Below are positions 1 through 64,000 of a stretch of DNA of 64,000 nt, piece after piece. The notes below the pieces were generated by a model. That model was not told the origin of the DNA, made no database searches, and saw nothing but the letters and a program-made list of their open reading frames with translations. Numbering within the stretch: the first letter of the stretch is position 1; every line of letters begins with the position of its first letter. A program made the position numbers and the translations under genes. The DNA comes from an uncultured Candidatus Saccharibacteria bacterium (GTDB lineage Bacteria > Patescibacteriota > Saccharimonadia > CAILAD01 > JADZBC01): positions 2,685 through 66,684 of the forward strand of contig CAYTBW010000004.1 in assembly GCA_964436255.1 (NCBI GenBank). The letters are read 5' to 3'.

Positions 1-1465
1 CCCCATACAGCTTCTTGAGGTAAGGGCCGCGCAGAATTCCGTCATTATGCTCACCGCACGTGGTCCCTTCAAGCCGTATAACAATTTTGTAAAACTCGTC
101 CATGAGCTCAAAGACTTTCTTTCGATCACGCAGACTTGATAGATTCAGGAATGGCTGTAAATGGAAGTTCGCGTTTCCGGCGTGACCCCATACGGCAACT
201 TGGATTTTGTATTTTTCGAACACTCTATAAATCTCGCTAAGAAATTCGGGCATGTTCTTCAGTGGCACTGCGCCGTCTTCGATAATCGGTAAAGCCTTTT
301 TAGGTCCGTTGTACATCCAAATAACTGCAGCGGCGCTTCGGCGAATCTTCCATAGCGCGGCCTGCTCCTCGGGGTCGGTCGCATAACCAGACTCATAGGC
401 AAGCACCTTAAAGACCTTAGCTACCTTATTCGCCTTACGTAGTCTGGTTGCAGACTTCACGTCGTCGAACTCAACAAGCAGCGCAACGGCCGGGAGTTTG
501 TCAGGTATTAAGCCATCAATAATATGATTGTGATGGTCTCGCAAGAACTTAAGCAAATGATAATCCACGACCTCAAGGGCACTGGGCCCTAGGGGCATGA
601 TCTTCTCGACTGCCTCTGCCATACTCTCAACGCTATCGAAGAATCCAGTCAGGAGGATTGTATGGGAATTGTATTTTTCGGTCCTGAACGTAGCCTCAGT
701 CACCACGCCTAGAGTTCCTTGTGAGCCAACAATCAACTGGGATAAATCAAAACTACCGCCTTTGCCCTTAACATCCCAAAGATTATAACCCGCTGAATTC
801 TTACTGGTTTGCGGAGCAGCACTATTCACTATCGCCTTGTTGGCAGTAAGCAAAGCATCCAGTTCGCGGTATATGTGACCTTCGAAGTCGTCCTGGCGCT
901 TCTTGGCCTTGAGCTCTTTGCGATTTAGACGGCGGGTGCTTATGACGTCCCCATTACTCAACACAACCCGCAAGCCCGTAACATAGTTACGTGTTGCACC
1001 ATACTTGATCGTCTTCTCGCCTGCCGAGTTGTTAGCCACCGCACCACCGATCGTTGCAAAATCTATACTAGCTGGATAAGGTGGCATCCACTGGCCGTGA
1101 CTCTTTAATATACCCTGCATGTGCTGATAAATCATGCCGGGCTCTACCGTGATCGAGCGCTTCCCCATTCGAACCATGCGCTTCATGTGAGCCGGGAGTA
1201 CGAGCATGGCGCCGTTGCCAAGCGCACCGCCGCCCTGATCTGTGCCTTTACCACGAGCAGTTAGGTCGATCTTGTTCCCAGATTTTGCCCTTGCCTCCAA
1301 ATACCGCACAGCCAGCACGACATCCCTTTCCGATTTTGGATAGATGATAAGCTCCGGGGTAATCTTAAAAACACTACCATCGGTTGAAAAATAATCCCTG
1401 GCTGCACTGTCCAAAGTTACTTCGCCAACAAGCAGCCTACTAAGATCCTCTACTACGCTCTTCAT
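1..1465 (-). CDS. FAD-binding oxidoreductase (FAD-linked oxidase, GlcD/D-lactate dehydrogenase-like); truncated by window edge
   Basis: Manual minus-strand translation from ATG at 1465: MKSVVEDLSRLLVGEVTLDSAARDYFSTDGSVFKITPELIIYPKSERDV...IVGSQGTLGVVTEATF...; open to position 1; not in ORF track because no stop inside window. Confidence 0.6.
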   Translation of the reverse strand, partial: MKSVVEDLSRLLVGEVTLDSAARDYFSTDGSVFKITPELIIYPKSERDVVLAVRYLEARAKSGNKIDLTARGKGTDQGGGALGNGAMLVLPAHMKRMVRMGKRSITVEPGMIYQHMQGILKSHGQWMPPYPASIDFATIGGAVANNSAGEKTIKYGATRNYVTGLRVVLSNGDVISTRRLNRKELKAKKRQDDFEGHIYRELDALLTANKAIVNSAAPQTSKNSAGYNLWDVKGKGGSFDLSQLIVGSQGTLGVVTEATFRTEKYNSHTILLTGFFDSVESMAEAVEKIMPLGPSALEVVDYHLLKFLRDHHNHIIDGLIPDKLPAVALLVEFDDVKSATRLRKANKVAKVFKVLAYESGYATDPEEQAALWKIRRSAAAVIWMYNGPKKALPIIEDGAVPLKNMPEFLSEIYRVFEKYKIQVAVWGHAGNANFHLQPFLNLSSLRDRKKVFELMDEFYKIVIRLEGTTCGEHNDGILRGPYLKKLYG

Positions 1466-1557
1466 AGCTACTAGTATACCAATTTTGCTTATGCTTGAGT
1501 ACCAATAATTGACTTTGATACATAAGCATTATATATTGATAGTAATTAGAGAATACT

Positions 1558-2427
1558 ATGCCAGCAAAACACAAAACTCGCCACGCGCATCAACACCCGC
1601 ACCACCACAAACACCTGGTGAGGCATCACAAGCCGAAACACCATAGTCCAATTCTCTATGTATTTATTGCCCTGTTTGCAATCTGCGGGCTCTACATCAT
1701 TTATCGAAGTCTAGCCGGCAGCTACATCGTCTATACCGATAACGTCGAATACTGGCGACCGCGCATTGCAGGCTGCGAAAGTGGCAGTGGGCCCAATAGC
1801 CAACCGCGATATACGGCCTTTAACGGAATAGCGCACTACGGTGCTTATCAATTCGACATTGGCACCTGGCGCAGCAATGTAAGTGCCGAAACAGCCGCCA
1901 TGTACCCTAAAGCATCTGATGCCCCTCCAGCTGTACAAGACGAGGCATTCCGCTCTACTTTTGCTAAACGCGGCACGCAGCCATGGAACGCATCGTATTA
2001 CTGCTGGTCTACGGCAGCCCGCCCGACACCTGTTCCCCTAGCCCTGCCGGACATTCTGCCTATCATCCCAGCTGCTTCGTATAATGTGTCCGTGACTGGC
2101 CAAGTTACCCTAGACGGACAGCCTAAAGAAGGTATTACTCTACAAACCTGTTACGAAGAATTCACGGTCAAGACCGATGCCGAAGGCAAGTTCACCCTAA
2201 GCCTGCCGAGCGGTACAAACTTCTGCCTTAGACCCACCAGTGGCGTCCCAGAAGGCTACCAGTTGACCAAAACTACGAACAATCCGGAGCAAAACAAGAA
2301 CAGCACCTTCGAAAACCAACGAGCGGGTGTCGGCGCCTATCGAAACATATTCTATCTATTCAGCCCTTACTACACCTGGGATCGCAACACCGACAAGGGA
2401 TATAACTTCATCTACACCAAGGTCTAA
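1558..2427 (+). CDS. Rpf-like transglycosylase-domain protein with His-rich N-terminus and one TM helix
   Basis: ORF track 289 aa; motif CESGSGPN...GAYQFDIGTW matches resuscitation-promoting-factor/transglycosylase-like fold; TM segment ILYVFIALFAICGLYIIY. Confidence 0.6.
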   Translation: MPAKHKTRHAHQHPHHHKHLVRHHKPKHHSPILYVFIALFAICGLYIIYRSLAGSYIVYTDNVEYWRPRIAGCESGSGPNSQPRYTAFNGIAHYGAYQFDIGTWRSNVSAETAAMYPKASDAPPAVQDEAFRSTFAKRGTQPWNASYYCWSTAARPTPVPLALPDILPIIPAASYNVSVTGQVTLDGQPKEGITLQTCYEEFTVKTDAEGKFTLSLPSGTNFCLRPTSGVPEGYQLTKTTNNPEQNKNSTFENQRAGVGAYRNIFYLFSPYYTWDRNTDKGYNFIYTKV

Positions 2428-2849
2428 GGCAACAGCGGCCAGTACGTGAGCTGCTTTTCGCAGGCTGCTTGAAACTCAAGCTCGTTCAGACCATACCGCT
2501 TGGCAATGGAGTGTAGTTTCGCGACTTTCCTAGGATTACGAACTTCATCGACCTGCTTGGAGGAACCGAGCCTCCTTCCAGCTCGTCGAAAAAAGAACCA
2601 ACGGCTTGTGTACTTTGGGTACATATAGACCATCCCGAGGGCATATCGCCAGCCCGACATTGGAAACTTAATACTGTGTCCGCTCCACCGAGCACGAGAA
2701 CAGGTGTAGACCACATCGCTTAACTCAGACCACTTCATAATTATGCCTTGAGCGGCTCGATACTCTTCTAGTTCCTCCGCCATATCTTGCTCGTGCCAAG
2801 CGCGATCTTCCTTCGGCATATTGAGCATGTTGTGCCATAGCTTGATCAT
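2424..2849 (-). CDS. hypothetical protein
   Basis: 141-aa ORF convergent with Rpf-like gene, 46 nt downstream of tRNA-Leu; no family recognised. Confidence 0.4.
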   Translation of the reverse strand: MIKLWHNMLNMPKEDRAWHEQDMAEELEEYRAAQGIIMKWSELSDVVYTCSRARWSGHSIKFPMSGWRYALGMVYMYPKYTSRWFFFRRAGRRLGSSKQVDEVRNPRKVAKLHSIAKRYGLNELEFQAACEKQLTYWPLLP

Positions 2850-2895
2850 GAATAATTGGCCCTCTGGATTTATGTAAGCCGAACTTAATAATTAC

Positions 2896-2981
2896 TGGTA
2901 CCGCGGAGAGGACTCGAACCTCCACAGGATTGCTCCCACTAGAACCTGAATCTAGCGTGTCTACCATTCCACCACCGCGGC
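2896..2981 (-). tRNA. tRNA-Leu (anticodon CAG), long variable arm, CCA encoded
   Basis: Minus-strand read GCCGCGGTGGTGGAATGGTAGACACGCTAGATTCAGGTTCTAGTGGGAGCAATCCTGTGGAGGTTCGAGTCCTCTCCGCGGTACCA; anticodon loop TTCAGGT; T-loop GGTTCGAGTCC. Confidence 0.85.
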
Positions 2982-3070
2982 TCAATTAAAGTTACTGTGC
3001 AGTTTAACGTCATACTGGACGAAAAACACCCCGACACGCTGGTGTCTACGTCTATTTACGTTTCACGCAG

Positions 3071-3085
3071 CACCACCGCGGCTCA
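3071..3085. repeat. 15-bp direct repeat of the tRNA-Leu 5' end (caccaccgcggctca), preceded by a degenerate copy of the D-arm segment
   Basis: Identical 15-mer at 2970-2984 (inside tRNA) and 3071-3085; spacer carries gtgtctac also found in the tRNA. Confidence 0.5.
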
Positions 3086-3162
3086 TTTATAACAAATGGG
3101 GGCTCTTATGTCATTGCCGAACGTATAGCATTGTACTACAGAGGGTCTTGCCCAGTATAGAC

Positions 3163-4890
3163 TTAGCGTGCGTCACGTTTCAAAACACGAACTCGCTTCA
3201 TGAACCACGTCTCGATGTTATTAAACCTATCGCTCGGCTCGGAGATCTTACCCGCATCCGCCCCCTCCACACGGACATCTTGGCCGTAAAGATACAGCGG
3301 ACTATAAAGAAGTGCGGCGGGCACATCCTTTGACCACACATCCAGGAAGGAAGCAAACTTTGCGGCTCGCGTATTCGGGTCACGACTCAAGCGTGCTGCC
3401 TCTAGTAACTTATCTGCCTCAACGCTCTTATAATTAGATATGTTCAGCCCAGGGTCAGCAATCTGACTTGAGTGCCAGAACGAATACGCATCCGAATCTA
3501 TGCCTACGTTCTGACCATAGAGTAGCAAGTCGTAGTTTCGTGGTCGGACGTGATTTTGCTGCAGGCTGACGATGTCGGTTTCTTTGATTTCTACTGGTAC
3601 GCCAACGAGCTCTAATTGTTGAGCAATCTGCCTTGCTACTGTGCTATACTCCGGCGACTTAAGAGTAACCAGGCGCAATGGCTTTGTCGTTTTATTAGCC
3701 TGTAAAACCTTGGATGCGGCTACCTGATCATGCTGATAGCGAACAGCTTTTGGGTTGAATCCAGCCTGGCCGGGGAGTATTGGGTAGTACACCGGCACAG
3801 CTCGGCTCGAGAGTGAGCCAGCGATGATACTATCTCGGTCAATCGCCTGCGTTATTGCCTGCCGTACAGAAGTATTGGCGAGGTAAGACGTCTTAGTATT
3901 ATAGAACAGCCCTACGTAGGCCGGCAAACTATATTCGTATATCTTCAGGCTTTCATTCTTTTCTGCAGCTCGAAGCTGGTTGGGATTAAGCTGAGAGATT
4001 CCCATAATCTGCTTACGAGCATAGCCGTCGAGCAGTGCCGCAGGGGTCGTATAAAGCGCGAAGTGAACCTCGTCCATCTTTGGGCGTCCTCGGTAATATT
4101 CCGAGTTAGCACGCAAGGTAATGAGTCCCAAATCGCTACCGAAGTCGTCAAGCACATAGGGGCCGGTACCAATTGGTCTTTGGCTAAAAGGGTTAACCCT
4201 AAGTTGTGAAAGCTGGATTGAATCAAGCAAATGGCTTGGCAATATGCCTACCGTAGTTGCAGATAGAAATGCTGTATAGCTATTTGGCAAGACAAACTTA
4301 ATCGTCTGCTCGTTCACCACTTCGTACTTTATGCCCTGCCAATTGTAGGCCAGCGGAGACTTGCTATCCGGGTTCTGTATGGCGGCTACCGTGAATGCGA
4401 CGTCCTTAGCGGTAAACGGTTGACCATCGTGCCACTTTACGTCCTTACGGAGATAGAACGTATAACTCTTTTGATCTGCTGAGATATCCCAACGCTCAGC
4501 CAGATCAGGCTCTATCTTGCGATCGCTGCCAACCTTTGTTAAGCCATTAAAGATCAATCTATTTACGTCGCTTGTGGCAGTGTTCTCGGGCAGGATGGGG
4601 TTCAAAATCCTAACTTCCCCTAATAAACCTTCGGTGTATACTCCCCCTTGAACTGGCTGCGTGGTGACAAAAAATGTATCCAAGCTGCCTATTCCTGCAA
4701 CTACACCCCAAACAGATACCGCAACGACAACGAGCCAGGATACAAACATCCACCGCATTGGGCCAAGCTTCTGCCACGCTCCATATACGTGCCTTTCGAG
4801 ATAGTTGCTAAGCCAACGTCGGCCAACCCATAATTGCTTGCGTAAACGGCGGGACTGTCTATGCCACCTAAACTTTATATAGGACCACAT
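3163..4890 (-). CDS. ABC transporter substrate-binding protein (family 5, oligopeptide/dipeptide-binding type)
   Basis: 575-aa ORF; family-5 solute-binding signatures; probable real start at MRWMFVSWLVVVAV (about 4758), a signal anchor. Confidence 0.75.
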   Translation of the reverse strand: MWSYIKFRWHRQSRRLRKQLWVGRRWLSNYLERHVYGAWQKLGPMRWMFVSWLVVVAVSVWGVVAGIGSLDTFFVTTQPVQGGVYTEGLLGEVRILNPILPENTATSDVNRLIFNGLTKVGSDRKIEPDLAERWDISADQKSYTFYLRKDVKWHDGQPFTAKDVAFTVAAIQNPDSKSPLAYNWQGIKYEVVNEQTIKFVLPNSYTAFLSATTVGILPSHLLDSIQLSQLRVNPFSQRPIGTGPYVLDDFGSDLGLITLRANSEYYRGRPKMDEVHFALYTTPAALLDGYARKQIMGISQLNPNQLRAAEKNESLKIYEYSLPAYVGLFYNTKTSYLANTSVRQAITQAIDRDSIIAGSLSSRAVPVYYPILPGQAGFNPKAVRYQHDQVAASKVLQANKTTKPLRLVTLKSPEYSTVARQIAQQLELVGVPVEIKETDIVSLQQNHVRPRNYDLLLYGQNVGIDSDAYSFWHSSQIADPGLNISNYKSVEADKLLEAARLSRDPNTRAAKFASFLDVWSKDVPAALLYSPLYLYGQDVRVEGADAGKISEPSDRFNNIETWFMKRVRVLKRDAR

Positions 4891-5108
4891 TACTTAACAA
4901 CGAGACCGCCCAATAAGCTCCCGACAAAGATAATAGCGATCACGATGGTAGCGTAAAATAAAGCCTTCTCTGCACCGCGCTTAGACCTATAGAAGTTTCC
5001 TTCGCCTCCCCACGCACCACCTAGGCCTGCACCTTGGTTCTGCAAAAGTATTACTACGGTCAAGAGCACCGCGCTAATTAGGGTTACGTACTGTAGGATT
5101 TGCTTCAT
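4890..5108 (-). CDS. secG: preprotein translocase subunit SecG
   Basis: 72 aa, two TM helices, LLQNQGAGLGGAWGGEG glycine-rich loop typical of SecG. Confidence 0.65.
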   Translation of the reverse strand: MKQILQYVTLISAVLLTVVILLQNQGAGLGGAWGGEGNFYRSKRGAEKALFYATIVIAIIFVGSLLGGLVVK

Positions 5109-5461
5109 GCTTTTTCCTCCTTTATTAAACTAACTGCGGCATAGTTCACGAGCCAAACTATAGTGACCGCACCGAGTGCTGACCAGATTGACGTTATATC
5201 AAACGGCTTATAGATAGCACTTGTCAGGTAAAGCATAGCGGTATTAACTATAAGTGTAAAGAGCCCCAGCGTAAGCATTATAGCGGGCAATGAGAGTATG
5301 ATCGCCAAAGGTCGGATTAATGCATTAACTAAACCGAATATTAAACTCGCGACGATCAGTACTCGAAGCTTATCTTGATATTGAATCCCAGAAAACAATT
5401 GAGCAGCTATGGTGAGGCCGATAAAGTTCGCCGCCCAACTATATAGAAAGCGTTTTAGCAT
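5105..5461 (-). CDS. DUF360 / phage-holin-4-like small membrane protein
   Basis: 118 aa, four predicted TM helices, resembles the YvlD-type family. Confidence 0.45.
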   Translation of the reverse strand: MLKRFLYSWAANFIGLTIAAQLFSGIQYQDKLRVLIVASLIFGLVNALIRPLAIILSLPAIMLTLGLFTLIVNTAMLYLTSAIYKPFDITSIWSALGAVTIVWLVNYAAVSLIKEEKA

Positions 5462-5480
5462 TCATTAATTATACCATATA

Positions 5481-6971
5481 TCAGGTGTGACGCTTAGATC
5501 CTGAACTATGGATTGACTCATATATTAGACCCGCTTTTACGCCAACTATTTTCTCCAATTCAACCAAGGAAGCCTCTCGCACGCCACTCACACTGCCGAA
5601 GCTACGGACTAACTTTCGCCGAGTAACCGGCCCCACCCCTGGTATTGAATCAAGTAGCGATGTCTTGGTCCTTTTGTCTCTCAGATGAGTGTGGTAGCTA
5701 ACCGCAAAACGGTGTGCCTCATCCCTCACCCGCTGCAAAAGCTGGAGCGACGGTGAGCTATGTTTAATTCTTAACGTCGTGAAGGCCTCCTCCTCCAATA
5801 GCTCATCACCTTCTTGCGGCCTTATAGTGGCCGTAGAGGAAACTTGGTCCTTAATACGCACCACCTCTTCGTAGCGCTTTGCCAAACCGAAACGCGCTAT
5901 GTTAATCCCGAGCTCCTCTAAAACCTCGCTGGCCGCCGAAAGCTGGCCTTTGCCGCCGTCGATCAGTATTAAGTCCGGCTTCCTCCAATCATGCTTTCCG
6001 CTAAAGCGTCGGCGCATTGTCTCTGCCATCATAGCAAAATCATTTGGACCTTTTGTCCGCATTTTAAAGTGCCGATATTCCCGCTGATCGGGCAGTCCGT
6101 TTGTAAAAACAATCATACTACTCACGGCGTCACCGCCAGCAAAGTTCGATATATCATAAGCCTCAATCCTCCCCGGGGGACCGCTCAGCCCAAACCGATC
6201 GCTCAGCCCATTAAGGGCCTGATCGAGCGTAAAATCGAACGTCTCCTCTTTGCCGAACACACTCTTCTGGGAGAGAGATTTTAATGCCAAGTATTGGTCG
6301 CGCAACTTCGCTGCTTCCTCGAACCTCTTGGCCTTAGCAGCCTTCTTCATCGCGCCCTCAATCTCTCGAATGAGCTTCATGCTATCACCCCTAAGGATCA
6401 TAGTGAGTTTGCGTAAGTTAGCTTTATAGTCCGCCGAGCTTATATCTGGAGCCGGTGAAACACCGATTTGATGTTGCAATGCACTCACCTTGGGCCAAGC
6501 TGCGTCTGTGATGTAAGGGAATATTCTGCGCAGATACCGCATAGCTGAACGAACGCTTCCGCCGGATACAAATGGGCCAAAGTACGTCGCCTTATCGTCT
6601 TGTGGCCTACGGACATAACTCACACGAGGAAAGTCTTCCTGCGTAGTAATCTTAATATAGAGGAAGTTTTTGTCATCACGCAGCTCGACGTTATAGAGGG
6701 GCTTATGACGCTTAACGAGTTCTGATTCTAAGAACAATGCCTCAATTTCCGAGCTCGTTACAATCCAGTCGACGTCGGCTATGTTCTCTACAAGTATCGG
6801 TGTTTTTGTGTCTTTGTGATGTTTTTGAAAATACGAAGATACCCTACGTTTTAAGATGGAAGCTTTTCCCACATAGATAATTTTACCCTTCGCATCTTTA
6901 TAGAGATATACACCTGGCTCTGCAGGGAGCTGCTTGAGCTTGTCTTTAAGCTGTTGGTTCATAAGATCCAT
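5481..6971 (-). CDS. uvrC: excinuclease ABC subunit C (short form)
   Basis: N-terminal GIY-YIG (GVYLYKDAKGKIIYVGKA), UvrBC-interaction region, C-terminal HhH (LLDSIPGVGPVTRRKL). Confidence 0.9.
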   Translation of the reverse strand: MDLMNQQLKDKLKQLPAEPGVYLYKDAKGKIIYVGKASILKRRVSSYFQKHHKDTKTPILVENIADVDWIVTSSEIEALFLESELVKRHKPLYNVELRDDKNFLYIKITTQEDFPRVSYVRRPQDDKATYFGPFVSGGSVRSAMRYLRRIFPYITDAAWPKVSALQHQIGVSPAPDISSADYKANLRKLTMILRGDSMKLIREIEGAMKKAAKAKRFEEAAKLRDQYLALKSLSQKSVFGKEETFDFTLDQALNGLSDRFGLSGPPGRIEAYDISNFAGGDAVSSMIVFTNGLPDQREYRHFKMRTKGPNDFAMMAETMRRRFSGKHDWRKPDLILIDGGKGQLSAASEVLEELGINIARFGLAKRYEEVVRIKDQVSSTATIRPQEGDELLEEEAFTTLRIKHSSPSLQLLQRVRDEAHRFAVSYHTHLRDKRTKTSLLDSIPGVGPVTRRKLVRSFGSVSGVREASLVELEKIVGVKAGLIYESIHSSGSKRHT

Positions 6972-7002
6972 TATATCAACTATTGCTAGTTTCTAATATG
7001 CA

Positions 7003-7031
7003 TTGCATAACTGTTTCGCCTGGGCTATACT
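7003..7031 (+). promoter_or_regulatory. sigma70-like promoter TTGCAT-17-TATACT, divergent from uvrC
   Basis: TTGCAT 7003-7008, 17-nt spacer, TATACT 7026-7031; followed by GGAGG at 7058-7062. Confidence 0.45.
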
Positions 7032-7142
7032 CTAGTTGTCCCGTCCATTCGAGCCCTGGAGGCAAAGATCCTTACCAAACAGTCCCTTATCTTCCAGCTG
7101 CAACTTGCCCTCCACGGTGAGCACGACAGTCTGGTTCCGCAC

Positions 7143-7451
7143 TTGGCCCTCGTTCTATCTGACATCCTGGTGGCCCAGCGCGAGATGCTCACAATCGTAT
7201 CCACTGAGTCGGCGACAGAGGAGGAACGGCCCGACGAACCACCATGGGAGCTTCTCGATGCTCAGGCTCGCATTGCTGCTCGCTTCGATCAAGCTGTGCA
7301 CCGCTTCGGGGACAAGTTGAACATAGAACACTTCTCCGACCTGGTTCAACGTTCACTCGGCAGCGCTGAAGAAAACGGCGGTCACGAGCGAGAACGCATC
7401 CTGCGCGAGATCGCCGCCGAGCACAACACCACGCCCATCGAGCGTCCTTGA
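7143..7451 (+). CDS. hypothetical acidic protein in GC-rich island; start uncertain
   Basis: ORF track (TTG start at 7143). Reading frame is open from 7011; a GGAGG lies 5 nt before in-frame ATC at 7068; alternative ATG at 7185. GC about 57% vs about 46% in flanks. Confidence 0.4.
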   Translation: MALVLSDILVAQREMLTIVSTESATEEERPDEPPWELLDAQARIAARFDQAVHRFGDKLNIEHFSDLVQRSLGSAEENGGHERERILREIAAEHNTTPIERP

Positions 7452-7452
7452 A

Positions 7453-7491
7453 GGGTCGCAGTAACAACCGTTACTGCGACCCTTTCCCTTT
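7453..7491 (+). terminator. rho-independent terminator
   Basis: GGGTCGCAGTAAC-aaccg-GTTACTGCGACCC followed by TTTCCCTTT, immediately after TGA at 7449-7451. Confidence 0.7.
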
Positions 7492-7516
7492 GATAACTAC
7501 TTTTTGTCATAGTGTA

Positions 7517-7545
7517 TTGACATTATTTGCAAACTGTGCTATCAT
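7517..7545 (+). promoter_or_regulatory. sigma70-like promoter TTGACA-17-TGcTATCAT (extended -10)
   Basis: TTGACA 7517-7522, 17-nt spacer, TG at 7537-7538, TATCAT 7540-7545; in AT-rich 140-bp spacer inside the island. Confidence 0.6.
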
Positions 7546-7575
7546 ATTTGGCACGTTCCTAGTTTTTCTACTTTG

Positions 7576-7585
7576 AATGTACATT
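7576..7585. promoter_or_regulatory. 10-bp perfect palindrome AATGTACATT just downstream of predicted TSS
   Basis: Read directly: gaATGTACATtt. Confidence 0.35.
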
Positions 7586-7603
7586 TAAAACCGACTACTT
7601 ATT

Positions 7604-7619
7604 GTCAATATGTATTGAC
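7604..7619. promoter_or_regulatory. operator-like inverted repeat GTCAATA-tg-TATTGAC
   Basis: 7-bp perfect arms; half-site TATTGAC also overlaps the -35 at 7515-7521; followed by TTGACtcTTGAC direct repeat. Confidence 0.45.
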
Positions 7620-7724
7620 TCTTGACCTGCGGATACCTGTAAAGCAACGCCTGCTTTGCGGCTATCCGTACTGGCCAAGAGTCTGCCAACGGAATTCACC
7701 CCAAAAGACTCACTTGGAGGGCCC

Positions 7725-8489
7725 ATGGCCATCACCGAAGACACCCAGTCCATCCTCGCGATCACCGCGACCGACACCGCCAAGGAGGCGATCATCATCG
7801 CCCTCGCGGGCGGTGTGCGGTTCCAGACCGTCGACGAGGCCCTGGCCTGGTCGGAGACGGCCCAGGCGGCCAAGTACCTGTTCGGCACCCACTCGAGCGC
7901 TGCGAGGAACCTCTTCCAGCTGCGCGAGCAGCTGAAGCGGGAGAAGTCGGCCCAGAGCGCCCTGGCGCGCCTGAACCGACTGTGGCTCAACGGCACCGTG
8001 CAGACGGCGCTGTGGAAGGCCTTCGTCCGCGAGGACATCCGCAAGGCCCTCGTGGCCGAGCTGAAGGAGGCCAGCCGCAAGGACATCGAGGCCCGCAACG
8101 CGGTCCTCGAGAAGGTCATTGCCCGGCTGGACGCCAAGGATGCCGAGGAGACCGAGAAGGAGGAGCTGATCGCCCAGATCAAGCCCCTCGTCGAGGACTC
8201 CTACTTCCTGAACGTCATCGTCGGCCGGGACAGCCTGCGACCCGACAGCCTGCGGGCGATCGACAAGATCATCGCCGGCAAGGGTGTGAGCGTCCACCTC
8301 GGGCAGCTGCGCGGCCTGGCCAAGCACCTCGGCAACATCCACCGCAGCTCCTCCGGGAGCGACGGTGGCCGCCGTGGCAAGGGCAAGGACCCGCGCAAGG
8401 CCGAGAAGGCGGCGCGTGACCGGGCGATCCGGGCACGGATGCACCAGCCCAAGGGCCAGGAACCGTCCAAGCACGGCAAGAAGAAGTAG
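7725..8489 (+). CDS. hypothetical protein (254 aa) with central coiled-coil and Lys/Arg-rich C-terminal tail; GC-rich island
   Basis: GGAGG 7716-7720, ATG 7725 (in frame with track ORF 7656..8489); tail GRRGKGKDPRKAEKAARDRAIRARMHQPKGQEPSKHGKKK; GC about 62%. Confidence 0.55.
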   Translation: MAITEDTQSILAITATDTAKEAIIIALAGGVRFQTVDEALAWSETAQAAKYLFGTHSSAARNLFQLREQLKREKSAQSALARLNRLWLNGTVQTALWKAFVREDIRKALVAELKEASRKDIEARNAVLEKVIARLDAKDAEETEKEELIAQIKPLVEDSYFLNVIVGRDSLRPDSLRAIDKIIAGKGVSVHLGQLRGLAKHLGNIHRSSSGSDGGRRGKGKDPRKAEKAARDRAIRARMHQPKGQEPSKHGKKK

Positions 8490-8497
8490 TCGGCCTA

Positions 8498-8538
8498 GCC
8501 GGATCCACCAGAGCAGCGTTGCTCTAGGTGGATCCGGC
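8498..8538 (+). terminator. long GC-rich hairpin (18-bp stem, one bulge) after island gene, no U-tract
   Basis: GCCGGATCCACCAGAGCA-gcgt-TGCTCTAGGTGGATCCGGC; second hairpin CCCGACC...GGTCGGG at 8539-8577 enclosing TAGAC-ata-GTCTA. Confidence 0.5.
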
Positions 8539-8583
8539 CCCGACCCAAGTTTAGACATAGTCTAGATTTAGGTCGGGATTACA

Positions 8584-8613
8584 AAAACACCACTCAAAAT
8601 AAGTGGTGTTTTT
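8584..8613. terminator. bidirectional intrinsic terminator (uvrA 3' end)
   Basis: AAAAACACCACT-caaaataa-AGTGGTGTTTTT with A/T runs on both sides. Confidence 0.7.
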
Positions 8614-8630
8614 GCTTTGGCTTTATAGCC

Positions 8631-11447
8631 TTACGTAAGGAGCTTTTGTAAATATTGGCCGGTGTGGGATTTAACAACCTTTGCAACCTGTTCCGGGGTA
8701 CCTTCGGCAATGACTATGCCGCCGCCGCTTCCGCCTTCTGGGCCTAGATCGATCAGCCAATCAGCACACTTAACAACGTCCAGATTGTGCTCGATGATCA
8801 GCATGGAGTTCCCCATGGTCACGAGTGCGTTAAGCACTTCTAGAAGTTTCTTGACGTCTTCAAAGTGCAAGCCGGTGGTTGGCTCATCTAGAATGTAGAG
8901 CGTTCTACCAGTGGCTCGCTTGGAAAGTTCGCTCGCCAGCTTAATACGTTGCGCCTCCCCACCCGACAGCGTGGTGGCAGATTGTCCTAGGCGGATATAA
9001 CCAAGTCCTACACTGCGCAACGTCTCGAGCTTACGATACACTGCTGGAATATTACCAAAGAAATCACAAGCATCCTCCACGGTCATCTCCAAAACATCGG
9101 CAATAGTCCTGCCCTTATATAAAATCTCTAAAGCTTCACGGTTATAGCGCTTGCCATGGCACGTTTCGCAGGTTACGTACACGTCTGGCAAGAAGTGCAT
9201 TTCAATCTTGATAATCCCATCGCCCTTACACGTCTCGCAGCGGCCACCTTTTACATTAAAGCTAAACCGACCAGAGCTGTAGCCACGAATCTTGGCTTCC
9301 GGCACCATGGCAAATAAATCGCGGATATCGGTAAAGGCACCTGTATATGTTGCTGGGTTTGATCGCGGTGTACGGCCAATCGGAGACTGGTTAATGTCGA
9401 TTACTTTATCCAAGTGCTCGGTTCCTAGGATCTCCTGATGCTTGCCAGCTGGCTCCTGCGCTCGATGGTACTCCTGGCTTAGCTTGCGGGCCAATATATC
9501 ATTTATGAGTGATGACTTGCCAGATCCAGACACCCCAGTTACGACCGTCATGATGCCGAGAGGAATATCGACCGATACGTCTTTTAAGTTATTTTCTGTT
9601 GCACCGACAATCCGAAGTTTCTTATCGGTTGGCTTGCGGCGTTGTTTTGGCACCTCGATTTTCTTAGCACCGCTCAGGTACTGGCCCGTCAAAGACTCTT
9701 TGCTCTTAGCGACTTCATCTGGGGTGCCAATAGCTATGACCTCACCGCCATGCTCGCCGGCAAGTGGACCGATGTCAACTACAAAGTCACTCGCTCGAAT
9801 AGTGTCTTCGTCATGCTCGACTACAATTACCGTGTTGCCGAGGTCTCGTAAGCGCTGTAGCGTACTAATCAATCTATCGTTGTCGCGTTGATGCAGGCCA
9901 ATTGATGGCTCATCAAGAATATAGAGCACACCCATGAGGCTGGAGCCAATCTGCGTTGCCAAACGAATACGCTGCGCCTCACCGCCAGCCAAGGTGTTAG
10001 CGCTACGATTCAATGTTAGGTAATTGAGACCAACATCATTTAAGAACTTAAGCCGCTCGCTAATCTCTTTAAGGATTTGCGCGGCTATTTGCTTTTCCTG
10101 CGAGTTCAGCTCAAGCCCAGAGAAAGTCCTTAGCGCATCTTCGACCGACATGCTGGTAAGGTCGGCAATCGACTTACCGTTTACGGTAATGGCCAACACT
10201 TCAGGCTTAAGACGCTTGCCGTGACACTCCAGGCACTCTTGTGTCGTCATGTATCGCTCGATCTCTTTCTTCACAAAGTCACTATCACTCTCACGATAAC
10301 GGCGTTCCAAATTAGGAATAATACCTTCAAAGGTTGTTTTATACGTACGTCCGCCCGGCCCGCGCACGCCAATTTCTTCGTCCCCTGTTCCATACAGCAA
10401 AATCTCAATTTCTTTAGTACTCAGCTTTTCGACCGGCACATCAAGCTTGAACTTGTGCTTCTCTGCGACTGCTTCGAGCAATTTGGTATACCACGTCATG
10501 CGCGAAGTAGTGCGGCTCCATGGACGAATAGCGCCCTCGACGACGCTAAGGCGACGATTCGGAATGACCATGTCGGGGTCTACGATCAAAAGCGAGCCCA
10601 AGCCAGTGCATTTAGGACAAGCCCCATGTGGCGAGTTAAATGAAAACAGTCGAGGCTCAATTTCTGGGAGTGAGAACCCGGAATCTGCCGTAGTGTAATG
10701 CTCGCTAAACACGCGCTCGTCACCAGTATCATGATCCTGTATGGTGATTACGCCTTCGCCCAAATGCAGTGCCTGCTCAATAGACTCGACCAAGCGCTGC
10801 CCGGGTTCATCTGGGTCAAGTGTCATTCGATCAACCGCTACCTCGATGGTGTGCTTCTTCTGCCTATCGAGTTCCGGTACTTCATCAATTGGCATCAGAG
10901 TGCCATTTAGGCGTACTCGGGAATAGCCTGCCTTTTGGATTTCACTTAGCAGGTGCCTGTGTTCGCCTTTTTTGTCTTTTACAATCGGAGCGAGAATAAC
11001 AATCTTTGTACCTTTAGGATACTGGCGGACCGAGTCCACGATCTGTGCTGGAGTCTGCTTGGTTAGGACCTCGCCTGTCGTGGGGTCATGCGGCACACCG
11101 ATGCGCGCGAAAAGTAATCGCAAGTAGTCATAGATCTCCGTAACCGTGGCAACGGTTGAACGTGGGTTGCGTGAACTAGACTTTTGGTCGATCGAGATAG
11201 CCGGACTCAGACCATCAATCTGATCAACATCGGGCTTTTCCATCAGGCCAAGGAACTGCCTGGCATAGGCACTAAGGCTCTCTACATATCGGCGCTGGCC
11301 TTCGGCGTAGATAGTATCGAATGCAAGTGAGGATTTTCCGGAGCCGGAGAGACCCGTAATTACCACTAGTTTGTCGCGGGGTATTTCGAGGTCTATGTTT
11401 TTGAGGTTGTGCTCGCGAGCACCCTTAATGACGATTTTATCAGCCAT
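8631..11447 (-). CDS. uvrA: excinuclease ABC subunit A
   Basis: 938 aa; two ABC ATPase modules ([12 protein letters not shown]; [13 protein letters not shown]), zinc-finger CxxC pairs, LSGGEAQRI signature repeats. Confidence 0.95.
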
Positions 11448-11516
11448 ATATGCCCTATCCTCACTTGTTAAATCAACGATTAACTATACAGGTAAACGCA
11501 ACGTTTTTCAAGTCCC

Positions 11517-12536
11517 CTAGGATGGCTTGTCGTCGAAATATGACTCAAAAGTTGGCTCTAAGCTCATGACGTGAGAGCCGCCATAAACCACAAAGGGCTT
11601 CTTGCCTTCCTGGATTGCGTCGGCCACGGTAGTGAAGATGTGGTGGTCGCGAGCTTCTGTCATCATGGTGTGAATTTCTGCCAATCTGCCCTCAGAACGT
11701 GGATCCCACGCCTTTGCAAGGACCGCACGATCCCCCATCGAGCTAAAGCCAATCGTACCATCTTCTCGCAGCTGAAGCTCTGGCAGGCCAAGCTCAGCCA
11801 AGTCGGCATTAAGCCTCTCCGCCAAGCCCCTAGCCTGGTTACGGAGAGCACTTAATATTTCTGGGTTTTGCTGAATGATCCTCTGCTTCTCGCTGTCAGG
11901 AATATCTTGAAAGCCTTCGACCCCATTCACGACTGCTTCTCCGTAAATCTGCATAGTAATGTCCTCTGGAAGAGGCGCAGAAGCTTCGTGAGTTAGATTT
12001 CTAATCATTAAAACAAGAACCAGCTCTTCCCGTCTCACACCGCGAGACTCGACGAAAGATGCAATATCTGCGTCGGAAGGCTCCCCGGTCACAGCTTCGA
12101 CCCCGTCCCTTGCCGCCAGGAACTGCATCAGCCCTGATTCACTCGCGCTACCAATCGCAGTCGACCTATCTGCTATGTACTTTTGCTCTCGAGCATCGCC
12201 TTCGAACACGACAAGCCGTTCTTCGGGCGAGGTAGCTGCCAAATATTCATTGTATGCCGACTCAATGTCAGAGTGGTTGCGCGACTCGGGGTTAAAATCA
12301 TGCAGATCCACTGCCCCGCCCTCCACTAGGCCTGGTGCATTGGGGTCTTTGGCTGCCTCGCCCGTAGCAGGATCGATCTTCTCGGTATTGATACTTGCAA
12401 TCAAGGTTAAAGAGCCATCCCCAAACTTATCAATCTTCGCCGTGCCAGCTGCTACCCTCTCATCGTTTCTTCGCGTGTATTCATCACCATATCCAGCATA
12501 TTCAGTCCAAGCTTCTGCCCGTCGGTTCGTTTCCAC
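11517..12536 (-). CDS. hypothetical protein between uvrA and uvrB (possible TraB/GumN/ChaN-like C-terminus)
   Basis: 339 aa, GTG start abutting uvrB stop region; C-terminal VVYGGSHV resembles GumN/TraB-type motif (weak); GC about 52%. Confidence 0.45.
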
Positions 12537-12629
12537 AGCGATGCCGCTTAGCTCTCGCCATCTCTGGAGCCATAGCTCGATTGACTTGTTCGCGCTCTAC
12601 TCCTCCGGCCTGCTCTGGGCTAAGTGCGT

Positions 12630-14618
12630 TCATTTGCTCATCCTCTTGCCCTGAATCACATCATCGATCTCACCGAGCTGATCACGTAACTCGGCGGCCT
12701 TTTCAAACTGTAGGTTCGCAGCGGCCATTTGCATCTGCTCCTTAAGCTGACGCTGTAAGCACTTCAACTCGTCCTTGGGCACTTTGGCAAAGTCGATCGC
12801 CTTCACGTCAGCCTTCTCTGCCTCCAACTCCTCATGCATACGCTCTTCAATCGCCTTACTGATGCTCGCTGGAGTTATGCCATGGGTCATGTTGTAATCC
12901 TCTTGGACCTTGCGGCGATCTCTCGTGACTTTTATTGCGCGCTCCATGGAGCCCGTCATGTTATCCGCATACATAATCACTGTGCCTTCCTGGTGGCGAG
13001 CCGCACGGCCTATCGTTTGTATGAGTGAACTCTCGCTGCGCAAAAATCCTTCCTTGTCTGCGTCAATTATTGCGACCAAACTCACCTCTGGTAAATCCAA
13101 ACCCTCGCGTAACAAGTTAATCCCAACAACTACATCGTACACTCCAAGGCGCAAGTCTCGCAGAATATCAGTCCTATCAAAGGTGGCAACATCGCTATGC
13201 AAGTATTGAACTTTAATACCAATGTCCTGCAGGTACTCAGTCAGGTCCTCCGCCATTCGCTTGGTAAGCGTCGTAACCAAAGAGCGCTGACCCTTACTGA
13301 TTCGCTTGCGTATCTCAGCTATGAGGTCGTCCACCTGATGTTCAACTGGCCGCACCTCAATAATCGGATCGAGTAATCCCGTAGGGCGAATGATCTGCTC
13401 TACAACTTTGCCGGAGCGGCTGATCTCGTATTCATTCGGCGTGGCGGAAACATAAATGGTCTGATTGATGTGGCGATCAAACTCGGTGAAAGTGAGCGGC
13501 CGATTATCTAATGCTGATGGCAAACGGAAGCCATGTTCGACCAGTATCTCCTTGCGAGCGCGGTCGCCATTATACATGCCGCGTACCTGCGGCAGAGTGA
13601 TGTGCGACTCATCTACAAACATCAAGTAATCGTCAGGGAAGTAGTCCATCAGCGTCGCGGGCTGATCGCCAGGCTCACGATTCGTCAAGTATCTGGAGTA
13701 GTTCTCTATGCCTTTTACAAACCCCGTTTGCTGCATGATTTCTAGGTCGTACTTTATCCTGCTCTCGAGCCTCTGAGCTTCAATCAGCTGGTCGTTTGCC
13801 TTAAAGTGCGCCACGCGCTGCTGAGCTTCAGTTTGGATTTTAACCATGGCCTTTTCTAACTGTTCGCGCGGAGTCACATAGTGCTTAGCTGGGAAAATGC
13901 TTAGCTCGTTAAGGGACTTTGTAATCTCGCCGGTTAGCGGATCGATTTGCACGATGCGCTCGAGCGAGTCGCCAAAGAACTCTAGGCGGTATGCGTTCTC
14001 CTCCCCAATCGGGAAAATGTCTACATTCTCGCCGCGAACACGAAATACGCCACGTTCAAAACTCGTGTCGTTTCGAGCATACTGAATATCATTGAGCTGG
14101 CGCAGCATCTTGTCTCGCTTACGAAGCTCGCCGACCTTGAGGTGCATTGTCATGTCGGCATAGTCGCTTACGCTACCAATACCATAGATGCAGCTTACTG
14201 AAGCAATAATAATTACATCCCTGCGACTCAAAAGCGAGCTTGTTGCAGCGTGACGCAAGCGATCGATTTCCTCGTTAATCGCGCTGTCTTTTTCAATATA
14301 CGTGTCACTCCTAACTATGTATGCCTCTGGTTGATAATAGTCAAAATAACTAACAAAATAATGCACGGCATGCTCTGGAAAAAACTCTTTGAACTCGCCA
14401 TAAAGCTGGGCAGCTAAGGTTTTATTGTGACTCAGAATGAGCGTAGGGCGATCTGCCTTGGCAATAATGTTTGCCATCGTGAATGTTTTGCCCGAACCAG
14501 TCACCCCCAGAAGTGTTTGCTCGCGCATTCCGTTAGATAGCCCTGTACATAAGCCATCAATGGCAGCTGGCTGGTCGCCATTTGGTTCGTATTTAGATTG
14601 CAAATTGAATAGTGACAT
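12630..14618 (-). CDS. uvrB: excinuclease ABC subunit B
   Basis: Helicase motifs ([12 protein letters not shown]), UvrB interaction domain, C-terminal UVR domain ([13 protein letters not shown]); start taken at MSLFNLQ (ATG 14618). Confidence 0.95.
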
Positions 14619-14822
14619 AAAACTATTATAGTCTATCTGGACAAAACAACAGCATACAAAAAACCGACTCATTGAGCCGGCATATTTGTGTGTCGCTAAC
14701 TACTGCACTGTGTGGAACTAAACCCAAACTCACCCTATGCACCTATCATAACAAAGCATCCTTGGACGAGCATTGGCGATAGAGCAAAAAAAGCCTAGGT
14801 GTTTTTAGTGCTTTGCCCATGG

Positions 14823-15071
14823 CTATGCAGTTGCCAAAAGTTCATCAAGCTTAGGCTTGTTGAAGCCGATGACAATCTGGTCATCGATATCGATCACTGG
14901 TACGCCCATCTGGCCAGATTTCTTGATCATCTCATCTGCAGCCTTAGGGTCGGCTTGAACGTTAACTTCTTTATAAGCTACTTTTTTATCCTTTAGGTAC
15001 TCCTTAACTGCACCACAAAAATGGCAGGTTGGAGTAGTATAAACGATTACGGGACTGTCTTCTCGGTTCAT
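14823..15071 (-). CDS. glutaredoxin-like protein (NrdH/Grx family)
   Basis: 82 aa, CHFC active site in thioredoxin fold. Confidence 0.65.
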   Translation of the reverse strand: MNREDSPVIVYTTPTCHFCGAVKEYLKDKKVAYKEVNVQADPKAADEMIKKSGQMGVPVIDIDDQIVIGFNKPKLDELLATA

Positions 15072-15123
15072 AATTAAACCCTTACTTTAACAAGTATAGT
15101 ATAGCACGGTGACCTCGGTGAAT

Positions 15124-16050
15124 CTAGTCCTTTAACTTGCTTAGATATTGGCTTGCCTGAATGGCGGCCTTAGCACCTTCGCCAGCCGCTACGATTACTT
15201 GCTTCTCTACCACGTCAGTAATATCACCGGCGGCAAACACCCCCTCGACACTCGTCATGTTGTATTTATCTATCACAATCTCACCTGCTTTATTAAGCTC
15301 TAGGTAGCCCTGCAAGTAGTCCGTTGCCGGTACTGACCCGACCTCCACAAAAGCGCCCGCGACATGTACCTTCTTCTTGATACCACTCGTGGTGTCATGC
15401 ACCTCGACATATTCAAGAAACTTACTACCGCCAAAAGAAACCGTCTCCATATTATTCATGATCCTAACATTGTGAAGATCCCTGACCTTATCCACCATCA
15501 CTGGGTCTCCAGTTAGATCTTCGGTAAGATTTATGAGGTAAATGTGTTTTACTATTTTAGCAATGTTGATAGCTGCATCAAGCGCCGCGTTTCCGCCGCC
15601 GATAACGGCGACTTCCTTACCAGCAAAGATTGGTCCATCACACCACGCGCAATATGTAACTCCTTTATTAAGATAGGCATCTTCGCCTGGTATACCGAGC
15701 TTGCGTGGGAGTTTTCCCCCCGTAATTACAACTGCCTTAGCCGAAATGCCCTTGCCATCAGCCTCGACAACAAAATGCTTACCCGATCGCTTGATACCGC
15801 TAACACCGCCTGATAAAATGCGGAGCTCAACGTCGTCTTTGAACTTCTCGAGGTGATGCTCGAACTTAGCGACTAAGTCGGCGCCGGGTATCATGGTAAA
15901 GCCAAGGTAGTTCTCGATATCACTACTCCATGCTGCCTGGCCACCTATGTCTTTACTCAGTAAAATCGTTTTGAGCTTTTTTCGCGCTGCGTAAACTCCG
16001 GCTGTCATACCGGCCGGGCCGGCTCCAACGATTGCTAAATCGTAAATCAT
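15124..16050 (-). CDS. trxB: thioredoxin-disulfide reductase
   Basis: 308 aa; FAD motif GAGPAG, redox CAWCDG, NADPH-binding GGGNAA. Confidence 0.9.
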   Translation of the reverse strand: MIYDLAIVGAGPAGMTAGVYAARKKLKTILLSKDIGGQAAWSSDIENYLGFTMIPGADLVAKFEHHLEKFKDDVELRILSGGVSGIKRSGKHFVVEADGKGISAKAVVITGGKLPRKLGIPGEDAYLNKGVTYCAWCDGPIFAGKEVAVIGGGNAALDAAINIAKIVKHIYLINLTEDLTGDPVMVDKVRDLHNVRIMNNMETVSFGGSKFLEYVEVHDTTSGIKKKVHVAGAFVEVGSVPATDYLQGYLELNKAGEIVIDKYNMTSVEGVFAAGDITDVVEKQVIVAAGEGAKAAIQASQYLSKLKD

Positions 16051-17084
16051 ATTTTTCCCTCGACACTAGCATGGAAATGTTTTGGCGCATTTTTAAGAAA
16101 CTTTTCGATTTCACCTTGTTCAAGCAGTCCTGCCTGAGCACCAATTTCCTGCACGACGCTCATTGAATTAATCGAACCCCAGGCCATAGCCATTGGAATA
16201 TCCTTGCCCGCGGCGAGCGCAGCGACAAAGGTTGATGTATAGGCATCTCCCGCCCCAGTTCGCTCGAGCGGTGGCGCAGGATCTGGGTATATTGGCATTG
16301 ACCACAACTGCTTGCCGTCTGACGCAAACGACCCTTTAGGACCGTCTGTAATTACGACGATCTTTGGGCCAAGCTCGTGCAGCCCCGCCATAAGCTTGGC
16401 TACACTCTGCGTCGAAAGACCAGATATAGCCTGCGCCTCCTCCAAGTTGCATGCCAACACGTATGTAGCCCTATAAAGTTTTTGGAGCTTCTTCGTGCCA
16501 AGCTTCATCTGGAATGTCCCTGGCTGAAACGCCAGCTTAACATCTTGATTCTTAGCCAAATATTCGGCAATCTCATCATGGAGCCGATCAGCGCTCCCCC
16601 CCACCGAGCTCAAATAAATCCACGCGGGCTTGTTATACTGATTAATCTTTGGCCATGAGTAGGAGTAGTCCTCGTGTTTTATAAGGATAGTTCTGTCGGC
16701 GCCATACCAAAGTACATAATGGTAGTTTGACTTCATGCCATGATTAATGTGGACATATTCGGTCGAAATATCCTGCTTGTTAAGCGCACGGATAATTTCT
16801 TTGCCTACCTGATCGTCGCCGACGTTACTATAGAAGCCAACTCGCAAACCCAACCGTGCACTCGCCACAGCGGCATTCGCACTATTCCCTACGGCAGGAA
16901 TAACTATCGCCTCCTCAAAAGGTATCTTCGATCCATACGTCATGCAAAGCAAGGGGTGGCGATCTTGGCTGTCTTTATCAATTTCAGCTTCGTGCTTACC
17001 CAGGCGAATGAAGGCATCGGTTACTACGTCGCCCACCGCCAGAACATCTATTCCATAACGCATATGCTTTCCTCCAGTTGTCAT
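16047..17084 (-). CDS. PfkB-family carbohydrate/nucleoside kinase
   Basis: 345 aa; ribokinase-like fold, C-terminal GAGDAYTSTFVAAL motif. Confidence 0.75.
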   Translation of the reverse strand: MTTGGKHMRYGIDVLAVGDVVTDAFIRLGKHEAEIDKDSQDRHPLLCMTYGSKIPFEEAIVIPAVGNSANAAVASARLGLRVGFYSNVGDDQVGKEIIRALNKQDISTEYVHINHGMKSNYHYVLWYGADRTILIKHEDYSYSWPKINQYNKPAWIYLSSVGGSADRLHDEIAEYLAKNQDVKLAFQPGTFQMKLGTKKLQKLYRATYVLACNLEEAQAISGLSTQSVAKLMAGLHELGPKIVVITDGPKGSFASDGKQLWSMPIYPDPAPPLERTGAGDAYTSTFVAALAAGKDIPMAMAWGSINSMSVVQEIGAQAGLLEQGEIEKFLKNAPKHFHASVEGKI

Positions 17085-18040
17085 TATATGAAGTTCTTCC
17101 TTACTTTCCCAGAGCGATGAGGTATATTCTGCGGAATGCCAGGCTCTGAGCCAATAAAGTGGGCGACCGATCGAGCGGCACTCAAGCCGAAGTCGAGCGC
17201 CGATTCAAGGCTCTTGCCGTGCAAATGACTCGCAAGAAACGCTGGACCGAATACTTCACTCATCCCGGTTTCATTTATGCGCTTCAGACTTGAGCGCTGA
17301 GCAGTTTGATAGTAAAAACCATCATGAAGTGCATGGGCCGCCTTCGTGTCATCAAGGAGCAAGATGCTCTTCAGGCCGCTTGCCCTTAGCGACTGCAGTG
17401 CATCTCGGGTCTCGGACTGATGAGTAAGCATTTCAGCGTCATCACGGTCAAAGCAACAAATATCTGCTTTAGCTAATAGTTTAATTACTTTGCGAGCGTT
17501 CACCAAATCGTGACTCGTGAGTCTCACCATTGTCTTCGCATCGTGCTTTTTCGCTAACGCAAGCAGCAACTTCAAATCGCCCAAGTCGATAAAAGGACCG
17601 CTGAGGTAGAACCACTTGGCTGTAGGCAATGAAGATATATGACTCTTCCCGTAACCAGCGCTGTTGTTGAGTGAACTAATCTCAAAGTAATCGTCTTTAG
17701 GCGAGCGCACAAGCGTCTGCATGCTCGTGGCTGAATGTGTTGTCTGGCGCGCGCTCGACGATTTTACTCCAGCCTCGCCAAGCCTGCGCAGTATCTCGCA
17801 CCCCATACTATCCTGACCGATGCTAGAAGCGAGGTCCGCCTTAACTCCCAAGCGAGCGCAGGTTAGGGCGGCAATATATCCGCCGCCGCCGCAACCAAAT
17901 GCCGTCTCGTTAGCATGAACCGAGGTTCTGCTTGAGACCATAGAGCGTAAACGGTCTGGCAATAAACCGACTTCGAGCGTCTTAGTAGTGTAAATTATTT
18001 CAGCATAGGCAGGACCAACACATAGCACATCTAGCTTCAT
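17084..18040 (-). CDS. PfkB-family carbohydrate kinase (second paralog)
   Basis: 318 aa, ribokinase-like N-terminal GG motif (GCGGGGYIAA). Confidence 0.65.
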   Translation of the reverse strand: MKLDVLCVGPAYAEIIYTTKTLEVGLLPDRLRSMVSSRTSVHANETAFGCGGGGYIAALTCARLGVKADLASSIGQDSMGCEILRRLGEAGVKSSSARQTTHSATSMQTLVRSPKDDYFEISSLNNSAGYGKSHISSLPTAKWFYLSGPFIDLGDLKLLLALAKKHDAKTMVRLTSHDLVNARKVIKLLAKADICCFDRDDAEMLTHQSETRDALQSLRASGLKSILLLDDTKAAHALHDGFYYQTAQRSSLKRINETGMSEVFGPAFLASHLHGKSLESALDFGLSAARSVAHFIGSEPGIPQNIPHRSGKVRKNFI

Positions 18041-19026
18041 AGGGCTTTCCTCTTAACAGTGGCGTGGACTGACTTAACAATGGAATCTACCGTTAGGCCA
18101 TATTCTCGCCACAGCTCTGCGACTTTACCGGACTGCCCAAAGCGATCCTCGATGCCCACCCGGCTCAATGGGGCTGGCAACTTCTCCGCCAAGAGCTCTG
18201 CTACTGCACCGCCAAGTCCACCGATAACTTGCCCTTCCTCGACAGACACTACGGCGCCTGTCTTACGGATGCTTGCAAGGATAGTATCTTCGTCCAAAGG
18301 CTTAATGGTCGCTACATTTATCACTTCAGCACTGATGCCGTCTTTAGCAAGAACTTGGGCCGCCAATAATGCCTCGTGTAAGACTGGGCCGCAGCCTACC
18401 AGCGTTACGTCTTCACCTTCGTGCAGTACTTGAGCCTTACCTACCTCGAACGGAGATTCCTCAGTTGTTATAACTGCAGTTTTCTCCCTCGCAAGCCGGA
18501 TATAGACTGGCCTATTGAGCTTGGCGGCGGCCAGGGTAGCCTTACGAGCCTCATGAATGTCAGCAGGCACCACAACCATCATATTCGGAAGCACCCTCAT
18601 GAGGGCAATGTCTTCGAGCATTTGATGGGTTGCGCCGTCGGGACCAACCGACAAACCAGCGTGCGAACCAACCACCACAACCGGCTGATTATTGAGGGCA
18701 ATCGTAGTGCGAATCTGCTCCCAGTTCCTACCCGGAGAGAACGCTGCATAACTACTCACGAATGGCTTTTTGCCTACCGCAGCAAGTCCGCTTGCTACGG
18801 TAACAAGGTTTTGTTCGGCAATACCCACCTCCACAAAACGATCAGGAAACTCATTGTGAAATAGTTGCATCTGCGTAGACTCGGTTAAGTCTGCACAGAG
18901 TGCCACGACGGCACTATCAGCCTGGCCAGCGAGCAGCAACCCCTCTCCAAAACCACGGCGAGTTGGGGCATGTTCTACTCCTGAGGAAAACAAGTCCTTG
19001 TTCAAATGCTGAGACTCAACGATCAT
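18037..19026 (-). CDS. transketolase, C-terminal (pyrimidine-binding) subunit
   Basis: 329 aa; overlaps upstream half by ATGA; split tkt arrangement. Confidence 0.85.
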   Translation of the reverse strand: MIVESQHLNKDLFSSGVEHAPTRRGFGEGLLLAGQADSAVVALCADLTESTQMQLFHNEFPDRFVEVGIAEQNLVTVASGLAAVGKKPFVSSYAAFSPGRNWEQIRTTIALNNQPVVVVGSHAGLSVGPDGATHQMLEDIALMRVLPNMMVVVPADIHEARKATLAAAKLNRPVYIRLAREKTAVITTEESPFEVGKAQVLHEGEDVTLVGCGPVLHEALLAAQVLAKDGISAEVINVATIKPLDEDTILASIRKTGAVVSVEEGQVIGGLGGAVAELLAEKLPAPLSRVGIEDRFGQSGKVAELWREYGLTVDSIVKSVHATVKRKAL

Positions 19027-19895
19027 TCGTGTTCACTCCTAATCTGGCCATTAAGCGTTCGTAGCTTCTCAAGCGCTGCGCGATAATCACGCAGCTGAGT
19101 GGCCCGTTCTGTAGCCAAATCATAACCATGCCATCGGAAGTCATGCTCCATAAAATCAACTCCTTTACCAGGAATAGTATGAGCAATAATACACGTGGGT
19201 CGCTCATAAACAGCTTTGGCCTGATCACAAGCGGCAATAATCTCTTCCATATTGTGGCCATCTATCTCGATCACGTGCCAATTAAATGCCTGCCACTTCA
19301 TGGCAAGAGGCTCGAGCGGCATAACCTCCTCGGTAGGCCCGTCGATCTGGATATTGTTTCGATCAATAATGACAGTGAGGTTCGAAAGTCGCTGCTTACC
19401 AGCCAGCATTATTGCCTCCCAAATATTACCTTCATTCAATTCCCCGTCGCCAGTTAAGCAATAAACCCTCTGGCCTTTTCGTTGATCCATGCGTAGACCG
19501 ATCGCCATACCTACCGCCTGACTGAGCCCAGAGCCAAGCGGGCCACTGGTGGTTTCAAGCCCGGGCAAACGAAGACGCTCCGGGTGGCCCTGCAGACGAC
19601 TCCCAAAGCTACGGAGAGTCTTGAGTTCAGACTTTTGTAGATAGCCCGCTTCTGCCATAGTGGCGTACAGCACTGGAACAATGTGGCCGTTCGAAAGTAC
19701 AAGTCGATCTCGCTCGCTCCATTCAGGTTTTGCTGGATCATGCTTTAGGACCTCGAAATACAATGCCGTCAGAACATCCGCCATCCCAAGCGGCCCTGCA
19801 GTATGACCACTCCCTGCTGTAATAAGCATCTGAATGATATCCTGGCGAATGCCATTTGCTTTGAGCTCTAGCTCCTTAGTGCCAAGCCTACTCAT
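19023..19895 (-). CDS. transketolase, N-terminal (TPP-binding) subunit
   Basis: 290 aa; GHTAGPLG / TGDGELNEG TPP-binding motifs. Confidence 0.85.
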   Translation of the reverse strand: MSRLGTKELELKANGIRQDIIQMLITAGSGHTAGPLGMADVLTALYFEVLKHDPAKPEWSERDRLVLSNGHIVPVLYATMAEAGYLQKSELKTLRSFGSRLQGHPERLRLPGLETTSGPLGSGLSQAVGMAIGLRMDQRKGQRVYCLTGDGELNEGNIWEAIMLAGKQRLSNLTVIIDRNNIQIDGPTEEVMPLEPLAMKWQAFNWHVIEIDGHNMEEIIAACDQAKAVYERPTCIIAHTIPGKGVDFMEHDFRWHGYDLATERATQLRDYRAALEKLRTLNGQIRSEHE

Positions 19896-20524
19896 CCCAA
19901 AACCTCCATTAGCTCCGAGTATCTGCTAAGCACGTCTTCGCAATCGAATAAATATGAGTTGGTATTTACCACATCAAATCCTGCCTTAGCAATTTTCGGC
20001 AGCGTCTCCAAGCTGACCCCTCCGTCGAGGCCAATCTCTAGCTTCGGCGCCAATTCGCGCAGCTGCTGTGCTTTCCTTAACACCCGAGGCTGCAAGGCCT
20101 GGCCTGCAAACCCAGCCGGATAAGCCATAACGAGTACATGGTCGACGCTATGGACAAGTTCAGGAGCTACGTCCCCAACCTGCGTAGATGGGTTGAGCGC
20201 AATGCCGACAGAAATTCCCTTTTCGCGAAGGAGACGAAGTGCATCTTCGATATTAACAGCATCCTCGTACTGGAGGATTGCCAAATGGGGCCTAAATACA
20301 ATTATTGCCTGCACATAATCCATTGGCCGATGCGACATTAAATGAATGTCACAATTCATGTCGCGGCGCGGTTCTATATCACCCAGACCCAGAGTCGGGT
20401 TGTCTGCGTATTCAGGGTCAACTAGGTCCAGCTGATAGCGATCAGTCAGCTGGCGAACCAAACGAATCTTCTGCTGATAGTCCTGGAGGTTCGATGACAA
20501 TATCGCGGGGATAACTTTAGCCAT
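19892..20524 (-). CDS. rpe: ribulose-phosphate 3-epimerase
   Basis: Start chosen at MAKVIPAILS (track ORF extends to 20554); TIM-barrel epimerase motifs. Confidence 0.8.
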   Translation of the reverse strand: MAKVIPAILSSNLQDYQQKIRLVRQLTDRYQLDLVDPEYADNPTLGLGDIEPRRDMNCDIHLMSHRPMDYVQAIIVFRPHLAILQYEDAVNIEDALRLLREKGISVGIALNPSTQVGDVAPELVHSVDHVLVMAYPAGFAGQALQPRVLRKAQQLRELAPKLEIGLDGGVSLETLPKIAKAGFDVVNTNSYLFDCEDVLSRYSELMEVLG

Positions 20525-20966
20525 TACTGCTCTCGATATCCTTAATTTCATCAATCCTACGCTGGTGTCGTACTCCCTCCGAAAACTCAGTCGACAACCA
20601 GGTGGTCACGATGCCCAGCATCTCTTCTTCACTTAGTTCGGCAGCAGGCAAACTCAGCACATTACTGTTATTGTCTCGGCGCGTCTCGTAAGCAATGTGC
20701 TCATTCCAGGCTACGGCCGCCCTTACCCCATCCACTTTATTTGCGGCGATCTCCATGCCTTGACCGCTATCGCACACCAGAACACCCATTGAACCCGCAT
20801 CCTCCACTACGGCTCGTGCGACCCTCTCTGCGAAAACTGGATAGTCATCTCCAGGGTTTAGCTGCTCTGGGCCCAAATCAACCACAGTGAACTTGCCAGC
20901 CAACTTGCTTGCAAGGTGCTGCTTCTTCACAAACCCGGCATGATCGGAGGCTAGGTAGACTTTCAT
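20517..20966 (-). CDS. rpiB: ribose-5-phosphate isomerase B
   Basis: 149 aa RpiB/LacAB family (MKVYLASDHAGF...). Confidence 0.85.
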   Translation of the reverse strand: MKVYLASDHAGFVKKQHLASKLAGKFTVVDLGPEQLNPGDDYPVFAERVARAVVEDAGSMGVLVCDSGQGMEIAANKVDGVRAAVAWNEHIAYETRRDNNSNVLSLPAAELSEEEMLGIVTTWLSTEFSEGVRHQRRIDEIKDIESSNG

Positions 20967-21982
20967 TACTTTTTTATGGAATTACCTGCTAATTCGACCA
21001 TTTCAACCAACCGATTCGAGTAGCCCCATTCGTTGTCATACCAAGCAACGACTTTGACCAAGTCTCCGCCCACTACATTGGTGAGTTTTGCATCAATAAT
21101 GGCCGAATGGGAGTTACCTTTGAAATCAACCGAAACAAGCTCATCCTGAGTGACCGAGATTATTCCCCTATGGCTTGTAGCTGCGGCGTGCGTCAAGATC
21201 TTGTTGACTTCATCCACGTCAGTTTTACGCTTTGCCACAAAGGTAATATCGCTCAACGAAACAACCGGGGAAGGCACGCGAATGCTCAGTCCGTCAAAGC
21301 GATCCTTTAGGCTGGGAACCGTCAGTGCAGCAGCAATAGCTGCACCAGTGGTAGTAGGGACGATATTCTGAGCGGCAGCACGAGCTTCACGTAAGTCTTT
21401 GGCTGGTCCGTCTTGAAGCATCTGGCTGGCAGTATACGAGTGCACGGTAGTCATGAGGGACTTAACTACGCCAAGTTCTTTTTCGAGCACAGCCATAACT
21501 GGCGCGATGCAGTTTGTGGTACAAGAGGCGTTAGAGATAATCTTATGATCTGACTTGAGTTGGTCCTCGTTAGCACCAATCACATATGTGTCTCCATGGG
21601 TGTCGTCCTTTTCAGGGGCCGAAAGCACTACCTTCTTGGCGCCAGCAGCCAAGTGGAGTTTTAGATCGTCATGCTTCGTGAACCGGCCCGTAGACTCGAT
21701 CACCACGTCAACATCGAGTGTCTCCCAAGGCAACTTATTGGGCTCTTTAATAGCTGCCACCTGGACCTTCTTGCCGCCAACGCTCAGAAAGCCCTCGCCC
21801 GCAACGACCTCGGCATGATACTCCCCGTAGCTACTATCATGGCGTAGTAAGTGCGCCAGGGTATTAGTGTCCGTAAGATCGTTAATCGCAACGACTTCTA
21901 GCGCCGGATTCGCCATCGCTAACTTAAACGCATTGCGCCCTATCCTGCCAAACCCATTTATAGCAACCCGTACGAGCGCCAT
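20966..21982 (-). CDS. gap: glyceraldehyde-3-phosphate dehydrogenase, type I
   Basis: 338 aa; NGFGRIGR, active site SNASCTTNC. Confidence 0.9.
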   Translation of the reverse strand: MALVRVAINGFGRIGRNAFKLAMANPALEVVAINDLTDTNTLAHLLRHDSSYGEYHAEVVAGEGFLSVGGKKVQVAAIKEPNKLPWETLDVDVVIESTGRFTKHDDLKLHLAAGAKKVVLSAPEKDDTHGDTYVIGANEDQLKSDHKIISNASCTTNCIAPVMAVLEKELGVVKSLMTTVHSYTASQMLQDGPAKDLREARAAAQNIVPTTTGAAIAAALTVPSLKDRFDGLSIRVPSPVVSLSDITFVAKRKTDVDEVNKILTHAAATSHRGIISVTQDELVSVDFKGNSHSAIIDAKLTNVVGGDLVKVVAWYDNEWGYSNRLVEMVELAGNSIKK

Positions 21983-22059
21983 CTTACCCTCCTTTAGTTC
22001 TCAATGCTTATGCTAACATTGTACCCTGTTGTAGGCAGGCTATCAATGAGACTTAAGCG

Positions 22060-22389
22060 CTAAAGCTTCGAATGTGGCTTACATACGTTGCCGGTGCAAT
22101 CTGCGCCATCGATAAGGGCTTCGATATCTTTGGCATCGTGCATGCCGCATAATGCCTGCTTTGTCTTAGTATTCACAAGTGCAGGAACGGCGGCAAAGCC
22201 ACCACAAGCTTCGCCGATAATGTCTTCGTACTCCATCATGAGCTTCTTGTTCTCTGCATTGTTCCAAACCTCTAGCTTGCGGATCTCGACATTCTTTTCC
22301 TTCTCCAATCCCTCGACAATCGGCCTAAGTGAAATGCAATGCGGACAAGTTTCCCCGTAAAACTCAATTATATGGTTAAGCTTCGTCAT
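22060..22389 (-). CDS. thioredoxin-family protein
   Basis: 109 aa; CPHC active site. Confidence 0.65.
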   Translation of the reverse strand: MTKLNHIIEFYGETCPHCISLRPIVEGLEKEKNVEIRKLEVWNNAENKKLMMEYEDIIGEACGGFAAVPALVNTKTKQALCGMHDAKDIEALIDGADCTGNVCKPHSKL

Positions 22390-22834
22390 GTTTTGTATCC
22401 TCCTTGGTTATAAATAGCAGCCCTGCAAACAGAAATATCAGTGTAGAGCTTAGCGCGGACAACAGACAGTACTGGCACCAGGCCTGAATTATTACTCCTT
22501 GAATGTAAACGAGCCCTAGCGAACTAATAAAACCGACTGTCCCTCCGAGCAGTAATAGCCATTTGAGCCATAGCTTGCGAAGTTGTAAGTAATAGAGCGC
22601 GATAACCAACATGCCGATGTAGAAGATTACACCAAACAGTGCTAAGGGTACGCCAAAGACCTCCGAGTATTTGCTCGTCAGAACTTCCTCACAACCACCC
22701 GTTACCGAGCATGGCAACAGCTTGCCAGTATAGTGCTGCTGGGTCAAAAGCACGGCATCAAGAAGCCCAAGCGACGCCACTACAGCGATCAACCCTCCGA
22801 ATAATTTATTGCGCGAGAGCTTTTTCAATCGCAT
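22376..22834 (-). CDS. vitamin K epoxide reductase (VKOR) family protein
   Basis: 152 aa, multi-TM, CxxC pairs (CSVTGGC, CQYC). Confidence 0.7.
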   Translation of the reverse strand: MRLKKLSRNKLFGGLIAVVASLGLLDAVLLTQQHYTGKLLPCSVTGGCEEVLTSKYSEVFGVPLALFGVIFYIGMLVIALYYLQLRKLWLKWLLLLGGTVGFISSLGLVYIQGVIIQAWCQYCLLSALSSTLIFLFAGLLFITKEDTKHDEA

Positions 22835-23480
22835 TGGTTAAGTCGGTAATTGCATTGAGGTTCACGTACTCGCCGTTCACAAAGAAGCTTGGCGTGCCAG
22901 GCAGCTTCAAGTCCTCGCCCAGCTTCTTATCTTTTTCGACAATCGCTTTAACGTCTTTTGATTTCATGTCCTGCTTGAACTTTCCAACATCCAAGCCAAT
23001 TTGAGCGGCATAGGCTTCATATTTAGGCTGAGGATCTGCAATCTCGCTCCACTCGGCCTGCTTAGCGTAAAGCAAATCGTGCATCTCCCAGAACTTACCC
23101 TGCACAGCAGCGGCTTCAGCGGCGTAAGAAGAGCTTAGGGCATTTTTGTGGATCTCAGTTAGCGGTAGGTGCTTAAACACAAACTTTATTTTGTCACCAT
23201 ACTTAGGGAATAAGCTTTGCTTTAGGATCTCTTCCACATTGGCGCAAGCTGGGCACTGGAAATCTCCAAACTCAGTTACAACCACCTTAGAATCCAAATT
23301 CCCCTTACTGTTCCCTTGTTTCATTTGTTCCTTTTGCGAGTTTGTGGCGACTACTTTAGGCTTTTCGGTGCTATCCCCAGGCTTGCTATCATTACTTGGG
23401 TTCATGACTGCAAACACCACGAATAGTATTGCGCCGACGATGCCGAGAGTTACTAGGATTGGGCTAAGTTTCTTCTTCAT
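22806..23480 (-). CDS. DsbA-family thiol:disulfide oxidoreductase, secreted
   Basis: 224 aa, signal anchor, CPAC active site. Confidence 0.75.
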   Translation of the reverse strand: MKKKLSPILVTLGIVGAILFVVFAVMNPSNDSKPGDSTEKPKVVATNSQKEQMKQGNSKGNLDSKVVVTEFGDFQCPACANVEEILKQSLFPKYGDKIKFVFKHLPLTEIHKNALSSSYAAEAAAVQGKFWEMHDLLYAKQAEWSEIADPQPKYEAYAAQIGLDVGKFKQDMKSKDVKAIVEKDKKLGEDLKLPGTPSFFVNGEYVNLNAITDLTNAIEKALAQ

Positions 23481-23507
23481 ACTTAGGATAATACCAGATT
23501 AGATGGC

Positions 23508-23533
23508 AAAAAAAAAGCTCGGATTAACCGAGC
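23508..23533 (-). terminator. rpmG intrinsic terminator
   Basis: GCUCGG-UUAAU-CCGAGC followed by U9 on minus strand. Confidence 0.65.
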
Positions 23534-23697
23534 TTCATCTTGGTTTCGGTGAACACCTCTACCTTGCGAGTCGCCTTGTCGAATTTCTTTAGAGAAATCT
23601 TATCAGGGCTGTTTGTCTTGTTCTTGCGAGTAAAGTACAGTGAGCCCGTCTTTGGGTTCTTCAGTACAATCAACTCACGTGCGGTCTTCTTTGCCAT
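23524..23697 (-). CDS. rpmG: 50S ribosomal protein L33
   Basis: Manual translation (57 aa, below track cutoff): MAKKTARELIVLKNPKTGSLYFTRKNKTNSPDKISLKKFDKATRKVEVFTETKMKLG; stop codon lies in the loop of terminator hairpin GCTCGG-attaa-CCGAGC plus T9. Confidence 0.8.
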   Translation of the reverse strand: MAKKTARELIVLKNPKTGSLYFTRKNKTNSPDKISLKKFDKATRKVEVFTETKMKLG

Positions 23698-23794
23698 TTG
23701 TTGTTTTCCTAATTACTAATACTAAACAATTGGTTGTTATTCTATCAGAAAAACCCTTTCCAATCAAGGCTTAGGGACTACAAGCTGCACATGC

Positions 23795-23823
23795 TTGCTC
23801 AATCACATGGTCAATTGTAAAAT
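23795..23823 (+). promoter_or_regulatory. promoter TTGCTC-17-TAAAAT with inverted repeat CAATT-gtaa-AATTG over the -10
   Basis: -35 at 23795-23800, -10 at 23818-23823; palindrome 23812-23825; RBS GGAAAGG at 23851-23857. Confidence 0.5.
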
Positions 23824-23865
23824 TGCGAACAGTACCCTACATGATCCAGCGGAAAGGCCACGCTC

Positions 23866-24525
23866 GTGGACCCAATCATCATTACCATTGACGGCGGAGC
23901 AGCAACCGGCACGTCTTCGTTGGCCAAAGCCCTGTCGAAGCATCTCGGCATCCCCTATATGAACACAGGCGAGCTCTACCGTGGCGTCGCCTTTCTTGCC
24001 CGTCAGCAAGGCCTGGACTTCGACTCTCCGGCGGCGATGGCTGCCATCGCCGAGATGATTGAGTTCGAGTTCCACGACGGCACGGTCATCGCACTGAACG
24101 GTCAACCCGTCAGCCAGGAAGACCTGCGCTCCGTCAGCGACATTGTGGAGCGTGTGTCGCCGCACCCGGACGTACGGAAGCACATCCAGGGCTGGCAAAC
24201 CCGCTTTGCCCAGACCAACAACTGCGTACTCGAAGGACGCGACCTGGGCAGCACCGTCTTCCCGAACGCCGCGTTCAAAGTCTTCCTGACCTGCGAGGAC
24301 ACAGAGCGGGCCAAGCGACGGTCGAACCATGAAGGACGCGTGGTGACCGTTGATGAGATCTTGAAGCGAGATCGAGCCGACGCCGAGCGGGACCACTCGC
24401 CCATGGTCTGCCCCGCAGAAGCACATCGCTTCGATACCACCCATACGAGCACGCCTGAGCTCGTGGGGATGGTGGAACGGCTGCTCATCGACATGCCAGG
24501 CGTCTGGGATCGGCTGAACAGCTAG
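23866..24525 (+). CDS. cytidylate kinase homolog with degenerate P-loop (Walker-A lysine replaced)
   Basis: 219 aa, GTG start; aligns to Cmk (ITIDG..., GRDLGSTVFPNAAFKVFLT, ERAKRR, RDRADAERD) but P-loop reads GGAATGTSS instead of GPSGAGKGT; GC about 60% in a 45% context. Confidence 0.7.
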   Translation: MDPIIITIDGGAATGTSSLAKALSKHLGIPYMNTGELYRGVAFLARQQGLDFDSPAAMAAIAEMIEFEFHDGTVIALNGQPVSQEDLRSVSDIVERVSPHPDVRKHIQGWQTRFAQTNNCVLEGRDLGSTVFPNAAFKVFLTCEDTERAKRRSNHEGRVVTVDEILKRDRADAERDHSPMVCPAEAHRFDTTHTSTPELVGMVERLLIDMPGVWDRLNS

Positions 24526-24539
24526 CGCGCGTACGCCCC

Positions 24540-24596
24540 GAGGCCCCTGCTAAAGATCACCGTGATCTTCTGCAGGGGCCTCCCTCATTTATTTAA
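24540..24596 (+). terminator. rho-independent terminator (11-bp GC stem with nested hairpin, U-tract)
   Basis: GAGGCCCCTGC-taaagatcaccgtgatcttc-GCAGGGGCCTC then CCTCATTTATTTAAT. Confidence 0.7.
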
Positions 24597-24598
24597 TC

Positions 24599-25417
24599 CT
24601 ATATATCTAGTTCAATACTAACTGGGCAATGATCTGAGCCCATTACTTCCGGGTGGATGTCGGCAGCCAATACTTTGTCCTTCAGTGAAGAAGAGACCAA
24701 GAAATAATCAATACGCCAGCCTACGTTGTTGGCCCGTGCACCACCCCAATGCGACCACCATGTATAGAAACCATTGCCCTGATAGAACAAGCGCAATGTA
24801 TCTACAAACCCAGCATCTATGAAATTCTGGAAGCCCTCACGCTCTTCATCCGTAAAGCCCTTCTTGCCAATGTTTGGCTTTGGGCGAGCTAGGTCCTCTT
24901 CGGTATGCGCCACATTCAAATCCCCACAAAATACAACTGGCTTGGTCTTTTCTAGCTCCTGGCAATAATCCAAGAACGCCGGATCCCAATGCTTGTGCCT
25001 AAGTGGGATGCGAGACAGATCATCCTTAGCGTTCGGTGTATAAACTGTCACCAAGTAGAAGTCTTCGTACTCAGCTGTCATCACCCGGCCCTCCGCATTT
25101 GGATCCCCATACTGGTCCGCCATGTCATACTTAGCAATGATTGCTTCGGGTAGTCCATTAACAACACTCAGTGGATCGGTCTTTGAAAAGATTGCGGTAC
25201 CAGAGTAGCCAGGTCTCTCAGCAGAATTCCAGTGTTCATTATAGTCAGGTAAGTCAATCTCTACTTGCTCTCGCTTGGCCTTCGTTTCTTGCAAGCAAAG
25301 GATGTCCGGGGTGTTTTCTTCGATGAAAGGCATGAACGCGTCTTTGCGCAGCACGGCCCTAATCCCGTTCACGTTCCAAGAGAATATCTTGAGCCTAGCC
25401 ATGTAGAGCACCCTCAC
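24599..25417 (-). CDS. xth: exodeoxyribonuclease III
   Basis: 272 aa; Exo/endo/phosphatase fold, WNVNGIRA N-terminus (real start possibly MARLKIF at 25402). Confidence 0.85.
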
Positions 25418-25652
25418 TTATCAAAAGGTCTCGTTTCTTCTCTCTCCCACGGTTGTATTCGCCTGCTTTGCCGTCGGCTCGAATCACTCGATGACAGGGA
25501 ATATTCGGGTCATAGTTCTGGCTCAATATCGTACCAACCGCGCGTGCTGCCCCTGGACTACCAGCAGCCTTGGCGACGTCACCGTACGTCATGACCATGC
25601 CCTTCGGTATTTGACGCACCACTTCATAAACTTTGTCTCTAAATTCAGGCAT
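25395..25652 (-). CDS. MGMT-family DNA-binding domain protein (methylated-DNA-protein-cysteine methyltransferase C-terminal domain-like)
   Basis: 85 aa with PCHRV motif. Confidence 0.7.
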
Positions 25653-25658
25653 AGCAAC

Positions 25659-26909
25659 CTAGGCAGATAATCGGCTTTCGATATCTCTAACTTCCGCAAT
25701 TGGCAGCATAAAAGTCTCAAACGCGCCGCTGCGGCTTACTACCTCGACCGAATCATGCTCTAAGGTTTTGCGCGAGATCACAATCTGCACCGGGCACCCG
25801 ATCAAATCAGCGTCGGCAAACTTAGCACCCGGGCTTACCTCCGCGCGATCATCAAACAGGCAGTTATTAGCCCCTAGCTGATTGTAGATCTTGGCGCCAG
25901 CGTCAATATTTGCTTCATCCGGCAATGCCACAATGTGGTATTTAAAAGGGGCTACGCTTTCAGGCCACACCAAGCCCTTGTCGTCGTGATGCTTTTCTGC
26001 AATTACCCCCATAACCCTACTGACCCCTATGCCGTAACAGCCCATAATCGCATGGTTCCTCTTACCCTCATTATCGGTATACGCCAAATCAAATGCTTTT
26101 GAGAATTTTTGACCTAAGTCAAATACATTGCCAACTTCCGCAGCTTTTGCCTCACTAAGCGTACCCTTACTGCATCTTGGGCAGCTATCGCTTGGCTTTA
26201 CCTCTGCAATCTCGTCCTCGACACAGAAGTCGCACTTGTCACAATAGTAAACTACGTCTTCGCCCGCATCAGTCAGGACCTCGAACTCGTAGGAAACTTT
26301 ATCTGTAAAATTACCGCCTGAAGCCTCGGTTACTTTTGCCTCTAGGCCAAGCTCCTTGAAAACCTCGATGTAAACATCCTTTGCCTTCTTATAATATGCC
26401 TCGAAATCTTCTTGGCTCGTATGAAAACTGTACATATCCTTCATAAGGAACTCCCGGCCGCGCATGATGCCAGATTTTGCCCTCAACTCATCTCGATATT
26501 TCCAGCCGATCTGATATACGGAAAGGGGCAGATTTCGATACGACTGCGCTCGAGTCAACACAAGTGGAGCAACTACTTCTTCTTCACTCTGGCCAAGAGC
26601 GTATTCGTTACCAGTCCGGCTGTTGATTTTGAACAACACATCGATGCTGTCCCAGCCGCCAGTGGTCTTCCAGATTGAGCTAGGGTGCAAGGTAGGCATT
26701 AGAACCTCCTGCGAACCAAGCTCGTTCATATGCTTTCGGACAACACCCTCGATCTTGCGAAGCGTAATAAGCCCGAGCGGCAGATAACTATATACTCCCG
26801 CCATAAGCTGGTCTACAAACCCTGCTCGAGTAAGCAGCTGAGCGTTGAGTGATTTTTCCTGGTCAGATATGTTCTTACTTGTTTGGGAGAATAATTGAGA
26901 ATACTTCAT
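25659..26909 (-). CDS. proS: proline--tRNA ligase (short bacterial/archaeal-like form without insertion/editing domain)
   Basis: 416 aa; class II aaRS motifs, AGFVDQLMAGVYSYLPLG. Confidence 0.8.
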   Translation of the reverse strand: MKYSQLFSQTSKNISDQEKSLNAQLLTRAGFVDQLMAGVYSYLPLGLITLRKIEGVVRKHMNELGSQEVLMPTLHPSSIWKTTGGWDSIDVLFKINSRTGNEYALGQSEEEVVAPLVLTRAQSYRNLPLSVYQIGWKYRDELRAKSGIMRGREFLMKDMYSFHTSQEDFEAYYKKAKDVYIEVFKELGLEAKVTEASGGNFTDKVSYEFEVLTDAGEDVVYYCDKCDFCVEDEIAEVKPSDSCPRCSKGTLSEAKAAEVGNVFDLGQKFSKAFDLAYTDNEGKRNHAIMGCYGIGVSRVMGVIAEKHHDDKGLVWPESVAPFKYHIVALPDEANIDAGAKIYNQLGANNCLFDDRAEVSPGAKFADADLIGCPVQIVISRKTLEHDSVEVVSRSGAFETFMLPIAEVRDIESRLSA

Positions 26910-26992
26910 AGAACTATTATTCTACATTCGACCCCTTTACGCCAGAGCAATCCAGATATCGACATATCCCACAAAAAGCTTATAATGTACTT

Positions 26993-27448
26993 ATGAAAAA
27001 GCATAAGAAGAATCCTCGCAAAAAAGCTAGTAAATATCATCTAGCGCAACTGCGACACCTGCGCAGAGTACGGGCTTTGTACGAACACAACGCGGCAACG
27101 GGCATTGCCCTCATTACTCCATTCGCCATCATTATAGCTATTAGCATCCTATACCGGCTTAGCTTGCCGGAATCTGACAGCCTAGCGCAGTTTTACGAAA
27201 TGTGGGTTTTCCAGCCTTTAGTGGTGGTTTTGTGGGCAGTGATATTCCCCCTCATAGCGCTCTTGATCAACCTAGGTTCAGTAGTGACTATCGTTAAAGA
27301 CCACCGCTACAACGGAAAAATCAGGCCAGAGCACTTACTCAGGGACCTGTGGCCCAGCCTTGGTATCGTGCTGTTTGTACTCATTGCCTTCACACTGGTT
27401 TTCGGTGGCGGACTCGAGAACATTGCCAACACGCTGCAGACGGTCTAA
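26993..27448 (+). CDS. hypothetical membrane protein
   Basis: 151 aa, basic N-terminus, 3-4 TM helices. Confidence 0.45.
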   Translation: MKKHKKNPRKKASKYHLAQLRHLRRVRALYEHNAATGIALITPFAIIIAISILYRLSLPESDSLAQFYEMWVFQPLVVVLWAVIFPLIALLINLGSVVTIVKDHRYNGKIRPEHLLRDLWPSLGIVLFVLIAFTLVFGGGLENIANTLQTV

Positions 27449-27483
27449 GCATCACATGATACTACTTATGCTTAGGCTCAATA

Positions 27484-29772
27484 TTGGGTATAATGATATC
27501 TATGCATAAGAACAGACTACTGGCGTATGTAATAACGTTAACTTCAATATTGGTAATTGCGGCGACCTTCATAGGGGCATTCACGAGCAATCAGACAGAG
27601 CCGCTAGCAATTGTATGGCGGCCATACATACTTATCCCCCTTTTCTCCGTGGCAGTAAACATTTACCTCCTATACCTTATCCATAAGAGGAGAAAGTCAA
27701 TAAAAGCAGCGCCGTGGATAGGTCTTTTCGTCCTAGGAACACTTGCATGGTCGCTGACAGACCTTGCCTCGTTTGCGGCGGCCAATCAATACACGGCGCT
27801 AATAGCCCGTACAGGCATTCCACTTGCTGAACTTATAGGCATCCCCGCCCTCTTGATGTTTGTTATACAGTACACGAGAGAAGAACCCGAGGATTTAACT
27901 GCCCCTTGGTTTCTCATAGTAGCAGCCACGCTTATAACAACGGTTTTCGCCACTGGGAGTGATTTTTTCTTCATTAGAGAAGCGGCCACACTGGTGCCTC
28001 GAATTTGGGGTTTCGAAATTAAGCTAGGGGAACTTGGGGTGCTCTATCTAGTGTGGTTCCAAGTCTTCACAATAATTATCGCCGGGATACTTATCAGATA
28101 CTACGCAAGGGAGAGAAAGGGTAGAAAAGCTCGGCAAGCTAAATATCTACTTTTGGGAATATTCATACCTATTATAGGCACTACAGTAACGAATGTCCTG
28201 CCCGCATGGTTAGGCTTGCCATTTTATTTGCCTTTAGACAGCCTATTCTTCACTATCATGGGTGTTGTTATGTGCTACGGCATTATCCGTTATAGTCTAT
28301 TTAGTATCAACCCCGCTTCAATCGCCACGAACATCTTAGAAACTATGGCTGAAACGGTGATTGTAGTGGACCCGCAATTCGAACTTGAGTATGCAAATGC
28401 AAACGCTGAGAAGGTTTTTGGGATCAGTAGTAAATCAGCTGCTCGCAATAAAATTGATCGATTCTTTGCGCCTCAGTATTTTTCCCGTATCAAACAATAC
28501 CTAGTTGAAGACCCTCTTCTAAAGACCCCTCGAAAGTTCGAAAACCTTGTGGCAGTCGCACAAGGTACCCACCACATAACACCGGTAGATCTAGCGCTCA
28601 GCTCTATATTGGATGAAAAGGGTAAACTTGCTGGCTATGTATTTGTTATGACCGACATATCCGACCTCAAGCGTGCGTATGCTCAGCTTGCCGAAGAGGA
28701 GCGAAAAATTGAAAAGAAGGTTATCGAGCGGACCGAGCAGCTATACACCGAGCATGCAAAATTAGAAGCGTCTATTGCCAGTTTGCCTGTAGGATTCATA
28801 ATGCTTGATGAGAATATGAAGGTACTGGAGCTCAATAAGGTCGCGCAAGATCTCTTTGAAATTAAAACAAAAACTGGCAAGGCAGTTGAGGCAGTGCTCC
28901 ATAAGCTTGGCGTAAGGGATCAGTTCGAACGAGTCCATGCAGAATGCGAACTTGCCGATATACCCGAACTATTACTAGACAAGAGAACGCTACACCTGAT
29001 CATATCCCCTATTATAGGTAGTAGGAATGACTGCATTGGCAGTGTACTACTTATTGAAGATATCACTAAGCAAAAACTTGCCGAAAAGGAACGTAATGAA
29101 TTCATTGTTACTGCATCACACGAAATGCGAACGCCTCTTACTATTGTTCAAGGGAACCTTGCTAACGCCCTAGACCCAGATATAGCCAAGCTCGATAAGG
29201 ACACCAAGCCCCTCGTACAACAGGCTTACGATTCGACCGCACAACTCGCCGAGCTGTTCACTGACATTATGACCGTCTCAGAAATTGATAATGGCACAGC
29301 GCCGCACTATGAGAACAAGACTGAGTTTGATTATGTAACGGTGATTGACGACGTAATCCGCAGGGTTCGACCAAAGGCGGATGCCAAGAAGCTTGCTCTA
29401 AGCTTCAGTGGGCACGAAAAGAAGATCAACCTAAAAGGCGACCCTAATGAAGTCAAGCAAATCATCACCAAGCTTGCGGACAACGCGATTAAATACACAA
29501 CTAAAGGCTATGTCAGCCTTGAGCTGAAGGAGCACGGCAAGTGGGTGCTGCTTAGTGTCACTGACACGGGAACGGGCATAGAGACCGCTGACCGCAAAAG
29601 ACTCTTCAAAAAATTTGCCCGCCTCGACAACTCCCTGACGCGCGAAATCGGCGGAACTGGCCTAGGCCTCTACATTGCTCAGAGCCTAGCCGCGCGAAAT
29701 AATGGCGAGGTTATCCTCGAACACTCGACCAAGAAGGGCAGTGTATTCACACTAAAGCTACCACTTAAGTAG
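27484..29772 (+). CDS. sensor histidine kinase (multi-TM sensor, PAS, HisKA, HATPase_c); no cognate response regulator nearby
   Basis: 762 aa; H-box ASHEMRTPL; ATP lid GGTGLGLYIA. Confidence 0.8.
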   Translation: MGIMISMHKNRLLAYVITLTSILVIAATFIGAFTSNQTEPLAIVWRPYILIPLFSVAVNIYLLYLIHKRRKSIKAAPWIGLFVLGTLAWSLTDLASFAAANQYTALIARTGIPLAELIGIPALLMFVIQYTREEPEDLTAPWFLIVAATLITTVFATGSDFFFIREAATLVPRIWGFEIKLGELGVLYLVWFQVFTIIIAGILIRYYARERKGRKARQAKYLLLGIFIPIIGTTVTNVLPAWLGLPFYLPLDSLFFTIMGVVMCYGIIRYSLFSINPASIATNILETMAETVIVVDPQFELEYANANAEKVFGISSKSAARNKIDRFFAPQYFSRIKQYLVEDPLLKTPRKFENLVAVAQGTHHITPVDLALSSILDEKGKLAGYVFVMTDISDLKRAYAQLAEEERKIEKKVIERTEQLYTEHAKLEASIASLPVGFIMLDENMKVLELNKVAQDLFEIKTKTGKAVEAVLHKLGVRDQFERVHAECELADIPELLLDKRTLHLIISPIIGSRNDCIGSVLLIEDITKQKLAEKERNEFIVTASHEMRTPLTIVQGNLANALDPDIAKLDKDTKPLVQQAYDSTAQLAELFTDIMTVSEIDNGTAPHYENKTEFDYVTVIDDVIRRVRPKADAKKLALSFSGHEKKINLKGDPNEVKQIITKLADNAIKYTTKGYVSLELKEHGKWVLLSVTDTGTGIETADRKRLFKKFARLDNSLTREIGGTGLGLYIAQSLAARNNGEVILEHSTKKGSVFTLKLPLK

Positions 29773-30976
29773 GGCTATAGTATCTCGTTAGAAAGTCCTG
29801 CTTCAGCCTAAAAAAGCTACCATCGATAAGCGACGCCCGAATATCTGCCACGAGCTGAGTTATAAAATGAAGGTTGTGGATCGAAAGCAACGTAGCCGAG
29901 AGCATCTCTTCTGCTCGCACTAAATGAGAGAGGTATGCCAGGCTATAATTCTGACACGTATAGCATTCACAGCCCTCTATAATCGGTCCCGCCATACGCA
30001 TATACTTTGTATTACTCAAGTTGACTCGCCCATCCCTGGTATATACGGCGCTATTACGGGCGACCCTTGTAGGGCTCACGCAGTCAAAGGTGTCGATGCC
30101 ATTCTCTATTCCCTCGAACAGGTCAATCGGCTCGCCGATACCAAGCAGATGACGCGGCTTGTCTTTAGGCAGCGTTTCACAAACCCAACGCACAGCGGTA
30201 GGCATATCGTCCTTATTAAATGACCCGCCGATACCAAAGCCGTCAAAATCCATACCGCCAATCACCTCGGCTGAGTGCTTGCGTAAATCCTCGTGACGGC
30301 CGCCCTGCACAATGCCAAACAGTGCTTGCGGTGTGGCCTGTGGGCTGCTCGCGCCTAGCTTGCGGTGTTCGGCAAGGCTCCTTGCCGCCCAAGCATGAGT
30401 TCGCTCAAGCGCCTGCTTTTGGTATTCGTAATCGGCTTGGGGGGAAGTGCATTCGTCAAAAGCAAAGATGATGTCCGCGCCCAAATCATGCTGGATCTGC
30501 ATAGACTTTTCTGGTGTTAAGCGGTGCTTGCTCCCATCAATGTGGGAATGGAAGGTTACGCCCTCATCACCGATCTTCATGAGCTGCTTTCCACTTGGGC
30601 GCTTGTCGGGCTGCACTGTATCGTCTCCGCTCGCTACCTTGCTCACGCCCTTGCCATACGCCTCGCCAAGCGAGAATACCTGAAACCCACCAGAGTCGGT
30701 GAAGATTGGGCCGCCCCAATTCATAAACTTGTGCAAGCCACCCATATCGCGCACTATGTCGCTGCCTGGCTTAAGGTAAAGATGATAGGTGTTTGCCAGG
30801 ACGGCCTGGGAACCCAGGTCCTTAACCTGCTCCGGGGCAACTGCCTTAACCGTCGCCTTGGTACCGACAGTTATAAAGGCAGGTGTCTGGATAGTACCGT
30901 GCGGCGTAATAATTTCGCCGGCACGTGCTAATGTGCCGTCCAACTCGCTATGTATGTTAAAGCCAAAATCCTTCAT
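29765..30976 (-). CDS. tgt: queuine tRNA-ribosyltransferase
   Basis: 403 aa; TGT family, zinc site CxCxxC...H (CECYTC). Confidence 0.9.
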   Translation of the reverse strand: MKDFGFNIHSELDGTLARAGEIITPHGTIQTPAFITVGTKATVKAVAPEQVKDLGSQAVLANTYHLYLKPGSDIVRDMGGLHKFMNWGGPIFTDSGGFQVFSLGEAYGKGVSKVASGDDTVQPDKRPSGKQLMKIGDEGVTFHSHIDGSKHRLTPEKSMQIQHDLGADIIFAFDECTSPQADYEYQKQALERTHAWAARSLAEHRKLGASSPQATPQALFGIVQGGRHEDLRKHSAEVIGGMDFDGFGIGGSFNKDDMPTAVRWVCETLPKDKPRHLLGIGEPIDLFEGIENGIDTFDCVSPTRVARNSAVYTRDGRVNLSNTKYMRMAGPIIEGCECYTCQNYSLAYLSHLVRAEEMLSATLLSIHNLHFITQLVADIRASLIDGSFFRLKQDFLTRYYSPT

Positions 30977-30980
30977 AGCA

Positions 30981-32012
30981 CTATGTTATCAGCATACTGT
31001 CGCCATAGCTAAGGAATGCATACCCTTCGTCTAGAGCATGAGTGTAAGCCGCCATGAGCTGATCCCAGCCCGCAAAGGCCGCGGCGAGCATTAGTACCGT
31101 GCTTTTCGGTGCATGGAAGTTAGTTAGCAATGCATCAACCACTCTAAAGTCATAGCCCGGGTAAATGAATATGTCGGCTTCGCCGGTCAAACTCTTTGGT
31201 TCTGAACTATCCAGAAGGTCGTCGCCTACGAACTCGAGCGTCCGTGCCACAGTCGTTCCTAGAGCAACAACACTTTTGCCAGATTGTTTTGCATTACGAA
31301 TTCGCTCCACAGTTTCGACGGGTATTTCAAAGTATTCGCTGTGCATCTTATGCCCCTCTACTTCATTGGACCTGATTGGCAGAAACGTACCGAGGCCGAC
31401 ATGGAGCGTGAGATAACAAATGACCACTCCTTTAGCCATGAGGCTCGCTAATAGCTCCTCTGTCATGTTAAGGGACGCGGTTGGTGCCGCTACAGAACCA
31501 TTTTCCTGGGCGAATACCGTTTGATAGCGTAGTTCGTCGTCGCGAGTAGCATCGCGCTTCATGTAGGGCGGTAAGGGAACCAGTCCTTCGGTATTTGAGA
31601 GCATGTCTAGGTCTTGAGCAGAGTTGATGGTAGCGATACCTCCATCCGCTACCATCTCAACGGTGAGCCTAGTTGGCCCAACGTGCAAAACATCACCAAT
31701 GCTCAAGTGACCACGATACAGAACCTTATGACGATGATTGTCCTCTACCTTGCCGTGTCGTTCTAGCAATACAAGTTCGACTTCCTTGCCAGTGCTGTCA
31801 GTGGCAATAAGCCTCGCCTTGATAACGCGGGTATCGTTCAAAACTAACACGTCACCGGAATTCAACAAATCTGCAAGATCGGCATACCTCTTGTTCCGCA
31901 GGACATTCTGATCCCGCTCAAGCACAAGCAGCCTGGACTCCCCCCTTATAGCCGGGGGGTACTGGGCAATACTTTCCTTGGGTAATATATAACTGTAATC
32001 CGAAATTAGCAT
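30981..32012 (-). CDS. queA: S-adenosylmethionine:tRNA ribosyltransferase-isomerase
   Basis: 343 aa QueA family. Confidence 0.9.
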   Translation of the reverse strand: MLISDYSYILPKESIAQYPPAIRGESRLLVLERDQNVLRNKRYADLADLLNSGDVLVLNDTRVIKARLIATDSTGKEVELVLLERHGKVEDNHRHKVLYRGHLSIGDVLHVGPTRLTVEMVADGGIATINSAQDLDMLSNTEGLVPLPPYMKRDATRDDELRYQTVFAQENGSVAAPTASLNMTEELLASLMAKGVVICYLTLHVGLGTFLPIRSNEVEGHKMHSEYFEIPVETVERIRNAKQSGKSVVALGTTVARTLEFVGDDLLDSSEPKSLTGEADIFIYPGYDFRVVDALLTNFHAPKSTVLMLAAAFAGWDQLMAAYTHALDEGYAFLSYGDSMLIT

Positions 32013-32053
32013 TCAACCATTGTACTTAATTAAGCAGACCATATCCATACGCT

Positions 32054-32079
32054 AATAAACGCCCCGAAAGGCGTTTATT
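32054..32079. terminator. bidirectional hairpin AATAAACGCC-ccgaaa-GGCGTTTATT
   Basis: Perfect 10-bp stem flanked by A/T. Confidence 0.6.
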
Positions 32080-32101
32080 AAGAATCGTAATGGCTATAGA
32101 G

Positions 32102-32503
32102 CTATTCGTGCTCTGCTGCCTCTGCTGCATCGGCATCAGCCTTTGTTTTGTGTACCGTGCCCTCAGGATGGTGCGCTGGTGAGTAGATAGAGTAGACTTT
32201 CAGTGCCTCGCCGCCGGTATTGGTAATATTGTGCCAAATACCTGCAGGTATGATCACAGCCCAGTCGTCTTCTACATCATAACTTTCACTTAAGTTGTCC
32301 TGGCTCTCGCCAAATTCTACCTTCGCCTTGCCCTGCTCGATCCGAATGAACTGGTCATTGTCCGGGTGAACCTCTAGGCCGATTTCACCGCCCACCTCTA
32401 CGCTCATCACGGTTAATTGACTGTGAGCACCTGTAAAAAGCGCGGCCCTAAAATTCTCGTTCTCTAGTGTTGCCTTTTCAATATCTTCAACCCAACCTAG
32501 CAT
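32102..32503 (-). CDS. cupin-domain protein
   Basis: 133 aa; two-His cupin motifs. Confidence 0.65.
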   Translation of the reverse strand: MLGWVEDIEKATLENENFRAALFTGAHSQLTVMSVEVGGEIGLEVHPDNDQFIRIEQGKAKVEFGESQDNLSESYDVEDDWAVIIPAGIWHNITNTGGEALKVYSIYSPAHHPEGTVHKTKADADAAEAAEHE

Positions 32504-32585
32504 ATGGTGTCCTCGTTAACAATTCTATTATACCCCTGTTAGGAGGTGGCGGTAAGAGCCCCCGGTAAGGCCAAGCCAAAGGCTC

Positions 32586-33395
32586 TTACCGGGGGCTATG
32601 ATGCCCAGACGAGTTCGAGGACTCAAGGTCGTCAAACATCTTTTCAACCAAACGCAGTACTGCCCCATGGGAGATGATGGACAAATGATCGGCGATTCCG
32701 TCGACTAGCTGCACTCCATTGCTCCGGCGGAACCCAAGCCTCACGAGCAGAGGATGGAGAACCTTTGGAGCAATCACAATGTTCTCTGCACCCTTCAGTA
32801 CGGATGCAAAGAACGGCAACACGAGCTGGTCAAACAAGCTCATGACGCTGACGATTTCCATCGCCTCCACTTCCTCCACGATTTCCTCGATCGATCGAAG
32901 CTCTCGCAGGAACGGTGAATGTGCCGCCATATTACCAATTGCCGGGAAGGCCTTCAACCAACCTCCGAGGTTCGCCAGGCGTGTGCCGTGATTCGGAGCG
33001 GAAAGCTGTAGGGTTTTGACGGCTCGACTGCCCAGCCGTCGCTTGAGGCCCATGATGTGGCTGCCACCTTGGCTATGCCCGATGAGCACAAACCTTTCCG
33101 CAGGATAATCCTGCAACAACACCGCATGCATTGTATCCAGTGCTGCGTCCATTGGCCCAAGCCCCAATCGCGGGATGGAAAGAATTACAACCGTATACCC
33201 GCGAGTTTCGACTGCGCGCTTGAGGGACCCGTAGACAAACTGGGCGTACCAGTCAGCCACAAAAGTACCAGCGACGATAACGACGACTGTGTTACCCAAG
33301 GGGCAACAACTGCGATGATTCTTCATTGTGCCCCCTTTAGGGAGTAGTAGGAACGGACGCGGATGCGTCATACTTGTTATGATACTCAGATTCAC
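32586..33395 (-). CDS. alpha/beta-hydrolase (lipase/esterase-like)
   Basis: 269 aa; nucleophile elbow GHSQG; start likely internal (MKNHRSC...); 3' end including stop codon sits in a 16-bp hairpin. Confidence 0.6.
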   Translation of the reverse strand: MNLSIITSMTHPRPFLLLPKGGTMKNHRSCCPLGNTVVVIVAGTFVADWYAQFVYGSLKRAVETRGYTVVILSIPRLGLGPMDAALDTMHAVLLQDYPAERFVLIGHSQGGSHIMGLKRRLGSRAVKTLQLSAPNHGTRLANLGGWLKAFPAIGNMAAHSPFLRELRSIEEIVEEVEAMEIVSVMSLFDQLVLPFFASVLKGAENIVIAPKVLHPLLVRLGFRRSNGVQLVDGIADHLSIISHGAVLRLVEKMFDDLESSNSSGHHSPR

Positions 33396-33461
33396 CCAAC
33401 TGGCAAGCAGAATATGAAAAGCCGGCCCACCGGCCGGCTTTTCTAAATCCTTAGCCTAAAT

Positions 33462-33716
33462 CTATAGACCCAGTAACTGCTTCTTCTTAGCATCAAATTC
33501 TTCTTGGGTAATCACTCCTTGGTCCTTCAGCCCAGCCAATTTCTCTAACTCTGCATACGGGTCACTCGCGCTAGCCTGCGGTGCCTCTGCGGGCTGCTGC
33601 TCTGCTTCCTGAGCTGCCCATTTATTAGCCTGACGTCGTGAAACGTTATTCGAAACGTGAGTAGCGGTACCTGCTACTACAGCTGTCCTGGCCATTCCTC
33701 TTAATAATCCTGGCAT
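33462..33716 (-). CDS. SHOCT-domain protein
   Basis: 84 aa; C-terminal LEKLAGLKDQGVITQEEFDAKKKQLLG. Confidence 0.6.
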   Translation of the reverse strand: MPGLLRGMARTAVVAGTATHVSNNVSRRQANKWAAQEAEQQPAEAPQASASDPYAELEKLAGLKDQGVITQEEFDAKKKQLLGL

Positions 33717-33730
33717 AATTTTCTCCTTTC

Positions 33731-34138
33731 TTAACCCTCTAATTCACTAACTGCATCTGGATGGATACGGCCTTCCGCAACCAACACGCCCTTAGCATCA
33801 AGCAAAGCCTTCTTTAGTGGCTTAGCCCATAGTTGCTCGATTACAAGTAGTCCCGCCGTGCAATTATTCTCGACTAAGTCGGCAACTTCATCTATGTCAT
33901 CACTAGCGATGGCTTCGTCGCTTGGCTGGTACTTCTCTACGAAAGCCACCATACTATCATCGCCAGATTCTGCAATGTCGAGCTTAGTCACTGCCCCATC
34001 TGCATCCTTACTTACAACCGCTAGCGCAACTAAACCAATAACGCCTTGTTCAATTGCGTCAGCAAGTGCTTGCATTACGCTTCCATCGAACTTGTTGCCC
34101 TCAAATCCAACAACGATATAATCAATTGGTCCTCTCAT
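33731..34138 (-). CDS. hypothetical acidic protein (DUF, often paired with SHOCT proteins)
   Basis: 135 aa. Confidence 0.45.
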   Translation of the reverse strand: MRGPIDYIVVGFEGNKFDGSVMQALADAIEQGVIGLVALAVVSKDADGAVTKLDIAESGDDSMVAFVEKYQPSDEAIASDDIDEVADLVENNCTAGLLVIEQLWAKPLKKALLDAKGVLVAEGRIHPDAVSELEG

Positions 34139-34203
34139 CTTTTGTCTCCTCTTATCCTTCTATTATACACCCGCGAGTCAACCGAGCGTAGAGAGGGCTA
34201 TGC

Positions 34204-35808
34204 CTAAGCGGCCTTCGGGTCCTTAGCCGGAAGGTTTTTGGTTGCGAGCAATCCAAAGAGACTAAGAACACTCAAGAGCACGAACATACCACTCAGAGCA
34301 GCCTGGCGCGTCTCAGCGTTTATGTCGGTTACTGTCTGGGCTGTGCTCGGAGGCAAATCCGCAACGGCCTTCTCGACATCAGCATCACTCAAAATCTGCG
34401 GTTGAGTCTCAATAGCCACCGTAAGCTGTTCTTTTTGCGCCGCATTTAGATCTGGATTTTGTGCGACGAGGCTCGTACCAACACTAATAAATGTTGCGAC
34501 TATAAGTACGCCGCTGATTGCCGTACCAAAGCTTTGGCCCAGGAATTGGAAAGTAGACATTAGACCGGATGTCTCGGCGGAACTTTTTTCATCTACTGAG
34601 TTCTGAACGGTATTTTGAAGCTGCGATGCAATCATCCCCATACCGGCCCCAAATAACGCTAAGCTTGGCAAGAATGCCCATCCGTCTGGATTTTGGTTAG
34701 CTTTGTAGCCAAGCCAAGCGGAACCGAGGAGCATAGAGATGAAGCCAACGCGTACAATCGTCCTGCTCGAAAACTTACCGGTCATTATGCTACCTCTACT
34801 CGCGAGTAGTAAGATTGCCGCAGACAGTGGCAACATTGTAACGCCCGTCTGTATCGCGTTGTAGCCCAACTGCATCTGTAGGTATAAAGACAAGCCGTAC
34901 ATCACTCCACCGAGCAACATCAGCTGGAAGAATATCGTGCCTGTTCCTGAACGAACGACTTTATTCTTGAAGATAGTCATATCGATAAGAGCTGCTTGTC
35001 CATGCTTTTTGCGGCGATTCTGCCAAGCTGCAAAGAACGCGAGCAAACCAAAGCCCAAAATGGCTAGTAGGACTGTTGGCGACACCCCGCCGACAGGTAT
35101 GACCTCCTGACCGCCGTATACTACGGGCTGTCGAGCGATGAATAGGCCGTACTTACTAGCCTGCAAGATTCCCAGGGTAAGAACACTCAAGCCACTAGCG
35201 GACAGAATGGTGCCAACCCAATCAAACGACGTTACCTTTTCTGTCAAAGCAGAATCTTTTATTACTTTGCCCTTAAGCAAAATGTATATCACTACCAACA
35301 CCTCGCCCAAGAATGCTAAACGCCACGTGGCATAAGTTGTCAGCAGCCCACCGACAATCGGGCCTACTGCCGCACCGATTGCACCGATTGCCGCAACCGT
35401 TGCGTAAGCCTTAACTCGCTTTGGTCCACTCGGATAATTGCTAGCAATGAGCGAAAGCATGGCGGGTATCATTAGCGCTGCGCCCAAGCCTTCTAGTAAT
35501 GACCAGCCGAACAATAGCGATAGGAGGCCTTGGCTAATCGCCGTTATGAACGATCCCGTTCCGTAAATGACTACGCCCAGCATGAATGCCTTTTTGCGGC
35601 CTATCATGTCGCCGATTTTTGCTCCCGGTATCATGAAGGCGGCCATGACAAGTGTGTAAAAAGTAATGGCAGTTTGGATTCCTGTCACCGTCGTGTTTAG
35701 ATCTACCACGAGCGTAGAAATAGACACCGTCATTACTGTCGAATCTAGCGTCAGAATGAACTGTGCCATCGCTAACATTATGAGGATCTTCTTCTCTATT
35801 TTGTTCAT
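34204..35808 (-). CDS. MFS transporter, DHA2-like (14 TM)
   Basis: 534 aa; motif GxxxDxxGRK (GAKIGDMIGRKK). Confidence 0.8.
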   Translation of the reverse strand: MNKIEKKILIMLAMAQFILTLDSTVMTVSISTLVVDLNTTVTGIQTAITFYTLVMAAFMIPGAKIGDMIGRKKAFMLGVVIYGTGSFITAISQGLLSLLFGWSLLEGLGAALMIPAMLSLIASNYPSGPKRVKAYATVAAIGAIGAAVGPIVGGLLTTYATWRLAFLGEVLVVIYILLKGKVIKDSALTEKVTSFDWVGTILSASGLSVLTLGILQASKYGLFIARQPVVYGGQEVIPVGGVSPTVLLAILGFGLLAFFAAWQNRRKKHGQAALIDMTIFKNKVVRSGTGTIFFQLMLLGGVMYGLSLYLQMQLGYNAIQTGVTMLPLSAAILLLASRGSIMTGKFSSRTIVRVGFISMLLGSAWLGYKANQNPDGWAFLPSLALFGAGMGMIASQLQNTVQNSVDEKSSAETSGLMSTFQFLGQSFGTAISGVLIVATFISVGTSLVAQNPDLNAAQKEQLTVAIETQPQILSDADVEKAVADLPPSTAQTVTDINAETRQAALSGMFVLLSVLSLFGLLATKNLPAKDPKAA

Positions 35809-35896
35809 ACTATACCCGATTTATGAACTCATTATAGCACGCGGCCAATATACTACTCCAAACAAAAAAGACTCAACCGAGTCTAGAGATAATACT

Positions 35897-35971
35897 TGGC
35901 TGGGATGGTAGGGGTCGAACCTACGGTCTCCTGCGCCAGAAGCAGGCGCCTTACCACTTGGCCACATCCCA
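35897..35971 (-). tRNA. tRNA-Gln (anticodon CUG)
   Basis: Minus-strand read TGGGATGTGGCCAAGTGGTAAGGCGCCTGCTTCTGGCGCAGGAGACCGTAGGTTCGACCCCTACCATCCCAGCCA; anticodon loop TTCTGGC. Confidence 0.85.
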
Positions 35972-36047
35972 GTATCATTCGCGACCCTGAGGCCACGAGA
36001 CATGAGATATTTTACCTGAAAACCGAGCTGATTTCCAGCCCATCAAA

Positions 36048-36815
36048 CTAAACGGTGCGCCGAAACTTCCATATAGCGAGCGGAACTGACACGGCAAGTA
36101 TGCCGATAGCCCAACCCAGCGTTATCCATACCGATGTTAAGTCTCCACCGAACATGAGCGAGCGCGTGGCATTTACAATCTGCGTAACTGGCTGGTTTCG
36201 TGCAAAAACCTGTAGCCATTCGGGCATACTCTGCACCGGCACAAATACAGAGCTAGCAAAAGTAAGTGGGAATACGAACAGGAAGCCCGCGGTCTGCATT
36301 GCCTCGGCGTTGCGTATGAACAGCCCAAGTGCGCCCATCATCCAGGAGAATGCGTAGCTAAAGAAGGCCATGAGTGCCAATGCTGCTACAACATGAGACG
36401 CAGGGGCTGTGGCATCAAAGCCCATCAGAATTCCCACTCCAAATAGGAGTAACAGAACGAAGATAGTGCGCATATTATCACTCGATGTTCGCGCAGCTAA
36501 CACAGCCGAGCGAATTATCGGCAAGCTACGGAAGCGATCGATCGACCCTCGATCAAGATCTTCGATTAAAGCGATAGGGGTCTGCAGGGTTCCGAATATT
36601 GCCGACTGAGCAATAATGCCGGGCAGAAGAAAGTTTATATATGGCCCACTTGTTGCCACGCCAATAGCTCCACCAAAGACGTAGTTAAATAGTGTTAGGA
36701 ACATAATTGGCTGGATGGAAGAGAACACCACAACTTGAGGCGTACGTTTAAAGCGCATCAAGTTGCGCTTCGTCAGCGTCCAAATATCACTAATTCCGAG
36801 GAGTACGGCCTGCAT
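36048..36815 (-). CDS. ABC-2 type transporter permease
   Basis: 255 aa, 6 TM. Confidence 0.75.
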   Translation of the reverse strand: MQAVLLGISDIWTLTKRNLMRFKRTPQVVVFSSIQPIMFLTLFNYVFGGAIGVATSGPYINFLLPGIIAQSAIFGTLQTPIALIEDLDRGSIDRFRSLPIIRSAVLAARTSSDNMRTIFVLLLLFGVGILMGFDATAPASHVVAALALMAFFSYAFSWMMGALGLFIRNAEAMQTAGFLFVFPLTFASSVFVPVQSMPEWLQVFARNQPVTQIVNATRSLMFGGDLTSVWITLGWAIGILAVSVPLAIWKFRRTV

Positions 36816-37762
36816 TACTTCTTCCCCTTCTTGCCAGTTACTGCCAAGAACACGTCATCCAAGCTTGGCCTGTGAACAGAAACGTCACGAATCTTTATCT
36901 TGGCTTCACCGAAAGCAGCCACAACTTTAAGCAATGTCTCGGTGCCCTTGGCCGCTCGAATGCTAATTGAGCGCGTCATCTCGTCGATCTTTGGCTGGGA
37001 TTTTGTAAGCGTCATCATAAGATCTATCGCCTTATCTTGGTCGGCTGGAGCAACGTGCACCTCTACCACATCGCGACCCAAGCTTGCCTTCAGCTGATTA
37101 GCTGTTCCCTGCTGCACTACCTTCCCCCGATCGATGATACTAATATAATCACAGAGCGCATCGGCTTCTTCCAAGTATTGAGTGGTTAGTAACAGTGTAC
37201 GACCCTCGTCAACGAGCTCGCGAATAATTTCCCAGAGCTCTTGGCGTGTGCGCGGATCCAGCCCAGTCGTTGGTTCATCCATAAATATAATCTCTGGCTT
37301 ACCAACCAGGCTTGCACCGAGATCTAATCTGCGGCGCATGCCCCCAGAATAGGTTTTTGCTGGGCGGTCCGCTGCGTCAACTAGGCTCAGGCGCTCCAAC
37401 AGCTCCTCGGTTCGCTTTTTTGCCTCCTTTTTGGGCACGTGGTATAGCCGCGCCACCATCATAAGTGTCTCGCGACCAGTTAAGAAATCATCAACAGCTG
37501 CAAATTGTCCTGCAAGACCTATCATGCGTCGCACTTCGTCCTGTTTAGTGCTTAAATCAAGGCCATTGATGGTAATCTTCCCGCTGTCAGTGTCTATGAG
37601 TGTGGCAAGTGCACGAACGAGCGTAGTCTTTCCCGCGCCATTAGGCCCGAGCAGTCCGTAGATCTTTCCCTTTTCGACTTCAATACTAACGCCGTTCAGG
37701 GCCTTAACTTTTCCGAATGATTTCTTAACATTTTTTACCGATATCACGCTTGCCATAGACAC
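36815..37762 (-). CDS. ABC transporter ATP-binding protein (DrrA-like)
   Basis: 315 aa; Walker A GPNGAGKTT, signature SGGMRRRL. Confidence 0.85.
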   Translation of the reverse strand: MSMASVISVKNVKKSFGKVKALNGVSIEVEKGKIYGLLGPNGAGKTTLVRALATLIDTDSGKITINGLDLSTKQDEVRRMIGLAGQFAAVDDFLTGRETLMMVARLYHVPKKEAKKRTEELLERLSLVDAADRPAKTYSGGMRRRLDLGASLVGKPEIIFMDEPTTGLDPRTRQELWEIIRELVDEGRTLLLTTQYLEEADALCDYISIIDRGKVVQQGTANQLKASLGRDVVEVHVAPADQDKAIDLMMTLTKSQPKIDEMTRSISIRAAKGTETLLKVVAAFGEAKIKIRDVSVHRPSLDDVFLAVTGKKGKK

Positions 37763-37811
37763 CTATACTACCAAATATATAGCGAAGCGGCAAGAATAAC
37801 AGTGTCTTAGG

Positions 37812-38276
37812 CTAAAGTGCAGCTGGAGGAGACGGCTGCTGTGGTTGGGCTGGAACTTGCTGAGCAACAGGAGTTTGAGCCGGCTGTACGACTGGCTGAG
37901 GCGCGGAAGCTGGGGCTTGTTGGGCAGCTACTGGAACAGCTACTGACTGAGCAGGCGCCAAGTCGCTAAGCTCAGCATCGAGTTCAGCTTGAGACTCTCG
38001 AATATCCTTAACCGCCTGGTCTACTGCTTGCTGCATTACCTCTGACTGGTTTACTATCTTTGCGGTCAAGAAGCTATCTTGCCCGGCCTCGTCCCCGGCG
38101 TCGATAAGCTGTTCAAGCTGATCTTTGTCCTCTTCGCTTAACTTTTGATAACAAAAAGCAATAAAGTAATTCTGTACACTCTCGGCAATGTCATCAAGCA
38201 TTTCCTGCTTAGCTTCTTCTGTCATGCCTTCGCTGCCAAGCTCTTTTAAGATAATGTTTTCAATCTTGTCTTGCAT
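37812..38276 (-). CDS. hypothetical acidic protein with Q/P/A-rich tail
   Basis: 154 aa. Confidence 0.4.
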   Translation of the reverse strand: MQDKIENIILKELGSEGMTEEAKQEMLDDIAESVQNYFIAFCYQKLSEEDKDQLEQLIDAGDEAGQDSFLTAKIVNQSEVMQQAVDQAVKDIRESQAELDAELSDLAPAQSVAVPVAAQQAPASAPQPVVQPAQTPVAQQVPAQPQQPSPPAAL

Positions 38277-38285
38277 GCTATCTCC

Positions 38286-39338
38286 TTAAGCCGCTACCGG
38301 CATTACTTCGGGCGCTGCTTCTGGCGCCGCTGTGGGCGGCGGTGTTTCGGCAGGCTTAGCCACAGCTTCTGGTTCCGGCGCTTCCAGTAACTGTTTAATT
38401 GCGTCTTCGAGCTGTTCGGCACTCATACCATCAACTTCGGTTGCAGCACTTGTTTCTGCGGCAGCTATCTTTTCCTTACGGTTCTTTTCTGCCCTAGTGA
38501 CAGCATCATCATACTCGGCATCAGCCTCCTTCGTGGTGCCTTCCACGCGTGCTTCAATGTAGCTTTGTTTCAAAGACTCTAGTCTTGCCTGTTCTGCAGC
38601 CGCCTCTGCTTCCTGACGGGCAGCCTGCAAACGTGCCTCCCAATTCTTACCCGCAGTATCAACTTTTTCTACCACTGACTCCACGGCGCCCCCAACCTTC
38701 TCGGCTGCAGCAGCAATAGTGGCAGTTATTGCCTCCTTTGCCTGCTTGGCACGACCGGATATCTTCTCCATTGCCTTGGAGGCCCAGCGATTGAGAGTTT
38801 CGCCGATTTTGCGACCCTTTGCTGCCGCCTTTTCTGGTGCACTTGTGATCGCTTCGCCAGCAACGATGCTTGCGCCAATCCCTACAAGCATTGCCTTCCT
38901 GGACTTGTCCTTTGCGGCAGCTACGGCCTCCTTGCGCTTCTCGCCAACCAAATCAGCGCCCTTCTCTACGCGCTCACGAACCCCCTTGGCACGTTCCTTG
39001 ACACTCTTAAAGCCTCTATCAACCGCTCCCGCAGCGTCGTAGGCCTTTTCGGCGAGTGTATCTGCGGCGCTGCTAACCTTTTCGCGGCCAGTAGTCACTG
39101 CGTCACTGCCGCGTTCAGCTAGGTTGTCGATCTTCCTGCCAATTGCTGCGCCCTTCGCCTCTGCACGACCCATAGTTTGCTCATTAGTAGATTCGGTAGT
39201 CTGCTCTGCGGGTGCGCCTTCAGACTGCTGAGCTTCAACCATAGCAACTAGGTCAGCCTGAAGCCCTGCTGCCGTAGGACTCATAGTCTGTTCTGGTGGC
39301 TTGCTGCCGCTTGATAAATCCGGGGCCTTTGGTGCCAT
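38286..39338 (-). CDS. hypothetical Ala/Glu/Lys-rich coiled-coil protein (apolipoprotein/LEA-like amphipathic repeats)
   Basis: 350 aa low-complexity helical repeats. Confidence 0.45.
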   Translation of the reverse strand: MAPKAPDLSSGSKPPEQTMSPTAAGLQADLVAMVEAQQSEGAPAEQTTESTNEQTMGRAEAKGAAIGRKIDNLAERGSDAVTTGREKVSSAADTLAEKAYDAAGAVDRGFKSVKERAKGVRERVEKGADLVGEKRKEAVAAAKDKSRKAMLVGIGASIVAGEAITSAPEKAAAKGRKIGETLNRWASKAMEKISGRAKQAKEAITATIAAAAEKVGGAVESVVEKVDTAGKNWEARLQAARQEAEAAAEQARLESLKQSYIEARVEGTTKEADAEYDDAVTRAEKNRKEKIAAAETSAATEVDGMSAEQLEDAIKQLLEAPEPEAVAKPAETPPPTAAPEAAPEVMPVAA

Positions 39339-39404
39339 TATTATTCACTCTCTTATACCTACAGTATAGGCATAAGCGCTTTGTGGGTCAAATGACCAAG
39401 TGGA

Positions 39405-40079
39405 TTAAAAGTCTAGGAGGTCGGGGCGAGCCTGCTTGGTTTTTTCCACTGCCTGGGCCTTACGCCATTTGGCAATTTCGGCGTGGTTGCCACCTTTGAG
39501 CACTCCGGGCACCTTCATGCCGCGAAATTCCTCTGGCCTTGTGTACTGTGGGTATTCGAGCAAGCCTGCGCTAAATGATTCATCGTGAGCTGAGTCTTCG
39601 TGCCCGAGTACCCCGGGGATGAGTCGCACTACGCTGTCCACAATCGCCATAGCTGGAATCTCGCCGCCTGTGAGCACAAAGTCGCCCATCGAAACCTCTT
39701 CGTCTACAATACTTAGTATCCGCTCATCAAAGCCTTCATAATGACCACAGAGCAACACAAGGTGCTGCTCATCGCTTAATCGCTGAGCTTCGCGCTGTGT
39801 GTACTTCTTGCCGCGTGGCGTCATCATCATTACTTTGGCATTTGGTGACTTTTCTTTAATCTCCTCCACGCAAGCAAAAACTGGTTCACACTTAAGCACC
39901 ATACCAGCGCCTCCGCCGTAGGGAGTGTCGTCGACCGTCTTACGCGCACCATCGCCATAGTCACGAAGGTTCACAACCTCGAATTCGAGCTGCCTGTTCT
40001 GCTGAGCCTTCCACATCATGGAATGGGCAAACGGCCCTTCGAACATCTCTGGAAATAATGTAACTATACTGATTTTCAT
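39405..40079 (-). CDS. trmD: tRNA (guanine37-N1)-methyltransferase
   Basis: 224 aa SPOUT fold; KISIVTLFPEMF start. Confidence 0.9.
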   Translation of the reverse strand: MKISIVTLFPEMFEGPFAHSMMWKAQQNRQLEFEVVNLRDYGDGARKTVDDTPYGGGAGMVLKCEPVFACVEEIKEKSPNAKVMMMTPRGKKYTQREAQRLSDEQHLVLLCGHYEGFDERILSIVDEEVSMGDFVLTGGEIPAMAIVDSVVRLIPGVLGHEDSAHDESFSAGLLEYPQYTRPEEFRGMKVPGVLKGGNHAEIAKWRKAQAVEKTKQARPDLLDF

Positions 40080-40117
40080 AGGTGCTATTGTAGCACGCTC
40101 GAGGCTAGCCCGTTAGC

Positions 40118-41194
40118 TTAGTTGTAGCCGCGGCCGTCATAGTGCGGGTCCAGATCTTCGGACAAGTTGTCAGTAGGTTCAACAGTTTTAGAAGGAACCT
40201 CCCCGCCGTACTTTCTCGCCATTTCTACTTTTAACTGATGTGCCTTAGCCTTAGCTAGCTCAATTGCTTGTTTCTTATTCTCTAGCAGCTTTGTAATGAA
40301 GTTCTCGAATGTCTGGTGCTGAGGCATATCCGGTATGTCAGCTTGCATCGCAAGCTGATCGAGGACCTCTTTAACACCTACATCAGGGCCCAGCTCGCCG
40401 AGGATGCGCTCTATTTGAGCTACTTGAGCAGATTCATCGTCGACACTGACTTCCTCAATCAAAGAAAGTTCATCTTCATCCCGCATGTAGTCGGCCAATA
40501 CCCCCACGAATTCGTCCGCATTCATAGCCGGGTAACGTTCTGGGTCTCGTTCGTATAGCCTTCGTGCGGCATAACGATGCTCCTCAATTCTTTCTGCTAG
40601 CTTCTCTTTATAATTACCTTCCTCTGTATTCGCCCGCCTTAACGCCTCTCCAACTCTCATCTTCATATTCGGAGTAGCGCGTTCGATTGGGACATTAAGG
40701 AGTTCGTTTAATACGGGGGTTGTGACCCGATCAGTCCCCAGCCCCGCATCGTAAGTCCTGAGAATAGAACTTTGTGGTTCTTCATGTTCTGAATACTCAG
40801 AGGAAAATTCATGTCGTGCTGCCTGGGCTGCGTGCGAGGCTAGCCTGGTTTCATCTCCATTCTCGCGAGAGATAATATTATGCAGCTCACGAACAGAGAT
40901 CCCGGTGCCTGGACGGGGCAGACGCTGTACTCGGTCCAGCTGACCAGGCGTTAGTGTCTCCCTAGTCGCTAGTGGGGTTCCTTCTTCTAGGCCACCTGTG
41001 CCGTCTGCTTTTGGTAGATCGCGTTTCTGTGGTGACTGCCAACCAGTATCGCGAGCAATCTCACGTATCACCCCTTGTGTCTGTTGAGCCTGTTCGGCAC
41101 GAGTTATGCTCGGAAAGCCTCCATCAACTTGCGTCTTCTCTGCGGATGATTCACTCGGCTCGCCTGTCGGTCGGATTGGCCCCATAGGATCCAT
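40118..41194 (-). CDS. hypothetical acidic protein occupying the rimM position of the rpsP-trmD operon
   Basis: 358 aa, no PRC-barrel/RimM motifs seen. Confidence 0.45.
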   Translation of the reverse strand: MDPMGPIRPTGEPSESSAEKTQVDGGFPSITRAEQAQQTQGVIREIARDTGWQSPQKRDLPKADGTGGLEEGTPLATRETLTPGQLDRVQRLPRPGTGISVRELHNIISRENGDETRLASHAAQAARHEFSSEYSEHEEPQSSILRTYDAGLGTDRVTTPVLNELLNVPIERATPNMKMRVGEALRRANTEEGNYKEKLAERIEEHRYAARRLYERDPERYPAMNADEFVGVLADYMRDEDELSLIEEVSVDDESAQVAQIERILGELGPDVGVKEVLDQLAMQADIPDMPQHQTFENFITKLLENKKQAIELAKAKAHQLKVEMARKYGGEVPSKTVEPTDNLSEDLDPHYDGRGYN

Positions 41195-41297
41195 GATTGT
41201 TTCCTTTAATTAATTCTTATGCTTATTGTGCGTAAATTATCGCCCAAAGTCAAACACCCCGCATATGGGCAGGGTGTTTGTGCAAAACAAGAAACTT

Positions 41298-41699
41298 CTA
41301 TATATCTAGATCATCTAGGCCGTCTAGGCCTTCGCGCGCCTTGGCCTTGATAGCGGCAGTGCGGTCTTCCTCCTCTGGCTGGCCAGACTGATCCTGCTTG
41401 TCTGCTTCGCCGTCGTCGTGATTGCGCTCACGAGGTTCCGAACCCTCTGGCTCAGCAATCTTCAGATTAAACCGAGCGTCACTCTTAGCACCGAGTACGC
41501 GGAGCAAGGTTCGAATCGATTTGGCAGTAGCGCCTGCTTTACCAATAATTTTGCCCATGTCTTCTGGGTCTACACTAAGCTCTAGCAGCACACCGCGATC
41601 GTCCACCGAGCGCGTTACTACTACTTTATCTGGATTATCCACGATGGCCTTAACCACATATTCTACAAAGGCTTGATCCATTTCGGTCGCGTCTGACAT
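41298..41699 (-). CDS. KH-domain RNA-binding protein (YlqC/UPF0109-like) with acidic tail
   Basis: GKIIGKAGATAKSIR KH GXXG loop. Confidence 0.75.
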   Translation of the reverse strand: MSDATEMDQAFVEYVVKAIVDNPDKVVVTRSVDDRGVLLELSVDPEDMGKIIGKAGATAKSIRTLLRVLGAKSDARFNLKIAEPEGSEPRERNHDDGEADKQDQSGQPEEEDRTAAIKAKAREGLDGLDDLDI

Positions 41700-41785
41700 A
41701 ACATCAACTCCTTACAATTATGACTTTATTGTAACGAAAGAAGCCTGCTTTGTCATGCAGGCTTCTTGAGTGCGTAGCTTGGTGA

Positions 41786-42283
41786 TTACTCGGCGGCCTT
41801 TTCGGCTTGAGCAGTCTCTACCGCTGCGTCTGCAACAGCTTCCGTGGTTGCGGTGTCGTCTTTCGCTTCTGCGGCTTCGGCATTATCAACGTTGTGAGTT
41901 TCGGCAGCAGTTTCTTCCTTAACTTCTGCAGCTTCGGCGGCGACTTCGGCAGTAGCTTCGCCCTCAGCTGGAGCTTCTGGCTTTTCTTCAACAGCTTCTG
42001 GCTCCTTTTTCGGCTTGCGGTGCTTGTCTACAATCACAGCCCACTTAGGAAGTTCGATGCCGTCTTTGCGCATCAAGCGCAATACAGCCTCTGATGGCTG
42101 AGCGCCATTGGCAATATATTTAGCTAGGTCGTCTTTCTTAAAGCTCAGCTCTTTGGTGTGTGGGTTATAGGTTCCCAGAACTGCAACAGACTTACCTGTG
42201 GCAGCACGACGCTTGTCGGCAGCTACGATACGATATACTGGATATTTCTTGCGACCTCCGCGGGCCAATCTAATTACGAGCAT
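41786..42283 (-). CDS. rpsP: 30S ribosomal protein S16 with Ala/Glu-rich C-terminal extension
   Basis: Start at MLVIRLARGGRKKYPVYRIV; track ORF extends 9 codons further. Confidence 0.85.
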   Translation of the reverse strand: MLVIRLARGGRKKYPVYRIVAADKRRAATGKSVAVLGTYNPHTKELSFKKDDLAKYIANGAQPSEAVLRLMRKDGIELPKWAVIVDKHRKPKKEPEAVEEKPEAPAEGEATAEVAAEAAEVKEETAAETHNVDNAEAAEAKDDTATTEAVADAAVETAQAEKAAE

Positions 42284-42382
42284 AGTTTCCTTACGTTTTA
42301 GCCTGCGCACTGGTTGAGGGCTGGCAGGGGTTTAAAATCAATACACACTATTCTACCTGTAAATCAGGGTAAAAGTCAATCC

Positions 42383-44848
42383 CTATATAGAACCAGTTGG
42401 GCTAAGCCGAGCAGACACGGCCATTGCAACCCCCTGCGCGTCACTCGTGATGCCGATGAGCTGCTGGGCGGCCTGCATTGTCTCGTGATTATGAGTAATT
42501 ACTATGAGCTGCGTCTTTGCCATCAACTCCTGTAGAACCTGGTTGAATTTCTGGGAGTTTGCATCGTCTAGGGCGGCGTCCACTTCATCTAGCACTACGA
42601 ACGGGCTAGGGTTGACCGCCATAATGGCTGCGAGCAAAGCGATAGCGCCCAAAGAGCGTTCGCCGCCCGAGAGCATGGCGAGCTGCTGGGTACGCTTTCC
42701 TGGAGGGGTCGCAGTGATCTCGATGCCGTACTCACCGTTTTCTCGGGCTTCATAAACCAACTTACCTGTGCCGCCGCCAAAGAGATTATGAAAGAAGTGA
42801 CCGAATTGCGTGTTTATAGCTTTGAAACTGGTGGCGAAGCGTGACTGGATATCCTTGTCCAGCTGGGATATGAGCTTTTCCAGGTCATTTACGGCGGTAG
42901 TTAAGTCGTCGTGCTGGACGCGCAGTTTCGCCAAGCGGTCGCCAATCTCGGCAGCTAACGCCACCGAATTAGCGTCCAGCTGCTGCGTCATAGATAGTCT
43001 CGCCTCTAGTTGTGCAATGCTTGCAGTCGAAACAGGCGCGTAATCCCCCTTCGGGCCTCCAAGACTGCCGTAGGAAGAACTGTAATCCTTCTCCAGCTGC
43101 CCTAGCTCTTTCCTGTGTCCATCGAGCCGCCTCTTTGACTCCTTAAATAGGACTGAGACTTCAGATTTCTTGGATACAAGCTGCTCGATAACTCGGTCTT
43201 GCCTGGAAACTTGGCCCGTAACAGAACCCACCTCTGCGCCCATTACTGATTGAGCCTCCGCCAGCTGGACGTCAAGTTCCTGCAGGTCTTTACGCAATGC
43301 AGTCTCCCTTTTTTCATACTCGGTCTTGTCGGCTACACTAGCCTGCGCAGCTTTTTGGTCCTCGTTCCGCATCATTTCGAGTTGAGCTTCGTTTTCTTTT
43401 CTGGTGTCTTGATATGAACTTATATCCAACTCCAACCCGCGCAAACGAATAATCTCTTTATTACGTTGCTCTACGAGCTCTTCCCGCTTCGTCATTTGGC
43501 GCGTCACCTTCGCCTGCAAACTACTTATTTCCTGAGCAATAAGTTCTGACTGATCCTCAATCGCCAGCTTAATCATTCGACGCATCTTATGAATGGCGAG
43601 CTCTCGATCTGCCTTCTTCATCGTTACGATGTTGTCATTATGGGCCAATAAACTGAGGAGCCCGAGAGCATGGTTTAGATATTCGCGCTTTTGACCTCGC
43701 TGGAGATGTCGACGATGCGAAGCGAGCAAGCTATTTAGCTCCTTCAAGGTTGCCTCTATGTGCTCTATCTTTTTGTCGTATGCCGTAATATCCTCACCGA
43801 CCTTATCGACCTTCTTCTGCGCGATGGTAATACTTTTGACTACCGCTGCAAGCTCTCGCTCCATAACCAACATATCCTGTCTATTTCCCGCAGGGTTCAA
43901 AGAATCTTGCACCGAACGCTCTGCCTGTAATACTGCCAACTTCTCTACGAGAATCGAGCGCTTAGCGGACAAACGAGTGTGGGTGGTGAGAGCCACACGG
44001 CGTTGCCGCTGGGTTTCGGATTCCTTCTTGTTTCTGGCTTCTCGCTCTGCCTGCAGTAGATCCAGCTGGCCTCCCAGATCCTCCAGCTCAACCCCATAGC
44101 CATTCATGCTCTGCTCAGTGGTGGTGACGAGCTTGCGCTTGTGCAATATATCGCCATACATTAAGCTCTGCTTCGCCCGGCGCACTTGAGCTTCTAGCTC
44201 GTGCCGAGCAGCCAGGGCCTGGGCGTCCCGAGTCGCGGTCGCATGCTTGGGCTCCAAATCATTTATTAGGGCCTCTAAATCAGTAATGTTACGATTAGTT
44301 TGCTCAAGGCTCTTTATGTGGCGGTCTCTGCGCAGCTCAAATTGCTTTGTGCCACTCGCCTCCTCAAACAATACTTTGCGTTCGGCAGGAGATGTCAGCA
44401 AGAGCTTCTCGACCATACCCTGGCCAATCACCGCATAAGAGTTTTGTCCAAACCCAGCCTTGGCTAGTAAATCCTGTAGTTCATGAAGGCGAACCTTCCT
44501 GCCGTTAAGTCTGTATTCACTCTCCCCATTCCGATACAGCCTGCGAGTAATCTCAACCTCTGGAGCATCGACAGGCATTTTCCCTTGGGCATTATCAAGA
44601 AGCAACGACACTTCTGCCATGCTCGCCATGGGCTTTTTGTCGGTGCCGGCAAAAATTAGCTCCTCTGACTTATTCAAACGGAGCGCGCGAGTACTTTGTT
44701 CCCCCAGCACCCAGCGTATTGCATCCGCAACGTTGCTCTTGCCTGAGCCGTTCGGGCCCACCACTGCAACGAGGCCCTTGTTAAATTCGAGCACGGATCT
44801 AGAACCGAACGACTTAAATCCAGCTAATTCTAGACTCTTCAGATACAT
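42383..44848 (-). CDS. smc: SMC-family chromosome segregation ATPase (short, 821 aa)
   Basis: N-terminal Walker A GPNGSGKSN, C-terminal LSGGERSLGAIALL...VLDEVDAALD, long coiled coils. Confidence 0.8.
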   Translation of the reverse strand: MYLKSLELAGFKSFGSRSVLEFNKGLVAVVGPNGSGKSNVADAIRWVLGEQSTRALRLNKSEELIFAGTDKKPMASMAEVSLLLDNAQGKMPVDAPEVEITRRLYRNGESEYRLNGRKVRLHELQDLLAKAGFGQNSYAVIGQGMVEKLLLTSPAERKVLFEEASGTKQFELRRDRHIKSLEQTNRNITDLEALINDLEPKHATATRDAQALAARHELEAQVRRAKQSLMYGDILHKRKLVTTTEQSMNGYGVELEDLGGQLDLLQAEREARNKKESETQRQRRVALTTHTRLSAKRSILVEKLAVLQAERSVQDSLNPAGNRQDMLVMERELAAVVKSITIAQKKVDKVGEDITAYDKKIEHIEATLKELNSLLASHRRHLQRGQKREYLNHALGLLSLLAHNDNIVTMKKADRELAIHKMRRMIKLAIEDQSELIAQEISSLQAKVTRQMTKREELVEQRNKEIIRLRGLELDISSYQDTRKENEAQLEMMRNEDQKAAQASVADKTEYEKRETALRKDLQELDVQLAEAQSVMGAEVGSVTGQVSRQDRVIEQLVSKKSEVSVLFKESKRRLDGHRKELGQLEKDYSSSYGSLGGPKGDYAPVSTASIAQLEARLSMTQQLDANSVALAAEIGDRLAKLRVQHDDLTTAVNDLEKLISQLDKDIQSRFATSFKAINTQFGHFFHNLFGGGTGKLVYEARENGEYGIEITATPPGKRTQQLAMLSGGERSLGAIALLAAIMAVNPSPFVVLDEVDAALDDANSQKFNQVLQELMAKTQLIVITHNHETMQAAQQLIGITSDAQGVAMAVSARLSPTGSI

Positions 44849-44961
44849 ATGCCCACCTGCATGTACCTATTGTACCGTTAAGCACAAGCGGCAAGCAATT
44901 AGTATTAAGTGGGTGATTTGATAATTCAATTCTCGAGACCCCTCCAGGCGAACCCGAGAGG

Positions 44962-45402
44962 TCACGTGCTTGCGACGGTTGGATCTATCAGGGCATCATA
45001 GAGAATACCCTGAGGATCTGAAAAGTCGAGGTCTTTGCGGGGGAAAACCTCTCCTGCCAGGTACTTCTGAAGTTCATCGAGCAAGGCTAGTGCTGCGCTC
45101 TCCGGCTCGAGGCCGTCATTGCGACGAAGCCTCACGCCGATCATCAGGCTGTGCTGCCTAAGGAGACAACCGCTAACCCCCTCATGATCACGAATCCAGT
45201 TACGGATCATCACTCCCGCTGGACCAAGCCTCACATCTGGATGAATGGCCAGCTGATAGCGAACTCGATCAGGATTGTGCCCGCCCACTTGGAGTGCTAC
45301 ATCTTTGCGGATGAAACTCAAACTCTTGCAGTCCAAGCGAAGGGTCGGAGGATCGTCGAACCCGGAACCAGTGTAGAGACTTACTCGGACAGAAACAGGC
45401 AC
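44962..45402 (-). CDS. hypothetical protein (orphan, GC about 55%) inserted between rnc and smc
   Basis: 146 aa; GTG start 7 nt after GAGGAGG (45410-45416); no family recognised. Confidence 0.45.
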   Translation of the reverse strand: MPVSVRVSLYTGSGFDDPPTLRLDCKSLSFIRKDVALQVGGHNPDRVRYQLAIHPDVRLGPAGVMIRNWIRDHEGVSGCLLRQHSLMIGVRLRRNDGLEPESAALALLDELQKYLAGEVFPRKDLDFSDPQGILYDALIDPTVAST

Positions 45403-45543
45403 AAGATCACCTCCTCAATAGACTAGTGGCGACTGAGATCTACGTGCCTATTCAATCTACACATAATGAAGCCCCTTATAAACAATGAGGACCTATTCTG
45501 GATAGATCCTCTGTTTTTCGTAGCCTTTTTTTGTAATTAAGTA

Positions 45544-46230
45544 CTACTTCTTATAACGGCTCAGGGCATCAGCTGCTGCAGCTTGCTGCCCAGCCTGCTT
45601 ACTCGCTCCATTCCCCTTACCGTATTCTTTTGCCCCCAAAAAAACGCCAACAGTGAATACCTTGTCATGATCCGGTCCAACCTCTGCAAGCACCTCGTAG
45701 TGCGGAGTAATGCCGTCTCTTTCCTGGGCAATCTCCTGGAACTTACTCTTTGCATCGATATACGCGCCAGACTTAAGGATGTCCGGCAGTCCAACAATAA
45801 GCTCTCGGTCAATGAAGGCCGCGGCAACGTCATACCCTTGGTCAATGTACATTGCCCCAATAATTGCCTCGATCATGTTCGCCAGGAGTGCAGTGCGGGC
45901 ACGGCCGCCGCTCTTAACTTCGCCATGCGACATGAGTAGGTATTGTCCTAGCTCCAGCCTTTCCGCCACAGAAGCCAGTGACTCTGTCTTGACCAAGGCG
46001 CTGCGCCAGCTCGTTAGTTCACCCTCTGGATTTTCATAATTCCTATAAAGGTGGTCAGTAACCACAAGCTCGAGCACGGCATCCCCCAAGAACTCAAGTC
46101 GTTCGTTATGCTCTAGGCCGGCCTTAGGATGCTCATTAATATAACTACGGTGAATAAAAGCGCGCTTAATCAGCTCTGGCTGCTTAAAGCTCGTTGCAAG
46201 CACATCTTCGATTTTCTTTTGTTCAAACAT
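45544..46230 (-). CDS. rnc: ribonuclease III
   Basis: 228 aa; RNase III signature ERLEFLGDAVL; C-terminal dsRBD. Confidence 0.9.
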   Translation of the reverse strand: MFEQKKIEDVLATSFKQPELIKRAFIHRSYINEHPKAGLEHNERLEFLGDAVLELVVTDHLYRNYENPEGELTSWRSALVKTESLASVAERLELGQYLLMSHGEVKSGGRARTALLANMIEAIIGAMYIDQGYDVAAAFIDRELIVGLPDILKSGAYIDAKSKFQEIAQERDGITPHYEVLAEVGPDHDKVFTVGVFLGAKEYGKGNGASKQAGQQAAAADALSRYKK

Positions 46231-46729
46231 TGAGGCCTGTCTCTCTTAGCTTCTTCACACTAATGTCTAGTAATAGTTTTGTACCTTTGTATTCTATCAG
46301 AGCGCGGGCCTGATCGGCAGGGAACCACTTAAGATCCTGCACCCAATCGGTATCCTCTAGGACTAAAGGCTCTTCTGGGTCGAGCGCTTCCATTAAGAAT
46401 ATGAAGGTGGTCATGAATATAAGCTTACCTTCACGACGGTAAAAGAAGTGCACCTTGTCGAGCTTATCAACAATCTTAAGCTTAGCAAGCCCGGTCTCTT
46501 CTTGCATTTCCCGTAGGGCAGTTTGTTCAAGCGTCTCCCCCGACTCCACATGCCCTTTAGGTATTGTCCAACGAGAACGATGGTCCTGCATCAATAGAAA
46601 TTCAATCTTGCCATCACCGAGCGTGCGGTAAGCTATTCCCCCCGCAGTATACTCAGGTATCGCCTTAGCGCGGCTGTCGCCCTTACGCTGGCTTCTCAGC
46701 TTGCTTTTGTTTGTCTTCTTCTGGTTCAT
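46223..46729 (-). CDS. NUDIX hydrolase
   Basis: Nudix box GHVESGETLEQTALREMQEETG; start taken at MNQKK (track ORF longer, overlaps nusB). Confidence 0.7.
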   Translation of the reverse strand: MNQKKTNKSKLRSQRKGDSRAKAIPEYTAGGIAYRTLGDGKIEFLLMQDHRSRWTIPKGHVESGETLEQTALREMQEETGLAKLKIVDKLDKVHFFYRREGKLIFMTTFIFLMEALDPEEPLVLEDTDWVQDLKWFPADQARALIEYKGTKLLLDISVKKLRETGLNV

Positions 46730-47156
46730 AAAAATCGCTTTGTCGGTAAATCGTGCCCAATACGCCGTTAATAAACTTACTAGAGTTGTCTCCACCAAAT
46801 GACTTAGCAAGCTCAACGGCTTCATTGATCACAACCTTTGGCGGTACGTCTCGCTTGATTGCTAGTTCATACAAGGCTAAGCGCAGAATTGCTCGATCAA
46901 CCTTTGCAATCTGGTCAATCGGCCACTCCGGGGCTGCCGGAACAATAAGGGCGTCCTCCTTGTCTTGGTTTTCTATCGTTCCGCGGACCAAATCGTGCAC
47001 AAAGTCCTTATCCTCGATGCTCTCTCCGTAGATTTCGAGATTGCGCGCTACGATCTCGTCGACATCAGTCTTCAGCTCAGGTAGTGAGCTACGAAAATCA
47101 TGCTCGTACAGGCTCTGAAGGGCAACTATGCGACCGAGGTGACGGTTTGATGCCAC
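46683..47156 (-). CDS. nusB: transcription antitermination factor NusB
   Basis: NusB fold (RIVALQSLYE...), probable GTG start at 47156 just after rpmF. Confidence 0.7.
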   Translation of the reverse strand: MASNRHLGRIVALQSLYEHDFRSSLPELKTDVDEIVARNLEIYGESIEDKDFVHDLVRGTIENQDKEDALIVPAAPEWPIDQIAKVDRAILRLALYELAIKRDVPPKVVINEAVELAKSFGGDNSSKFINGVLGTIYRQSDFYEPEEDKQKQAEKPA

Positions 47157-47163
47157 TTGGGGT

Positions 47164-47331
47164 CTAAGCTTTCTTAACGCGAGCCAAGCCAAGCTTAGCT
47201 GCTTTTTGTAAGCGTCGTGGCACAACAGCTCCAGACGTCTTTTCTGTCGTCAGCTGAACGGCAGTCAGGCTGTCATGACTACGTCGTTGGCCTTTGCTTG
47301 CTTTGGTTGTACGTTTCTTTGGTACTGGCAT
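47164..47331 (-). CDS. rpmF: 50S ribosomal protein L32
   Basis: Manual translation (55 aa): MPVPKKRTTKASKGQRRSHDSLTAVQLTTEKTSGAVVPRRLQKAAKLGLARVKKA. Confidence 0.75.
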   Translation of the reverse strand: MPVPKKRTTKASKGQRRSHDSLTAVQLTTEKTSGAVVPRRLQKAAKLGLARVKKA

Positions 47332-47347
47332 GGAAGGTTCCTATTGG

Positions 47348-47740
47348 TTAGTTTGTCTTATTAAGAATGCCTTTACAATCTGATGAGCACAAGCTCTTGA
47401 GTGGGGTTCGGAGCAAAACTTCCTCTCTCAAAGGCGGTAAAAGGTCGATTTGATTATTTACAATCGGCCAATCTCCATCCTCTTCGTCATCCGCAAAGTC
47501 AGCAAAGAAGTTGAGATTAAGTGAGTATGTGTAGGGCTTTAGGCACCTATCACACTCCCTGTTGATTACCGCTTCTGCCCGTACATGAGCTGAAAAGAGC
47601 TTAGTGTGGACAACGGTAATCTCTGCTTCGCCCTCGACGGGTTCGGCTAAATCTACGTCTTCTACAGTGTCAAAGTGAATGGCGCGAGTTTGGGTAGTTC
47701 CCTCGGGCTTTCGGCTTATATCCAGAATGTTTATTAGCAT
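47348..47740 (-). CDS. YceD/DUF177 family protein (L32 operon)
   Basis: 130 aa; CDRCL...C motif, upstream of rpmF as in canonical yceD-rpmF. Confidence 0.7.
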   Translation of the reverse strand: MLINILDISRKPEGTTQTRAIHFDTVEDVDLAEPVEGEAEITVVHTKLFSAHVRAEAVINRECDRCLKPYTYSLNLNFFADFADDEEDGDWPIVNNQIDLLPPLREEVLLRTPLKSLCSSDCKGILNKTN

Positions 47741-47791
47741 ATTCTTCGCTCATGATAATAGCATTTTTTAAGCTGATTAGCAATGGCTATA

Positions 47792-47820
47792 TTGTAATTA
47801 TTAATGAATTATCGTATAGT
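47792..47820 (+). promoter_or_regulatory. promoter TTGTAA-17-TATAGT
   Basis: -35 47792-47797, -10 47815-47820; RBS AAGGAG 47852-47857. Confidence 0.5.
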
Positions 47821-47862
47821 ATGCGTGTTCGAGACTCGGACAAGCTGGATTAAGGAGTCGAC

Positions 47863-48183
47863 ATGCCTAGGGACCCGGTAGAAATACTCATGGAGAGCGC
47901 TGTCGAAGCGCTCAAACTCGGAGGAAAGCCGTACCACTCGCAAGCCCAGCAGGCCCACGAACTCCTCGAGAAGAGGATTCGCCTGAACAAGGCGAAGCGA
48001 ACCGATCAGCCCGAACGACTCGAAAGAGCCTGCCGAGACATCGCAGAGCAGCTAGACAGGAGCCACCCCATCGCGGGAGCAACCTGGATGAGCTGGTCAG
48101 CTCAAGTTGCCCAGCGCCAAACAGGACCCGTCAACCGAGGCCATGTTCTGCGCCGTCTCGCAGGCCTGCGAGACGCACGTTGA
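47863..48183 (+). CDS. hypothetical protein (orphan, 106 aa, GC about 60%)
   Basis: ATG 5 nt after AAGGAG; opposite orientation to all neighbours; followed by strong terminator. Confidence 0.55.
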   Translation: MPRDPVEILMESAVEALKLGGKPYHSQAQQAHELLEKRIRLNKAKRTDQPERLERACRDIAEQLDRSHPIAGATWMSWSAQVAQRQTGPVNRGHVLRRLAGLRDAR

Positions 48184-48199
48184 GGCCCCTCCCTACAAA

Positions 48200-48245
48200 C
48201 AAGACCGTTCCATTAAACTGGAACGGTCTTGAATACCTTTTGTGA
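48200..48245 (+). terminator. rho-independent terminator
   Basis: CAAGACCGTTCC-attaaact-GGAACGGTCTTG then AATACCTTTTGTG. Confidence 0.7.
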
Positions 48246-48252
48246 CTTTTAA

Positions 48253-50670
48253 CTAGACTACGATATTAACAAGTTTATTGGGCACAACAATTATCTTATT
48301 CGGCTCACCCTCGTACCAAGCCTTATCTGAGGCTAGCTCCCGAGCTGCTGCTTCTAGAGATTCATTTGTACTACCAGCTGCTGCCATGAATTCTCCACGT
48401 AATTTACCATTCACCTGTACTACGATGGTCACTTCATCTTCTTTGATCATCTCGTTATCGTACTTTGGCCATTCCTGCAGGTGAACACTCTCCTCCTGTC
48501 CAAGCTGCTGCCATAATTCTTCGGCCAAGTGCGGGGTGAAAGGTGCTAAAACTAAGACAAACTGGCCCAAGAATTCTCTCCACACTACTGGAGATACAGA
48601 GCCCTCTCTCTTTACACTAGCAGCGACTTTTACAAGCTCCATCATCGCAGCGATGGCGGTGTTAAACTTAATGCCGCGTAGATCTGATGTTACCTTGCGA
48701 ATAGTCTTATGTAGCTCACGTACAAGTAGCGCCTCCTGTGCGGCCCTTATATCCGCTGGTTCATAGCCTTGATAGAGCTCCCACACCTTGCCAATGAATC
48801 GATACGTACCCTCAAATCTCTGTGGATCCCATGGCCCACCTTCTTCGTAAGGGCCCATGAACATAAGGTAAAGCCGCACCGCGTCAGCACCGTATTTATC
48901 GATATACTCTAACGGATCCACAACATTGCCTTTTCGTTTGCTCATTTTGTCCCCGTCAGAACCAAGAATCATGCCTTGATTGATAAGCTTCTTGAATGGT
49001 TCGTTGAAGTCGATAAGCCCTTCACCATGAAGGAATTTTGTGAAGAATCGAGCATAGAGCAGATGAAGAATGGCATGCTCAATACCGCCCATGTAATTGT
49101 CGACGGGCAACCATTTCTTGACTGCTTCTGGGTCAAACGGACCCTCCGCATAATCTGGGTTCGGATAACGGAGGAAGTACCAGCTAGAGTCCACGAAGGT
49201 ATCCATCGTGTCGGTCTCCCGACGAGCGTCGCCACCGCAGGTGGGACACGGCACGGGCATGTAGTCAGGGTGGCTTACCAGTGGCGATTGGCCTGATTCA
49301 TCAAACTTCTGACCGAGTGGCAACCCGACTGGCAGCTGATCCTCGGGCACAGGAACGACGCCGCAAGCATCACAGTAAATAATCGGAATGGGGGCGCCCC
49401 AATAGCGTTGTCGAGAAATGAGCCAATCACGAATCTTATACTGCACCCTGGTCTCGCCGCTGCCCTCTGATTCGAGTTTCTCAATGATTACCTTCTTCGC
49501 ATCGGCAACGTTCATACCGTCAAGGATTTCAGAGCCAACGAGAAGGCCGTCCCCTGTATAGGCAGATTCCTCGATATTGCCGCCCGATATTACTTCTTTT
49601 ATCTCAATCCCATACTTCGTGGCAAACTCGTAGTCGCGCTGGTCGTGAGCCGGTACAGCCATGATGGCCCCGGTGCCGTAGCCCATTAACACATAGTCGG
49701 CAATCCAGATTGGCAGCTTCTCCCCATTCACAGGATTAGTAGCATACGAGCCAGTGAATACACCCGTCTTGTCCTTGTTCTCTAAGCGGTCCACATCTGT
49801 CTTGGCCCCTGCTGCCTCTACGTACTTTTCGACCTCGGATCGCTGGCCGTCACCGATAAGGCCCTCTACTAGCTCATGCTCTGGTGCAAGAACCAGGAAG
49901 GTTGCGCCATATAGCGTATCTGGTCGAGTGGTGTAGACCTCCAGATTATTACCGTTAGCCAACGAGAATCTTACCTGAGCGCCCTCGCTACGACCTATCC
50001 AGTTTCGTTGCATTGTCTTAACTCGCTCAGGCCAATCTAAACCTTCCATATCATTAAGCAACGCGTCGGCGTAATCAGTGATTTTGAAATACCATTGTTT
50101 CAACTTTTTACGCTCGACTTTCGTGCCACAACGCTCACACTCGCCATGAATAACCTGCTCATTAGCAAGCGCCGTCATGTCCTTAGGGCACCAGTTTACC
50201 AAGCCGTCCTTTTGATAAGCCTTACCAGCCTTGAGCATGCGCAAGAATAGCCATTGCGTCCAGCGATAGTATTCTGGCTTTGAAGTGTCTACTTCTTTAT
50301 CTAAATCGTACATACCACCAAGTCGGAAATATTGCTTACGAAAACGAGATACATTCTCATCGGTCCACACTTCGGCGGGGACACCTTTTTTAATTGCTGC
50401 GTTCTCTGCTGGCAATCCAAATGAATCGTATCCAAGTGGCTGCAGCACGTCTTTGCCGTGCATGCGATTAAACCGCCCTATTGTGTCTGCAGGACCAAAG
50501 TTGTACCAATGACCAATATGCAAATCACCTGATGGGTATGGAAACATCACCAGGTTATAAAACTTGTCTTTTGGACTATCGACAGTTTTATTAAGGCCGG
50601 TCTCGGCCCATACTTTCTGCCATTTTGCTTCGATCTCTTGGGAATTATACTTGGGGGTGTCGTTCTTCAT
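48253..50670 (-). CDS. leuS: leucine--tRNA ligase
   Basis: 805 aa; HIGH (HIGHWYNF), KMSKS (KMSKRKGN), CP1 editing domain. Confidence 0.95.
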   Translation of the reverse strand: MKNDTPKYNSQEIEAKWQKVWAETGLNKTVDSPKDKFYNLVMFPYPSGDLHIGHWYNFGPADTIGRFNRMHGKDVLQPLGYDSFGLPAENAAIKKGVPAEVWTDENVSRFRKQYFRLGGMYDLDKEVDTSKPEYYRWTQWLFLRMLKAGKAYQKDGLVNWCPKDMTALANEQVIHGECERCGTKVERKKLKQWYFKITDYADALLNDMEGLDWPERVKTMQRNWIGRSEGAQVRFSLANGNNLEVYTTRPDTLYGATFLVLAPEHELVEGLIGDGQRSEVEKYVEAAGAKTDVDRLENKDKTGVFTGSYATNPVNGEKLPIWIADYVLMGYGTGAIMAVPAHDQRDYEFATKYGIEIKEVISGGNIEESAYTGDGLLVGSEILDGMNVADAKKVIIEKLESEGSGETRVQYKIRDWLISRQRYWGAPIPIIYCDACGVVPVPEDQLPVGLPLGQKFDESGQSPLVSHPDYMPVPCPTCGGDARRETDTMDTFVDSSWYFLRYPNPDYAEGPFDPEAVKKWLPVDNYMGGIEHAILHLLYARFFTKFLHGEGLIDFNEPFKKLINQGMILGSDGDKMSKRKGNVVDPLEYIDKYGADAVRLYLMFMGPYEEGGPWDPQRFEGTYRFIGKVWELYQGYEPADIRAAQEALLVRELHKTIRKVTSDLRGIKFNTAIAAMMELVKVAASVKREGSVSPVVWREFLGQFVLVLAPFTPHLAEELWQQLGQEESVHLQEWPKYDNEMIKEDEVTIVVQVNGKLRGEFMAAAGSTNESLEAAARELASDKAWYEGEPNKIIVVPNKLVNIVV

Positions 50671-50725
50671 AACGTCTATTGTATCCTAATCTGGTTTGTT
50701 TAGTAAAAGCCGAGGGCAGTAAACC

Positions 50726-50750
50726 AAAAGCCGCCCTGCGGCGGCTTTTG
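50726..50750 (-). terminator. attenuator/terminator hairpin upstream of leuS (also ends the C39-like gene transcript)
   Basis: Minus-strand RNA GCCGCC-GCAG-GGCGGC followed by UUUUGGUUU, about 55 nt upstream of leuS ATG. Confidence 0.6.
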
Positions 50751-50772
50751 GAAAATTACGAGTAACAAAAAC

Positions 50773-50829
50773 CTACCGCGGTGCGCAGAGCAAGAGAGCT
50801 AGTAGGTTGAGTTGTCGCTGAACTTTCAT
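50773..50829 (-). CDS. candidate leucine-rich leader peptide (18 aa) of a leuS attenuator
   Basis: ATG AAA GTT CAG CGA CAA CTC AAC CTA CTA GCT CTC TTG CTC TGC GCA CCG CGG TAG = MKVQRQLNLLALLLCAPR; 6 Leu in 8 residues; preceded by TTGACT-17-TAGACT (+50859-50864 / +50836-50841, minus sense) placing the TSS at the AUG (leaderless). Confidence 0.45.
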   Translation of the reverse strand: MKVQRQLNLLALLLCAPR

Positions 50830-50860
50830 GAGGAAAGTCTAACAATCAAATATATGATAG

Positions 50861-51496
50861 TCAAGATTTAGCTTTGACAAAAATCGCCTGGAGCTTGAAG
50901 TACTCCCAAAAGTACTCAGTACTCACACTCTTTTGTTCTCCGGGCGGAAGAAGCGGATCGACAACTTCTACCGAAGTTCCTGTGTATCCGCTGACCACGA
51001 CAAAGTGACCTATTTCGTTTTCACTAAACCCAGGCTTTACACTTACTATCACAGGTAGGCCATGGTCAAGTGAGCCCTTAATACAATGCCAAGCGCGGTC
51101 CCTTAAAGAACCTTGCTGGCTATTCTCGCTTTCAAGCTGCGAGAGAAAAGCGGAGACTTGCACTTCGTCATAATTCTCATTATCGATAAAGTAGCTCGGG
51201 TCTTGAGATGGAGCCAGCCAGTTTCTACGCCAAGACACAAGGCCGTGATGCTTCAAGGTGCTGACTAACGCAGAATGCTTCCACCCGTATTCGACTATCC
51301 TGCCGCCGAACCCTTCCATTTCATCCACGATAAGTGCTAGGTCAAAGCTATAATCACCGTGTTGAACAAATACATAATCCAAAACCATATTCACAGAAGC
51401 AGGTCCGCACATTCTACGCCGCTGATTTTCTGGTATAGGCGAATCAGGGTCTAACTGCCACACATGGGCAACATCGAGATGCTTCTCGTTCAGCAT
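50861..51496 (-). CDS. peptidase C39-like domain protein
   Basis: CGPASVNMVL catalytic Cys motif, His further downstream; start chosen at MLNEKH to abut murF. Confidence 0.55.
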   Translation of the reverse strand: MLNEKHLDVAHVWQLDPDSPIPENQRRRMCGPASVNMVLDYVFVQHGDYSFDLALIVDEMEGFGGRIVEYGWKHSALVSTLKHHGLVSWRRNWLAPSQDPSYFIDNENYDEVQVSAFLSQLESENSQQGSLRDRAWHCIKGSLDHGLPVIVSVKPGFSENEIGHFVVVSGYTGTSVEVVDPLLPPGEQKSVSTEYFWEYFKLQAIFVKAKS

Positions 51497-51497
51497 A

Positions 51498-52775
51498 CTA
51501 CTGCGCAAAAGCCTTTTTCTTTTTACGGCGCCAGAATGAAGATTGGCGAACCAGGACATCCTGCGGTCGAATAGATTTGTCCAAAATAATCCGGCTCACC
51601 TCTTCGGAGAATACGTTGTTCTGAGAGCCCTTTACGAGAACCGTATCTCCTTTGCCTATTTTCTTCTTCAAAAAGTGGCCAGCCTCGTATGGTGTGCGGA
51701 AAACTTTGACCGAGGAGCGATCCATCCCGGCATCAACTGCTGCTGGCGCCAAATACTTCGCCGCGTCAGGGCCAATAACAATGATCAGGTCGGCAATTTT
51801 GGCAGCTGCCTCACCTACTTCACGGTGTGCCGCCTCGCTCTTGGCGCCTAGCTCGTTCATATTGCCTAGCACTGCGATCTTGCGACCTTGCATTTCACTC
51901 AAAGTTTCGAGGGCAGCAAATACACCAATAGGGCTTGCGGCATTATAGCTATCATCAATTAACCGAGCCCCCTGCACGGCAGGAAGCAAATTCATTCTTC
52001 CCTTCACTGCAGAGACAGTACCTAGCGACTTAATGACTTGAGTATTCTCAACCCCCAGCTCGTGCGCAACGGCGGCGGCGGCGAGCAAAGCTGAGATACT
52101 ATGTCGACCAACAAGCTGAGTTTTTACCTGTGCCTTCTCCCCGAACAATGCAATGTCTGCTGACAATGTGCCGGCGGGCAAACGCTTAGTGGCAACGAGC
52201 AAAACATCGGCCTTAGTCTGTGTGGCGTACGTAGCGGCTGGGCTCAAGCTTGCGTCTCGCAACTCCACAAAGTCAACGTTACAAATTATACTCTGGGCAG
52301 GCTCAATGAGCGTTTTTATGTCAGACGTAATCTTATCGATGTCCTGCATTCTTGCAGTATGGGCCAATGATACCCCCGTAATAACACAAAGCTTTGGCTT
52401 AATGAGTCGCATAAACGGCAGCATCAATTCAAGGTCATCTTCAGCCACTTCCTGCACAAGCACGTCGTAAGGAAAGTCATCTACCATACGATCCATTTCT
52501 TGAAGAATCCTGCGCCAACCGCTTATATTACCTAGCCTGTCTGGAACCTTTAGCCCAAACACACTGAGTGGCAAACCAATGTCACTGTTGTAGCTGTCTT
52601 CGGAATAGCCGACCTTGTAGCCGGCGGCTTGCAGTACGGTCGCTATGGCCACCTTGGCACTGGTTTTACCAACTGTTCCAGTAACTGCCACTACCGTTAG
52701 GTCGTGCTTATTAAAGAGTGTTGAGACTCTTTTAGTTAATTTGCGAACGAGTATTTTTTTTACTATTTGCTTCAT
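51498..52775 (-). CDS. murF: UDP-N-acetylmuramoyl-tripeptide--D-alanyl-D-alanine ligase
   Basis: 425 aa Mur ligase; P-loop VTGTVGKTS. Confidence 0.85.
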   Translation of the reverse strand: MKQIVKKILVRKLTKRVSTLFNKHDLTVVAVTGTVGKTSAKVAIATVLQAAGYKVGYSEDSYNSDIGLPLSVFGLKVPDRLGNISGWRRILQEMDRMVDDFPYDVLVQEVAEDDLELMLPFMRLIKPKLCVITGVSLAHTARMQDIDKITSDIKTLIEPAQSIICNVDFVELRDASLSPAATYATQTKADVLLVATKRLPAGTLSADIALFGEKAQVKTQLVGRHSISALLAAAAVAHELGVENTQVIKSLGTVSAVKGRMNLLPAVQGARLIDDSYNAASPIGVFAALETLSEMQGRKIAVLGNMNELGAKSEAAHREVGEAAAKIADLIIVIGPDAAKYLAPAAVDAGMDRSSVKVFRTPYEAGHFLKKKIGKGDTVLVKGSQNNVFSEEVSRIILDKSIRPQDVLVRQSSFWRRKKKKAFAQ

Positions 52776-52817
52776 ATACTTGAAGCTATTTTAGCATATT
52801 ACTTAGGTTAAGCCGCG

Positions 52818-53243
52818 CTACTTACCGAGCTTTGCAGTAATGGGTGGGACCTTAGCGAGCTGCTTTTCAGCCTTAACGTCCAGTTTATCGAGACGGAGAA
52901 TTTTAACGCCAAAGTAGACTACTGCAGCAATAATTACGAAGTCAATTAGAGTGGCGATAAAGCTGCCTATGGCAACCTCCACAGAACCAACTGTCCACAC
53001 TGCAGTCTTAATACCCTCGGTACGGCCCATGAGTCCACCAATAAGTGGGTTAATAATGTCGTTCACGAGAGAGGTTATCACCTTGGCCACCGCGGCACCC
53101 AAGATGAACCCTACGGCCAAACCGACTACGCCCTGCTCACGAATAAACGTTGCAAAGCCGCCTGCCTGGTTTTTTGCTACAGACTTTGTCTTCTGGGCCC
53201 CGCTCTTAGCTTTTTCCTTGGATTTGCGTACTATTTCTTCCAC
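52818..53243 (-). CDS. mscL: large-conductance mechanosensitive channel
   Basis: FIREQGVVGLAVGFILGAAV... matches MscL TM1; N-terminal extension in track ORF. Confidence 0.8.
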   Translation of the reverse strand: MEEIVRKSKEKAKSGAQKTKSVAKNQAGGFATFIREQGVVGLAVGFILGAAVAKVITSLVNDIINPLIGGLMGRTEGIKTAVWTVGSVEVAIGSFIATLIDFVIIAAVVYFGVKILRLDKLDVKAEKQLAKVPPITAKLGK

Positions 53244-53284
53244 ATCTTCTCCTTATTAGTGTAAGTATACACCATGATAATTTC

Positions 53285-53360
<76 letters not shown>

Positions 53361-53532
53361 ATATTCTCGTATCTACTGATGGTAAAAGTGCATTTTACAA
53401 TTTCGCAGGTATCGCGCTTGGCGTATTGTGTATTCTCAAAGTTTATACAAGCTTCTGGCCAACTAGGCTAAAGCCCCGTACCAACAACATATTTTGGCCT
53501 ATTTAGGCTTCAAAATCAAGATAAGACAGGCT

Positions 53533-53715
53533 CTAGAGCACCGAACCAAGCAGCATCACTACTACCGTGAGCACCACAGAGCCGAGTAAAAAGCCCACAA
53601 AGAACCCTAGACCTAAACGGAAACCGTCCCTGTAAGTATAATGAGCGCTTGTCTCGACCTCGGCGGTCTCAATTTCCTTTTTGAAAAAATCGTCGGCTTT
53701 TTTTACGTTTACCAT
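53533..53715 (-). CDS. possible small membrane protein
   Basis: Track ORF 53533..53760; start at MVNVKK avoids overlap with upstream methyltransferase; single TM. Confidence 0.25.
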   Translation of the reverse strand: MVNVKKADDFFKKEIETAEVETSAHYTYRDGFRLGLGFFVGFLLGSVVLTVVVMLLGSVL

Positions 53716-53722
53716 AACAGGA

Positions 53723-54289
53723 TTATAGCACAGGTGCTTGCTTAACAGAGACCAGTACAACGTTCTTTGGTCCGCGTTTCAGAATCTTGTAGCTCCCGAA
53801 TACTTTAGTCATTTCTCGGGCAACCCAAGGCTTAATCCGGGCTTCGACTACCAACATTAGCTTGCCTTCATCCTCTAAGCGCAGATATGATTCAGCGATC
53901 ATGGTATCGACTACCTCGCGACCCCGGTGGGTCGGTGGGTTAGAACAAATAAGGTTAAACTTTCGGCCATCCTCCAGTTGCGCGTAGCCATGGCTAGCTA
54001 TAACTTCAACATTTGTAAGCTTCTCCGCTTTAGCATTCGCCTGCGTAGCAGCAACGGCCGCTATATCGCTGTCTAATGCTGTAACTTTGGCATGAGGACT
54101 ATTTTTAGCCAGCCAGAGGCAAATTGCACCCCAGCCACAGCCCCAGTCCAACACTTTCTTATACTTTAGCCTTGCAACAGACTCAAGAAGTAGCTGCGAG
54201 CCCATATCAAGAGCTTTGGGCGAAAATAAATCTGGCTGCGTATCGGCCACGATCATCGTGTCCGCGACTTCATAGCTGATTCTTACCAT
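53723..54289 (-). CDS. class I SAM-dependent methyltransferase (RsmC/RsmD-like small-domain rRNA MTase)
   Basis: LDWGCGWGAI (motif I), SNPPTH (motif IV). Confidence 0.65.
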   Translation of the reverse strand: MVRISYEVADTMIVADTQPDLFSPKALDMGSQLLLESVARLKYKKVLDWGCGWGAICLWLAKNSPHAKVTALDSDIAAVAATQANAKAEKLTNVEVIASHGYAQLEDGRKFNLICSNPPTHRGREVVDTMIAESYLRLEDEGKLMLVVEARIKPWVAREMTKVFGSYKILKRGPKNVVLVSVKQAPVL

Positions 54290-55557
54290 TCTAGCGTCTT
54301 TCCAGCTATAACAATCTTAGCCCCCTCCGCACCGCCTTGCCTGCGAATCTCCCGTAGTACACCTCGCTTTTTGAGAATGTCTAGCAGTCGATCTTTGGCT
54401 TGCCACTGCGACAAGTTGCTACGTCTAGCGAAGCCTTCAAGAGCCGCACCAGTAACTTCATACTGGCCATCTTCATTCTTCGTAACTTGCCAGAAGTCCT
54501 GTGTCTGTTCAAGACGAATAACCGGCATCTCGTCGCTGAGCTTTTCCTCCTCCGCCGCCTCTGTTAATTTTTGATCTGCGATTACCACAAGTACGCGACG
54601 CAATAAGACATCAAGATTTGTCTTAGCAACTGCCGAGATAGTATAGATTTCAGACAACTTGCACTTTGCGGCTTTAGCAAGCGCTTTGCGCTTTTCCCCA
54701 AGAGCTGCGTCATCCAGAGCATCAATTTTATTTAGGACAACCACTTGCGGCAGCGCTGCCAAATTCACACGATAGCTTTTAAGTTCTTGCTGGATTGTCT
54801 TGTACGCCGCTACGACATCGTCACTCGAGGGATCAATCATATGGACCAGAACCTTCGTCCGTTCAACATGGCGCAAAAACTCATCCCCCAAGCCCTTCCC
54901 CTCAGCAGCACCCTCAATAAGCCCGGGAATATCAGCGACTAGGAAGGTCTTGCCGTCCATATCCACTACACCAAGATTTGGCACCAAAGTCGTAAATGGG
55001 TAGTCCGCTATCTGCGGCCGAGCATTTGAAATTACACTAAGCAAGGTCGATTTGCCTGCGTTTGGCATGCCAACCAGTCCAACATCAGCCACAAGCTTCA
55101 GTTCTAAATGGAGTTCCTTTTCTTCGCCAGGCTCACCCAGCTCTGCGAATCTCGGTGCCTGTCGAGTTGACGACGTAAAGTGCGCGTTCCCAAAACCACC
55201 TCGCCCGCCATGCGCCACAACGACCTCATCCCCTTCATTCACTAGGTCGGCCAGCAATACACCGTCTGCATAGATGCTCGTACCTGGCAGTACCGTCAAA
55301 ATCATATCATCAGCGTTCTTACCGCGTCTTTCGTTCGATCCGCCATCTACGCCGTTTTCGGCCTTCCAGAGCTTAGCGGAACGAAACTTGGAGAGCGTGG
55401 AATTATTACTGTCAGCCTTCAGCACAACATTAGCACCATTACCGCCGTCTCCGCCGTCCGGGCCACCTTTAGCCTGGCCGTGACGCGAACGAAAGCTTAA
55501 TTTGCCGTTGCCACCCTTGCCGGCAACTACCCTGATTGTTACATTATCGGTAAACAT
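54283..55557 (-). CDS. obg: GTPase Obg/CgtA
   Basis: N-terminal glycine-rich Obg fold (GKGGNGKLSFRS...GGDGGNG), G-domain GMPNAGKST. Confidence 0.9.
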   Translation of the reverse strand: MFTDNVTIRVVAGKGGNGKLSFRSRHGQAKGGPDGGDGGNGANVVLKADSNNSTLSKFRSAKLWKAENGVDGGSNERRGKNADDMILTVLPGTSIYADGVLLADLVNEGDEVVVAHGGRGGFGNAHFTSSTRQAPRFAELGEPGEEKELHLELKLVADVGLVGMPNAGKSTLLSVISNARPQIADYPFTTLVPNLGVVDMDGKTFLVADIPGLIEGAAEGKGLGDEFLRHVERTKVLVHMIDPSSDDVVAAYKTIQQELKSYRVNLAALPQVVVLNKIDALDDAALGEKRKALAKAAKCKLSEIYTISAVAKTNLDVLLRRVLVVIADQKLTEAAEEEKLSDEMPVIRLEQTQDFWQVTKNEDGQYEVTGAALEGFARRSNLSQWQAKDRLLDILKKRGVLREIRRQGGAEGAKIVIAGKTLEW

Positions 55558-55604
55558 AATATTGACATTATAGCATCACAGTTGTATTGCTACAAGATTT
55601 GTGC

Positions 55605-57752
55605 TCAAACCTTCCTGAGCGGCGCGTACTCTAAGTTCAAGGTCTTTCGACCCACCCCGTCGAACATAACTATGGCCTCGTGGCCGTCTACATCTACCAC
55701 CGTACCTGTGCCAAAAGCTGAATGGGCTACTCGTTCACCGGCCGATAATTCAATCTTCGGCAGAGTGCTGCTGTCGTCCTGCTGCATGAAGCTACTGAAC
55801 ACAGAAGGGCTCGCGTGCTGCGGCTGCAATCGGCTCATTACAACAAGTTCGCTCGGAATATCACTTAAGAATCTGGAAGGCACGTTATGTTGACTCGTGC
55901 CATATAGCATCCTGCTCATCGCGCTCAACATGTAAAGCCTCTGCTTGGCTCTCGTCATACCTACATAGCAAAGCCGCCGCTCTTCTTCCAGCTCTGATGG
56001 CTCAAAGAACGTTCTGGAATGAGGGAATATCCCCTCTTCCATACCGACCATAAATACCGTATTAAACTCAAGCCCCTTAGCAGCGTGTAATGTCATGAGG
56101 GCAACCGTGTCTGCATCGCCCTTATACTGATCTACATCAGAAATTAGGGTGATCTCAGTCAGAAAATCTTCTAAGCCAATGTGGTCGTAGGATTTAGCTA
56201 CTCCAATAAACTCCTGTAGGTTTTCCAGCCGATCCTCGCCAATGGCGCTACCATCACTCAGCCATTCCTGATAGCCGCTGCGTCGCAACACGGCTTCAAT
56301 CAAGTCACTCAAGCTAAGTCGTTCAACGTCAGCGCGTAAACTTGCCGCCAATGTACTAAACTGCTCAAAGCTCTTGCGCGCACGCGGTGTCAGCCCATCG
56401 ACCTGCTCTGGGTTCGCCAGCACCTCCAGCGTTGCCACGCCGCTGCCCCGAACGTACGAAAAGAACTTGTTCAGGCTTGTGTCGCCCAACCCCCGAGGTG
56501 GTAAATTGATTACCCGCGCCAAGCTAACGAGATCGTTTGGCTGATATAAGAACCTCAAGTACGCCAGCATGTCTTTAATCTCTTTGCGCTCATAGAACCT
56601 AACCCCGCCGATAATCTGGTATGGCACGTTATAGCGCAAAAATGATTCTTCCAAGCTACGAGACTGCGCGTTTGTACGGTATAGAACAGCAAAATCATTA
56701 AGCCGCAGCATCGGATCTCTTCGGCGCAGCTCTTGAATCGTCTCAACAACGAACTTTCCTTCCGCCTGCTCGTCCCCTACCGTCTCGCAGATAATCTTGT
56801 CCCCGGCACCTAAGTCGGTCCAAAGCTTCTTGTCGCTCCTGGAAGTGTTTTTAGTAATTACGCTATGGGCTCCATCGAGAATCGTTTGGGTGGAGCGATA
56901 GTTTTGTTCAAGTTTTACAATTTTTGCCTGCGGGTAGTCCTTTTCGAAGTTTAAGATGTTTTCATAATTGGCTCCGCGCCATGAATAAATGCTCTGCCAA
57001 TCATCCCCCACCACGCAAACATTACTATGGCCCGCCGCAAGCATGCGAATGAGCTGGTATTGGGCATGATTCGTGTCCTGATACTCATCTACCATGATGT
57101 AGTTAAACTGCTGCTGATACTTTGTCAGAACCTCAGGCTTTTCGCGTAACAACCGTACAAGTTGCATGATCATATCATCAAAGTCCATTGCGCCGGCCTC
57201 TTTAAGCGCGTTCTGATAACCCGGGTAAATGTCTGCTGCCATTTCCTGCATCTTGCCAGATGCAATGTCCCCATACTGCGCAGGGGTCATCAGTTCATTC
57301 TTGGCAGAGGAAATAAGGTTGAGCATCAAGCCGGGGCTATACATCTTCTCGTCCAAGTGCCTGGAGCGCAAAATTTGCTTAATAACTGCTTGGCTGTCTG
57401 CTGTATCGTAAATCAGGAAGTTCGCTGGATAACCGATTGCAGCTGCTTCTCTACGTAAAATCCTGTTGGCCACAGCATGAAAGGTACCTAGGAATGGCAA
57501 GAATGTTCGGGACTCAGGCTGAACGCCCATGAGCTTCGAGACGCGCTCGCGCATCTCTGCTGCAGCCTTATTGGTAAATGTAACGGCCAGAATATTCGTG
57601 GGGGGGACCTGCTTTTCGATAAGCAAATAAGCGATTCTATGGGTAAGGGTCTTAGTCTTGCCACTCCCAGCCCCCGCCAACATCAATACGGGGCCCTCTA
57701 CGGTGGTAGCGGCCGCCTGCTGTGCTTCATTGAGTCCATCTAGAATAGTCAC
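55605..57752 (-). CDS. pcrA: ATP-dependent DNA helicase PcrA/UvrD
   Basis: 715 aa SF1 helicase; GAGSGKT Walker A, C-terminal Tudor-like tail. Confidence 0.9.
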   Translation of the reverse strand: MTILDGLNEAQQAAATTVEGPVLMLAGAGSGKTKTLTHRIAYLLIEKQVPPTNILAVTFTNKAAAEMRERVSKLMGVQPESRTFLPFLGTFHAVANRILRREAAAIGYPANFLIYDTADSQAVIKQILRSRHLDEKMYSPGLMLNLISSAKNELMTPAQYGDIASGKMQEMAADIYPGYQNALKEAGAMDFDDMIMQLVRLLREKPEVLTKYQQQFNYIMVDEYQDTNHAQYQLIRMLAAGHSNVCVVGDDWQSIYSWRGANYENILNFEKDYPQAKIVKLEQNYRSTQTILDGAHSVITKNTSRSDKKLWTDLGAGDKIICETVGDEQAEGKFVVETIQELRRRDPMLRLNDFAVLYRTNAQSRSLEESFLRYNVPYQIIGGVRFYERKEIKDMLAYLRFLYQPNDLVSLARVINLPPRGLGDTSLNKFFSYVRGSGVATLEVLANPEQVDGLTPRARKSFEQFSTLAASLRADVERLSLSDLIEAVLRRSGYQEWLSDGSAIGEDRLENLQEFIGVAKSYDHIGLEDFLTEITLISDVDQYKGDADTVALMTLHAAKGLEFNTVFMVGMEEGIFPHSRTFFEPSELEEERRLCYVGMTRAKQRLYMLSAMSRMLYGTSQHNVPSRFLSDIPSELVVMSRLQPQHASPSVFSSFMQQDDSSTLPKIELSAGERVAHSAFGTGTVVDVDGHEAIVMFDGVGRKTLNLEYAPLRKV

Positions 57753-57827
57753 TTATCTATTGTACCTTAATTACAAACACCCCCGGAAGGATCCAGGGGT
57801 GTTTGTAATTACTCTAAGTAATTCTAG

Positions 57828-59000
57828 CTAGTAGATGTAGAGGAACTGACTGGCAGAGGTTGTACGTCTGTGTAGTACTCCCGCTCGGTAGTTGAAGTTC
57901 ATTTCCGAAATGTTGACTGAGCCATCAGGGTTAACAGACTCCACGTAGACTACGTGGTTGCTACGCTCCCAGCCGATCGCACCTGCACGCGGAGCAGCAC
58001 CGACTGCAAAACCACTCGCTTGAGCGTTATAGTACCAGCTGATCGCGTTACCCCAATTGCCTGGCACCGCACGTCGAGAAGCCACGTACCATGTACATTG
58101 TCCGGGGGTATAACCGCTGCCGCTGCCACGGTACGAGAACGCAGGCGCAGCAGGGGCGGCGGCGACTCGAGCAACTGCTGGGGCAGACGGGGCGCCGGCA
58201 GAGGCAACCTGAGGGATAACTCCGTCAGGAATGATAAGCTTTTGGCCTTCGACTGGCGCTGCGCCCTGCAGGTCGTTGAAGCTATCAATCAAGGTAGCAT
58301 TAGCCTGATAACGGGTTGCCAGGGCAGAAAGGCTCTCGCCCCCTCGAGCCGTATAGAGAACACCGTTTACTGGCAGAATGGTCAGATTCGCGCCTGGCCT
58401 AAGCACGCTGTTGTCATCGAGATCGTTCGCCCATTTAATTGTGTCGGTCGTAATGTTGAACTGCGAAGAAATACTCCACAAGGTATCGCCGTTCTTAACG
58501 GTATAAGTACTTACCTCGCGGGTCTGCACGGCTGCTTGCATTGGCTGCTTTTTGGCTAAGAAACCATCACCAGCAGTCGCCAGATAAACCTGTGAGCTTG
58601 CTGTATTAGCGATCTCTGCAACGTCAGCTTTGATAACGCTGTTTGTGGCGCTAGCTACGGCAGCACCAGTAGTTAGTTCGGAAGTCTGATCAACTGCAGA
58701 AACAGCGGCACCGTCGCCGCCCAACTGAGCAAAGGTAGGAGTATATTTACCGGCCAAAATAAAGCTTGCAACAGCAGTCAGTATTGCGAAGTGTACACCA
58801 AAGCGAGCAAAGCCAGCTTTGTGTTCACTACCCTTCTTCTTTAGGGCATCTAATTGTAGTTTTTCTGTCAGGCCAGATTGAGCCTGGGAAATTCGAGTTT
58901 TATTTTGCACAGCTGAGTTCAATTGAGCCGCAGTGTGCTGAGTTTTTATTTTCGAAAAAGTCTGGCTTCGTCCCACGCCAACGAATGATTCGTGACGCAC
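57828..59000 (-). CDS. peptidoglycan hydrolase with two LysM repeats and C-terminal CHAP domain
   Basis: LysM: YTVKNGDTLWSISSQF..., YTARGGESLSALATRY...; CHAP: GQCTWYVASRR...NHVVYVESV; GTG start. Confidence 0.75.
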   Translation of the reverse strand: MRHESFVGVGRSQTFSKIKTQHTAAQLNSAVQNKTRISQAQSGLTEKLQLDALKKKGSEHKAGFARFGVHFAILTAVASFILAGKYTPTFAQLGGDGAAVSAVDQTSELTTGAAVASATNSVIKADVAEIANTASSQVYLATAGDGFLAKKQPMQAAVQTREVSTYTVKNGDTLWSISSQFNITTDTIKWANDLDDNSVLRPGANLTILPVNGVLYTARGGESLSALATRYQANATLIDSFNDLQGAAPVEGQKLIIPDGVIPQVASAGAPSAPAVARVAAAPAAPAFSYRGSGSGYTPGQCTWYVASRRAVPGNWGNAISWYYNAQASGFAVGAAPRAGAIGWERSNHVVYVESVNPDGSVNISEMNFNYRAGVLHRRTTSASQFLYIY

Positions 59001-59290
59001 TCTTAGGGTTAGGCCAAGTGCTTTTCTACTAATAAAGCATCTCCTCTAACGCGTTGGATATCTGAAAGTACTGCGTTAATACTGCGGTTTGTCCTTCTCC
59101 TGGTTAATTCCAGGACCGGAGGGTTCGACCTTTGTTTCGTTAAAACTCCTAATCTGACAAACTGGTGCAGGCTCGTTCGCTCCCTATAAGTGGCTTTCCG
59201 CTTATGCTTCGCGAAGTTACTCAGTAAGTCTAGCATGCTCCCAGAAGGTGGTCAAGGCCACGTTATTGCCTACACAAAGGGCAAAAGGTG

Positions 59291-60298
59291 CTATTTCAGG
59301 TAGCGATCGATGTTTTTGTTGTGTTCTAGGAGTGTTTTTGCGTAATAAACCTGTCCATCAGGTCCCGCCAAGAAGAATATATCGTCTGTTTTGGTAGGAT
59401 TCAGAACAGCCTTGATCGACTCTAGACCAGGACTGCAGATGGGCCCCGGAGGCAGTGCCTTGACCACATACGTGTTATATAGAGACTTGAATACAATATC
59501 AGCCGCAGCTGTATTAGACTTGCCGGTGGCGTAATTAACCGTCACATCGCTCTGCAGGGAGATATTCTGATCCAGCCTATTTAGGAACACTTGGGCAACC
59601 TTAGCCCGATTGGCAGCGTCATTAGCCTCGAGCTCCACGATCGAGGCCAAACTAACAACATCCGCAAGGCTATCAAGCTGGCCATTGTTTGCCGAACTAA
59701 TAACAGGTAGGGCTTGGGCCTCGAATGCTTCAAGCATCTGACGGATAAAGCTCTCGGCAGTAGCGTTCACGCTCACCTGGTAGGTAGCAGGGAAAAGATA
59801 GCCTTCGACCTGATATTTCACGTCTTTATTGGGCTTTGGCAGAAAGGCATAGTCGTACTGCTTGCTCGCAGCAACTACAAACTCCTGTGAAGCACCAAAT
59901 CCAGCTTGATTCCACAGCTTAGATATCTTAGCCACGGTAAAGCCCTCGGGCACAACCACCTTACGCGCAGCCACCTTGCCGCCAGCTAGGTATTCGATAA
60001 TCTGTGGCATGTTCATGCTACCTTTGAGCGCATATGTACCTGGTATAAGCCGGTCACCTTGACCGCTCAACCGAGCGTACAGCGTAAAGATAAACGAGGA
60101 CGAAACCAAGTCCTCCTGACGCAACGTCTGGCCGATCTCAGCAATCGACTCCCCGGGACGAATCTGAATCATTACGGACCTTGTTGTTTGACTATTCTGC
60201 GGCACGTACACGGCAAAAGCCCACAGGCTTGCCAAAAGAGCAGCAAATACCGCAACGCCACCCACTACAGCTAGGGCTATTTGCTTACTTTGCTTCAC
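59291..60298 (-). CDS. mltG: endolytic murein transglycosylase MltG (YceG-like)
   Basis: 335 aa, N-terminal TM, YceG fold. Confidence 0.8.
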   Translation of the reverse strand: MKQSKQIALAVVGGVAVFAALLASLWAFAVYVPQNSQTTRSVMIQIRPGESIAEIGQTLRQEDLVSSSFIFTLYARLSGQGDRLIPGTYALKGSMNMPQIIEYLAGGKVAARKVVVPEGFTVAKISKLWNQAGFGASQEFVVAASKQYDYAFLPKPNKDVKYQVEGYLFPATYQVSVNATAESFIRQMLEAFEAQALPVISSANNGQLDSLADVVSLASIVELEANDAANRAKVAQVFLNRLDQNISLQSDVTVNYATGKSNTAAADIVFKSLYNTYVVKALPPGPICSPGLESIKAVLNPTKTDDIFFLAGPDGQVYYAKTLLEHNKNIDRYLK

Positions 60299-60698
60299 GT
60301 AGGTAATCCTCCAATATTATCTGTGCAGCTATGGCATCAATCTTCTCCCGCTGCTTACGGATTGGCAGCTTTGGATCGATGCGCTTTTGAGCCTCTTCGC
60401 TCGAGAGCACTTCATCCTGCATAATCACTCTTTTATCATAGCGTGAGCCCAGCTCATCTGCGAACTCTTCGGCAAGATGCGTTTGCTGGGTGTGCTGGCC
60501 GTCTAGGCCGCGTGGCCAGCCAACTACAAGCAAATTCGGACTATACTGACCCATAAGATGATGAATCTGGCTCCACACGTTCGCACTAGCATCTACCGTA
60601 GTAAGAGGCAGGGGACGATCGCCGGGAGTACATATGGCTACCCCAATCCGCTTACTACCGTAATCAAAGGCAAGAATGGGGCCGGTCTGCTGAGCCAC
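60285..60698 (-). CDS. ruvX: Holliday-junction resolvase-like RuvX/YqgF
   Basis: 137 aa; ILAFDYGSKRIGVAI start. Confidence 0.85.
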   Translation of the reverse strand: MAQQTGPILAFDYGSKRIGVAICTPGDRPLPLTTVDASANVWSQIHHLMGQYSPNLLVVGWPRGLDGQHTQQTHLAEEFADELGSRYDKRVIMQDEVLSSEEAQKRIDPKLPIRKQREKIDAIAAQIILEDYLREAK

Positions 60699-60700
60699 GC

Positions 60701-62359
60701 CTAGTCAGTGCTCACCTTTATAATGACTTTGATGTGGCTACTGAGAGCTGGCATGTTCGGTAGGAGCGATGGGGTGCTATCCACCTGCGTCGACACCACG
60801 CTCGGGTTGTCTTTCTGGACGATTGAGGTCACGTCTTTCTTCGATTTACCTGCCGTATCTTTGGCAATCTGATCTGTGTTTATCTTTTTGCCGTAGTAGG
60901 CGTCGGCACTTACGTTAAGCTGGTAGCGCGTATCGCTCACTGCCCGCAACAACGTATATTTAGCATTATCGGCACCATTCTGGTACAGCTGCTGGTTGCT
61001 GTCTGGCAAGGCATCCTTAGCAAGGGTATCTAGTAGCTCGTTCACGGTTGCCTCGCTCGCGGTCACGACGGAATACGTGACCTTTACCGTAACTGTGCCA
61101 TTGGTGGCCTCCGCGTCAACTGGCACACTCGAGGTGACCGAGTCGGTAGTTGTGGCAAAGGTATCTTCAAATACCACGTCTTTCTTGTCAGCCTTAGCAA
61201 GCAACTCATCCTTTGATTCATTCGCAGCGGCATCAATGGCCTGCTGTTTGGCGCCATCTATATCGGCTTGAGTGACTACGGTCACGGTCTTCGAGGTGCC
61301 GCCGGAAGTTGAGCCGGTTCCGTTAATCTTCGATGTTCCGGAAACCAGAAATGTAGCCCCGCCAAGGTTATATTGGTCACCATTAGCCACCGCGGCCACA
61401 GAGACATTAACAGGAGATGAACACTTAAAACCAGTAACAATACTGAACGATCCAGCGGGAACCGTAACTCCGTTTGTGGACACGAAGGTCAGGCCGTTCG
61501 CAACCAACTTCGATCCTGCAGGCACAGAGCGTGGATCTGTGTCTTCGCAGTTCTTCAAGGCAACCGTCCCCGCAGCCTTTGTGCCTACGTCTTTTTTTCC
61601 TGTAGCGGTAAAGTTCTGTGTCAAATCCTTTTGCAACGTTAGCTTGGTACCTGCGAATGTGAGCGAATCGGTATTCGTTGCCACGCCAGACGTATCAACA
61701 ATAAAGTCTGAGTTCAGACCAAGCTTGTCGGCCTTAGCAAGCACCGTGAGCGTTGCTGTTGGCAGAGTAATTGCCAAGATCACAGCCAAAACAATACCCA
61801 TAAAGATGCCGATGCCGATCCAGAGCTTCTTTTGGAACGCATTGTAGTTAGGTACCTTGGCTTTTGATTTGTTCTCAGCGATATCTTCGGCCCCTAGAGC
61901 AGCCTCTTCCCCTACCTCGCGCTTCTTGACCACGCCTTCGTCTGAAGATTTTTTGGAGCCACTATCTTTACTCCCCTTAGAACTAGATGAAGACTTACCG
62001 GAGCCAGATGCCCCACTCGCGACCTCTTCTGGGTCTTGCTCTACAATGTCTGGGCGAATTGCCTCTTCGATAGCTTCTGGGACTTTCGGTTCAGCCTTTA
62101 GCGACGCCGCGACAGCCAAGCCAATACCTCCGGCCAAGTAGGTGGCAGTCTTGTCATTAGTAACCAGTGCAAGCTCCTTTTTATGGTCTTTTGCGGCCTT
62201 CTTGAGGAGCTTCAGGTTAACAGCACTCTGTAGCAAGCTTGAGCGTGCAGGTACAACCACTTTTACTGCGTCGCCTTTGGCGCTCTTTAGCTTGTCGATT
62301 GCCTCGGTAATTTCGGCATCAACTTCTAGATAGATAATTTCGGCGTCGTTCATAAGCAT
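60701..62359 (-). CDS. hypothetical membrane-anchored protein with Ser/Gly/Lys-rich linker and Thr/Val/Gly-rich beta-rich extracellular region
   Basis: 552 aa, single TM at about aa 180-200. Confidence 0.45.
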   Translation of the reverse strand: MLMNDAEIIYLEVDAEITEAIDKLKSAKGDAVKVVVPARSSLLQSAVNLKLLKKAAKDHKKELALVTNDKTATYLAGGIGLAVAASLKAEPKVPEAIEEAIRPDIVEQDPEEVASGASGSGKSSSSSKGSKDSGSKKSSDEGVVKKREVGEEAALGAEDIAENKSKAKVPNYNAFQKKLWIGIGIFMGIVLAVILAITLPTATLTVLAKADKLGLNSDFIVDTSGVATNTDSLTFAGTKLTLQKDLTQNFTATGKKDVGTKAAGTVALKNCEDTDPRSVPAGSKLVANGLTFVSTNGVTVPAGSFSIVTGFKCSSPVNVSVAAVANGDQYNLGGATFLVSGTSKINGTGSTSGGTSKTVTVVTQADIDGAKQQAIDAAANESKDELLAKADKKDVVFEDTFATTTDSVTSSVPVDAEATNGTVTVKVTYSVVTASEATVNELLDTLAKDALPDSNQQLYQNGADNAKYTLLRAVSDTRYQLNVSADAYYGKKINTDQIAKDTAGKSKKDVTSIVQKDNPSVVSTQVDSTPSLLPNMPALSSHIKVIIKVSTD

Positions 62360-62407
62360 TATTATAGCGTAAAGCTAGTCGATTAGCACCTTATGAAAAA
62401 TCTTGGC

Positions 62408-62635
62408 CTACTTCTTAAGCTTGAGTGATTTTACTGCGTAAAGCGCCCCCATAGTAATGCCGCCAAGCATGGTAAGAACGATCAAGATATCGTTTACCCT
62501 AATAAGGAAGTCGGATTCACCGGTCAACAACGACACGAGACTAATCACACCTACGAGCACAGCTGCAGCCACAGTAAAGAACTGTACGTCCCTCCTAATT
62601 ACTTCAAACTTGCTCATTTTGATTTTCTTAGCCAT
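62408..62635 (-). CDS. small membrane protein
   Basis: 75 aa, two TM, between ftsA and the 552-aa protein. Confidence 0.35.
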   Translation of the reverse strand: MAKKIKMSKFEVIRRDVQFFTVAAAVLVGVISLVSLLTGESDFLIRVNDILIVLTMLGGITMGALYAVKSLKLKK

Positions 62636-62702
62636 AACAATATATCTCCAATTTATTATTCTTGCGTATAAGTATAGTGCTTATGCTCGGCCGAGAACAG
62701 CT

Positions 62703-63971
62703 CTACAGGCTTAAAGTCCGGCTCAAACGCTGGATGATACTTTCGCTCAGGTTCTCGCTGCCCACTATGTCTAGCCCAAGATTCGCCAAGCCCATTGGCG
62801 TAATGTCCTGTTGGTTTACGAGCTTGCCGGTAGTATCGACCACGCGGCTCACTTCGCTCGGGCTCACGAAGCTAATCTTTGGCTTACGAGCAAACGGCAA
62901 CTTCTTTTGCCATTCGGGCGAACTCAAGGCCTTTTTGATTTCTGGAAGTGCGCTCGCCCCGCCACAAAGCATAATGCGTGCTGGTAAATGGTCCAACTGA
63001 TCAAATTCCTGAAGCGAGAGCTCAACACCACTCAGCCATACGTCAATGTCACCCTCGAGCGCCTTAGCTACTTCGGCAGACTTCTTGTCGCTGAGCTTAC
63101 CTGCGGAGTAGTCCAACTTCAACTTCTCGGCTTCTTCGAAGCTAAGGCCGAAAGAACTGGCAATGCGCTTAGTAAAGCTGCGCCCCGCGATTGCAAACAT
63201 CTTCGTCCCCTCTACGCCGCCGTTATTCACCACGGCAATGTCGCTAGTACCGCCACCCATGTCTATAAATATTGCACTAAACTCGGTTGAATCATCTGCG
63301 CCTACACTTTTAGCAACCGCGAACGGCTCTGCTGCGATGTTGATTAAATTCAAATCCAAATCACGAGCCACAGACTGCAATGCACCCAAGTGGACCATAG
63401 GTGCGAAGGCGTTGAAAATCTGAATGGTTACATCCCGCCCCTGGAACCCAACGGGATTGGTTACTCTGTATCCATCTATGTAGACGTCGACCACGGCAGC
63501 ATTCACGAGCTTCACGTCGATTTCCTTATAGCCTGTTTCCCAGCTCAGTTCTTTACGGACTTTTTCGAATGCGTCCTTTTGGATGCGTTCAATAATATCT
63601 TTGAGTTCTGTCTCGTCTATCTGCATATTCGGGCGAGCCCTGCGATAACTCACAGTAGTAGAGCCCCCCTTAACTAATTCTCCTGCGATTCCTAAAACCA
63701 CATCTCTACCAACCACGCCAGCCATCTGCTCGGCCCGCTTAAGTGCAGCATCGCAATTTTCCACCACCCCTGCTATGTCAGTTACCGCACCATTAGCCAT
63801 ATCCGTCAGTCGCTGGCGCTGCCGGCCAACGCCAATAATTTCGACCTTACCAGCCTTTACTTCGCCAATGAGCGCCTTGACGTATTCAGTACCAATGTCG
63901 AGCGCAACCAAGTATTTATCTTTTGGCTGCTTACTGTTCTTACTTTTAAATTTTGGGAGCTTAAATGCCAC
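62703..63971 (-). CDS. ftsA: cell division protein FtsA
   Basis: 422 aa actin-like ATPase; YLVALDIGTEYVKALIG N-terminus, DMGGGTSD phosphate-2 motif. Confidence 0.85.
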   Translation of the reverse strand: MAFKLPKFKSKNSKQPKDKYLVALDIGTEYVKALIGEVKAGKVEIIGVGRQRQRLTDMANGAVTDIAGVVENCDAALKRAEQMAGVVGRDVVLGIAGELVKGGSTTVSYRRARPNMQIDETELKDIIERIQKDAFEKVRKELSWETGYKEIDVKLVNAAVVDVYIDGYRVTNPVGFQGRDVTIQIFNAFAPMVHLGALQSVARDLDLNLINIAAEPFAVAKSVGADDSTEFSAIFIDMGGGTSDIAVVNNGGVEGTKMFAIAGRSFTKRIASSFGLSFEEAEKLKLDYSAGKLSDKKSAEVAKALEGDIDVWLSGVELSLQEFDQLDHLPARIMLCGGASALPEIKKALSSPEWQKKLPFARKPKISFVSPSEVSRVVDTTGKLVNQQDITPMGLANLGLDIVGSENLSESIIQRLSRTLSL

Positions 63972-64000
63972 GAATGCCTACTTATTACTCCATAATTGTA

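What the first reader, a model, noticed from the sequence alone, without database searches (positions are those of the whole stretch)
7003..8577. GC-rich two-gene cassette wedged between uvrC and uvrA, on the opposite strand to the host genes
The flanks (uvrC, uvrA) are about 45-48% GC and read on the minus strand. Positions 7036-7451 and 7640-8560 jump to about 57-62% GC and read on the plus strand. Both ORFs come with complete expression signals. Gene 1 has a TTGCAT-17-TATACT promoter plus GGAGG, and is followed by a clean GC hairpin with a T-tract. An AT-rich 140-bp spacer then carries a second promoter (TTGACA-17-TGcTATCAT) with operator-like palindromes. Gene 2 has GGAGG-N4-ATG, and is followed by two tandem hairpins and then the native bidirectional uvrA terminator. 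Neither product matches a family I recognise. Gene 1 is small and acidic, about 100-128 aa. Gene 2 is 254 aa with an N-terminal globular part, a central coiled-coil and a strongly basic disordered tail (GRRGKGKDPRKAEKAARDRAIRARMHQPKGQEPSKHGKKK) suggestive of nucleic-acid binding. A self-contained, separately regulated two-gene module inserted inside an NER locus is a plausible regulator-plus-effector system, for example mobile-element cargo, a defence or anti-defence module, or a toxin-like DNA binder with its controller.
Basis: partly seen in the sequence, partly recalled or inferred. Interest (0 to 1): 0.78.

Follow-up and report, generated by a model that had tools for sequence, protein, structure and literature searches.

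The report
GC-rich hyper-structured gene in Saccharibacteria
Between two DNA-repair genes of an uncultured Saccharibacteria bacterium lies a fast-evolving gene of unknown function whose very high GC content appears to be kept by selection for a tightly folded, end-to-end closed messenger RNA, not left over from recent import of foreign DNA.

Summary
Two plus-strand ORFs sit between minus-strand uvrC and uvrA. Gene 1 has 59% GC. Gene 2 has 68% GC and a third-codon-position GC (GC3) of 0.95, against about 0.52 in its neighbours.

- The host is a Candidatus Saccharibacteria MAG lineage.
- The two genes are not one module. L015 and L017 carry the same gene 2 with unrelated gene 1 types.
- Gene 2 belongs to a new family of 10 clusters among 1.84 billion representatives. 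None matches a known family, phage or plasmid.
- Members occupy at least three chromosomal sites, all in contigs of about 50% GC, and all have GC3 of 0.82-0.96.
- Deep alleles are saturated for C/G exchange at four-fold sites yet still avoid A/T. The bias is therefore maintained, not a fading import signal.
- Nine of 10 family coding sequences fold much better than synonymous-codon permutations (z -2.6 to -9.6). All 18 controls lie between -1.9 and +2.7.
- Every locus with enough flank has a consensus-type promoter, a long 5'UTR hairpin, 3' hairpins and a 5'-3' closing duplex with compensatory changes.
- The protein is helical and hypervariable (32-36% identity where UvrA is 91-98%), with a conserved polybasic C-terminal tail.

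Its function is unknown. I favour a stable, highly expressed mRNA for a nucleic-acid-binding or translocated protein under diversifying selection.

The parts
7003..7031 (+). Putative gene 1 promoter, TTGCAT-17-TATACT (weak -35)
   Evidence: Read from the sequence. Conserved in L010 and L011. Not reported by the consensus scan because the -35 matches only 3 of 6.
7058..7062 (+). Gene 1 Shine-Dalgarno sequence, GGAGG
   Evidence: Conserved in L010, L011 and L017. In L017 it is followed by ATG.
7068..7451 (+). Gene 1: 127-aa acidic ORFan, probable ATC start (the mechanical ORF call is TTG 7143, 102 aa), type A allele
   Evidence: pI 4.96. The only homologues are the same protein and an 87% relative. 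A second, barely alignable type B occupies this place in L015 and L103.
7451..7484 (+). Gene 1 terminator hairpin: 15-bp perfect stem, then TTTCCCTTT
   Evidence: I3. Stem kept in L011.
7517..7545 (+). Gene 2 promoter, TTGACA-17-TG-n-TATCAT
   Evidence: 11 of 12 matches plus a TG extension. The same consensus-type promoter is readable upstream of family members in L011, L015, L103, L099, L101, L107 and L109. In L106 and L105 the contig is too short or no promoter is evident.
7553..7580 (+). Predicted 5'-terminal stem-loop of the gene 2 mRNA
   Evidence: Minimum-free-energy fold. The transcription start is inferred from the -10 element, not measured.
7591..7603 (+). 5' arm of the 5'-3' closing duplex (CCGACTACTTATT)
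   Evidence: (I7). The block is invariant in W, L011 and L103. In L015, CCAAC is compensated by GTTGG in the 3' arm.
7617..7683 (+). Long 5'UTR hairpin (about 30 bp)
   Evidence: z -5.7 against dinucleotide shuffles.. Every locus with enough upstream sequence has a long hairpin at this place, with a different sequence.
7666..7692 (+). Conserved leader motif CCGTACTGGCCAAGAGTCTGCCAACGG
   Evidence: Nearly invariant in the four junction alleles, although their coding sequences are only 32-36% identical in protein.
7716..7720 (+). Gene 2 Shine-Dalgarno sequence, GGAGG-N4-ATG
7725..8489 (+). Gene 2: 254-aa all-helical protein, GC3 0.95, member of a new family
   Evidence: Fold excess z -4.83 against synonymous permutations.
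8355..8486 (+). Conserved polybasic C-terminal tail (residues 211-254): GGRRGKGKDPRKAEKAARDRAIRARMHQPKGQEPSKHGKKK
   Evidence: Net charge about +11. Helix predicted for residues 223-239.
8481..8493 (+). 3' arm of the closing duplex (AAGAAGTAGTCGG), spanning the stop codon
   Evidence: (I7).
8498..8577 (+). Two GC-rich 3' hairpins (8498-8538 and 8539-8577)
   Evidence: (I9, I4). Present in L011, L015 and L103 with changed stems.
8582..8614 (.). Bidirectional intrinsic terminator shared with uvrA
   Evidence: (I6).

Best explanation
Gene 2 is a resident but clade-restricted gene of a Saccharibacteria lineage. It belongs to a small, previously undescribed family. I propose that its extreme GC3 is an adaptation of the RNA, not a trace of foreign origin.

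Proposed mechanism:
1. A consensus-type sigma-70 promoter drives an mRNA of about 1 kb.
2. The mRNA starts with a terminal stem-loop and carries a hairpin of about 30 bp in a 172-nt leader.
3. Its coding region is selected, through synonymous codon choice, to be almost fully base-paired.
4. The mRNA ends in stable hairpins.
5. A 10-16-bp duplex between the leader and the stop-codon or 3'UTR region closes it end to end.
6. Such an mRNA should resist 5'-end-dependent and 3'-exonucleolytic decay. It should therefore be long-lived and abundant, with translation gated by its structure.

The product has a hypervariable helical body and a conserved C-terminal module that ends in an arginine- and lysine-rich helix and tail. 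I infer that the tail binds nucleic acid or acts as a translocation signal. I also infer that the body is under diversifying selection and is exchanged between lineages by recombination within the conserved frame.

Gene 1 is a separate small acidic ORFan that recombines independently.

Shown here: composition, synteny, family membership, maintenance of GC3, excess predicted folding, 5'-3' complementarity with compensatory changes, and block exchange.
Inferred: mRNA stability, expression level and protein function.
For: Maintenance of the GC3 bias:
- GC3 is 0.95 in the window, 0.96 in L011, 0.88 in L015 and 0.95 in L103. Neighbours have 0.38-0.62.
- All other family members (L099, L101, L105, L106, L107, L109) have GC3 0.82-0.96 in contigs of about 50% GC, at two further syntenic sites.
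- At four-fold sites, deep allele pairs differ as much as expected at saturation (0.44-0.65 observed against 0.45-0.58 expected), yet A/T stay rare.

RNA structure:
- Synonymous-codon permutation gives z = -4.83, -3.85, -2.57, -4.44, -4.88, -9.6, -2.82, -3.69, -3.64 and -1.18 for the 10 family coding sequences.
- The 10 window controls range from -1.55 to +1.58. The 8 high-GC phiC31 genes range from -1.86 to +2.68.
- The leader hairpin has z -5.7.
- A 5'-3' duplex is found in 9 of 9 loci with enough flank. It uses four unrelated arm sequences and shows compensatory changes in L015 and L107.
- Consensus-type promoters are readable upstream in eight of the loci.

Diversification and exchange:
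- Gene 2 is 32-36% identical between deep alleles where UvrA is 91-94% and UvrC 77-81%.
- The promoter, the leader and the 3' spacer are conserved like the flanks, while the coding body is not.
- The gene 2 unit is 98-100% identical between L015 and L017, whose flanks are 77% identical.

No foreign source found:
- An exhaustive HMM search of 1.84 billion representatives found 10 clusters only.
- There are no viral, phage or plasmid hits.

Precedents for 5'/3'-UTR pairing that controls bacterial mRNA fate: icaR (PMC3868564) and hbs (PMC5737220).
Against: - All structural evidence is computed. There is no RNA-seq, transcription start or half-life data.
- The junction-type closing duplex is only 10-13 bp. 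Taken alone it is not significant (p about 0.03-0.16 per locus). Its support comes from recurrence, position and one compensatory change.
- Its 3' arm overlaps conserved Lys-Lys-stop codons.
- Permutation z-scores can be inflated by codon-context effects. One member, L105, has z of only -1.18.
- Selection for structure need not push GC3 to 0.95. A recombination-linked GC bias could contribute.
- Window and L011 gene 2 are less diverged at four-fold sites (0.26 against 0.49 at saturation) than the flanks. This fits recent exchange as well as constraint.
- Fast protein evolution is unusual for a very abundant protein.
Confidence: 0.5

Rival explanations
1. Recent horizontal import. The cassette is cargo from a high-GC donor, such as an actinobacterial host or its phage or plasmid. 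It was taken up by the naturally competent epibiont and inserted between uvrC and uvrA. On this view the GC excess is the donor's signature.
For: - Codon usage looks like that of actinobacteria, as far as I recall it: all 24 Lys are AAG, all 11 Gln are CAG, and GC3 is 0.95.
- The junction is empty or differently filled in more distant Saccharibacteria.
- The gene 2 unit has demonstrably moved between lineages.
- Saccharibacteria are naturally competent and grow on Actinobacteria (PMC10633639).
Against: - No homologue was found outside Saccharibacteria-type contigs of about 50% GC among 1.84 billion representatives. There are no phage, plasmid or viral hits.
- The promoter and the first 70 nt of the leader are AT-rich and conserved like the flanks.
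- Four deep alleles at one site, and members at two other sites, all keep GC3 of at least 0.82 despite saturated four-fold sites.
- There is no integrase, att site or direct-repeat scar.
- Import does not explain the folding excess over synonymous permutations.
Confidence: 0.12
2. Gene 2 encodes a substrate of the Patescibacteria type IV secretion system or another contact-dependent export route. The conserved C-terminal module of about 90 residues with its positively charged tail would be the translocation signal. The hypervariable body would be an effector aimed at the host bacterium. This concerns protein function and is compatible with the RNA-level explanation.
For: - The architecture is a conserved C-terminal module on an unalignable N-terminal body, 106-334 aa across the family.
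- The body diverges very fast and alleles are exchanged.
- There is no signal peptide or membrane segment.
- T4SS is widespread in Patescibacteria and its substrates are unknown (PMC12102498).
- From my own knowledge: VirB/D4-type substrates carry positively charged C-terminal signals, and Xanthomonas effectors share a conserved C-terminal VirD4-binding domain.
Against: - No T4SS gene is in the window among the genes checked.
- There is no sequence similarity to any known secretion signal or domain.
- It does not explain why the mRNA needs extreme structure.
- No immunity-like partner is consistently adjacent.
Confidence: 0.15
3. GC-biased gene conversion at a recombination hot spot. Frequent allele exchange at this locus drives third positions to G/C without any selective value for the RNA.
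For: - The locus is mosaic and exchanged between lineages.
- GC1 and GC2 and the neighbouring gene 1 are also somewhat elevated.
- From my own knowledge: recombination-associated GC3 increase is documented in bacteria.
Against: - The shift (0.52 to 0.95) is far larger than reported gBGC effects.
- AT-rich spacers (GC 0.35) lie inside the exchanged block.
- Gene 1, which is also recombining, has GC3 of only 0.66.
- The bias does not predict where G/C codons are placed, yet placement favours pairing.
- It does not predict the 5'-3' duplexes.
Confidence: 0.1
4. One reading: a two-gene regulator-plus-effector, toxin-antitoxin or anti-phage defence module. Acidic gene 1 would control or neutralise basic gene 2.
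For: - The genes are adjacent on the same strand, and their charges are complementary (pI 4.96 against 10).
- Both are ORFans and both are hypervariable.
Against: - Gene 1 types A and B combine freely with gene 2 alleles. L015 and L017 have the same gene 2 with a different gene 1.
- Each gene has its own promoter, and a strong terminator lies between them.
- Family members at the GroEL-PGI and HIT sites have no gene 1 homologue next to them.
- There are no PADLOC, NCBIfam or Pfam matches.
Confidence: 0.07
5. The inverted repeats are DNA-level ends of a small mobile cassette, or the RNA itself is the main product and the ORF is secondary.
For: - Complementary arms bracket the unit in 9 of 9 loci.
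- The RNA is exceptionally structured.
Against: - The unit is single-copy and syntenic within each lineage.
- There is no transposase-like protein and no target duplication.
- The promoter lies outside the arms yet is always present.
- Three-base periodicity is strong (GC 0.655/0.435/0.949), and the ORF, Shine-Dalgarno sequence and C-terminal motif are conserved.
Confidence: 0.05

Closest known systems
Bacterial mRNAs controlled by 5'UTR-3'UTR base pairing (S. aureus icaR, PMC3868564; B. subtilis hbs, PMC5737220)
   Same: A leader segment is complementary to a 3'-end segment of the same transcript. The leader is structured. A role in RNase access and translation coupling is expected. Like hbs, the product here is a basic protein expected to be abundant.
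   Different: Here the whole coding region is also selected for pairing and has GC3 of 0.82-0.96 in a genome of about 50% GC. The architecture is conserved across a protein family at several loci with unrelated arm sequences. Nothing has been tested experimentally. The arm does not obviously mask the Shine-Dalgarno sequence as it does in icaR.
Compositionally atypical genomic islets from horizontal transfer
   Same: A local GC jump, opposite strand, absence from more distant relatives, and exchange between lineages.
   Different: No donor, no mobility genes and no amelioration over saturating divergence. AT-rich native-type control regions lie inside the unit. The anomaly follows the gene family, not the location.
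Secretion substrates with a conserved C-terminal targeting module on variable bodies (for example VirB/D4 substrates with positively charged C-termini, or Xanthomonas XVIPCD effectors; recalled from memory)
   Same: A conserved C-terminal module with a basic tail on hypervariable N-terminal parts, fast evolution, and a T4SS-bearing phylum (PMC12102498).
   Different: No sequence similarity, no linked secretion or immunity genes seen, and translocation untested.
Arginine-rich-motif RNA-binding peptides (lambda N, HIV Rev/Tat; recalled from memory)
   Same: A short predicted helix rich in Arg, Lys and Ala (PRKAEKAARDRAIRARM), next to an mRNA that offers conserved hairpins.
   Different: The motif is C-terminal and part of a longer conserved motif (…PKGQKP…). 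There is no detectable homology and binding is untested.

Membership tests
Horizontally acquired genomic island or mobile-element cargo | Composition deviates from the host genome | tested here: met
   Gene 2 has GC 0.68 and GC3 0.95, against a window mean of 0.499.
Horizontally acquired genomic island or mobile-element cargo | Identifiable donor lineage or homologues in other taxa, phages or plasmids | tested here: not met
   Only 10 clusters among 1.84 billion representatives. Every one whose context could be read lies in a contig of about 50% GC. No viral, phage or plasmid hits.
Horizontally acquired genomic island or mobile-element cargo | Mobility genes, att sites or flanking direct repeats | tested here: not met
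   No integrase or transposase ORF between uvrC and uvrA. No flanking direct repeats.
Horizontally acquired genomic island or mobile-element cargo | Patchy presence among relatives, with empty sites | tested here: met
   The junction is 38-80 bp in L027 and L031. Other species have other content. It is present in all four lineages of the close clade.
Horizontally acquired genomic island or mobile-element cargo | Composition ameliorates towards the host with time | tested here: not met
   Deep alleles are saturated at four-fold sites but keep GC3 of 0.88-0.96.
mRNA with 5'UTR-3'UTR interaction (icaR or hbs type) | Complementary segments in the leader and at the 3' end of the same transcription unit | tested here: met
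   Window 7591-7603 with 8481-8493. An equivalent duplex of 10-16 bp is found in 9 of 9 loci.
mRNA with 5'UTR-3'UTR interaction (icaR or hbs type) | Pairing conserved through compensatory change | tested here: met
   L015 has CCAAC/GTTGG where the others have CCGAC/GTCGG. Between L099 and L107, G-C becomes A-U. Four unrelated arm sequences occur across the subfamilies. The number of independent events is small.
mRNA with 5'UTR-3'UTR interaction (icaR or hbs type) | Interaction forms in vivo and changes stability or translation | not testable with these tools
   This needs RNA probing, mutation of the arms and half-life measurements.
Type II toxin-antitoxin or regulator-effector pair | Two co-transcribed, co-inherited genes | tested here: not met
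   Separate promoters, with a terminator between them. Gene 1 type and gene 2 allele assort independently.
Type II toxin-antitoxin or regulator-effector pair | Homology to known toxin or antitoxin families | tested here: not met
   The best hit is a RelB/ParD model at 14.8 bits against a cut-off of 60. No Pfam hits.
Known anti-phage defence systems (PADLOC) | Match to a defence-system protein model | tested here: not met
   Only noise: BrxA at E 0.041 and Cas1 at E 0.037.
T4SS (VirB/D4-type) translocated substrate | Positively charged or conserved C-terminal signal | tested here: inconclusive
   The tail carries about +11 charge and is conserved family-wide. There is no similarity to any described signal.
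T4SS (VirB/D4-type) translocated substrate | T4SS with coupling protein in the same genome, and demonstrated translocation | not tested
   Only 64 kb of the genome is available. None of the ORFs checked is a T4SS component.
Insertion sequence or MITE bounded by terminal inverted repeats | Transposase, multiple copies, target-site duplication | tested here: not met
   No transposase homology. Single syntenic copy per lineage. No duplication at the arms.

The most novel reading that the evidence does not exclude
The gene 2 family may be a chromosomally encoded 'self-contained RNA' system. A nuclease-resistant, end-closed, almost fully base-paired mRNA of about 1 kb and the arginine-rich-tailed helical protein it encodes would form a ribonucleoprotein. 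That particle would be stored for the host-free dispersal stage or exported to the actinobacterial host, for example through the Patescibacteria T4SS. G/C-ending codons would then serve both RNA durability and translation in a high-GC host. This would be a bacterial counterpart of capsid-like packaging of a protein's own mRNA, or of T-DNA-like host-directed genes.
Probability: 0.08. Interest if true: 0.93.

Novelty: new variant of a known kind. Interest (0 to 1): 0.64.

Why it matters
- Local GC excess is routinely read as foreign DNA. Here a gene family keeps GC3 above 0.8-0.95 for a long evolutionary time in genomes of about 50% GC. The placement of its codons favours base pairing, so composition-based HGT calls would misclassify it.
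- If the structural predictions hold, this would be a clear case of whole-mRNA architecture being conserved while the encoded protein diverges almost beyond recognition. The architecture comprises a terminal hairpin, a leader hairpin, a structured coding region, 3' hairpins and 5'-3' closure.
- Saccharibacteria are obligate epibionts whose host-interaction factors are largely unknown. A strongly promoted, hypervariable protein that is exchanged between lineages and carries a conserved polybasic C-terminal module is a concrete candidate for such a factor, or for a nucleoid- or RNA-binding protein specific to this lifestyle.

Tried and rejected
- **Rfam on 6900-8700.** Only sub-threshold chance hits.
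- **Tail-only profile search of the 5.8-billion-sequence database.** No hit, probably because the profile is short and compositionally biased.
- **Collection scans with the family alignment.** Viral contigs and metagenome contigs gave no confirmed relatives.
- **Homology of gene 1 to the small divergent ORFs beside uvrC in more distant Saccharibacteria.** hhalign probability 0.5%. I reject it as demonstrated homology and treat these ORFs as positional analogues only.
- **RNAduplex on long flanks.** It produced uninformative sprawling duplexes. I replaced it with an ungapped local complement search.
- **Antisense ORF 7710-8558 (282 aa).** I reject it as a gene. It is in phase with gene 2, so it is kept open simply because TTA, CTA and TCA codons are avoided. 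Its GC1/2/3 of 0.91/0.46/0.65 is not gene-like.
- **Functional link to nucleotide excision repair.** Rejected, because family members elsewhere sit between GroEL and PGI or next to a HIT gene.
- **High-GC control genes.** Two Streptomyces plasmid accessions were not in the collection. I used phiC31 instead.


Full report
**1. Observation**

The region is as described. uvrC (5481-6971) and uvrA (8631-11447) lie on the minus strand, with GC 0.49-0.50 and GC3 0.52-0.53. Two plus-strand ORFs lie between them.
- Gene 1 has GC 0.59.
- Gene 2 (7725-8489, 254 aa) has GC 0.68 and codon-position GC of 0.655/0.435/0.949. Its 300-nt windows reach 0.70. That is the maximum of the whole 64-kb window, whose mean is 0.499 with sd 0.041.
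- The spacer 7480-7640 has GC 0.35.

- TTGCAT-17-TATACT lies upstream of gene 1, but its -35 matches only 3 of 6.
- TTGACA-17-TG-n-TATCAT (11 of 12) lies upstream of gene 2.
- GGAGG precedes both genes.
- A perfect 15-bp terminator hairpin follows gene 1.
- Two GC-rich hairpins and the uvrA terminator follow gene 2.

I make two corrections. Gene 1 most likely starts at ATC 7068, 5 nt after GGAGG, giving 127 aa. The L017 orthologue has ATG at that place, and protein conservation extends upstream of the first TTG.

**2. Organism and synteny**

The exact gene 2 protein is encoded on 12 contigs from different samples, always between uvrC and uvrA. A genome-collection scan with UvrC names the lineage as Candidatus Saccharibacteria MAGs. 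The rest of the window is ordinary core chromosome: LeuRS, SMC, UvrD, TGT, FtsA, a histidine kinase and cmk.

I examined 16 related species with UvrC 53-64% identical. Their uvrA-uvrC junction takes several forms.
- It is empty (38-80 bp) in L027 and L031.
- It holds only a small divergent ORF in L023, L025, L029 and L033.
- It holds unrelated cargo in L020-L022, L030 and L032.

Gene 2 is therefore an addition specific to one genus-level clade. Within that clade it is present in all four sampled deep lineages: the window, L011, L015 and L103.

**3. The two genes are not one module**

Gene 1 occurs as two barely alignable types. Type A is in the window, L010, L011 and L017. Type B is in L015 and L103.

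L015 and L017 show that the genes move separately.
- Their flanks are only 77% identical.
- Their gene 1 types differ.
- From the gene 1 stop codon through gene 2, the sequences are 98-100% identical.

The gene 2 unit has therefore been exchanged recently between diverged lineages, independently of gene 1.

Other points agree.
- Gene 1 has its own terminator.
- Gene 1 is an ORFan.
- Homology of gene 1 to the small ORFs beside uvrC in more distant species is not supported (hhalign probability 0.5%).
- Gene 2 relatives at other chromosomal sites have no gene 1 homologue beside them.

**4. A new protein family**

A word-indexed search found only three clusters. An exhaustive profile search of 1.84 billion representatives found ten. 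Nothing matches Pfam, PHROGs, NCBIfam, PADLOC, PDB sequences, viral contigs, phage records or plasmids.

All members share a C-terminal module.
- The module includes the stretch …AG-x-G…L….
- It ends in G-x-x-GKGR(D/S)PRKA-x-K-x-ARDR-x-IR-x-x-M-x-x-PKGQKP-x-x-G-KK.
- In the window protein the tail carries about +11 charge, and a helix is predicted at residues 223-239.

The N-terminal bodies range so that total length is 106-334 aa, and they are hardly alignable.

Family members occupy at least three syntenic sites.
- uvrC-uvrA: the window, L011, L015 and L103.
- GroEL…PGI: L099 and L107.
- Next to a HIT gene: L101 and L109.

The family therefore has no functional tie to excision repair.

**5. 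The GC excess is a maintained trait of the family**

Every member has GC3 of 0.82-0.96. The surrounding contigs have about 50% GC, and neighbouring genes have GC3 of 0.38-0.64.

| Comparison among the three deep junction lineages | Identity |
|---|---|
| UvrA protein | 91-94% |
| UvrC protein | 77-81% |
| Gene 2 protein | 32-36% |

At four-fold degenerate sites these gene 2 pairs differ as much as expected at saturation. Observed values are 0.44-0.65 and expected values 0.45-0.58. The sites are still almost only C or G. A fading donor signature would have decayed over that divergence, since the synonymous sites of the flanks are saturated.

No donor exists in the databases. The promoter and the first 70 nt of the leader are AT-rich and conserved like the flanks. 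I therefore reject recent import as the cause of the composition. Exchange among Saccharibacteria lineages, however, clearly occurs.

**6. The RNA is selected for structure**

I permuted synonymous codons within each coding sequence. This keeps the protein and the codon counts unchanged.

| Set | z of native fold against permutations |
|---|---|
| Ten family coding sequences | -4.83, -3.85, -2.57, -4.44, -4.88, -9.6, -2.82, -3.69, -3.64, -1.18 |
| Ten control segments from the window | -1.55 to +1.58 |
| Eight high-GC genes of Streptomyces phage phiC31 | -1.86 to +2.68 |

The untranslated parts fit the same picture.
- A predicted 5'-terminal stem-loop lies at 7553-7580.
- A leader hairpin of about 30 bp lies at 7617-7683 (z -5.7).
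- The motif CCGTACTGGCCAAGRGTCTGCCARCGG is nearly invariant in all four junction alleles.
- Long hairpins follow the stop codon.

The leader block CCGACTACTTATT (7591-7603) is complementary to AAGAAGTAGTCGG (8481-8493), which spans the stop codon.
- The same pairing exists in L011 and L103.
- L015 carries the compensated pair CCAAC/GTTGG.
- The other subfamilies have different complementary arms at equivalent places, about 20-50 nt downstream of the predicted start and at or after the 3' hairpin.

| Loci | 5' arm | 3' arm |
|---|---|---|
| L099 and L107 | GACAAAGTGTTTGGA | TTCAAGCACTTTGTC |
| L101 and L109 | GAAAAGGAAGAG | CTCTTCCTTTTC |
| L106 | GCAAAGAGAAAGCAA | TTGCTTTCTCTTTGC |

In L107 a G-C pair of the L099 duplex is replaced by A-U.

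Each junction-type duplex is short, and alone it is not significant (p about 0.03-0.16). The case rests on recurrence in 9 of 9 loci, on position and on compensation.

**7. Mechanism proposed**

The best-supported reading is as follows.
- The unit is built to make an abundant, long-lived, end-closed mRNA.
- G/C-ending codons serve that structure.
- This is in the manner of, but far beyond, the 5'/3'-UTR interactions described for icaR (PMC3868564) and hbs (PMC5737220).

For the protein I infer a nucleic-acid-binding or translocation function for the conserved polybasic C-terminal module. I also infer diversifying selection on the helical body. The evidence for the latter is extreme divergence inside a conserved regulatory frame together with allele exchange.

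A role as a substrate of the Patescibacteria T4SS is a compatible possibility. That system is widespread and its substrates are unknown (PMC12102498).

All structural statements are computational. Transcript ends, abundance, half-life and protein function are inferred.

**8. Rivals**

- **Recent HGT from a high-GC donor** is disfavoured. There is no donor, no amelioration and no explanation of codon placement.
- **GC-biased gene conversion** may contribute. It does not explain the AT-rich spacers inside the exchanged block, the modest GC3 of gene 1, or the folding excess.
The genes assort independently, have separate transcription signals and match no known model.
- **A DNA-level mobile cassette or an RNA-only product** is unlikely. 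The unit is single-copy and syntenic, its codon periodicity is strong, and the ORF and C-terminal motif are conserved.

**9. Verdict**

The finding is real and more unusual than a simple foreign insert, but not in the way proposed. It is a new, Saccharibacteria-restricted, hypervariable gene family. Its family-wide GC3 excess and hyper-structured, 5'-3'-closed mRNA appear to be maintained by selection. Function remains unknown. I score interest at 0.64.

Noticed in passing
window 23866-24525 (+): A second GC-rich plus-strand gene lies among minus-strand genes. It is (d)CMP kinase (TIGR00017, 140.6 bits against a cut-off of 135.55), with GC 0.62 and GC3 0.76, and a GC-rich hairpin follows it. 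Its synonymous-permutation z is only -1.08, so it does not share the gene 2 RNA-structure signature. It may be a genuine foreign replacement of a housekeeping gene.
   Followed up: partly
window 11517-12536 (-): The 339-aa ORF between uvrA and uvrB has no family (weak APH(3')-like hit, 17.9 bits). It evolves fast: 58-72% identity between lineages where UvrA is 91-98%. It is conserved in position as far as L029 and L031.
   Followed up: partly
L099 5488-6850: Three further small ORFs lie directly downstream of the gene 2 relative P0006 (160, 92 and 146 aa). They also have GC3 of 0.80-0.83 in a contig with GC3 of about 0.5-0.6. One (92 aa) has a very basic tail. The 146-aa one has a homologue in L107 with GC3 of only 0.65.
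   Followed up: no
window 7085-7125 compared with L010 179-219: A hypervariable patch of about 40 nt lies in the N-terminal part of gene 1. It has about 17 differences between two strains that are otherwise about 97% identical across the cassette. This looks like a short recombination tract.
   Followed up: no
window 7496-7521 and 7594-7619: A 26-nt direct repeat (85% identical), ACTACTT(T/A)TTGTCA..GTATTGAC. One copy overlaps the gene 2 promoter -35 element. The other overlaps the 5' closing arm in the leader. It could be a duplicated promoter element or an alternative pairing partner.
   Followed up: no
window 7068 (gene 1 start): Gene 1 in the window clade appears to use a non-canonical ATC start codon 5 nt after GGAGG. 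This is conserved in L010 and L011. The L017 orthologue has ATG there.
   Followed up: partly
L001 7358-8849: In one metagenome contig of the same strain, uvrC is called as two pieces (421 and 86 aa). This suggests a frameshift or an assembly error in that sample.
   Followed up: no
L020, L021, L022 and L030, about 4100-6550: In other Saccharibacteria species the same uvrA-uvrC junction carries a membrane-anchored protein of about 690-710 aa plus a membrane protein of about 125 aa. L032 carries a 470-aa and a 300-aa ORF instead. The junction is a general hot spot for lineage-specific genes.
   Followed up: partly
L107 13421-14755: A large serine recombinase (Resolvase, Recombinase and Zn_ribbon_recom domains) lies about 4.7 kb downstream of the gene 2 relative P0011, next to an EVE-domain protein. 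Any link to the family is unknown.
   Followed up: no

Follow-up and report, generated by a model that had tools for sequence, protein, structure and literature searches.

A Saccharibacteria cytidylate kinase homolog with threonine at the Walker A lysine position, an altered donor site and a conserved CMP site

The Walker A lysine is regarded as invariant and essential in nucleoside monophosphate (NMP) kinases, and loss of this P-loop residue is normally very damaging in these enzymes. Among other kinases, the WNK ('with no lysine') family lacks the canonical catalytic lysine from its usual motif and is active through charge supplied from elsewhere. The APS-kinase-like domain of fungal ATP sulfurylase has lost P-loop function and kept the ability to bind its nucleotide ligand, and is an established PAPS sensor. 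A P-loop kinase-like domain is also found in the AvcD/DcdV anti-phage deoxycytidylate deaminases, where this domain has a non-standard role on the dCMP/dCTP pool. For cytidylate kinase (Cmk), structures of ttCMPK indicate that the P-loop lysine connects the beta-phosphate of the donor with the phosphate being transferred, and that three cations, this lysine among them, are present at the transition state (PMC7259600). Natural, clade-wide loss of the P-loop lysine from a kinase-fold protein has been described for Kti12 of Eurotiomycetes, in which a variant with leucine in place of lysine (K14L) binds nucleotide about 17-fold more weakly, keeps ATPase activity at high ATP and has no obvious compensating lysine (PMC7363723). 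Our search of the literature on cmk in Saccharibacteria and on lysine-less NMP kinases found nothing relevant beyond this precedent and the ttCMPK structures.

Here we describe a Cmk homolog, encoded in a 64-kb stretch of Saccharibacteria DNA (the whole of which is referred to as the window), that carries threonine at the position of the Walker A lysine. The locus contains the following features.

23524..23697, minus strand: rpmG (ribosomal protein L33), the upstream neighbour, conserved in relatives by synteny
23795..23823, plus strand: putative cmk promoter, with -35 TTGCTC (23795-23800), a 17-nt spacer and -10 TAAAAT (23818-23823)
23851..23857, plus strand: ribosome-binding site GGAAAGG of the cmk variant, 8 nt 5' of the GTG start
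23866..24525, plus strand: coding sequence of the cmk variant, 219 aa, GTG start, stop codon included
24540..24582, plus strand: nested stable hairpin in the gap where cmk and xth converge, probably a transcription terminator
24599..25417, minus strand: xth-like gene of the exonuclease III family (Exo_endo_phos), the convergent downstream neighbour, conserved by synteny

A preliminary description of this locus, made from the sequence, had proposed that the protein is a collinear Cmk homolog, and both family profiles bear this out at full length and above their curated cut-offs. PF02224 matched residues 6-203 over positions 1-205 of its 211 (E 3.6e-45, 154.7 bits against a cut-off of 26), and TIGR00017 scored 140.6 bits, just over its cut-off of 135.55. 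An AF2 model (pLDDT 94, pTM 0.88) adopts the NMP-kinase fold and includes the NMP-domain insert typical of Cmk, and its best matches in the PDB were all Cmk structures (3r20, 4die and 2cmk; TM 0.84-0.85, rmsd 2.2-2.6 A). The protein resembles the bacterial Cmk enzymes of E. coli (2CMK), M. smegmatis (3R20) and T. thermophilus (3AKC) in its full-length collinear homology, its predicted fold (TM 0.84), its NMP-domain insert, its CMP contacts, all of which are present, its LID arginines and the serine that follows the Walker lysine position. Unlike that of a typical Cmk, its LID is about seven residues shorter.

The departure from Cmk lies in the P-loop, which reads GGAATGTS within the context I-T-I-D-G-G-A-A-T-G-T-S-S, as the preliminary description had reported when it noted the replaced lysine and the altered glycine pattern. 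Thr16 (ACG, 23911-23913) occupies the Walker A lysine column, and the motif GxxxxGK[ST] is not matched. Threonine is present at this column in 26/26 full-length members of a Thr-type clade that comprises at least 26 proteins of 35-95% identity, and lysine is present in the other 195/195 Cmk matches. Further Thr-type representatives were recovered among 1.84 billion cluster representatives and fell together in a neighbour-joining tree, and ordinary Cmk made up most of the matches when metagenomes were scanned with the clade profile, with 80 loci yielding one Thr-type protein. Annotation pipelines label the Thr-type protein '(d)CMP kinase' (e.g., MCC7289214.1), and the missing lysine goes unnoticed.

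Because ACG is a single substitution away from the lysine codon AAG, an error of sequencing or assembly, or a pseudogene in decay, could be imagined as the source of Thr16, and sequencing error had indeed been named at the outset as something that could overturn the observation. When this was checked by comparison with orthologs, both error and decay were ruled out. An identical protein is encoded on a contig of an independent assembly (L001), and the threonine shared by all 26 clade members is specified by ACG, ACA or ACC, which is synonymous variation at the very codon in question. Decay is likewise opposed by an intact reading frame, a dN/dS of about 0.1 and a confidently predicted fold, and we consider the probability of an error or a pseudogene to be negligible. 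By these sequence comparisons, the lysine-less Cmk is a real, stable variant of a group of Saccharibacteria.

The genomic position of the variant indicates where it came from. The arrangement of rpmG on the minus strand, cmk on the plus strand and xth on the minus strand was kept in Saccharibacteria contigs L002-L009, L012 and L017, and the slot between rpmG and xth was occupied in every syntenic Saccharibacteria relative that we examined, down to about 41% identity. In a close relative (L014/L015), the same slot holds a Lys-type cmk (P0237), and the Lys-type and Thr-type genes are therefore positional orthologs. For most pairs, cmk diverged in step with or faster than its flanks; between L004 and the window, for example, cmk shares 55% identity whereas its neighbours share 81-89%, and a three-point estimate assigned a rate burst of about 3.5-fold in cmk to the window's own sub-lineage. 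The faster evolution of the gene relative to its neighbours is a further difference from bacterial Cmk. Because the slot is shared, the divergence equals or exceeds that of the flanks and a Lys-type gene sits in the same slot, the variant is the lineage's own cmk ortholog, and we conclude that it is most probably the vertically inherited resident cmk of its Saccharibacteria clade. The dN/dS of 0.09-0.12 against the nearest orthologs indicates that the Thr-type protein is under purifying selection. Neither the 64-kb window nor 168 kb of related loci yielded a second, canonical cmk.

This history differs from the one proposed in the preliminary description, in which the gene was a foreign acquisition that might act in phage defence or anti-defence through nucleotide sensing or sequestration. 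The composition of the gene is anomalous, as had been claimed: its GC of 0.615 exceeds the mean of 0.504 for genes of the window (z 3.1), and its GC3 of 0.76, compared to 0.52 +/- 0.05, is the highest in the window (z 5.1). The 45% GC context described for it fits the local flanks (0.42-0.49) and does not fit the window, for which the mean is 0.50. In addition to being a GC and GC3 outlier, the gene is carried by the minority strand and has a promoter and a terminator of its own, which would suit a recent import. However, most orthologs share the GC excess, the slot is filled in all of the relatives examined, cmk diverges at the pace of its flanks or faster, and no integrase, transposase, other mobile-element gene or tRNA was found at the borders. 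Between the close relatives L014 and L012, the flanks are 88-97% identical and cmk and xth are 35% and 72% identical, respectively. This discordance would also suit import, and it could mean either that an allele was replaced within Saccharibacteria or that the slot diverged very quickly. Two other sources of the high GC were considered and rejected. A conserved antisense gene (ORF 23803-24444, minus strand) is not supported, as L012 and L002 interrupt the antisense frame, and high GC3 is expected to produce long antisense ORFs as a by-product. A strand effect does not apply either, as the plus-strand genes at 26993-27448 and 27484-29772 have normal GC.

Searches for a link to defence were also negative. 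The only PADLOC hit was a non-significant match to VakA that covered 31 residues of the P-loop (E 0.0024, 16 bits), PHROGs gave no match, and no relative was present among 2.9 million viral contigs. The neighbourhood is one of housekeeping genes, which encode L33, DsbA-like, Xth, MGMT-like and ProRS proteins. Unlike AvcD/DcdV, the variant has neither a deaminase fusion nor a deaminase neighbour, has no significant PADLOC match and lies in housekeeping synteny. Taken together, these results argue against a role in defence or anti-defence and largely refute recent import, which we consider very improbable.

The expression signals proposed for the gene held up in part. The ribosome-binding site is present, and its core GAAAGG is conserved in four aligned intergenic regions (WIN, which denotes the window's own sequence in the ortholog alignments, and L002, L003 and L004). 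The putative promoter is not called by a sigma-70 consensus scan because its -35 element matches at just 3/6 positions, but the pattern TTGC..-17-TA[AG]AAT is kept in five orthologous intergenic regions (WIN, L002, L003, L004 and L009). The hairpin at 24540-24582 is real, with a folding energy of -36.7 kcal/mol (z -6.6) that was equalled in 0/200 shuffles, and a simple terminator scan misses it because its loop is long and nested; it is followed by CCUCAUUUAUUUAAU, which is no more than a weak U tract. The inverted repeat CAATT-gtaa-AATTG is present at 23812-23825, where it overlaps the putative promoter, and had been taken as a sign of regulation at the -10 element. We found no conservation of this repeat in the orthologous intergenic regions, which argues against that suggestion. 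As for the neighbours, rpmG has a promoter-like site of its own at 23767-23739 on the minus strand, and the ATG at 25402 is the likely start of the xth-like gene.

Beyond the lysine, the changes in the Thr-type clade are concentrated around the site for the phosphoryl donor, and two segments of the gene encode most of them.

23893..23919, plus strand: remodelled P-loop, G10-G-A-A-T-G-T16-S-S18
24292..24300, plus strand: codons for C143-E144-D145 at the end of strand beta4, which adjoins the P-loop in the sheet (adjacency inferred from the fold)

Compared with bacterial Cmk, the proline after the first glycine is replaced by glycine (P11G), an extra threonine is present at position 14, the Walker A lysine is threonine (K16T), Ala143 is cysteine (A143C) and residue 145 is aspartate. 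Gly11, Thr14 and Thr16 are specific to the clade and invariant or nearly so, and G10, G11, T14, G15, T16, S/T17 and C143 vary little or not at all over the range of 35-95% identity. Cys143 occurs in 100% of the Thr clade, whereas 98% of Lys-type proteins have alanine; Asp145 occurs in 92% of the clade, whereas Lys-type proteins have isoleucine, proline or leucine. The placement of these residues on beta4 comes from predicted secondary structure, and their proximity to the P-loop is expected from the NMP-kinase fold. Cys143 is already present in Lys-type sister proteins, and A143C is therefore earlier than K16T.

The contacts to the rest of the donor are changed as well. We took residue roles from the ttCMPK structures (PMC7259600) and mapped them indirectly, through alignment offsets and the numbering of that paper. 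By this mapping, the ADP contacts that correspond to Glu156 and Met193 of ttCMPK are not retained, and 3/6 ADP side-chain contacts are changed. At position 155, which contacts the donor ribose, Thr-type proteins have histidine, glutamine or alanine in place of the glutamate of bacterial Cmk (E/Q/D in Lys-type proteins), and at position 194, which contacts the adenine, 85% of Thr-type proteins have threonine, whereas 93% of Lys-type proteins have leucine, isoleucine or methionine.

In contrast to the donor site, the acceptor site is intact, as the preliminary description had anticipated. All nine CMP contacts (T/S34, Y38, R39, R104, R125, D126, R168, D172 and R175; the counterparts in E. coli are S36, R41, R110, R131, D132, R181, D185, R188 and the stacking tyrosine) are invariant in the core clade, and they are conserved universally, including in distant Thr-type proteins that lack Arg152. 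The LID arginines R148, R151 and R152, which in Cmk touch both the donor and the phosphate that is transferred, likewise do not vary within the core clade; some of the distant Thr-type proteins and the Lys-type P0237 lack R152. A basic residue relocated to compensate for the lysine was sought, and the only one gained in the clade is R158, which is probably the shifted counterpart of a lysine or arginine that lies two positions earlier in the LID of Lys-type proteins. We therefore rejected relocation on the grounds that R158 is a weak candidate. In this respect the variant also differs from the WNK kinases, which have an unrelated fold and for which the relocated lysine is known.

The new residues of the P-loop are invariant, which indicates that the site is under selection and suggests that it has been re-specified rather than decayed. 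Based on these observations, the explanation that we favour, with a probability of roughly 45%, is that the protein is an NMP kinase directed at (d)CMP whose donor site has been re-specified, weakened or altered. Under this model, the protein would fold as a normal Cmk and bind CMP or dCMP in the usual acceptor site. The phosphoryl donor would be held by the P-loop, which is rich in glycine and hydroxyl groups, together with Ser17, Arg152 and Arg168, through which (d)CMP phosphotransfer would persist with a lower affinity for the donor or an altered requirement for donor or cofactor. An additional bound cation would offset the net charge change of -2 (Lys lost and Asp145 gained), which would fall near two new threonines and one cysteine. 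The invariance of the LID and catalytic residues R148, R151, R152, R168, D172 and R175 in the core clade supports this model. By analogy with Kti12, a P-loop that lacks lysine is possibly compatible with activity; the parallel extends to clade-wide natural loss of the lysine in a kinase-fold protein, but Kti12 is eukaryotic and belongs to another family, as a DxTN kinase/ATPase that works together with tRNA and Elongator, and its replacement residue is a hydrophobic leucine coupled to a long linker, with no remodelled donor pocket (PMC7363723). Against the model stand the role of the lost lysine in ttCMPK and the damage that its loss normally causes in NMP kinases. The change of half of the six ADP contacts would be explained equally well by a loss of ATP binding as by re-specification, and cmk outpaces its neighbours in rate. 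The loss of Arg152 from the distant Thr-type proteins and from P0237 suggests that catalysis may not be a conserved feature of the wider group.

A serious rival, to which we assign a sizeable share of the probability that is smaller than that of the favoured model, is that the protein has lost ATP-dependent phosphotransfer and serves as a non-catalytic (d)CMP-binding pseudoenzyme, for example as a sensor, buffer or partner protein; the preliminary description had likewise suggested a pseudo-kinase or nucleotide sensor. The combination found here, which is the loss of an essential catalytic residue (K16T) with all CMP contacts retained, is one feature of a pseudoenzyme. The lysine is gone together with the ribose and adenine contacts to ADP, the charge of -2 that K16T and D145 bring to the donor site would disfavour a triphosphate, the nine CMP contacts persist even where Arg152 does not, and cmk changes more quickly than the genes beside it. 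Fungal ATP sulfurylase, with its APS-kinase-like allosteric domain, provides a precedent, but that domain is fused to its catalytic partner, whereas the cmk variant stands alone with no linked partner gene among unrelated housekeeping neighbours and keeps its LID arginines. The conservation of the P-loop also speaks against a pseudoenzyme: a dead site free of ligand would be expected to drift, but G11, T14, T16, S/T17 and C143 are invariant, as are all of the LID and transition-state arginines in the core clade. Furthermore, long retention of a non-enzymatic Cmk by a small genome calls for a function that nothing in our data identifies.

The coordinated, clade-specific substitutions around the donor site, set beside an unchanged acceptor site, could instead signal a change in chemistry. 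By this account, the protein would use another donor (an NTP, polyphosphate or PPi) or carry out another reaction on CMP or dCMP, with T14, T16, C143 and D145 forming a metal or cation site that replaces the lysine. The switch of the adenine contact from hydrophobic to threonine, the changed ribose contact and the gain of a cysteine and an aspartate beside the P-loop are consistent with such a change. However, the argument is drawn from sequence, the fold is the basis for placing C143 and D145 near T14 and T16, and the sole basic residue gained, R158, may be a shifted lysine or arginine of Lys-type enzymes; we regard a change in chemistry as improbable. A bolder reading is that this clade of CPR bacteria has evolved phosphotransfer by the P-loop independently of lysine, for which the residues T14, T16, C143 and D145 would recruit a cation, possibly with a switch of donor away from ATP; we consider this an unlikely but appreciable prospect. 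If true, the variant would be the first natural NMP kinase to function with no lysine at this position of its P-loop.

A variant that is found throughout a clade, with its acceptor site intact and its donor site coherently rebuilt, represents a natural experiment on the need for the lysine. The Lys-type P0237, which occupies the same genomic slot, is a natural comparator, but it has lost R152 and D190. If the variant is inactive, these Saccharibacteria either would be without CMP recycling or would keep a CMP-binding protein for another role, and metabolic reconstructions that score cmk as present would be wrong for this clade. If it is active, it would show that organisms living on scavenged nucleotides have another catalytic solution or use another phosphoryl donor.

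Within the window, the cytidylate kinase homolog (cmk) lies between the ribosomal protein L33 gene (rpmG) and an exonuclease III-family gene (xth), and beyond these flanks are a DsbA-like gene, an MGMT-like DNA-binding gene, and proS.

Features in and around cmk
23524-23697, minus strand: rpmG, flank of cmk
23795-23823: promoter proposed in the preliminary description (TTGCTC, 17 nt, TAAAAT), missed by a consensus scan
8 nt ahead of the cmk GTG: RBS GGAAAGG
23866-24525, plus strand: cmk, called ORF, 219 aa, starting with GTG
23803-24444, minus strand: antisense ORF of 213 aa inside cmk
24540-24582: stable nested hairpin 3' of the cmk stop codon (-36.7 kcal/mol, z -6.6)
24599-25417, minus strand: xth, other flank of cmk

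The encoded protein matched PF02224 (E 3.6e-45) over profile positions 1-205 of 211 and scored 140.6 bits against TIGR00017, barely over the cut-off of 135.55. Its closest solved relatives are Cmk from Mycobacterium, Streptococcus, E. coli, and Thermus, and a confident AlphaFold2 model (pLDDT 94, pTM 0.88) matched solved Cmk structures on superposition at TM 0.84-0.85. Judged by these matches, the protein is a cytidylate kinase homolog along its full length, and databases annotate the variant as '(d)CMP kinase'. The P-loop reads T-I-D-G10-G-A-A-T-G-T16-S-S, which places Thr16 (codon ACG, 23911-23913) in the Walker A lysine column. The gene has a GC content of 0.615 (z 3.1), whereas the 56 remaining ORFs in the window average 0.504 +/- 0.036, and its GC3 of 0.76 is the top value in the window (0.52 +/- 0.05 elsewhere; z 5.1). 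The homology, the P-loop, and the outlying composition indicate that the preliminary description, which had reported a compositionally anomalous Cmk homolog with lysine replaced by threonine, was correct in all essentials of its observation.

An independent assembly (L001) encodes an identical protein. In a first homology search, all ten full-length relatives (43-95% identity) carried G-x4-G-T-S, and GK[ST] was present in 108/108 other Cmk with a readable P-loop among the matches listed. A profile search added 15 Thr-type proteins, the lowest at 36% identity, and the joint alignment contained Thr in 26/26 clade members and Lys in 195/195 others. The Thr16 codon varies among orthologs (ACG, ACA, or ACC), and dN/dS of the nearest pairs is 0.09-0.12, which reflects purifying selection on Thr-type Cmk. 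Together with the identical L001 protein, these data exclude both a sequencing error, as the preliminary description had considered, and a pseudogene; on the alignment evidence, Thr in the lysine column is conserved clade-wide. Searching 1.84 billion cluster representatives exhaustively with a profile recovered further Thr-type proteins (P0238-P0240, P0242, and P0247), and two others from cluster representatives, P0243 and P0253, still have Pro11 and Ala143 and may represent an independent K-to-T event. A neighbour-joining tree, which lacks support values and is indicative only, placed all Thr-types in one clade, inside which Lys-type P0237 is nested; the sisters of that clade are Lys-type proteins P0241 and P0268. 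The representative search also returned P0236 (454 aa), which has two tandem Cmk domains, each with a P-loop lysine (VDGFTGSGKS and IDGYVCSGKS), and scores high against the Thr-clade profile (252 bits). No description of this Cmk variant was found in the literature searched. It is a real and conserved form within a well-known enzyme family and has apparently gone undescribed.

We also considered whether cmk is foreign, as had been proposed. Relatives share the gene order pentose-phosphate genes, GAPDH, VKOR/DsbA, rpmG, cmk, xth, and proS, and a Thr-type gene occupies the rpmG(-)/cmk(+)/xth(-) slot in identical position and orientation in the related loci L002, L003, L004, L005/L006, L007, L008/L009, L012/L013, and L017. 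Among the members examined, only the deepest, P0135 (L010, a 61%-GC genome), sits elsewhere. Relative to the window, cmk loses protein identity in step with the flanks or faster; at L004, cmk is 55% identical, compared with xth at 81%, proS at 85%, and L33 at 89%. In L014/L015, the same slot holds the Lys-type gene for P0237 (IDGPNSTGKS), so Thr- and Lys-type genes are orthologous by position and the cmk in the window is native to its lineage. These findings show that cmk is a resident ortholog rather than a recent acquisition. Cys143 already occurs in Lys-type sisters, which indicates that A143C is older than P11G, T14, and K16T.

Near relatives can differ sharply at this slot. L014 (10001-10708) and L015 (3191-3898) carry the Lys-type, whereas L012 (10001-10705) carries the Thr-type; between L014 and L012, flanks are 88-97% identical (GAPDH 97%, L33 93%, Rpe 89%), whereas cmk is 35% and xth 72% identical. 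This discordance is a hint of possible recombination at the slot. P0237 itself lacks R152, R175, P179, and D190. A heliorhodopsin gene (PF18761; 19058-19870 in L008/L009) lies ~9 kb from the Thr-type cmk on a 384 kb Saccharibacteria contig.

The elevated GC3 recurs in most orthologs.

GC3 of Thr-type cmk in orthologous loci
L003: 0.73 (z 4.4)
L005: 0.68 (z 3.0)
L009: 0.85 (z 6.8)
L010: no outlier; the entire genome is GC-rich
L012: 0.59, no outlier
L017: 0.80, compared with a locus GC of 0.47

Between these genomes, neighbouring xth has reached saturation at synonymous sites (pS 0.80-0.91). A gene imported once would thus be expected to have been ameliorated by now, so something must be keeping up the bias; candidate causes are biased gene conversion or the exchange of alleles within Saccharibacteria. 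The antisense ORF was rejected as a gene: its frame does not stay open in L012 (80 aa) or L002, and it is a by-product of high sense-strand GC3.

Other GC-rich islands were observed. A second, stronger one at 7100-8500 contains plus-strand ORFs 7143-7451 and 7656-8489, with GC up to 0.70 and overlapping ORFs on both strands that are by-products of high GC. ORF 7656-8489 (GC 0.67, GC3 0.92) belongs to no Pfam family and lacks an exact copy among indexed contigs, and plus-strand ORF 47863-48183 (106 aa, GC 0.61) has no Pfam match. The three whole-ORF islands, including cmk, all lie on the minority plus strand, whose remaining genes have normal GC. A local stretch at 57900-58400 (0.60-0.62) falls within minus-strand gene 57828-59000, which encodes LysM and CHAP domains and is cell-wall hydrolase-like.

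The expression signals originally proposed for cmk held in part. The RBS and the motif TTGC..-17-TA[AG]AAT are conserved in intergenic regions of five orthologous loci, although the scan did not call the window promoter because its -35 matches only 3/6; the 3' hairpin is stable but has a weak U tract. Suggested earlier to be regulatory, the inverted repeat at 23812-23825 (CAATT-gtaa-AATTG) is not conserved in those five regions and is treated as chance. A bidirectional terminator-like hairpin (23514-23536; GAAGCTCGG-TTAAT-CCGAGCTT), with a T-run on the minus strand, lies directly 3' of rpmG, in the space separating that gene from the DsbA-like gene.

In the joint alignment, G11, T14, T16, G72, V74, C143, D145, S153, and V162 are clade-specific and (near-)invariant; Lys-types have Pro (98%) at 11, Ser/Ala at 14, Lys at 16, Ala (98%) at 143, and Ile/Pro/Leu at 145. 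We transferred residue roles by motif offsets from complexes of T. thermophilus CMP kinase. In that enzyme, Lys15 of the P-loop links the beta-phosphate of ADP to the phosphate being transferred and, together with Arg153 and Arg171, neutralises the transition state; the ribose of ADP is bound by Glu156, adenine is contacted by Met193 alone, and Ser33, Tyr37, Arg38, Arg107, Arg126, Asp127, Arg171, Asp175, and Gln178 contact CMP (PMC7259600). The nine acceptor contacts all persist (T34, Y38, R39, R104, R125, D126, R168, D172, and R175), as do LID arginines R148, R151, and R152. Three of six donor side-chain contacts are changed (K->T at 16, E->H/Q/A at 155, and L/I/M->T at 194), which indicates that substitutions are concentrated on the donor side. 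This mapping shows an intact acceptor site and a remodelled yet invariant donor site. Loss of Lys and gain of Asp145 shift the donor-side charge by -2. R158, in the LID loop, is the one basic residue acquired, and it may merely be the displaced counterpart of Lys/Arg in ordinary LIDs. Changed chemistry, in which a cation would replace the lysine or another phosphoryl donor would be used, appears unlikely, and it is the most novel of the readings compatible with the data.

A non-catalytic CMP/dCMP-binding protein is the main rival, which we regard as possible but doubtful. It is favored by the lost ADP contacts, by the additional loss of Arg152 in more distant Thr-types and in Lys-type P0237, and by the fast evolution of cmk, including a burst of ~3.5-fold in rate within the sub-lineage of the window itself (three-point dN branch estimates of 0.29 for the window and 0.08 for L004, compared with 0.054 and 0.057 for xth, which are equal). 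The new P-loop (G11, T14, T16, and S/T17, with C143) shows as little variation as the catalytic arginines do, from which we infer a site in use rather than decaying. Our preferred reading, with a probability of roughly 0.45, is a putative (d)CMP-directed phosphotransferase whose requirement for a donor or cofactor would be weaker or altered. Kti12 provides a precedent, as its natural Walker A variant K14L binds ATP ~17-fold more weakly and is still active at high ATP (PMC7363723).

The initial view of a foreign, defence-related protein with a dead P-loop is supported only in part. A defence or anti-defence role is unsupported: PADLOC returned only a 16-bit P-loop match, PHROGs gave no match, no relatives were found on scanning 2.9 million viral contigs, and the neighbourhood consists of housekeeping genes. 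Neither the 64-kb window nor related loci totalling 168 kb yielded a canonical cmk besides the Thr-type. The variant raises the questions of whether an NMP kinase can work without its P-loop lysine and how these Saccharibacteria use CMP, and we consider its interest moderate to fairly high because that question is directly testable.

Follow-up and report, generated by a model that had tools for sequence, protein, structure and literature searches.

The leuS locus and the adjacent leader unit

The window considered here, a stretch of 64,000 nucleotides of DNA from an uncultured Candidatus Saccharibacteria bacterium, carries on its minus strand, between a Peptidase_C39_2 gene and leuS, a compact unit consisting of a promoter (P1), a leucine-rich small open reading frame (sORF) and an intrinsic terminator. 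A previous sequence-only reading had described this unit as an attenuator of leuS, and the sequence features it listed were all found on the minus strand where it had placed them, including the hairpin GCCGCC-GCAG-GGCGGC followed by UUUUGGUUU, although the true stem is longer, with a perfect 12 bp. The anatomy of the unit, its conservation and its alternative structures were analysed in silico, and the following features were recognized.

50861..51496, minus strand: upstream Peptidase_C39_2 gene (E 6.7e-14)
50864-50859, minus strand: P1 -35 hexamer, TTGACT, overlapping the TGA stop of the C39_2 gene
50836..50844, minus strand: P1 extended -10, TGT-TAGACT (TAGACT at 50841-50836, with TGn ahead), 6 nt before the sORF ATG
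50773..50829, minus strand: leader ORF, 18 codons plus stop, MKVQRQLNLLALLLCAPR, with homologous peptides in nine lineages
50788..50811, minus strand: regulatory Leu-codon stretch, codons 7-14, CUC AAC CUA CUA GCU CUC UUG CUC
50801..50808, minus strand: segment 1, AACCUACU, pairing with GGUAGGUU in segment 2 (MFE and centroid folds)
50766..50779, minus strand: segment 2, GCGGUAGGUUUUUG, lying across the UAG stop and supplying the 5' strand of the antiterminator (folding)
50738..50750, minus strand: segment 3, CAAAAGCCGCCGC, common to the antiterminator and the 5' arm of the terminator (folding)
50721..50751, minus strand: intrinsic terminator, perfect 12-bp stem CCAAAAGCCGCC/GGCGGCUUUUGG (arms 50751-50740 and 50735-50724), loop GCAG, U tail (50723-50721)
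50678..50707, minus strand: P2, a promoter-like site from the consensus scan, TTTACT(50707)-18-TACAAT(50678), with 7 nt separating its -10 from the leuS ATG
48253..50670, minus strand: leuS, 805 aa, without a Shine-Dalgarno (SD) sequence in front, encoding LeuRS

The two boxes of P1 are separated by a 17-nt spacer and the promoter scores 9/12 in the consensus scan. The placement of TTGAC(T/A) over the C39 stop is also seen in relatives, and the TGn-TA(G/A)ACT element is kept in loci L081, L082 and L085. Since the -10 lies 6 nt from the ATG at 50829, a start 7 nt past the -10 would coincide with the A of this codon, and the leader transcript is thus probably leaderless. Transcripts of the C39_2 gene would also run into the terminator, which lies about 50 nt upstream of the leuS ATG (50670). 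The interval between the hairpin and this ATG contains P2, which the sequence-only reading had missed.

The leader ORF includes six Leu within eight residues, encoded by CUC, CUA, CUA, CUC, UUG and CUC, and it is the only one among the 725 ATG-started sORFs of the window (10-40 codons, six frames) with at least six Leu in eight residues. Likewise, the scan for promoter, sORF and terminator units recovered this unit alone in the window, and a single match in a negative control of 1.25 Mb of unrelated leuS loci, made up of the loci of LeuRS genes about 50% identical, from unrelated phyla and among the matches listed. The idea that rare codons are involved was rejected, as CUA, CUC and UUG represent 13%, 18% and 20% of the genome's Leu codons, and that of a bidirectional terminator, suggested by the symmetry of the A and T runs, was dropped because there is no convergent gene.

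Searches against Rfam (Leu_leader RF00512, Leu/phe leader RF01743 and T-box RF00230) gave no match in the window at the gathering score; a permissive search of positions 50400-51000 (E<=10) returned only noise, at most 17.7 bits, and none of the related loci L087, L088, L090 and L094 gave a match at E<=1. The sequence-only reading had set the unit against the T-box leaders usual in Gram-positive organisms; indeed, no T-box is detectable, but the organism belongs to the CPR-like Saccharibacteria and is not a typical Gram-positive.

Conservation of the leader in related Saccharibacteria

Nine of the 14 related Saccharibacteria lineages share the combination of leaderless promoter, Leu-rich sORF and terminator, at LeuS identities as low as 64%, the leader ORF being kept in relatives at 82-87% and at 63-65% LeuS identity. 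It is absent from L084 (84% LeuS identity), L089, L093, L095 and L096. Two of these loci, L089 and the leader-bearing L090, were the informative ones among the four provided by a profile search of metagenome contigs with the C39_2 alignment. The expectation that the same Leu-rich peptide would recur upstream of leuS in relatives was therefore borne out as regards the peptide, though not always as regards its position in front of leuS. The peptides share the motif LNLL[AGV]LLL[PRC] in L081, L082, L085/86, L087, L088, L090 and L094, while L098/99 carry the version LNLNLQLNLLLP. In all the conserved leaders, TTGAC(A/T) is followed after 17 nt by a -10 box, which lies at a distance of 5-9 nt from the start codon, and each of the 12 related units has a terminator. 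This spacing, together with the lack of an SD sequence, suggests that transcription of these units begins on the start codon of the sORF.

The pattern of change within the ORF is that of conserved Leu codons: each Leu column contains two to four synonymous codons, including CUN to UUR exchanges, with only one non-Leu replacement in all, and the reading frame is kept across a 3-nt indel. Among the members of the window clade, identity over the intergenic region amounts to 75-100%, compared to 29-42% at the (saturated) 4-fold sites of leuS. Within this region, the sORF is 75-88% identical, P2 90-100%, and the terminator 97-100% among the window, L081 and L082 (71-74% in the pairs with L085, where there is an insertion). 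The conserved Asn and Pro of the leader could point to a functional peptide, though their codons sit in paired RNA segments.

Paralogous units were also observed in relatives, in which the Leu run is replaced by Ile or branched-chain runs (NSIINIIV, NNIIII and AAIIILLV). As judged from sequence comparison, the leader unit is a member of a Saccharibacteria-specific family of paralogous leaders, some of the Leu type and others of the Ile/branched-chain type.

A predicted terminator/antiterminator switch

The comparison of alternative folds, which the sequence-only reading had proposed as a check, indicated that terminator and antiterminator are mutually exclusive, following the logic of trp/leu-type attenuators. 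In the predicted antiterminator, GCGGU-A-GGUUUUUG, which overlaps the UAG stop, pairs with segment 3 in a helix of 13 bp with one bulged A (50779-50766 with 50750-50738; nascent dG -16.0). This is not the pairing that had been suggested before, between CUGCGC and CGCAG: CUGCG and CGCAG are complementary, but they pair in no MFE, centroid or masked fold. Segment 1 is, in turn, the core of a longer anti-antiterminator helix joining nt 3-29 of the transcript with nt 53-79 (MFE and centroid folds). Another hairpin of the window, GCCGCAGGGCGG/CUGCCCUCGGC followed by UUUU, was set aside because it is not conserved in L085/86.

The influence of a translating ribosome was modelled by folding the nascent window RNA under ribosome masks, the readout being the probability that the antiterminator holds the 5' arm of the terminator. 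This probability reached 0.90 when one of Leu7-13 occupied the A site and 0.66 in the case of Leu14, against 0.02 with the ribosome at the stop codon and 0.21 without a ribosome, and the contrast between stalled and stop positions was reproduced in 12/12 units belonging to seven sequence classes. For L087, L088, L090 and L094, it is the antiterminator that prevails even at equilibrium. Every equilibrium fold of the window clade is won by the 12-bp terminator (P ~1.0), so that antitermination must there depend on kinetic trapping.

The statistical tests of the antiterminator, for which the terminator arms were set by hand and not by an automatic terminator finder, gave more modest results. The window duplex reaches -11.8 kcal/mol, compared to -8.1 +/- 2.0 for shuffled sequences, of which a fraction of 0.06 attains that value; over the individual units, this fraction ranged from 0.01 to 0.06, only a modest gain, and a Fisher combination over five classes, which are not independent, yielded 1.6e-4. 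The antiterminator partner co-changes with the terminator arm, from GGUUUUUG/CAAAAGCC in the window to GGCGGUU/AACCGCC in L087 and GACGGUU/AACCGUC in L088. In the class of 22-24 codons, the 7-bp core of the antiterminator is 100% paired, with one compensatory change from GC to AU, compared to 14-60% in slid controls, in a set of five aligned sequences with that single compensatory event, where 48/500 shuffles reach the same score.

The conservation of the Leu codons, the mutual exclusion of the two structures and the geometry of the ribosome positions together argue for the interpretation that we consider the most probable on balance: that charged tRNA-Leu is sensed here by a transcription attenuator of the ribosome-mediated, leader-peptide kind. 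Briefly, transcription from P1 would start on the AUG of the 18-codon leader ORF. Without a ribosome, segment 1, comprising the Asn-Leu-Leu codons and their flanks, would pair with segment 2, around the stop, and the 12-bp terminator would form. When translation proceeds quickly to the UAG, the ribosome would cover segment 2, again with formation of the terminator. In contrast, on stalling at the six Leu codons, the ribosome would melt the 1:2 helix and leave segment 2 free to pair over 13 bp with the terminator's 5' arm, allowing the RNA polymerase to read through. In this genome, read-through would enter leuS 50 nt downstream, resulting in a pheST-like feedback. In this scheme, we infer the start on the AUG, the translation of the leader and the response to Leu, together with any effect at the level of LeuRS.

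Several known systems resemble this scheme. With leuL (Rfam RF00512) and the trp/his/ilv class it would share the short leader ORF (in leuL with a run of Leu codons), the intrinsic terminator, and a four-segment RNA with 1:2, 2:3 and 3:4 alternatives in which a ribosome at the stop blocks the antiterminator. It differs in that it has no sequence or covariance-model similarity to leuL, in its probably leaderless ORF, and in that leuL controls a biosynthetic operon, while the window unit precedes an aminoacyl-tRNA synthetase gene (a small ORF in relatives). Closer in this respect are pheST of E. coli, with its pheM leader, and leuS and trpS of Streptomyces, where a leader rich in the cognate residue and a terminator/antiterminator precede the cognate synthetase gene. 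For these two Streptomyces genes, classical attenuators had already been predicted, with a Leu leader likewise in the case of leuS (Seliverstov et al. 2005, PMC1262725). These cases, however, come from other phyla and show no detectable homology; moreover, the window has a second, leaderless-type promoter between terminator and leuS, and the leader of its relatives serves another gene. The leaderless sORF attenuators of mycobacteria, described as a Cys "ribulon" (Canestrari et al., 10.1101/834739), are similar in their one-residue-rich leaderless sORFs, in sensing by ribosome stalling and in the presence of several paralogous units per genome, whereas the canonical intrinsic terminator and antiterminator of the window would point to transcription control. 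Finally, in the T-box leuS leaders of Firmicutes (RF00230), tRNA-Leu charging also sets LeuRS expression by antitermination, but through direct tRNA binding, while the window element would sense it through the ribosome.

The target of the leader and what it may mean

Whether leuS is the target of this attenuator is a separate matter. P2 is invariant in the window clade. Even L084, L089, L093 and L095, which have no leader, show a -10 box 6-8 nt ahead of the leuS start codon, and this suggests that P2 is leuS's own conserved promoter, of the leaderless type. With this promoter-like site located downstream of the terminator and kept in relatives devoid of the leader, the sequence does not indicate that leuS depends on read-through from the attenuator; a dual-promoter arrangement is possible. 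In addition, since leuS lacks an SD sequence, the leadered mRNA resulting from read-through may be poorly translated. In L087, L088, L090 and L094, the leader is followed by an SD-led small ORF and not by leuS, and in L098 the Leu leader and leuS lie on either side of an opposite-strand PDT/ACT gene. In the deeper relatives, the Leu leader fronts an ORF of 50-65 aa, which appears to be its ancestral partner, lost in the window clade: tblastn of the relatives' small downstream ORFs found no match in the window, and a Pfam search of these ORFs detected no family. The sequence-only reading had named two observations that would speak against it, of which a separate leuS promoter beyond the hairpin is predicted from the sequence, while the Leu-rich peptide, whose lack of conservation was the other, is conserved. 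Its view of the sORF and hairpin as a leader-peptide attenuator fits the data, but we regard a meaningful control of leuS by the attenuator as uncertain, and less likely than not.

These observations leave some room for the notion, in our view rather unlikely, that the loss of the small downstream ORF in this clade left an orphan or dual-function attenuator. The unit would then serve to terminate the MscL-Mur ligase-C39 operon, or would give rise to a terminated leader RNA of about 105 nt, or a peptide, that acts in trans, with leuS transcribed from P2 only. The conservation and position of P2 would agree with it, as would the absence from the window of the small ORF found behind the leader in L087, L088, L090, L094 and L098, the retention in the window of the apparent 5' half of a hairpin that L087 has downstream of its terminator, and the prediction that untranslated transcripts from upstream fold into the terminator form (P 0.96). 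A precedent for action in trans is reported for rnTrpL/peTrpL of Sinorhizobium (PMC6614838, PMC7298713). However, purifying selection on the Leu codons and the antiterminator is strong in the window clade, and a mere terminator needs neither; no trans target is known, and any read-through must enter leuS, as nothing lies in between.

It is quite improbable that the sORF is an independent small gene encoding a functional hydrophobic micropeptide unrelated to leuS regulation. The unit does have its own leaderless promoter and terminator, it was retained in the window clade after the loss of the small downstream ORF, and its peptide is conserved beyond Leu, at the Asn and Pro/Arg positions and at the C-terminus of the 22-codon class (PKTVGISVR / PQAVRVRVR). 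Nevertheless, the hydrophobic stretch of about 10 residues is too short for a membrane span, the paralogues exchange Leu for Ile runs while keeping no sequence motif, the conserved non-Leu codons fall within paired RNA segments, and in all classes the 3' part of the coding sequence complements the terminator arm, a feature for which a plain peptide gene has no need. The comparative data largely refute, in turn, the simplest proposal, that the hairpin merely terminates the C39 operon and the ORF is a chance frame in the spacer, which we consider highly improbable. The hairpin does lie 110 nt past the C39 stop in an operon without another terminator, and leuS has its own promoter, but ORF, frame, Leu codons and promoter are conserved down to 64% LeuS identity in spite of synonymous codon turnover, no other sORF of the window is so rich in Leu, and the unit is found away from C39 in L088, L094 and L098.

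Saccharibacteria are amino-acid-auxotrophic episymbionts, and Leu biosynthesis is expected to be absent from CPR bacteria. A literature search found no account of ribosome-mediated attenuation in Saccharibacteria, and we know of none for CPR/Patescibacteria in general. It can be speculated, as an unlikely but attractive extension, that the paralogous leaderless leaders of the Leu and Ile/branched-chain types form a small Saccharibacterial "ribulon" that senses tRNA charging and switches on small proteins near leuS, possibly a host-directed starvation module, which in the window clade would have been rewired by deletion into leuS or towards action in trans. The candidate small proteins of the relatives are of 50-65 aa, with the pattern QAESAV...PDGxxPYA, and of 94-105 aa. 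As leuS has its own predicted leaderless promoter, the attenuator need not be its main control, and a lesson for annotation is that a textbook-like attenuator beside a cognate synthetase gene may not be the main control of that gene. If the attenuator is real, these reduced-genome symbionts would track the charging of Leu (and Ile) tRNAs by a classical ribosome switch operating on leaderless transcripts, and the leader family would point to small unannotated proteins whose expression would follow the supply of amino acids by the host.

Anatomy of the leader unit ahead of leuS

Between a Peptidase_C39_2 gene upstream and the LeuRS gene (leuS) downstream lies a unit made of a leaderless promoter (P1), a Leu-rich small ORF (sORF) and a terminator, followed by a second promoter-like site (P2):

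50864-50859, minus strand: P1 -35 box TTGACT, whose sequence overlaps the C39_2 TGA stop
50841-50836, minus strand: P1 -10 box TAGACT, preceded by TGT, 17 nt after the -35
50829-50773, minus strand: leader sORF, MKVQRQLNLLALLLCAPR and stop, its ATG six nt past the P1 -10
50751-50724, minus strand: terminator stem CCAAAAGCCGCC-GCAG-GGCGGCUUUUGG, perfect over 12 bp, then UUU
50678-50707, minus strand: P2, TTTACT(50707)-18-TACAAT(50678), between hairpin and leuS

P1, P2 and the terminator were all recovered by a consensus scan. The promoter, Leu-rich ORF and hairpin described in the sequence-only reading were found on the minus strand, although the stem proved longer than had been stated. The leuS ATG (50670) is situated about 50 nt past the hairpin and 7 nt from the end of the P2 -10, and no Shine-Dalgarno (SD) sequence precedes it. 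Of the 725 sORFs in the window that start with ATG and run for 10-40 codons, only one has at least six Leu in eight residues, and a generic scan for promoter, sORF and terminator returned a sole unit in these 64 kb; the control scan of unrelated leuS loci gave one match in 1.25 Mb. Rfam yielded no match to a T-box or leader family. An alternative hairpin, GCCGCAGGGCGG / CUGCCCUCGGC plus UUUU (50708-50745, minus strand, -17.8 kcal/mol), competes with the main terminator for its 3' arm; it is present in the window and in the related leuS loci L081 and L082, and absent from L085/86.

The LeuRS homologues point to Saccharibacteria (TM7, CPR) as the source: the closest are metagenomic proteins (82-88% identity), and among those of a second tier, at about 55-65%, are proteins that bear the name Candidatus Saccharibacteria. 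The gene order common to relatives is MscL, Mur ligase, C39_2, leuS, YceD, L32, NusB, NUDIX and RNase III. In a sister clade, LeuRS and a NUDIX domain (PF00293) share one polypeptide of 947-1087 aa (P0007, P0008, P0011, P0024-P0030 and others; L098 3501-6359, where the NUDIX match falls among LeuRS domains, ahead of the second tRNA-synt_1 match and the anticodon-binding domain); the window instead encodes NUDIX in a gene of its own, a few genes downstream of leuS (~46223-46825).

Conservation of the leader among relatives

In L081, L082 and L085/86 (LeuS identity 87%, 85% and 82%), which form a clade with the window, the 190-nt intergenic region aligns end to end at 88% mean identity, and the leader ORF keeps its frame across a 3-nt indel (MKVQQQLNLAVLLLRAPR, MKIQKLNLLALLLRSSR and MKIQQLNLLGLLLPASR, respectively). 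The leader region is under strong purifying selection, because the sORF (75-88% identity), the terminator (97-100% among window, L081 and L082; L085 has an insertion directly past it) and the P2-to-ATG stretch (90-100%) are conserved while the 4-fold degenerate sites of leuS are saturated (29-42% identical in these relatives). The unit persists, with its nucleotides differing, at 63-65% LeuS identity. More distant loci have a TTGACA-17 promoter, with the -10 box 6-9 nt 5' of the ATG, and a terminator, and encode the following leader peptides:

L087 and L090: MQRTLLNLLGLLLPQAVR(V/I)RVR
L088: MKRNILNLLGLLLPKTVGISVR
L094: MKRNILNLLVLLLPKTVGISLR
L098/99: MIKLNLNLQLNLLLPRAVGVTVSE

The Leu-rich peptide, whose occurrence upstream of leuS in relatives was one of the proposed checks, is present in L081, L082 and L085/86 as well as in these more distant loci. 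Between two and four synonymous codons occur in each Leu column, CUN<->UUR switches included, with a single L->A as the non-Leu exception. This pattern shows that selection acts on the encoded Leu; ribosomes therefore most likely translate the leader ORF. The leader is missing in five lineages (L084, L089, L093, L095, L096/97), and in L084 (84% LeuS identity) the C39-leuS gap is 28 nt. In that locus (1856-2529), C39_2 is only 53% identical to that of the window, and so unequal a divergence suggests that the stretch around the C39-leuS junction has recombined or been replaced.

Predicted RNA folds and switch

Folded without constraint, the window leader forms a long 5' helix, in which the Asn-Leu-Leu codons (AACCUACU) pair with the region of the stop codon (GGUAGGUU), and then the terminator. 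Ribosomes were represented by forbidding any pairing of the nucleotides between the 5' end and a point 12 nt beyond the A-site codon, a generous footprint, and the readout was the capture of the terminator 5' arm by upstream sequence in a nascent RNA whose 3' arm was not yet made. The probability of the arm being held by the antiterminator was 0.21 with no ribosome, 0.90 with the A site at Leu7-13, 0.66 at Leu14 and 0.02 at the stop codon. In these models, then, stalling permits the antiterminator and a ribosome at the stop codon blocks it, a contrast found in 12/12 units examined. The predicted antiterminator pairs G51-G64 (GCGGU-A-GGUUUUUG, 50779-50766) with C80-C92 (CAAAAGCCGCCGC, 50750-50738) through 13 bp with one bulged A (-16 kcal/mol); the pairing CUGCGC:CGCAG offered by the sequence-only reading appears in no fold.

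In L087, L088, L090 and L094, the antiterminator dominates even in the full-length equilibrium when the ribosome is at early Leu codons, and the terminator takes over when it has reached the late codons or the stop. For the window clade, every equilibrium outcome favours the 12-bp terminator, and antitermination there requires the assumption of kinetic trapping, as for trp. The terminator arm and its partner co-change by class (GGUUUUUG/CAAAAGCC, GGCGGUU/AACCGCC, GACGGUU/AACCGUC). In an alignment of five sequences (A3), the terminator is 100% paired, as is the 7-bp antiterminator core, with one compensatory GC->AU, versus 14-60% in slid controls. Against dinucleotide shuffles each duplex is only modestly unusual (fraction 0.01-0.06); the Fisher combination, 1.6e-4, joins five classes that are not independent, since they are related.

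Partners of the leader and the place of leuS

In L087, L088, L090, L094 and L098, another hairpin comes after the Leu leader and its terminator and then, behind a strong SD, an ORF of 50-65 aa (L087 2734-2895; L088 2286-2456; L090 5369-end; L094 3167-3331; L098 2335-2532) with the motifs QAESAV and a C-terminal PDGxxPYA; it matches no Pfam family, and tblastn found no match in the window. Because this cassette recurs in five loci and, in L098, is split from leuS by an opposite-strand PDT/ACT gene, the small ORF is the conserved partner of the leader. The window clade lacks it and still carries ~15 nt similar to the 5' half of the L087 post-terminator hairpin, which tentatively suggests that a deletion brought the leader next to P2 and leuS. 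Directly 3' of the small ORF stands a conserved structured element, GAGCACUG, a variable long hairpin and C(G/A)CGCUC (L087 2919-2961; L088 2745-2795; L094 3402-3452; L098 2552-2592), placed ahead of the leuS promoter in L087, L088 and L094 and of the PDT/ACT gene in L098. RNAalifold gives it 18 pairs, seven with compensatory changes; it has no Rfam match and is not in the window.

Three loci carry a second leaderless unit built on the same plan, whose peptide is rich in Ile or in a mixture of branched-chain residues; an ORF of 94-105 aa without a Pfam family follows it, and the window has no such unit:

L088 1358-1432: MKPRSYQNSIINIIVKNSLLRRLV, run NSIINIIV
L094 1211-1267: MNLSAHNNIIIIDRGITR, run NNIIII
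L098/L099 1288-1362: MQTVKSIVAAIIILLVPSGRFDVA (L098), run AAIIILLV

A change of the repeated amino acid on a retained RNA design is typical of attenuator families.

As for leuS itself, P2 is invariant within the window clade, a TATAAT/TACAAT/TAAAAT box lies 6-8 nt 5' of the leuS ATG in L084, L087, L089, L093, L094 and L095, and this -10 box is kept even in lineages without any leader. A leaderless signature also marks many other genes in these genomes. It is thus most likely that leuS is expressed from a leaderless mRNA of its own; in a read-through mRNA its AUG would be internal and without an SD. The signature, a TAnnnT box 6-8 nt before an ATG lacking an SD, was surveyed at window 50678-50707 and at gene starts in L082, L084, L087, L093, L094 and L095. 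It was seen at many genes of these Saccharibacteria (leuS, Ddl, a 61-aa gene in L082), and strong SDs at MscL, L32 and a hydrolase, which suggests mixed leaderless and SD-led initiation. The promoter and start of leuS (TACAAT-atagat-ATGAATAA) are apparently duplicated in L088 (2897-3003). A leaderless uORF of 34 codons begins at the upstream copy, and its stop overlaps the true leuS ATG (UAAUG), itself provided with an SD-like GGTGA.

Taken together, anatomy, conservation and fold logic make a Leu-responsive leader-peptide attenuator the probable reading of the unit. That it materially regulates leuS, as the sequence-only reading held, is more doubtful, this part being weakened by P2, the leader-less relatives, the small-ORF partner and the apparent deletion. 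A probable separate leuS promoter past the hairpin, half of one refuting condition named in that reading, is present as P2, and it would suit an orphan or dual-function attenuator, or an operon terminator, with leuS transcribed from P2 only; a hairpin acting as a mere terminator is nevertheless disfavoured by the constraint on the leader, and this alternative is unlikely. An independent micropeptide gene is quite improbable, and the amino-acid swap in the paralogues would be unexpected for a conserved micropeptide. A chance ORF in front of a plain terminator is very improbable given the selection on the leader.

The mechanism would be that of the trp/leu/pheST class, the function of the unit being inferred from sequence, comparison and folding. 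For Streptomyces, an attenuator with a Leu leader was predicted ahead of leuS (PMC1262725), and leaderless amino-acid-sensing sORFs, acting on translation, are established in mycobacteria (10.1101/834739). We found no published description of attenuators in Saccharibacteria. No Rfam family matched, and the unit represents a new family with an already known mechanism. Because Leu codons, antiterminator and terminator are strongly constrained in the window clade and read-through can enter leuS only, a pheST-like second input into leuS is plausible.
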